A stretch of DNA of 12,257 nucleotides from PVC group bacterium (GTDB lineage Bacteria > GCA-001730085 > JADFSZ01): NCBI GenBank assembly GCA_022560555.1, contig JADFSZ010000034.1, positions 1 through 12,257 on the forward strand. The letters run 5' to 3'. Below are positions 1-12,257 of the stretch, piece after piece (position 1 is the stretch's first letter; each line of letters starts with the position of its first letter). A program made the translations under genes and the position numbers. Under the pieces are notes generated by a model. It was not told the origin of the DNA, did not search any database, and worked only from the letters and a program-made list of their open reading frames with translations.

Positions 1-897
1 AAGATGGAACTGCTCTCCGACAAGGGCAACGGCCAATATTTCTTTCGCTCCATAATTGGTACTGGTCGTATAGTATCCCGGCACCGGATCCCAAAAGTTG
101 ACTGTTACCCGGCCGGCGTACAAAAGGTTGTCATCCGGATTTGTTGCTGTTTCATTCCCTTGATAGACACCAAAGGCATATTTAAACTGTCCTTCATTAA
201 ACTGGCCGTTAACCATCACTCCGTCATCACGGCCTGCAAAAATGGCTGGATAACGCGATACAAGACCCGGAAACTCATATGTTGACAAGTAGTAAGGACC
301 ATCGAGGTTAGAACGATCCGATGGCGGTAAATGGCGGCCAATCCAAATATTAAACGCCTCCATTGGTTGGAACTTTAAGATGGCATCCAGAACATGGACA
401 TCCCCTTCCGCGCCATCATACTCTGTATTGAATTCGAGTAGGAAGTTTTCATATAATTGCCCATTGACGTAAAGTCGGATGCTATCCAGATACGCGTCAT
501 AATCCCAGTTTGTTCCGCTTGGAGATCCATCCTCTCTTCCTACAACAGATGTTCGAATTCCCACACCTATCTTTAATTTTCCACCCGTATTTGACTCAAT
601 CCAAGCCAGGGGAGAATCGGATTCGGGTTTGTAGGACGATTCGGCGGCTGGTTGTTGAGATATTTCAGCTTCAACCGCATTGTTGATACTCTCAACGTCA
701 GTTTCGCTTATCACACCCCGGTCAACCAAAACGTTCATGAGAGCATCGTATCTTGCTGATGCTTCATTGTTTGACTCTGCATAAGAGGTTCGCGTTAGCA
801 ATAACGCAAATAAAATGGCTCCACAAAATAAAAGTTTTGTGGAAAGACTTGTTCCATGTTTCGAAAACATACGCTGTCGCTGCAAAAAACGGTACAT
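1..897 (-). CDS. Outer-membrane beta-barrel porin (porin O/P-like), N-terminal 299 codons; C-terminus lies beyond the window start
   Basis: The reverse frame is open from 897 down to 1, with no stop in the window, so it is absent from the ORF track. ATG at 895-897 is preceded by AAAGGAG (904-910) with a 6-nt spacer. A second in-frame ATG lies at 868-870. Translation begins MYRFLQRQRMFSKHGTSLSTKLLFCGAILFALLLTRTSYA/ESNNE, a signal peptide with an AXA-like cleavage site. It continues with amphipathic strand-like segments rich in Gly, Tyr and Asn (KLKIGVGIRTSVVG, IRLYVNGQLYENFLLEFNTEYD, FKYAFGVYQG, LYAGRVTVNFWD). Family assignment is from pattern recognition only. Confidence 0.6.
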   Translation of the reverse strand, partial: MYRFLQRQRMFSKHGTSLSTKLLFCGAILFALLLTRTSYAESNNEASARYDALMNVLVDRGVISETDVESINNAVEAEISQQPAAESSYKPESDSPLAWIESNTGGKLKIGVGIRTSVVGREDGSPSGTNWDYDAYLDSIRLYVNGQLYENFLLEFNTEYDGAEGDVHVLDAILKFQPMEAFNIWIGRHLPPSDRSNLDGPYYLSTYEFPGLVSRYPAIFAGRDDGVMVNGQFNEGQFKYAFGVYQGNETATNPDDNLLYAGRVTVNFWDPVPGYYTTSTNYGAKEILAVALVGEQFHL

Positions 898-967
898 TAC
901 GGGCTCCTTTCGAGATAGCTCTCATTAAAAGATTTTAAAGGGATTGAATACGATAGGATATTGCGTT

Positions 968-984
968 CGCAAGCAACATGCCAA
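968..984 (-). promoter_or_regulatory. Sigma54 (-24/-12) promoter upstream of the porin gene
   Basis: The minus strand reads TTGGCATG-TTGC-TTGCG, against the consensus YTGGCACG-N4-TTGCW. GG and GC are spaced correctly. The element lies about 70-85 nt upstream of the porin ATG. Confidence 0.6.
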
Positions 985-1060
985 CATTTAAAGTTTTCGT
1001 AAACATTCAATAATAAATGTTTTATGGAAATTGAGAGATTAGGCGGGGGATTATAAAAAT

Positions 1061-1071
1061 TACATTTTTGT
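1061..1071. promoter_or_regulatory. Candidate enhancer (UAS) site TACATTTTTGT upstream of the porin sigma54 promoter
   Basis: Exact copy of the arm of the 2672-2715 inverted repeat. It lies about 80 bp upstream of the -24 GG. It is embedded in a local AT-rich palindrome, ATAAAAAT-tac-ATTTTTGT. A TTGTATTT direct repeat occurs at 1068-1075 and 1078-1085. Confidence 0.35.
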
Positions 1072-1095
1072 ATTTTATTGTATTTAATAATTCAT

Positions 1096-2646
1096 TTATG
1101 TATTTTTTTGGTAGAGCTTCGACCGGATATCATGCTTTTTAATCTTGTACCCCAGCATCCGTTCGGTGAGATCAAGCTCTTTCGCAGCATTTTTTTGGTG
1201 CCCCTTGACCTTTTTAAGGGTTTCAATGATCATTTCCTTTTCAATATTGTCTAAATACCGAACAAGGCCCTTTCTTTGAAATTGCGTGTGGGTTGTTTCT
1301 GCCGTCTGAAGCGATGGCGGCAAATGATGGGCCCGGATCACATCCTCATCACAAAGAAGAACCGCTCGTTCCATACAATTTTCAAGTTCTCTGACATTCC
1401 CCGGCCAATGATAACTCACAAGCATATCAATCGCGGGGGTAGAGATTCTTTTTACCGTTTTAAAATTTTCCTTGACGTACTTTTCAAGAAAATGCTCTAC
1501 CAAAAGGATAATGTCGTCTTTACGCTCCCGAAGAGGCGGAAGATATATGGGAAAAACATTGATGCGATAATACAAATCTTCCCTGAATTCCTTCTTCTTA
1601 ATAGCTTCTTCTAAATTTTTGTTCGTTGCGACAATCACACGGATATTTATTTTGATCGTATTGCGCCCGCCCACTCTTTCAAACTCACGCCCTTGAAGCA
1701 CACGCAGTAGTTTGATCTGAAGTGCGTTCGAGAATTCTCCGATCTCGTCTAAAAATATCGTTCCTCCATCCGCCAATTCAAATCGGCCCATTTTTCGCTC
1801 CGTGGCTCCCGTAAATGCTCCTTTCTCATGACCAAAAAGTTCGCTCTCAAGCAAGGATTCCGGCATAGCTGCGCAATTCATCTTAATAAATGCCTTATTC
1901 GCCCGAGGAGAGCTGTAATGAACCGCGTTGGCAACAAGCTCTTTGCCTGTGCCGCTTTCTCCGCGAATCAAAACTGTGGTTGTGCTCGAAGCCACCTGAT
2001 TGATGAGGGCGTACACCTGATTCATGCATCCGCTGTTCCCGACAATACCTTCAACTTGGTAGCGTTCCTTGAGATTCTCCCTCAAGCGAATATTTTCATC
2101 AAATAGCTCTTTTTTTTCTTCTTCGACCAATTGATGAAGTTTTAAAGCTTGTGCGATAAAAGAGGCAACAATATTCAAAATTTTAACGATATCAATAAGC
2201 ACAGCCTTATCGTCAAACTCTTTGTCCACGCTCAGGGCCCCCACAACCCTTTTGTCCATCCGGATCGGCACACATACAAAAGATCGTTTTTTGACAGAAG
2301 TTGACGCGTGAGGACGTGTCCGAAACAAGAAACGCGGATCTTTTCTAATATCAGGCACAATAATCGCCTCTCCTGTTTCCACAACCTTTCCGGTGATCCC
2401 TTCGCCAACCTTGTACACCCCGCGCTGTTTGGCGGCTTCCGTAATGCCATGAGCAACGGTGACCTTCAGCAATTCCTGCTGAGGATCCAGGATCGTGATC
2501 ATGCCCCGGCGAAGCTTGGCATGGATTTCCAGCAGATGAAGAATGGACTCCAGTGTGTGCCTGATGTCCAAGGACTCAACAAGAACCATGGCAATATCAT
2601 GCAGAAGATCAACTTCTTGAAAATGGGCGCGCTTCTTTTTACTCAT
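1096..2646 (-). CDS. Sigma54-dependent transcriptional activator with GAF-AAA+-HTH (NifA-like) architecture and no receiver domain
   Basis: 516-aa ORF. The N-terminal GAF-like region is about aa 12-168 (nt 2143-2613). Walker A GESGTGKE is at nt 1939-1962. The sigma54-contact motif GAFTGA is at nt 1804-1821. Walker B is GGTIFLDEIGE. The C-terminal Fis-type HTH is NAAKELDLTERMLGYKIKKHDI (about nt 1123-1239). Confidence 0.93.
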   Translation of the reverse strand: MSKKKRAHFQEVDLLHDIAMVLVESLDIRHTLESILHLLEIHAKLRRGMITILDPQQELLKVTVAHGITEAAKQRGVYKVGEGITGKVVETGEAIIVPDIRKDPRFLFRTRPHASTSVKKRSFVCVPIRMDKRVVGALSVDKEFDDKAVLIDIVKILNIVASFIAQALKLHQLVEEEKKELFDENIRLRENLKERYQVEGIVGNSGCMNQVYALINQVASSTTTVLIRGESGTGKELVANAVHYSSPRANKAFIKMNCAAMPESLLESELFGHEKGAFTGATERKMGRFELADGGTIFLDEIGEFSNALQIKLLRVLQGREFERVGGRNTIKINIRVIVATNKNLEEAIKKKEFREDLYYRINVFPIYLPPLRERKDDIILLVEHFLEKYVKENFKTVKRISTPAIDMLVSYHWPGNVRELENCMERAVLLCDEDVIRAHHLPPSLQTAETTHTQFQRKGLVRYLDNIEKEMIIETLKKVKGHQKNAAKELDLTERMLGYKIKKHDIRSKLYQKNT

Positions 2647-2671
2647 AATATCTTTTCCATAAACGTTTTAT

Positions 2672-2715
2672 ATACATTTTTGAATTACTTTCTCCCGAAA
2701 GAGACAAAAATGTAT
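2672..2715. repeat. Perfect 11-bp inverted repeat ATACATTTTTG / CAAAAATGTAT (22-bp spacer, nested CTTTC-tccc-GAAAG hairpin) just upstream of the EBP start codon
   Basis: Read directly. The left arm is 2672-2682 and the right arm 2705-2715. The inner 5-bp stem is 2688-2692 / 2697-2701. It sits between the glnA terminator and the EBP ATG (2646). Function as an operator, UAS or RNA structure is not established. Confidence 0.6.
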
Positions 2716-2740
2716 TTTAGGGATCTTTTTGGTTTTGATC

Positions 2741-2786
2741 AAGCAAATAAAAAAGGCTTTTTAACGTGGAGGTTAAAAAGCCTTTT
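2741..2786 (-). terminator. Rho-independent terminator of glnA
   Basis: Perfect 15-bp stem, AAAAGGCTTTTTAAC (2751-2765) and GTTAAAAAGCCTTTT (2772-2786), with a 6-nt loop. On the minus strand it is followed by TTTTTTATTT. It lies 30 nt downstream of the glnA stop. The stem is AT-rich, with only 3 GC pairs. Confidence 0.7.
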
Positions 2787-2816
2787 GATGGTCCGGCTGA
2801 TATTCAGAGATGTAGC

Positions 2817-4259
2817 TTAGATATCGTAGTAGAGAAAGAACTCATAAGGATTGGGACGTAAATCAACCGCCTGAACTTCCTTTTCAAGCTTATAATTGAT
2901 CCACGTATCAATGGCATCTTTTGTAAAAACATCACCTACGAGCAAGAACTCATGATCCTTTTCAAGTTCAAGTAAAGCATCTCTCAAAGAGTAAGGCGTC
3001 TTTTCCACCTTGGCTAATTCTTCGGGAGGAAGATCATAAAGATCTTTGTCCAGCGGCTGTCCTGGATCAATTTTATTCTGAATCCCGTCCAGCCCGGCCA
3101 TTAGCATCGCGGAAAACGCAAGATACGGATTGCAGCTCGGATCCGGAAATCTTGCTTCAATGCGCTTTGTTTTCGGGTTTTCTGAATACATGGGAATTCT
3201 GACCGCGGCAGAACGGTTTCGGCTTGAGTATGCGAGATTAACCGGAGCTTCAAAACCGGGAACCAGACGTTTATAGGAATTCACCGTTGGATTTGTCAAA
3301 GCCGTTAAAGCTTTGGCATGCTTCAAAATTCCTCCGATATAGTGGAGCGCCATCTGAGAAAGTCCCGCATAACCATCTCCGGCAAAGAGCGGTTTTCCTT
3401 CTTTCCACAAAGACATGTGCACATGCATTCCTGAGCCGTTATCACCAAAAATCGGCTTCGGCATGAATGTCGCCGTATATCCGTGTTTTTGGGCAACGTT
3501 TTTAATAGTGTACTTATAGATAAGAAGTTTATCTGCCATATCCACCATCGGCATAAATCGCATATCTATTTCAGCCTGACCGGATGTGGCCACTTCATGG
3601 TGATGAACTTCGATATCCACACCAAGATTGAGAAGTTCCACAACCATCTCGCTTCTCAAATCCTGAAATTTATCGCTTGGAGGGCAAGGAAAGTATCCCT
3701 CTTTATGACGCAGCTTATGTCCTTTGTTGCCTCCCTCTTCTTCCCGACCGGTATTCCATGCCGCTTCAATGGAGTCGATTTCATAGAAGGCTCCGCGAGG
3801 TTCAGCGGAATATTTAACCGAATCAAAAATAAAAAACTCGGCTTCCGGACCAAAAAAGGCCTGATCCGCAATTCCGGTGGATATTAGAAATTTTTCCGCT
3901 TTAACGGCAATATTTCTTGGATCCTTCTGGTACAATTCCTTCGTGATGGGATCTTTGATCGCACAAATCATAAAAACGGTTTTGTGTTTTGTAAATGGAT
4001 CCAACTGAGCTGTTTCAGCCAAAGGCATAACCAACATGTCACTCTCATTTATCGCCTTCCATCCTCGAATGGATGATCCGTCAAATCCCAATCCTTCTTC
4101 AAAGCTCGAAGCATCAACCGCATGCGCCGGCATACTAAAATGCTGCCACGTGCCCGGAAAATCCAAAAACCTAAAATCAACAAACTGGACCCCTTCTTTC
4201 TTAATGAAATCAAGGACCTCTTTTGGCGAATGAAATCGCCTTCCATTTCCACCTGACAT
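2817..4259 (-). CDS. glnA: Glutamine synthetase type I-beta
   Basis: Collinear with enterobacterial GlnA. Shared motifs include FGPEAEFF, the GSI-beta insertion [85 protein letters not shown] and the adenylylation loop [11 protein letters not shown]. The track starts the ORF at 4265, but AGGAGG (4266-4271) abuts that ATG with zero spacing. The ATG at 4257-4259 has a 6-nt spacer, so I call 4259 as the start. Confidence 0.95.
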
Positions 4260-4326
4260 GTCCATCCTCCTTCGTAGGTTTTTGTTTTAAAAGCGAATCC
4301 ATAGATTTATCGGAAAGGCTGTTTAC

Positions 4327-4343
4327 AGCAGAATTCATGCCAA
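4327..4343 (-). promoter_or_regulatory. Sigma54 (-24/-12) promoter of glnA
   Basis: The minus strand reads TTGGCATG-AATT-CTGCT, against the consensus YTGGCACG-N4-TTGCW. The predicted 5' UTR is about 55-60 nt, similar to that of the porin promoter. Confidence 0.65.
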
Positions 4344-4454
4344 GAACCTCTAAGCAGAAAATTCAAGCGCGTCCCAGATCTATCCATGCGCAATTCAATA
4401 ATAGGTAAACGCGTTACAAGAGATATAAACCCAAAGCGAAATATTTAAATAATG

Positions 4455-4498
4455 GCAAATTTGTAATTTCAGAATGGAATTAAGGACAATTTTGTAAC
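4455..4498. promoter_or_regulatory. Candidate tandem enhancer sites upstream of the glnA sigma54 promoter
   Basis: GCAAATTTGTAAT (4455-4467) and ACAATTTTGTAAC (4486-4498) start 31 bp apart, about 3 helical turns. They lie 114 and 145 bp upstream of the -24 GG. The second matches the ACAWTTTTGTA core shared with 1062-1072 and the arms of the 2672-2715 repeat. The sequence is low-complexity and AT-rich, so a chance match is possible. Confidence 0.35.
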
Positions 4499-4627
4499 TT
4501 TTCGAAAGAGGCCTCTCATCCATGTACTCAAATAAAGGAGCAAATCATAAGTCTCTTTAGGCAAAATGTCAAAAGAATTCTTCCGGCCTCCTTCCATCTT
4601 AAAAGAACCGGATTTAAGCCGTAAAAA

Positions 4628-4636
4628 TGCTATAAT
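4628..4636 (+). promoter_or_regulatory. Possible extended -10 element (TGcTATAAT) for glnE
   Basis: TGCTATAAT lies 58 nt upstream of the glnE ATG. There is no convincing -35 hexamer. It conflicts with the hypothetical upstream small ORF at 4566-4697. Confidence 0.25.
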
Positions 4637-4693
4637 CATAATGGATCAGAAACCGCGCAGCCCCAAACTCAAATACAGACCCTGTGGACCTGA

Positions 4694-7600
4694 ATGACTC
4701 CTCTTGATGAAAAAAAATTAGCACAAATCAAAAGCCGACTCCCCCATATCGATGAGACCTTGATTCAAAATCATATTGAGCGATTAGAAGAAGATTATTT
4801 CCTTGAATTCTCAGATGAGGACATCATCACTCATATTCGGGAAATATCTCACCTCTCAACAGACACCGCCTGCAAAATGATTTTCCAAAGATCAAATAAA
4901 GATTTCACAATTACCGTTATTGGGTTTGACACCCAAGGTTCTTTCGCGGTCATTTGCGGCCTTCTGACCTCGGCCGGATTTAATATCCAAGAAGGCAAAA
5001 GCTTTACATATTCAAAATCAACTCCCAAAACCATATCCAAAACAAAAAAACCCATGAGACGCTCTCAAGCCCGGGAGTTGGCCAGACAAACATTCTATCT
5101 TGAAAGAAAAAAATTCATTACCCAACTCCATTGTGTTCACGCGGCTCCGGATACACTTGCAAAAGATTTTGAATCCCAATTTCAATCGCAGCTTAACCTG
5201 TATCACGGATACCTCATCGACAACAAAATTAAGGAAGTTCAAAAGGAGATCAATCGCCTTATTCAGGACCACCTGATAGGTCTGGTTCCCAAAAATACAT
5301 CTTCATCCGCCCATCGGTTGCTGCCGATTGATATTCAGTTTGAAAAAGAGGCAAATCAGACAGTTTTGCATATTACGGGACCGGACACGCCCGCATACCT
5401 TTTTTCTTTGGCCAACGCTTTGACCCTGCATGGAATTTCAATTCAAAAAGTCTCTGTCAAAACAAAAGGCGCCTTCGTGGATGACAAAATCACTATCACA
5501 GACATGTACGACCGTCCCCTAACCCAGCCCCATTATTTACAAAAACTTAAAATGGCTGTTGCCAGTATCAAACAGTTTACACATCTTCTGCCTCTCGCAA
5601 CCGATCCGACGGCGGCTATGCATCAATTTCATCAATTTATCGATGACTTAATGACCAAATCTAATTACGCCCTATCCCCGTTTGATAAAGACGAAAATTT
5701 ACTAATGGCCTCTCTGGCAAAAATTTTCGGCGCAAGACCTCACATTTGGGAAGACTTTATTCGCATGCAGCATGAAAATCTGCTTCCTTTTCTTAAAAAT
5801 ATCGGTCATCTTGAAAAGTCAAAATCCAAAGAGGTTATGCTTGATGAACTTCAAAATTCATTATCAAAAGTCAAAGGATTCGACCGACAAGTCAAAGCCA
5901 TCAATGAATATAAAAATGAAGAGCTTTTTCGTATTGATCTTGTTCACTTAATCTATCCCAGTATTACCTTTATTGAATTTGCCGAACAGCTCACACAGCA
6001 CGCCGAGGCAATTATCAGCACAACAGCAAATTTAATTTACCACTATTTAGAAGAGCAACACGGGACCCCCTCGAACAAGGACGGTTCCGTCTGTTCTTTC
6101 GCCTTATTCGGCCTTGGAAAATTCGGAGGGCAAGAACTTGGTTATGCTTCAGATTTAGAAATTGTTTTTCTCTATGATGAAAATGCTCAAACAAATCATT
6201 CTAATAATGCCATTGGTAACTCGGTTTTTTTTATCAAATTCGTGCAAAATCTTTTAAAGGCTCTTCCGGCAAAAAACGCGGGCATATTCGAAATTGATCT
6301 TCGCCTGCGCCCGCACGGAAAAAAAGGTCCTCTAGCAAGCTCCTTGAACCGCTGGGGTGAATATTACCTCAAAGATGGGGGCGCTTATGATTATGAACGT
6401 CAAGCTCTCATTCGCTTGCGTCCGATTTATGGCAACACGGATTTTTGTGGCAAAGTAATGGAAATTCGAGATCAGATTATTTATTCCGAGAGTTCCATCT
6501 CTGTCAAAAACTCCATCGAGATCCGCAATAAACAGATTCTTAAAAATGTGACTCCGGGAAAAATCAATGCAAAATTTTCCAAGGGGGCTTTAACCGATAT
6601 TGAATACGCCATTCAGTATCTTCAACTGGCGCATGCCCATCAGCACCCAAAATTGCGGACACCAAATACTATTCAGGCTATGGAATATATGCTCGAAACA
6701 GACATTCTCACACCGACAGAATTTGAAAAACTATATAATAATTACGCTTTTTTACGTCGTGTGATCAATGCTCTACGCATGGTGAGAGGTAACGCAAAAG
6801 ATCTTGAAATCCCTGACCTGGCTTCCGAAGAGTTTATTTTTCTCGCCCGCAATCTTGGATATGTGTCAAAGGAATCCCAATCGGCCGAAGACCAGCTTTT
6901 CAAGGATATCGAGCTTACACTTAAAACAACATATGTTTTTTACAAAGCAAAATTCATCGAAAAGAAAGAAACTGCCTTTGAGGAATCGGGGCTGCCGGGG
7001 CTTCTGCTACAGAAAAAAATGAGCGAAAATGAAGTCACGCGAGTGTTGGCATCCCTCAAGGTTCAGGACACAAAAAAAATTCACGGTATCCTGAAATCAC
7101 TTATTCAAGAAGTCGAAGACAAAAACACCCTCGTTGCGGTCCTTGTCCTTGCGGAAAGACACATCCGCCGATCACCCGATCCGGATAAAGTCATCGTTAA
7201 CTTCGGAAATTTTATTATTGAAAGTTCAAAACAGCATATCTCTCTTAAACAGTTGTTGTATCAGCCAAAATACATTGAGATACTCATCACTCTTTTCGGT
7301 TTTAGCGATTATCTAACAATCATCCTAACCAAGAATCCTCAACTCCTCCTTACGATCACAAACGACCGTCTCCTTCTTTACAACAAAACTCACGAACATT
7401 TCGCTTCTGAACTCAGTTCCTGCGCGCCGTTTACAAATGATATTCGAGAAAATTTACGCATGATCCAAAAATACAAAAATTCCGAAACTCTCAGAATCGG
7501 CCTCAGGGACATTTACCTCAACAAACCATTCGAACAAATTGTTCGTGAATTGTCCGATTTGGCCGACACGATTGTAGATCGTATTTACCGAAATATTCTT

Positions 7601-8479
7601 ATACAGAAGGATCATGAGGAACTATTGAGACATCAATCTATTATTGCTTTAGGCAAACTTGGTTCAAGAGAGCTCAATTACAGTTCTGATATCGACCTTG
7701 TTTTTGTCCACACCGGGAAAGATACACATATCAAAGCGCTCAACAAAGTAAATATACAATTAATTCAGCTTCTGACGACCCCTTCGGATCTAGGACAACT
7801 TTTTCGTGTAGATACACGCTTAAGGCCCTATGGGAAATCCGGGACTTTGAGCAGCTCTGTTGAATTTTATAAGAAGTATTACAAAGAAAAAGCCGAAGGA
7901 TGGGAGATACAGTCATGGTTAAGGGCTAGATGCATATCCGGAAATTTTGAAATGGGAGAAAAACTGATCAGCCAAATTCAAAAGTCCGCCATCCAACCTA
8001 AGAATTATCAAAATATTCATGCCAGTATAAAGACAATGCGTCAAAAAACTCTTAAGCAACTTTCCCAAAAAGATCTTCTTGAACGCGATGTCAAAAATGG
8101 CCGTGGAGGTATTCGAACTATTGAGATGATCGTCCTCAATCTTATTTTACAACACAGCAATACACACCCGACTCTTCAGACAGGAAACATCCTTTTAGGT
8201 TTGGAAAAACTTATTCATTTTCGAATTATCGAACCAGAGATTTATCGGACATTAAAAAAAAGTTATAAGTTTTTAAGAACAGTAGAACACCGTATTCAGC
8301 TTCTCGGTTTGCAACAACGTCACGTTTTGCCTGATGACACAGAAGAGCTCGGACGTATTGCAAAACGAATGGGTTTTGAAGACCGCCTAGATAACACCGC
8401 CCTAGACCAATTCAAAAAGACTTATCAATCGATCACCGAACAGATTCAAACTCTGTCTGAAAAGCATCTGGAAAGCTAA
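4694..8479 (+). CDS. glnE: Glutamine synthetase adenylyltransferase / adenylyl-removing enzyme (GlnE) with an N-terminal tandem ACT-domain extension
   Basis: 1261-aa ORF with two GlnE-type nucleotidyltransferase cores. The first is GLGKFGGQELGYASDLEIVFLYD (nt 6110-6178) followed by FEIDLRLRPHG. The second is ALGKLGSRELNYSSDIDLVFVH (nt 7646-7711) followed by FRVDTRLRPYG. Each is followed by a GlnE helical domain (KFSKGALTDIEYAIQYLQL; VKNGRGGIRTIEMIVLNLIL). N-terminal ACT-like segments are FTITVIGFDTQGSFAVICGLLTSAGFNIQEG (aa 71-101) and TVLHITGPDTPAYLFSLANALTLHGISIQKVSVKTKGAFVDDKITITD (aa 223-270). An in-frame TGA at 4691-4693 precludes an upstream extension. Confidence 0.9.
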   Translation: MTPLDEKKLAQIKSRLPHIDETLIQNHIERLEEDYFLEFSDEDIITHIREISHLSTDTACKMIFQRSNKDFTITVIGFDTQGSFAVICGLLTSAGFNIQEGKSFTYSKSTPKTISKTKKPMRRSQARELARQTFYLERKKFITQLHCVHAAPDTLAKDFESQFQSQLNLYHGYLIDNKIKEVQKEINRLIQDHLIGLVPKNTSSSAHRLLPIDIQFEKEANQTVLHITGPDTPAYLFSLANALTLHGISIQKVSVKTKGAFVDDKITITDMYDRPLTQPHYLQKLKMAVASIKQFTHLLPLATDPTAAMHQFHQFIDDLMTKSNYALSPFDKDENLLMASLAKIFGARPHIWEDFIRMQHENLLPFLKNIGHLEKSKSKEVMLDELQNSLSKVKGFDRQVKAINEYKNEELFRIDLVHLIYPSITFIEFAEQLTQHAEAIISTTANLIYHYLEEQHGTPSNKDGSVCSFALFGLGKFGGQELGYASDLEIVFLYDENAQTNHSNNAIGNSVFFIKFVQNLLKALPAKNAGIFEIDLRLRPHGKKGPLASSLNRWGEYYLKDGGAYDYERQALIRLRPIYGNTDFCGKVMEIRDQIIYSESSISVKNSIEIRNKQILKNVTPGKINAKFSKGALTDIEYAIQYLQLAHAHQHPKLRTPNTIQAMEYMLETDILTPTEFEKLYNNYAFLRRVINALRMVRGNAKDLEIPDLASEEFIFLARNLGYVSKESQSAEDQLFKDIELTLKTTYVFYKAKFIEKKETAFEESGLPGLLLQKKMSENEVTRVLASLKVQDTKKIHGILKSLIQEVEDKNTLVAVLVLAERHIRRSPDPDKVIVNFGNFIIESSKQHISLKQLLYQPKYIEILITLFGFSDYLTIILTKNPQLLLTITNDRLLLYNKTHEHFASELSSCAPFTNDIRENLRMIQKYKNSETLRIGLRDIYLNKPFEQIVRELSDLADTIVDRIYRNILIQKDHEELLRHQSIIALGKLGSRELNYSSDIDLVFVHTGKDTHIKALNKVNIQLIQLLTTPSDLGQLFRVDTRLRPYGKSGTLSSSVEFYKKYYKEKAEGWEIQSWLRARCISGNFEMGEKLISQIQKSAIQPKNYQNIHASIKTMRQKTLKQLSQKDLLERDVKNGRGGIRTIEMIVLNLILQHSNTHPTLQTGNILLGLEKLIHFRIIEPEIYRTLKKSYKFLRTVEHRIQLLGLQQRHVLPDDTEELGRIAKRMGFEDRLDNTALDQFKKTYQSITEQIQTLSEKHLES

Positions 8480-8493
8480 CTTTCCTGTTTTTG
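8470..8493 (+). terminator. Weak hairpin plus T-tract at the convergent glnE/typA junction
   Basis: GGAAAG (8470-8475), loop CTAA, CTTTCC (8480-8485), followed by TGTTTTTG. The loop contains the glnE TAA stop. The stem is only 6 bp. The intergenic gap to the typA stop is 14 nt. Confidence 0.3.
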
Positions 8494-10335
8494 TCATTTT
8501 CCCGTGGGCTTTTGTCCCCGGCTAACACGTTTTCTCTCGACTTCCTTTAAATGCAGTTTTCTCAAGCGAATATTTTTTGGAGTGATTTCAACAAGTTCAT
8601 CGTCTTCGATAAATTCCAGAGCAAATTCAAGAGTGATTTCTCTAGGGGTAATCAGCTGCATGGCGTCATCCGAACCCGCGGCGCGCATATTGGTGAGTTT
8701 TTTACCTTTCAGCACATTCACAACGAGATCAGCCCCTTTATTATTGACCCCAACAATCATCCCTTCATAGAGTTTCTTTCCGGGCTTCACAAACATTTCC
8801 CCTCGAGGCTGCAAATTAAAAATCGAATATCCCACAGCTTCCCCTTCCGATTGCGAGATAAGAACCCCGCTCTGACGTTTCGGCATATCACCTTTGTAGG
8901 TTTGATACTCAAGAAAATTCTGATACATGATCCCGGTTCCGCGTGTCATCCGCAAGAAGTCAGATCGAAAGCCAATCAAAGCGCGAGACGCAATCACAAA
9001 ATCCATCCGGCAGCTTCCGGTTGAGGTTGTCTTCATGTCTTTCATTTCGGCCTTTCTGACTCCGAGAGCTTCCATGACCGACCCTTGATATTGACTCTCA
9101 ACTTCAATCACAAGCTCTTCGACCGGTTCATGTGTTTGCTCACCCATTTTTTTCAATATGACTTTGGGACGTGATACCTCGAGTTCATACCCTTCCCTTC
9201 GCATGGTCTCGATTAATATCGCGAGATGAAGTTCTCCCCGACCTGAGACCTTAAATCGCTCTCCATTCTCTACTTCTTCAATCTTGATCCCCACATTGAC
9301 CATCGCTTCATGAAGAAGCCGTTCACGAATATGCCTGGAAGTCAAAAAACGCCCTCCGTCTTTACCGGACATCGGGCTGGTGTTGTGAGAAAAGTTCATC
9401 GAGATCGTTGGTTCATCGATTTTGATGGCAGGCAAGCCCTTAGGTTTTTCGTTATCCGCGATGGTTTCTCCGACTTCAACCCCCTCGACTCCCGCGATCA
9501 AAATAATATCTCCGGCTACGGCCTCTTCGGTCTCAACACGGGTCAGCCCGCAATATTTCATAATTTTTGTGATTTTCCCTTTAGTAACAGAGTTGTTCCG
9601 TTTTACGCACGCCACAGCATCTCCGACGGAAACCGATCCGCAGAACACCCGTCCGATCGCTATGCGGCCGACAAAGGAGTCGTAATCCAGCATTGTGACT
9701 AGCATTTGAAGCGGTAATTCCGGATCGGCCACGGGAGGCAAAACACGATGAAGAATAGTTTCTAGAAGGGGCTTTATAGAATCACGTGCGTCATCCAAAT
9801 CGATCACAGCATACTCGTCTTTACCCGAAGCATAGACAATCGGAAAATCCAGCTGTTCATTTGTGGCATTCAGTTCACAAAACAGATCAAATACGCTATC
9901 CGCTACTTCATCGGACCTCGCGCTCGGCCGGTCAATTTTGTTGATCACAAGAATGGGTTTTAGATGAAGCTCAAGGGATTTTTTCAGTACATATTTCGTT
10001 TGCGGCATGGGCCCTTCGGAGGCATCGACTAAAAGCAGAACTCCGTCAACCATCTCAAGGATCCTCTCCACTTCTGATCCAAAGTCCGCATGCCCCGGCG
10101 TGTCCACGATATTGCATTGGACCCCTTTAAACTCAAAGGAAGCAATTTTCGAAAATATCGTAATTCCCCGTTCCTTTTCGATAGGGTTCGAATCCATCAC
10201 GGTTACTTCACCCTCTTTAAACTCATACGCGCCCGTGTATTTGAGGATCGCGTCCATCAGTGTTGTTTTTCCATGATCAACATGAGCAATAATGGCCACA
10301 TTACGTACATTTTTTCTTCGCTTAAGATTCGGCAT
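8494..10335 (-). CDS. typA: Translational GTPase TypA/BipA
   Basis: 613-aa ORF. The G domain has AHVDHGKTTL, DTPGHADFGSEVER and NKIDR. The overall layout is EF-G/LepA-like with the TypA-specific C-terminal region. It ends at TGA 8494-8496. Confidence 0.95.
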   Translation of the reverse strand: MPNLKRRKNVRNVAIIAHVDHGKTTLMDAILKYTGAYEFKEGEVTVMDSNPIEKERGITIFSKIASFEFKGVQCNIVDTPGHADFGSEVERILEMVDGVLLLVDASEGPMPQTKYVLKKSLELHLKPILVINKIDRPSARSDEVADSVFDLFCELNATNEQLDFPIVYASGKDEYAVIDLDDARDSIKPLLETILHRVLPPVADPELPLQMLVTMLDYDSFVGRIAIGRVFCGSVSVGDAVACVKRNNSVTKGKITKIMKYCGLTRVETEEAVAGDIILIAGVEGVEVGETIADNEKPKGLPAIKIDEPTISMNFSHNTSPMSGKDGGRFLTSRHIRERLLHEAMVNVGIKIEEVENGERFKVSGRGELHLAILIETMRREGYELEVSRPKVILKKMGEQTHEPVEELVIEVESQYQGSVMEALGVRKAEMKDMKTTSTGSCRMDFVIASRALIGFRSDFLRMTRGTGIMYQNFLEYQTYKGDMPKRQSGVLISQSEGEAVGYSIFNLQPRGEMFVKPGKKLYEGMIVGVNNKGADLVVNVLKGKKLTNMRAAGSDDAMQLITPREITLEFALEFIEDDELVEITPKNIRLRKLHLKEVERKRVSRGQKPTGK

Positions 10336-10359
10336 CTACACAACTTTTCTAAAATTTGA

Positions 10360-10726
10360 TTATGTTTCAGGTTTACAGGATTTTTTCCAAAGAGGCCATG
10401 AAACAGGTGTTTGTTCGTTGATATAATGACTTTTTTTATTATATCACGTTTTTGTCCAAATTCGGTTGTTGAGATTGAGATCCTCAACGAGACCATACAC
10501 AAGTTCTAAATCTTCAAAATACTCTTTGATTTGAACAGTCGCTACTAGGTTGGGAATGAAATCGTAGCGCTTTTTTAACAACGCGTCGATTCCCGCAAAC
10601 GAATTCGCAACCTGACTTTTCTTGTTGACTAAACCGTTATAAAGAATCACGACAAACAGAACAATAACACCAATAATGATAATAATAGTCCGCTTAGTCT
10701 TCTCTTTTGCGATCGTTAATATGCAT
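10360..10726 (-). pseudogene. Decayed LemA-family gene
   Basis: The reverse frame gives KRTIIIIIGVIVLFVVILYNGLVNKKSQVANSFAGIDALLKKRYDFIPNLVATV, which matches a LemA TM helix plus the YNxLV...IDxxLxxRxDxIPNLV core. The only ATG (10724-10726) is one frame off and stops after 10 codons. An in-frame TGA sits at 10444-10446. The same frame then continues YNKKSHYINEQTPVSWP, which resembles the LemA C-terminal NRI...YN...YN...FP region. In total there are about 122 codons against the roughly 185 expected. Confidence 0.55.
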
Positions 10727-10771
10727 TAATCATACGCCTATTTTAGCATCTTTAAACACAATTAATTAAAT

Positions 10772-11605
10772 TCAATCAATACTTTTGATTTCGATCGACC
10801 GGATTTTATAATCACCCTCATAATAGTTCTCATGTGGCTCGCCTGTAACAAAATACTCCTGGTACTTTTTTTCAGTATGCCAGACTTCGTCAATCGGAAC
10901 ACGAGATTGCTCCAATAAAATACCTTTGTCATCTGAGACACTTAAAACATATTCGTAAGTTGTCTTTTCAATTTCGATTTTATACCAGGCGTCTTTTTGG
11001 TATTCCACACCTTTCACCCAATTAAACTCCCATTTATCGGTGCCACCATTATAGGAAACAAGCTCATTGTTTTCATCAAAATAGACCATAAATATCGGAT
11101 TCGGCATCCCATGCCCCCAAACGTTGTTATCCACATCGATAACAAGTTTGCGGTGCTGATGCCACCAGTCATTGGTATAATGTTCCGTCGGGGCCTGATC
11201 CGTAATCGCGATCAGATAACAGCCATTTTCATTTTTCGGCCCTTCTCGATACTCCTGATCACGGTTGTAGTTCTCAATATTTTTCAAATCATAATTGATT
11301 TGACCAATGACAACACTAACCTTGTATTTTTTTGGTAAATGTTGTGTCGATCGGATAATAGCCGAATCCCGGTAGGAATCTGACTTTTGCAGGGCGAATC
11401 CACTAAAACCATCAATGAGAAACGTCCCGCCTCGAAAGAGTTCAAACGTCAGTTGATTGTTCTTTCCAAAAGCTTTCCCATCCTCGGCAACAATCGGATC
11501 ATGGAATTCTTCTTTAAAATTATAGGCTCCATCCAAGCGAGTACATCCAATAAAGAGTCCGGCAAAGAACAAAAGAACAAAGCCGTATAGTATTTTATGG
11601 GGCAA
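10772..11605 (-). CDS. Hypothetical lipoprotein, 277 aa, probably beta-rich
   Basis: TTG start at 11603-11605 with AAGGAG (11612-11617) and a 6-nt spacer. The N-terminus MPHKILYGFVLLFFAGLFIGC fits a lipobox (L-F-I-G-C). The mature part is rich in aromatic and charged residues (TNDWWHQHRK, WGHGMPNPIF, WEFNWVKGVEY). I recognise no family. Confidence 0.75.
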   Translation of the reverse strand: MPHKILYGFVLLFFAGLFIGCTRLDGAYNFKEEFHDPIVAEDGKAFGKNNQLTFELFRGGTFLIDGFSGFALQKSDSYRDSAIIRSTQHLPKKYKVSVVIGQINYDLKNIENYNRDQEYREGPKNENGCYLIAITDQAPTEHYTNDWWHQHRKLVIDVDNNVWGHGMPNPIFMVYFDENNELVSYNGGTDKWEFNWVKGVEYQKDAWYKIEIEKTTYEYVLSVSDDKGILLEQSRVPIDEVWHTEKKYQEYFVTGEPHENYYEGDYKIRSIEIKSID

Positions 11606-11619
11606 GGGGGACTCCTTAT

Positions 11620-12081
11620 CTATTGAGGATAATCTAATTTGATAACAATATCTTGACTCATTTTGGTAAGCGAGATCGCAGAATTTGAAAATTTCGGTAC
11701 GCTCATCACGATCTTTTGTCCATTTAAAAATCCGACTCCTTCTGTCGGAAACCCCATCGGGCCCATACCAAGCCTTTTGTTGCGATTTTCATCATGAACA
11801 ACAGACACAGCATATTCCCCAAAGGGGATGCCCTCACATTCACCATCGATGCTCATTTGCCCAACTTCTAGTTCAATCCATTGAAATTCATAAGCATGTT
11901 CGATACGAGTAGGATAGCCTTTTGGGCTGTTAAAAAGTGAAACACCAATCATGCCGGCATGCTTGTTCATTCCCTCAACACGGACTAAAAGAATCGTATA
12001 ATCAATGTCTTCTGCTTGCGCAAGGGGAATTAGAAAAAACCCAGTCATTATGCCAAAAAATATGATTTTTAATTTTTCCAT
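11620..12081 (-). CDS. Secreted DUF2141-family protein
   Basis: Matches the DUF2141 pattern: VRVEGMNKHAGMIGVSLFNSPKGYP ... FGEYAVSVVHDENRNKRLGMGPMGFPTEGVGF. The signal peptide is MEKLKIIFFGIMTGFFLIPLAQA/ED. I prefer the ATG at 12079-12081 (AAAGGA 8 nt upstream) to the track's TTG at 12141, which would overlap the upstream gene. Confidence 0.8.
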   Translation of the reverse strand: MEKLKIIFFGIMTGFFLIPLAQAEDIDYTILLVRVEGMNKHAGMIGVSLFNSPKGYPTRIEHAYEFQWIELEVGQMSIDGECEGIPFGEYAVSVVHDENRNKRLGMGPMGFPTEGVGFLNGQKIVMSVPKFSNSAISLTKMSQDIVIKLDYPQ

Positions 12082-12122
12082 TTTAAGCATCCTTTGTTTT
12101 TTGAGCACATTTAGTTGACAGT

Positions 12123-12257
12123 TTATTGTAAAGCCACGCAAAAAACAATGCCTCCAATAAAAGCGTCAATAAAACCAAAAACAAAACCGATAAGACTGTC
12201 GACTAGAGTACGACTATATCCGGGATAGATACTAAAAATCCTGGCAACAATATCCTG
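12123..12257 (-). CDS. C-terminal 44 codons of a small membrane protein; N-terminus lies beyond the window end
   Basis: The reverse frame is open from 12257 to TAA at 12123-12125. Translation is ...QDIVARIFSIYPGYSRTLVDSLIGFVFGFIDAFIGGIVFCVALQ*, ending in a Gly-zipper-like hydrophobic helix. It has the same orientation as the DUF2141 gene and lies 41 nt upstream of it. Confidence 0.45.
   Translation of the reverse strand, partial: QDIVARIFSIYPGYSRTLVDSLIGFVFGFIDAFIGGIVFCVALQ

Follow-up and report, generated by a model that had tools for sequence, protein, structure and literature searches.

A glnA locus flanked by a GlnE with GlnD-type ACT domains and a GAF-containing sigma-54 activator in an uncultured PVC-group bacterium

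Introduction

Can the nitrogen signals that govern glutamine synthetase (GS) be read by sensor domains built into the effectors themselves, in place of GlnD and PII? The question is raised by a locus of an uncultured PVC-group bacterium in which glnA is flanked by a sigma-54 activator (enhancer-binding protein, EBP) and by an unusually long GlnE. An initial annotation had assigned an N-terminal GAF domain to the former and two N-terminal ACT domains to the latter, and had proposed that the pair may replace GlnD, PII and NtrBC, as a combination not known to have been described. Here we find that both effectors carry real small-molecule sensor domains, the GAF domain recognised by Pfam and the ACT pair by profile homology to GlnD, and that the genomic neighbourhoods speak against replacement. 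The locus is probably a core ammonium-assimilation locus, in which glutamine input on GlnE would be added to PII control.

Results

Organisation of the glnA locus

The window, that is, the whole stretch of DNA analysed, is a complete 12,257-bp contig of a metagenome-assembled genome (MAG). The activator gene and glnA lie on its minus strand and glnE (4694-8479) on its plus strand, in the arrangement first described (Table 1). The reported lack of glnB, glnD and ntrB also holds for the window: tblastn with E. coli queries gave no match to GlnK, AmtB, NtrB or the NtrC receiver in the 12,257 bp, absences that carry no weight for the whole genome. The E. coli GlnD query returned a marginal 94-residue match (E 0.007, 29 bits); a GlnD gene in the window was rejected, this match being the N-terminal region of glnE.

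Table 1. Features of the window, with positions in the 12,257-bp contig.
Feature	Position	Strand	Basis or remark
5' part of porin gene (OprO/OprP-like), running off the contig end	1..897	-	translated ORF; Pfam Porin_O_P 27.2 bits
Sigma-54 -24/-12-like element TGGCATGTTGCTTGCG	968..983	-	~70 bp upstream of porin start codon
Palindrome TACATTTTTGTA, candidate upstream activator site (UAS)	1061..1072	.	88 bp upstream of porin -24 element
GAF-AAA+(GAFTGA)-HTH_8 sigma-54 activator, Nlh1/NifA-like class, without receiver	1096..2646	-	Pfam, NCBIfam and PDB matches
Palindrome, third copy (TACATTTTTGTC on - strand)	2703..2714	.	abuts -10 of the activator sigma-70-like promoter
Sigma-70-like promoter TTGATC-17-TAAAAT of activator gene	2714..2742	-	weak consensus match, 9/12
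Intrinsic terminator after glnA	2751..2786	-	15-bp stem, then T run
glnA, type I GS, adenylylation tyrosine Tyr410 kept	2817..4265	-	TIGR00653, motif
glnA sigma-54 promoter TGGCATGAATTCTGCT	4327..4342	-	62 bp upstream of ATG; position conserved in related loci
Degenerate second palindrome copy GCAAATTTGT	about 4455-4464		31 bp from the 4485..4496 palindrome
Palindrome TACAAAATTGTC (- strand), candidate UAS	4485..4496	.	153 bp upstream of glnA -24 element
Sigma-70-like promoter TTGACA-17-TATGAT	4544..4572	-	11/12; upstream of UAS and glnA sigma-54 promoter
glnE residues 1-58, helical lead-in, homologous to the segment before the GlnD ACT domains	4694..4867	+	
glnE residues 59-150, ACT1, low-confidence insert at residues 106-122	4868..5143	+	
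glnE residues 212-301, ACT2, conserved DTPxFL loop	5327..5596	+	
glnE residues 302-765, adenylylating (AT-type) nucleotidyltransferase half	5597..6988	+	motif GKFGGQELGYASDLEIVF at residue 475
glnE residues 766-1261, deadenylylating (AR-type) nucleotidyltransferase half	6989..8479	+	motif GKLGSRELNYSSDIDLVF at residue 987

The glnA product is a type I GS (TIGR00653, 684 bits) with the adenylylation motif kept, Tyr410 being the equivalent of E. coli Tyr397/398. To place the locus among its relatives, we surveyed 10 kb around the gene in 80 related genomes or loci encoding the same ACT-GlnE module. In 31-34 of the 80, glnA lies within 10 kb of ACT-glnE, and in 26 it is directly upstream on the same strand; as expected of a GlnE, the window protein has a partner GSI that carries the adenylylation tyrosine and is encoded by a linked glnA.

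A circularly permuted GlnE of a broad family

The window GlnE matches GlnE (PF03710, 300.6 bits) and GlnD_UR_UTase (PF08335, 132.3 bits) in two stretches each, and both halves have an intact G-x(n)-D-x-[DE] motif with the catalytic acidic pair kept. GKFGGQELGYASDLEIVF resembles the AT motif at position 689 of E. coli GlnE, and GKLGSRELNYSSDIDLVF the AR motif at position 161. Because comparison of the halves with E. coli GlnE alone does not separate AT from AR, and because the NCBIfam GlnE models place the second half inconsistently, the assignment was based on motifs and transitive homology. The first half of the window protein corresponds to the C-terminal half in each of the three canonical GlnE models, and that of the long homologue P0033 to the N-terminal half. 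Residues 2-723 of the window GlnE align with residues 522-1232 of P0033 (428 bits) and residues 770-1261 with its residues 3-497 (223 bits); alignment with P0024 gives the same permuted pattern. The window GlnE, ordered ACT-ACT-AT-AR, is a circular permutation of AR-ACT-ACT-AT, and it departs from the canonical order with AR at the N-terminus and AT at the C-terminus. This non-collinear arrangement probably lowers its scores, which fall below the NCBIfam GlnE equivalog cutoffs (PRK11072, 432.8 against 487; PRK14109, 425.2 against 625; PRK14108, 363.1 against 724). Nor does it classify as a GlnD, since Pfam detects no HD domain and TIGR01693 gives 128 against a cutoff of 519.

The family is large, with 554 cluster representatives for the ACT module and 346 confirmed matches in a one-genome-per-species collection. 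It covers more than 10 phyla, including Planctomycetota, Verrucomicrobiota and other PVC lineages, Desulfobacterota, Spirochaetota, Nitrospirota, Chloroflexota and Gemmatimonadota. Its members occur as AR-ACT-ACT-AT, as split genes and as ACT-ACT-AT-AR, and the ACT pair stands directly before AT in every one of these architectures. The long forms with central ACT domains (P0024 Thermoanaerobaculia, P0033, P0077 Planctomycetaceae) and the separate ACT-AT and AR genes of the Nitrospirota have the same three modules at 30-35% identity; unlike both, the window GlnE is a permuted fusion. These proteins are annotated as "hypothetical" or plain GlnE, and we found no paper on an ACT-bearing GlnE of any of the three forms in the literature searched; the family, though widespread, is apparently undescribed. 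The claim of novelty made for the whole combination thus stands for ACT-GlnE and falls for the GAF activator, which has a precedent in Aquifex Nlh1 (PMC9866876).

The N-terminal module is a GlnD-type ACT pair

The N-terminal ~300 residues of the window GlnE are an addition ahead of the GlnE/GlnD_UR_UTase domains. Pfam ACT_4 reaches 24.2 bits (E 5.7e-5) here, short of the gathering cutoff of 27, and homologues exceed the threshold (P0098, ACT, 36.7 bits in two stretches; P0033, ACT, 28.4 bits). In the NCBIfam GlnD models, the C-terminal ACT region matches residues 209-289. A profile of 27 ACT-module sequences aligned by hhalign with E. coli GlnD at 96.8% probability (E 2e-10) over 214 columns, covering the whole GlnD C-terminal regulatory region with its lead-in helices, ACT1 and ACT2; the central region of E. 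coli GlnE, used as a negative control, gave no match (0.5% probability). The expected ACT fold (beta-alpha-beta-beta-alpha-beta) is recognised twice: the AlphaFold (AF2) model contains two beta-alpha-beta-beta-alpha units (pLDDT 88.5, pTM 0.88), and its Foldseek matches are ACT and ACT-like domains. Profile alignment, predicted structure and NCBIfam models all support the assignment of GlnD-type ACT domains to the N-terminus of GlnE.

What the pair senses is a separate matter. ACT domains bind many different ligands, and the best structural matches of the model, the ACT-like domains of large glutamate dehydrogenase, IlvA, aspartate kinase and SerB2 (Foldseek), differ in ligand. With only 16% identity to E. 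coli GlnD across the aligned columns, the pair could bind another metabolite (a different amino acid, 2-oxoglutarate or a nucleotide) or serve mainly as a platform for dimerisation or PII docking. We consider this unlikely, however, as the homology is specific and extends over the entire GlnD regulatory region, lead-in helices included, and the ligand-loop motifs D-x-x-G (ACT1) and DTPxFL (ACT2) are conserved across the 27 diverse sequences. Moreover, the module always precedes the AT half, whose activity is activated by glutamine in E. coli GlnE. The C-terminal ACT module of GlnD senses glutamine, and, judged by this homology, it is most likely that the pair lets GlnE sense glutamine directly, on top of PII control.

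PII and GlnD accompany ACT-GlnE in many relatives

Of the 80 surveyed loci, 17 have a PII gene within 10 kb of ACT-glnE, 16 have amtB there and 9 encode a full-length GlnD homologue. The GAF activator and ACT-GlnE occur together in nine of the 80; all nine loci with a detected GAF domain in the orthologous activator also contain glnK, which argues against replacement. The usual order in these activator loci is EBP-amtB-glnK-(glnD)-(glnA)-ACT-glnE, and in a PVC-group relative (Kiritimatiellae L071) EBP, ACT-glnE, amtB-glnK and glnA are all found together. These PII and GlnD neighbours come from relatives whose GlnE is 30-44% identical, not from the window MAG, and the closest relatives (P0003, P0004, L005) have no nitrogen genes beside glnE. 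Since PII and GlnD genes neighbour ACT-glnE in many relatives, we read the ACT input as an addition to PII and, in many lineages, to GlnD, and the proposed replacement is not supported.

A strictly one-component organism, without GlnD, PII and NtrBC, in which ACT-GlnE senses glutamine and the GAF activator 2-oxoglutarate, would account for a 12-kb window with real sensor domains and with no PII, GlnD, NtrB or receiver domain. Around the nearest GlnE relatives (L005, L057, P0003, P0004), the available sequence likewise contains neither PII nor GlnD, and to our knowledge GlnD is missing from many phyla. We nevertheless regard such an organism as very improbable here, given the glnK of every orthologous-activator locus, that of the PVC-group Kiritimatiellae included, and the counts of PII and GlnD beside ACT-glnE; a 12-kb contig gives no evidence of genome-wide absence, and PII is, as far as we know, near-universal in bacteria possessing amtB.

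An intermediate arrangement is possible, and we put it forward tentatively. In lineages without GlnD, the GlnD glutamine-sensor module may have moved onto GlnE, making the cascade GlnD -> PII -> GlnE one tier shorter. GlnE would then read glutamine itself, unmodified PII and the GAF activator would report 2-oxoglutarate and energy status, and the three architectures would record fission and re-fusion. Loci with amtB-glnK and no glnD are seen in Spirochaetota, Kiritimatiellia and Chitinivibrionia; these, and possibly the window bacterium, are candidates for GlnD-less lineages.

A GAF activator in the probable role of NtrC

The activator (516 residues) has a Pfam GAF domain at residues 27-168 (52.8 bits), so that Pfam supports this sensor in the window protein itself and the ACT pair through homologues. 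Sigma54_activat (residues 201-367, 245 bits), AAA_lid_14 and HTH_8 follow, and the GAFTGA motif is visible in the translation. A GAF domain stands where NtrC has its receiver, as first proposed: no receiver domain was found by Pfam in the protein or by tblastn in the window, and the NtrC model TIGR01818 gives 344.6 against 558.6. The closest solved GAF domain is that of Aquifex aeolicus Nlh1 (PDB 4G3K, 93 bits; also 4G3W), with which the activator shares the GAF-AAA+(GAFTGA)-HTH architecture of the Nlh1 type, a likeness of sequence rather than an established orthology.

Beside this likeness, the activator marginally passes the NifA model (TIGR01817, 548.1 against 528.85); NCBI names it NifA, and its best full-length PDB match is a NifA (9QQ6, 380 bits). 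It might accordingly be a genuine NifA that serves nitrogenase genes elsewhere, incidentally placed beside glnA, a reading that we find highly improbable. NifA GAF domains score 59-63 bits, clearly below Nlh1, and full-length orthologues (49-57% identity) adjoin amtB-glnK in 9 related loci. The consistent neighbours are glnA, amtB and glnK rather than nif genes, and nifH was detected neither in the window nor in the 80 related loci. The NifA-type site TGT-N10-ACA has a single match in the window, which falls within the porin ORF and does not exceed chance expectation, and the sigma-54 promoters have another conserved palindrome upstream. The "NifA" label is probably wrong, and the GAF activator very probably acts in the role of NtrC. 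Nlh1 is a proposed regulator of nitrogen assimilation, not of fixation; the NifA GAF domain of A. vinelandii binds 2-oxoglutarate and that of A. brasilense is acted on by GlnB, so that both PII and 2-oxoglutarate are possible inputs to NifA-type GAF domains (PMC9866876).

Conserved promoters and palindromes

The -24/-12 element of glnA is of the GG-N10-GC type and lies at the right distance from the gene. Taken by itself, the window has no more sigma-54 matches than expected by chance; equivalents of this element precede glnA and/or amtB in 9 of 10 related loci, in agreement with the suggestion that the GAF activator works on sigma-54 promoters. The 3,640 bp upstream of the sigma-54 promoters of related loci contain 10 copies of ACA-W4-TGT, often as pairs 30 bp apart, and the other ~163 kb contain 13, an enrichment of about 35-fold. 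All three window copies of the palindrome (TACA-N4-TGTA) lie in regulatory intergenic regions, and the copy at 2703..2714 is likely, from its position, to be an autorepression site of the activator gene. The sigma-70-like promoter at 4544..4572 and the glnA sigma-54 promoter form a tandem resembling glnAp1/glnAp2, although such sigma-70-like matches are not above chance in count.

The nearest homologues of the porin (51-59% identity) head porin-urtABCDE operons, followed by urease genes in the P0279 loci. In a homologous porin locus (L092), TGGCACACTTGTTGCT occupies the place equivalent to the element at 968..983, and the same sigma-54 and palindrome signature was found at the homologous porin-urt operon. 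By analogy with these operons, the porin gene probably heads a porin-urtABCDE-urease operon.

Discussion

We consider it likely that the locus combines the regulon of an Nlh1-type activator with an ACT-AT-AR GlnE whose glutamine input is added to PII. The GAF-AAA+-HTH activator would bind the TACA-N4-TGTA palindromes and switch on the sigma-54 promoters of glnA and of the porin, the probable head of a urea uptake/urease operon, and would probably repress its own sigma-70-type promoter. Its GAF domain would receive a nitrogen signal, either a metabolite such as 2-oxoglutarate or contact with PII, or both. With binding and activation of this kind, the job of NtrC would therefore be done without a histidine kinase. 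The GS, with its adenylylation tyrosine, would be modified by the bifunctional GlnE, in which glutamine on the ACT pair may turn adenylylation on, deadenylylation off, or both, as a built-in glutamine input. This input would add to signalling by a PII protein, which we infer for the window organism, and in many lineages also to that by GlnD.

The window GlnE resembles E. coli GlnE (ATase; AR domain 1V4A, AT domain 3K7D) in its two homologous PF03710 and PF08335 halves, its conserved AR- and AT-type catalytic motifs and its partner GS. Unlike that enzyme, it places AT before AR, is longer (1261 against 946 residues) and has the ACT module before AT, with nothing similar in the E. coli centre. 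With GlnD it shares the regulatory module, which is homologous to the GlnD C-terminal region, and distantly related nucleotidyltransferase and PF08335 domains; unlike GlnD, it has two nucleotidyltransferase halves with GlnE signatures, no HD domain and an N-terminal ACT pair. Alternatively, the protein could be a GlnD analogue assembled from GlnE-like halves, with PII or some other protein as its target. This would suit its scores under the GlnE equivalog cutoffs, its GlnD sensor module and its frequent PII neighbours, but is hardly credible, since both halves bear the AT- and AR-specific signatures of E. coli GlnE, HD is missing, no gene neighbours ACT-glnE more often than glnA (in tandem in 26 loci), the GS target tyrosine is kept, and a second PII-modifying enzyme would be redundant because GlnD itself neighbours ACT-glnE in 9 loci.

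As in the enterobacterial NtrB/NtrC system with glnAp1/glnAp2, the sigma-54 promoter of glnA has candidate activator sites upstream and, beyond them, a possible sigma-70 promoter; the activator gene has a probable autoregulatory site, and the predicted regulon includes a urea scavenging operon. Unlike that system, the window has a GAF sensor in place of a receiver domain and kinase gene, and the palindrome departs from the NtrC consensus.

The GS adenylylation cascade is textbook knowledge, but nearly all that is known of it comes from Proteobacteria and Actinobacteria. GlnE enzymes that contain their own GlnD-type ACT sensor, in three domain arrangements, are encoded by a large group of bacteria from many phyla, and, because this sensor is a discrete, separable module beside the AT half, ACT-GlnE is a tractable enzyme for studying how glutamine would switch AT and AR. 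The work also defines a predicted NtrC-independent nitrogen regulon, in which an Nlh1-type activator and TACA-N4-TGTA sites would serve the sigma-54 promoters of glnA, amtB-glnK and the urea porin operon. The naming of such activators as NifA is probably a systematic mis-annotation, which would inflate predictions of diazotrophy in MAGs.

Domain architecture of the window GlnE

The window is a complete MAG contig of 12,257 bp, labelled "PVC group bacterium" by NCBI, on which seven genes are readable (table below). In Pfam, its GlnE has PF03710 and PF08335 twice each, preceded by roughly 300 additional N-terminal residues, which the initial annotation had read as two GlnD-type ACT domains. In Pfam this extension matches ACT_4 only, below threshold. 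Despite that score, four lines of evidence agree that the extension is an ACT pair: (i) Residues 209-289 are matched by NCBIfam GlnD models, at the C-terminal ACT region of those models. (ii) Homologues of the window GlnE pass the Pfam ACT cutoffs. (iii) When a 27-sequence profile of the module is aligned with E. coli GlnD, the match spans the entire C-terminal regulatory region, helices ahead of ACT1 included (96.8% probability, E 2e-10). (iv) An AlphaFold model of residues 1-346 (md8ad28a80fe3; pLDDT 88.5, pTM 0.88) starts with a helical bundle and continues into two ACT-like beta-alpha-beta-beta-alpha units, and its Foldseek matches are ACT or ACT-like domains (large mycobacterial glutamate dehydrogenase, GL3, the IlvA regulatory domain, aspartate kinase and SerB2). 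The protein lacks an HD domain and is therefore not a GlnD. A degenerate ACT pair in the centre of E. coli GlnE was considered and rejected, since the 27-sequence profile found no match there. The top Foldseek matches are to the large (180-kDa) glutamate dehydrogenase of M. smegmatis, in its N-terminal ACT-like region (7JSR, 9HV0; E ~1e-6); judged from the predicted fold, another nitrogen enzyme may share a similar regulatory module.

A full-length search with the window GlnE brought up many GlnE homologues 1200-1300 aa long, of two architectures. The window protein and its closest relatives carry the ACT pair at the N-terminus; in others, among them Thermoanaerobaculia and Planctomycetaceae, it lies between the nucleotidyltransferase halves. 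By BLASTP, window residues 2-723 correspond to residues 522-1232 of P0033, a GlnE with such a central pair, and residues 770-1261 to its residues 3-497; the Thermoanaerobaculia homologue P0024 aligns in the same pattern. Judged by these alignments, the window GlnE is a circular permutation of the type with the central ACT pair. Neither phmmer against 1V4A and 3K7D nor BLAST against the E. coli halves could tell the adenylylating (AT) half from the deadenylylating (AR) half, an ambiguity resolved by the catalytic motifs and the collinear relatives with a central pair. In the latter, the AR motif comes first and the AT motif second. On all three canonical GlnE profiles, the first half of the window GlnE falls in the C-terminal half, that of P0033 in the N-terminal half. 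Motif order and profile mapping together give AR-ACT-ACT-AT for the central-pair type and ACT-ACT-AT-AR for the window protein. The ACT pair thus always stands immediately ahead of AT, and the catalytic sites are intact in both halves. The window protein would work like a GlnE. Compared with that family, it has the expected domains, motifs and partner, whereas its scores fall short of the curated equivalog models and its domain order is not canonical. It is publicly annotated as "hypothetical protein" (MCH7504549.1), probably because the permuted order depresses the equivalog scores. Our literature search found no publication on ACT-bearing or permuted GlnE.

Features of the window and catalytic motifs of its GlnE (forward-strand positions unless residues are stated)
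Feature	Position	Strand	Remarks
Porin ORF, OprO/OprP-like	1-897	-	runs off left contig end
-24/-12 element, porin	968-983	-	~70 bp upstream of porin
Palindrome copy, porin			88 bp upstream of porin promoter
Sigma-54 activator, 516 aa	1096-2646	-	GAF, Sigma54_activat, AAA_lid_14, HTH_8 (Pfam)
Strong terminator (15-bp stem), then weak sigma-70-like promoter	2703-2786		after glnA, ahead of activator gene
Palindrome copy, activator gene			abuts -10 of sigma-70-like promoter, just past glnA terminator
glnA, type I GS	2817-4265	-	
-24/-12 element, glnA	4327-4342	-	62 bp upstream of glnA
Palindrome copy, glnA			153 bp upstream of glnA promoter; degenerate partner 31 bp away
Sigma-70-like promoter	4544-4572	-	TTGACA-17-TATGAT, 11/12; upstream of candidate activator site and sigma-54 promoter of glnA
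glnE, 1261 aa	4694-8479	+	
Catalytic motif, AT type	GlnE residue 475		GKFGGQELGYASDLEIVF; as E. coli 689 (ELGYSSDLDL)
Catalytic motif, AR type	GlnE residue 987		GKLGSRELNYSSDIDLVF; as E. coli 161 (ELNFSSDIDL)
typA/bipA	8494-10335	-	
ORF, 277 aa	10772-11605	-	no family match in Pfam or NCBIfam; lipoprotein-like N-terminus
DUF2141 protein	11620-12141	-	signal-peptide-like start

Breadth of the family and split forms

Exhaustive HMMER searching with the 346-aa module retrieved 554 cluster representatives at E<=1e-3 (303 at E<=1e-10), in which the module is N-terminal or central in proteins of GlnE length; a word-index homology search with the same module alone had given no match. No close relative emerged from a single-protein scan of species genomes. 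For locus finding, a 6-sequence alignment was usable, whereas the 27-sequence alignment was too diverse, and a degenerate peptide pattern gave 346 confirmed matches in a one-genome-per-species collection. The best 80 of these 346 constitute the related loci discussed here. They span Planctomycetota, Verrucomicrobiota, Kiritimatiellia, Lentisphaerota, Desulfobacterota, Spirochaetota, Nitrospirota, Chloroflexota, Gemmatimonadota, Zixibacteria, Latescibacterota, Chitinivibrionales and other groups, and in nearly all of them the module is N-terminal. Examples of closed and high-quality genomes with the ACT module are CP070692, CP070696, OZ244999, OZ245326 and OX638340. Their ORFs are mostly 1250-1350 aa (ACT-AT-AR), with about 15 complete ORFs of 750-850 aa that hold ACT-AT only. 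Four Nitrospirota loci (L064, L066, L081 and L083) pair an ACT-AT gene (~750 aa) with an adjoining divergent AR-type gene, and in L064 and L083 amtB-glnK-glnD-glnA lie beside the split GlnE. Such split forms plausibly stand between the two fused orders as intermediates. In other loci the ACT-AT gene has no AR gene within 10 kb (L013, L040, L047, L052 and L058, from Zixibacteria, Phycisphaeraceae, Gemmatimonadota and Latescibacterota).

The sigma-54 activator and its NifA label

Pfam supports the GAF domain of the activator and detects no receiver domain; GAFTGA is present. The earlier picture of glnA flanked by a GAF-bearing activator and an ACT-bearing GlnE is therefore borne out at the domain level. 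NCBI names the activator "nif-specific transcriptional activator NifA" (MCH7504547.1), and it scores 548 against the NCBIfam NifA model, just above the cutoff of 528.85. Its GAF domain is nearest to that of Aquifex Nlh1 (4G3K, 93 bits), compared with 59-63 bits for NifA GAF domains. Neither the window nor any of the 80 related loci contains nifH, and the single match to the NifA-type site TGT-N10-ACA in the window lies inside the porin ORF, at chance level. The NifA label probably arises because TIGR01817 systematically over-calls activators of the Nlh1 type. For Nlh1 itself, control of nitrogen assimilation rather than fixation has been put forward (PMC9866876). The window activator resembles Nlh1 and NifA in architecture and NtrC in predicted role; a paper on the Desulfovibrio sigma-54 regulome contains neither this activator nor its motif (PMC4641369).

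A 7107-bp contig, apparently of the same MAG as judged by a neighbouring accession number, carries a C-terminal piece (91 aa) of an activator that is nearly identical but differs in its last 12 residues (P0272, MCH7505049.1). The fragment matches the strain variant P0274; the MAG bin may hold two strains, or the genome a second activator copy.

Neighbourhoods argue against a general replacement of GlnD and PII

The initial annotation had suggested that the two sensor-bearing effectors replace GlnD, PII and NtrBC. Within the window, the reported absence of glnB, glnD and ntrB holds for this one 12,257-bp contig: tblastn with E. coli GlnK, AmtB, NtrB and the NtrC receiver gave no match, and E. 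coli GlnD gave a marginal 94-residue match in the N-terminal region of glnE (E 0.007, 29 bits), which is not a GlnD gene. We then surveyed the best 80 of the 346 loci by tblastn, up to 10 kb on each side. glnA was found in 31-34 of the 80, depending on the score threshold (immediately upstream of ACT-glnE on the same strand in 26), PII in 17, amtB in 16 and a full-length GlnD homologue (250-310 bits) in nine. Orthologues of the window activator with a detected GAF domain (49-57% identity) co-occur with ACT-GlnE in nine, with two more cut at the locus edge, and all nine also carry glnK. The usual orders are EBP-amtB-glnK-ACTglnE in Spirochaetales and EBP-amtB-glnK-glnD-glnA-ACTglnE in Desulfobacterota, where EBP is the activator. 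L071, a Kiritimatiellae locus likewise of the PVC group, combines EBP, ACT-glnE, amtB-glnK and glnA. Since ACT-GlnE shares loci with PII and often with GlnD, a general replacement is not favoured. The idea finds partial support: its GlnD/PII part is contradicted in relatives, whereas its NtrBC part is plausible given the Nlh1 precedent.

No nitrogen genes were seen beside glnE in the loci of the nearest relatives of the window GlnE. The closest genome relative, L005, whose GlnE is 44% identical, has a gene for a receiver-domain protein (216-566) directly upstream of ACT-glnE instead of glnA or a GAF activator.

Promoters, a recurrent palindrome and the predicted regulon

The number of -24/-12 elements in the window is not in itself above chance, but such an element stands immediately ahead of glnA and/or amtB in nine of ten related loci. 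A palindrome with the core ACA-W4-TGT (full form TACA-N4-TGTA) recurs upstream of these sigma-54 promoters, often as pairs 30 bp apart. Within these loci, the core is found 10 times in the 3,640 bp upstream of the promoters and 13 times in the other ~163 kb. All three window copies are in regulatory positions. The copy at the activator gene suggests autorepression. The layout at glnA resembles glnAp1/glnAp2 of enterobacteria and, together with the site at the activator promoter, recalls NtrC autoregulation.

The nearest homologues of the porin head porin-urtABCDE operons (L090-L093), followed by urease genes in two of those examined, and one such locus has the same sigma-54 promoter and palindrome. 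By this sequence comparison, a urea-scavenging operon probably continues past the left contig end. The recurrence of promoter and palindrome at glnA, amtB and porin-urt loci leads us to predict a regulon of ammonium assimilation and nitrogen scavenging, an NtrC-like role.

The domain identities, the permutation and the breadth of the family were observed, as were the gene neighbourhoods and the conservation of promoter and palindrome; these observations accommodate the following model. The GAF activator would receive the nitrogen signal, which could be 2-oxoglutarate, a ligand of the GAF domain in A. vinelandii NifA, and/or contact with PII, as in A. brasilense NifA (PMC9866876). From TACA-N4-TGTA sites it would switch on sigma-54 promoters, and it would repress its own promoter. 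The ACT region of GlnD is regarded as binding glutamine, and the ACT pair of GlnE would do likewise. Through its fusion to the AT half, the pair would promote adenylylation of GS Tyr410, around which GlnA keeps the adenylylation motif, and/or inhibit the AR half. Where PII exists, it would still act on GlnE and/or the activator.

Other features of the window

Rfam detected no RNA families across the window, hence no glnA RNA or glutamine riboswitch. The 277-aa ORF and the DUF2141 gene adjoin each other (10772-12141, -), and neither appears tied to the nitrogen locus. The 80 related loci yielded no typA. On L089, a strain-variant contig whose GlnE has the same length (1261 aa) and is at least 90% identical, the expected place of typA holds only a called 100-aa BipA_C fragment (5210-5512), followed by ~1.6 kb with no called gene. 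In the window, typA/bipA adjoins the glnA-glnE pair, and bipA is likewise beside glnA in E. coli K-12 MG1655 (L087), which may reflect old synteny or coincidence.

Follow-up and report, generated by a model that had tools for sequence, protein, structure and literature searches.

The window analysed here is the whole 12,257-nucleotide contig JADFSZ010000034.1 of a PVC group bacterium (assembly GCA_022560555.1). It carries a gene whose product is related to GlnE, the adenylyltransferase of glutamine synthetase (GS), and next to it, on the other strand, a glnA gene. The features of the locus are the following (aa numbers refer to the GlnE-like protein).

1096..2646, minus strand: gene of a GAF / sigma-54 AAA+ / HTH activator, downstream of glnA (NifA equivalog model, 548 against 528.85 bits)
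2817..4265, minus strand: glnA, type I glutamine synthetase, divergently transcribed (TIGR00653, 684 bits against a cut-off of 429)
4327..4342, minus strand: sigma-54-like -24/-12 element TGGCATGAATTCTGCT, located about 62 nt upstream of the start of glnA
4544..4572, minus strand: candidate sigma-70-like promoter TTGACA-17-TATGAT (11/12), a consensus match only
4694..8479, plus strand: ACT-bearing, domain-permuted GlnE of 1261 aa (NCBI 'hypothetical protein IID04_02785', PVC group bacterium)
4694..4867, plus strand: leader, aa 1-58, four short helices with a conserved H..RL...YF motif (AlphaFold2 model, alignment)
4871..5218, plus strand: ACT1, aa 60-175 (alignment, hhalign, AlphaFold2, Foldseek)
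5009..5104, plus strand: basic insertion in the β2-β3 loop of ACT1, aa 106-137 (alignment, hhalign, AlphaFold2)
5330..5596, plus strand: ACT2, aa 213-301 (Pfam, NCBIfam, hhalign, AlphaFold2)
5699..7003, plus strand: NT1, aa 336-770, GlnE-type nucleotidyltransferase with a GlnD_UR_UTase helical domain (Pfam, HMM, model)
7004..8476, plus strand: NT2, aa 771-1261, GlnE-type nucleotidyltransferase half of putative AT-N (deadenylylating) type (Pfam, HMM, motif)

The reading frame opens at the first start codon past an in-frame stop, and its ATG is preceded by a weakly Shine-Dalgarno-like GGA. Pfam identified GlnE (PF03710, E 1.1e-89) and GlnD_UR_UTase (PF08335, E 1.7e-38) in two stretches each, and the tandem arrangement of GlnE proteins, PF03710 then PF08335, is present twice. 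The first PF03710 match starts at aa 340, which leaves about 335 residues upstream of the first nucleotidyltransferase (NT) domain; the N-terminal extension that a preliminary description had assigned to this 1261-aa product was borne out. The order along the protein is leader helices, ACT1, ACT2, NT1, NT2. The leader helices (aa 6-14, 21-30, 33-38 and 41-51; pLDDT 90-98 in the AlphaFold2 model) occur in most members of the family described below, which we call ACT-GlnE, and are missing from the alignment of those of Omnitrophota.

The preliminary description had also placed two GlnD-like ACT domains in the extension, the first of them split by a Lys/Arg-rich insertion. The sequences that it quoted for the two domains lie at aa 71-101 (nt 4904-4996) and aa 223-270 (nt 5360-5503), that for the insertion at aa 107-132 (nt 5012-5089). 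Family Pfam matches, hhalign, NCBIfam, AlphaFold2 and Foldseek all agree with this reading. The AlphaFold2 model of the extension is confident (pLDDT 90.7, pTM 0.88) and has two β-α-β-β-α units of ACT-type fold, each of which receives a fourth strand from the strand before β1 (aa 60-67 and 213-219). In ACT1, strands 60-67 and 70-78 are followed by helix 83-93, strand 96-105, the insertion, strand 140-149 and helix 159-175; ACT2 consists of strands 213-219 and 222-230, helix 235-245, strands 249-258 and 261-269 and helix 279-301. In the PDB, Foldseek matched ACT or ACT-like domains best (7jsr, 9d2r, 9c7n with TMt 0.79, 3l76, 5is2, 2nyi and 1sc6). Searched by sequence against the PDB, the extension had insignificant matches only, including the ACT domain of the AHAS small subunit at E 0.018.

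The Pfam search of the protein's own sequence upheld the GlnE domains and failed for ACT: ACT_4 (24.2 bits) and ACT (14.7-18.6 bits) stayed under the gathering score of 27 and fell on ACT2 only, with no Pfam ACT detection on ACT1. These sub-threshold scores mark the ACT domains of the window protein as divergent. Among 32 homologous modules, PF01842 was matched by 24 (best E 1.4e-12) and PF24931 (ACT_ACR9_3rd) by 13. In hhalign the module aligned colinearly with both of the ACT domains in GlnD from E. coli (96%, E 5e-9), the NCBIfam GlnD models aligned aa 209-289 to the last ACT domain of GlnD, and, where genuine GlnD genes lie near relatives, the module HMM also picked up their C-terminal ACT pair. 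By these profile comparisons the pair in the window protein and that at the C-terminus of GlnD are homologous.

The insertion lies between β2 and β3 of ACT1 and contains 9 Lys or Arg among its 32 residues. It is modelled as a loop of lower confidence (aa 106-122) and a helix (aa 123-137). Its length differs among homologues, it coincides with a gap in the hhalign alignment to GlnD, and in the aligned Omnitrophota members, which lack it, ACT1 is contiguous. D79, G89 and G101 of ACT1 are nearly invariant among homologues, and ACT2 has a conserved DTP-x-[FY]-L motif, D264 and, at its C-terminal end, the conserved KQFTHLLP junction (aa 292-300). Near-invariant Asp and Gly residues fall in the β1-α1 region, where ACT ligands usually bind.

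Canonical GlnE consists of AT-N (deadenylylating), a central R domain and AT-C (adenylylating). In the E. coli enzyme AMPylation belongs to the C-terminal domain and de-AMPylation to the N-terminal one (PMC12409994). The Pol-beta-type motif G-x-G-K-x-G-G-x-E-L-x-x-x-S-D-x-[DE] is intact in NT1 (GLGKFGGQELGYASDLE, aa 473-489, within nt 6110-6169, with DLE) and in NT2 (ALGKLGSRELNYSSDIDL, aa 985-1002, within nt 7646-7705, with DID). The acidic pair is family-wide: DxE was found in the NT1 of all 101 family members with a motif match, DxD in the NT2 of 117 of 118. NT2 carries the AT-N signature ELN-x-SSD-[IV]-D, and its HMM score favoured the AT-N half in all ten diverse canonical GlnEs, which were gathered by tblastn on a plasmid collection. 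Judged by score and signature, NT2 is of the AT-N (deadenylylating) type.

The assignment of NT1 is less firm. Its best stretch in all three NCBIfam GlnE models is the C-terminal half, and both its ELG-type motif and its position in relatives with the order NT2-ACT-ACT-NT1 point to AT-C. The NT1 family HMM favoured AT-C in just 5 of the 10 canonical GlnEs, distance and neighbour-joining analysis put NT1 equally far from both canonical halves, and its model superposed on both E. coli structures with TM 0.78 (1V4A, AT-N) and 0.71 (3K7D, AT-C), a fit that we count as equal. Together these data weakly suggest a divergent, AT-C-like clade and, presumably, the adenylylating half.

Comparison with the NT2-ACT-ACT-NT1 relatives gave NT1 a mean of 484 bits to their last domain and 166 to their first; NT2 had 407 bits to the first and 215 to the last. 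NT1 and the 'last' domains formed a clade in 200 of 200 bootstraps. By this evidence the NT halves stand in reverse order when compared with canonical GlnE and with most of the relatives that bear ACT domains, so what looks like an N-terminal extension in the window protein corresponds to the module which, in the larger sister group, stands between the halves. The extension itself stood, but the notion of an otherwise canonical GlnE to which it had been added did not.

We recovered the ACT-GlnE family by full-length homology search and exhaustive profile search. It spans at least 12 phyla, and almost all members come from metagenome-assembled genomes. Three layouts occur. ACT-ACT-NT1-NT2, as in the window, was found among the top matches in 21 other proteins, which keep the ~335-aa extension end to end. 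About 39 species representatives in GTDB, which belong to several phyla and include closed chromosomes, also have this layout, and their loci keep the extension as well. NT2-ACT-ACT-NT1 proteins of about 1200 aa occur in Planctomycetota, Chloroflexota and Acidobacteriota (e.g. Schlesneria paludicola, locus L008), and proteins of the split form, ACT-ACT-NT1 of about 770 aa, in Gemmatimonadota, Latescibacterota, Zixibacteria and Acidobacteriota. ACT-ACT directly precedes NT1 in every protein or locus whose sequence continues. The extension is, by its conservation, not a start-codon artefact, and the recovered sequences make the architecture a widespread family, not a one-off.

Members of the other two layouts have the same three modules as the window protein, each clearly orthologous, with the same DxE and DxD motifs and the same KQFTHLLP junction between ACT-ACT and NT1. 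They differ in NT2, which is N-terminal, encoded by a gene of its own or not present nearby, but C-terminal in the window, and they are known from automatic annotation only. Literature searches on ACT domains in GlnE (glutamine synthetase adenylyltransferase) found no paper describing ACT-GlnE, and those on circular permutation of GlnE found nothing but an unrelated HEPN survey. ACT-GlnE with reversed halves is an undescribed but widespread GlnE variant.

With canonical GlnE (E. coli ATase) the window protein shares the two homologous PF03710 + PF08335 halves with intact catalytic motifs, the AT-N signature and the link to a type I GS with an adenylylatable Tyr. It is about 315 aa longer, its AT-N-type half is C-terminal instead of N-terminal, NT1 belongs to a divergent clade with DxE in place of DxD, and the R position is taken over or supplemented by the ACT pair. 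The R region of E. coli GlnE has no counterpart to the leader and ACT-ACT module: hhalign against this region (aa ~410-620) gave no homology, and the ACT pair as a diverged R domain was therefore rejected. The protein also scored below the NCBIfam GlnE equivalog cut-offs (PRK11072, 432.8 against 487; PRK14109, 425.2 against 625; PRK14108, 363.1 against 724).

GlnD has the architecture NT-HD-ACT-ACT, which the window protein lacks; it scored 128 bits with TIGR01693, against a cut-off of 519. In addition to the ACT pair the two proteins have in common the PF08335 helical domain and the nitrogen-sensing pathway. In ACT-GlnE, however, the NT domains are of GlnE type, Pfam finds no HD domain, ACT1 has the basic insertion, and the ACT pair comes before its NT domain, whereas that of GlnD lies at the C-terminus. 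Bona fide glnD genes coexist with ACT-GlnE relatives as separate genes.

More distant parallels exist. The 180-kDa large glutamate dehydrogenase of M. smegmatis (PDB 7JSR / 9HV0), which the extension matched best in Foldseek (E 1.6e-5), also has several ACT-like domains on the N-terminal side of a nitrogen-metabolism enzyme, but the global TM is 0.24-0.34, identity 12-15% and the catalytic domain unrelated. In plant ACR11 and the Chlamydomonas alpha-amylase AMA2, GlnD-like ACT domains are glutamine-responsive regulatory modules (PMC11190351, PMC3173338). As in ACT-GlnE they are fused to, or act on, enzymes of nitrogen or carbon metabolism; the catalytic partners differ, and there is no sign of direct descent.

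The GS encoded next to the window protein has an adenylylation-site motif including DLYDLPPEE, with Tyr410 (nt 3050-3018), and is the presumed substrate. In 19 of the 39 loci of the same type glnA lies beside the ACT-GlnE gene on the same strand; this adjacency is missing at two close homologues, L003 and L005. Some relatives lie in glnB-glnD-glnA-glnE clusters, and there at least PII control is therefore probably retained. The window contig has no glnB or glnD.

GS adenylylation by GlnE is part of the textbook bicyclic cascade, in which metabolite input normally comes through GlnD and PII; we know of no mapped glutamine site on the ATase itself. We favour, with a probability of roughly 0.55, the reading that the gene encodes a GS adenylyltransferase/adenylyl-removing enzyme of a distinct ACT-bearing GlnE subfamily, in which the ACT pair would gate NT1 in response to a nitrogen-status metabolite. 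This metabolite would most likely be glutamine, as in GlnD, whose ACT domains are needed for its glutamine response according to Zhang et al. 2010 as cited in PMC11190351. The ligand-bound pair would allosterically drive the attached NT1 to adenylylate Tyr410 of the neighbouring GS, and NT2 would reverse the modification. Such a built-in input might add to the PII control of GlnE and in some lineages replace it.

A less probable, but serious, alternative is that the ACT pair is real and does not sense glutamine: it could bind another effector, such as a different amino acid or a nucleotide, or form a scaffold for dimerisation or GS docking, with the basic ACT1 loop contacting an acidic partner. 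Because the ligands of ACT domains vary widely, homology to GlnD leaves the ligand of ACT-GlnE unfixed; ACT domains also often serve as dimer interfaces. The best structural matches, the ACT-like domains of large glutamate dehydrogenase and an Ile-binding threonine dehydratase domain, include no glutamine-binding structure. The divergence of the domains, with their sub-threshold scores, and the variable basic insertion would also fit this alternative. On the other hand, the closest sequence relatives are the GlnD ACT domains, colinear across both, ACT-GlnE is linked to glnA in the same glutamine-controlled pathway, and the conserved Asp and Gly residues sit at the usual ACT ligand site.

It seems improbable that the enzyme is a GlnD analogue composed of GlnE-type NT domains and modifies PII or another protein instead of GS. 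The GlnD-like ACT pair, the partial matches to GlnD equivalog models and the split ACT-ACT-NT1 proteins, which resemble a stand-alone sensor-transferase, could be taken that way. But outside the ACT pair the GlnD matches sit on PF08335, which GlnD and GlnE have in common, both NT domains are of the PF03710 GlnE type (TM 0.71-0.78 to the E. coli GlnE structures), the HD domain is missing from the Pfam matches, genuine glnD genes stand beside relatives, and the linkage to glnA is strong and the GS Tyr motif conserved.

An artefactual extension or domain order (wrong start codon, assembly chimera or frameshift fusion in a MAG contig) would suit a 12-kb MAG fragment, the weak GGA and one 949-aa homologue without the extension, but is effectively refuted by the recurrence of the layout, by the conservation and confident fold of the extension from residue 1, and by that homologue (P0009, the only ACT-less match), whose reading frame begins at nt 19 of its contig and is therefore N-terminally cut off.

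Returning to gating of NT1 by the ACT pair, ACT-GlnE is a large family, mostly of uncultured bacteria, that fuses the sensing module of GlnD onto one half of GlnE, a natural case for direct metabolite gating of a protein-AMPylating enzyme. More tentatively, and with doubt prevailing, it may be a self-contained sensor-effector for glutamine or another nitrogen-status signal: with the ACT pair hard-wired to the adenylylating half, one polypeptide could both sense the metabolite and set GS activity without the GlnD/PII relay. If so, the occurrence of NT2 at the N-terminus, at the C-terminus, separately or not at all would mean that the opposing activities are regulated as independent modules, unlike in E. 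coli ATase, for which fixed signalling within the molecule has been proposed. Permuted, inserted and split layouts offer a natural experiment on whether opposing activities need a fixed arrangement. The proteins, under the NCBIfam GlnE cut-offs, are now labelled 'hypothetical' or plain GlnE; a dedicated model would give better annotation of how Verrucomicrobiota, Desulfobacterota, Planctomycetota, Acidobacteriota, Gemmatimonadota and further phyla regulate nitrogen.

Rfam had no match anywhere in the window. The activator encoded downstream of glnA exceeds the NifA equivalog cut-off. The sigma-54-like element TGGCATGAATTCTGCT, which is not significant window-wide, is plausible by its position only. 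The candidate sigma-70-like promoter, also in the divergent intergenic region, faces glnA.

The ORF at 4694-8479 (+) opens at the first start codon past an in-frame stop and encodes a protein of 1261 aa, identical to the NCBI entry 'hypothetical protein IID04_02785 [PVC group bacterium]', whose contig of 12,257 bp is the entire window. Pfam recognized two GlnE (PF03710) and two GlnD_UR_UTase (PF08335) domains in it. The first GlnE domain starts at aa 340, so that about 335 residues lie ahead of the catalytic part, in agreement with the extension proposed in the preliminary description; the strings quoted there were located at aa 71-101, 107-132 and 223-270. A true start at an internal Met had been considered as the alternative. 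Residues 1-60 are conserved among homologues and were confidently folded by AlphaFold2, and the only homologue without ACT domains (P0009) is truncated, its gene starting at nt 19 of the contig; conservation and model thus indicate that the annotated start is genuine. We estimate at about 95% the probability that the architecture is the predicted one: an ACT module (aa 1-335: leader, ACT1 and ACT2), followed by the nucleotidyltransferase parts NT1 (aa 336-770) and NT2 (aa 771-1261).

Taken by itself, the sequence of the protein points only weakly to ACT domains. Single-sequence Pfam scores (ACT_4 24.2 bits, ACT 14.7 bits) fell short of the gathering score, 27, and concerned ACT2 only; in the NCBIfam GlnD models, the final ACT domain of GlnD aligned with aa 209-289. 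We then built an alignment of aa 1-340, the N-terminal regions of 21 homologues that share the layout, and 10 modules located internally in homologues of other layouts. PF01842 was matched individually by 24 of these 32 sequences (best E 1.4e-12) and ACT_ACR9_3rd by 13, so the proposed Pfam check failed for the single sequence and held for the family. The AlphaFold2 model built from this alignment (pLDDT 90.7, pTM 0.88) shows four leader helices (aa 6-51), followed by two beta-alpha-beta-beta-alpha units (aa 60-175 and 213-301). The top Foldseek matches to it in the PDB were ACT or ACT-like domains: the N-terminal region of large GDH180 (E 1.6e-5), the regulatory domain of threonine dehydratase, the ACT-like domain of GL3/R (TMt 0.79), aspartate kinase, SerB, 2NYI and PGDH. 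With the family information added, alignment and model argue strongly that the extension is a pair of GlnD-like ACT domains, as had been read from the sequence.

The Lys/Arg-rich insertion said to split ACT1 was also recovered. It spans aa 106-137 (9 K/R in 32 residues) between strands beta2 and beta3, coincides with a gap of the GlnD alignment, and differs in length among homologues (0 to over 60 residues). Omnitrophota proteins lack it, and their ACT1 is a contiguous textbook ACT. A shorter sub-variant of about 1155-1165 aa (proteins P0098, P0114, P0118, P0120; loci L015, L033, L035; Omnitrophota and relatives) has neither the four-helix leader nor the basic insertion, its ACT pair beginning at residue ~10; this shows that neither addition is indispensable.

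The three parts were compared separately with the 120 best homologues. The order ACT module, NT1, NT2 was found in 22 of them, window included, and NT2-like, ACT module-like, NT1-like in 96. In these 96 the last domain was the better match for the NT1 profile (mean 484 bits, against 166 for the first domain) and the first domain for the NT2 profile (407 bits, against 215 for the last). NT1 and the 'last' domains formed a clade in 200/200 neighbour-joining bootstraps with 10 diverse canonical GlnEs. The comparison indicates that the two catalytic halves of the window protein are swapped in order.

NT2 is assigned by its sequence to the deadenylylating (AT-N) type. Its HMM preferred the N-terminal half in 10/10 diverse canonical GlnEs, its motif ELNYSSDIDL fits ELN-x-SSD-[IV]-D, present in all ten AT-N halves, and its best NCBIfam match was PRK14109 positions 4-497. 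NT1 belongs to a divergent clade in which a D-x-E motif (ELG[YF]ASD[IL]E) is invariant; this motif is similar to ELGY-x-SDLD in the AT-C of gamma- and beta-proteobacteria. The best stretch of NT1 mapped to the C-terminal half of 3/3 NCBIfam GlnE models, and it is C-terminal in the NT2-ACT-ACT-NT1 relatives. As HMM, distance and fold tests (10 canonical GlnEs; TM 0.78 to 1V4A, 0.71-0.73 to 3K7D) did not discriminate AT-N from AT-C for NT1, we propose with moderate strength that it is the adenylylating half.

GlnD identity was ruled out, because the HD domain is absent and the NT domains are of GlnE type. The protein has the parts of canonical GlnE and is predicted to work like it, but it departs from the canonical domain order, falls below the NCBIfam cut-offs and adds a GlnD-type sensor module. 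The ACT-GlnE co-occurrence is already implicit in databases, since precomputed Pfam lists of some relatives show ACT; no paper treating GlnE together with an ACT domain was found among ~8 million full texts. A 1387-aa E. coli 'GlnE' with CYTH and CHAD domains (P0278) is probably fused by read-through to the neighbouring ygiF. PLSDB yielded canonical glnE genes because several of its 'plasmid' records, 2-12 Mb in size, are evidently chromosomes.

Whether the extension is unique or conserved in a clade was answered by its many relatives, which go beyond the 22 same-layout homologues. When 1.84 billion representatives were searched exhaustively with a profile, the result was 358 clusters at E <= 1e-30 and 3216 at E <= 1e-10, the latter probably including GlnD. 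The best 150 comprised 43 of the window layout, 30 of the NT2-first layout, 48 with ACT module and NT1 (true split forms mixed with fragments), and fragments. Two short peptide patterns, scanned against the GTDB species representatives, led to 232 confirmed loci, nearly all in MAGs, of which 80 were kept. Groups named among them are Verrucomicrobiota, Kiritimatiellia, Planctomycetota (including a Schlesneria paludicola record), Acidobacteriota, Desulfobacterota (including Smithella), Omnitrophota, Gemmatimonadota, Latescibacterota, Zixibacteria, Sumerlaeota, Nitrospirota and Chitinivibrionales. Domain maps of the kept loci showed ~39 with the window layout, 3 with NT2 first and ~30 split, the split protein (ACT module and NT1) having roughly 770 aa and its carriers including closed chromosomes. 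In five Acidobacteriota / Vicinamibacteria MAGs (L012, L027, L041, L045, L049) a split protein of 735-1100 aa is followed immediately downstream by a convergent gene for NT2 only (AT-N-type, about 550-800 aa); no NT2 gene was found within 6 kb of the Gemmatimonadota, Latescibacterota and Zixibacteria split loci.

Wherever the sequence continues, in the 120 best homologues, the GTDB loci and the best 150 clusters, NT1 comes immediately after the ACT pair. Because this unit is invariant and also occurs as a stand-alone protein, we suggest that the ACT pair gates NT1. In E. coli GlnE the C-terminal domain AMPylates glutamine synthetase (GS), the N-terminal domain removes the AMP, and PII sets the balance (PMC12409994). 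A passage of PMC11190351, citing Zhang et al. 2010, states that the glutamine response of GlnD requires its ACT domains. In the simplest model the ACT pair would bind glutamine, NT1 would be activated and adenylylate GS at Tyr410, and NT2 would reverse the modification. GS is the likely target; glutamine as the ligand is a tentative proposal, with slightly less than even chances.

The neighbourhood of glnE in the window contains the following features; its minus-strand genes on the left, glnA and the activator, together with the divergent intergenic region, take up 1096-4693.

Features of the window around glnE
983-968 (-): second sigma-54-like match, TGGCATGTTGCTTGCG, just downstream of the activator gene
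After glnA, same strand (-): GAF / sigma-54 AAA+ / HTH activator, passing the NifA equivalog cut-off (548 vs 528.85 bits)
428 bp upstream of glnE, divergent: glnA, type I GS (TIGR00653, 684 bits), adenylylation-site motif present
4342-4327 (-): sigma-54-like TGGCAT-N5-CTGCT upstream of glnA, not statistically significant alone
4572-4544 (-): sigma-70-like TTGACA-17-TATGAT, farther upstream of glnA, not statistically significant alone
4676-4692 (-): terminator-like hairpin, 7-bp stem then TATTTGAGTT, abutting the glnE start codon
8494-10335: typA/bipA, convergent to glnE
10772-11605 (-) and 11620-12141 (-): 277-aa ORF (TTG start) and adjoining gene of a DUF2141 protein

Of 83 fetched loci of relatives, 31 have glnA within 6 kb, and in 19 of the 39 with the window layout it is the immediate neighbour on the same strand; it was not found near two close homologues. 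In three Desulfobacterota MAGs glnD and glnA adjoin the ACT-bearing glnE, with glnB in two, so that, at least in these, the ACT-bearing GlnE exists alongside the GlnD/PII relay. The clusters are compact: glnB-glnD-glnA-glnE in L085 (181-9252), glnD-glnB-glnA-glnE in L064 and glnD-glnA-glnE in L061. The C-terminal ACT pair of the GlnDs in these clusters was picked up by the ACT-module HMM (69-94 bits).

The 277-aa ORF had no Pfam or NCBIfam match. At the left end of the window, 286-1095 (~800 bp) matched nothing in Rfam, and its ORFs, on both strands, do not exceed 61 aa. The sigma-70-like and sigma-54-like pair upstream of glnA resembles the dual arrangement of E. coli glnAp1/glnAp2. The hairpin could be a minus-strand terminator; it could just as well be a fold of the glnE mRNA at its 5' end.
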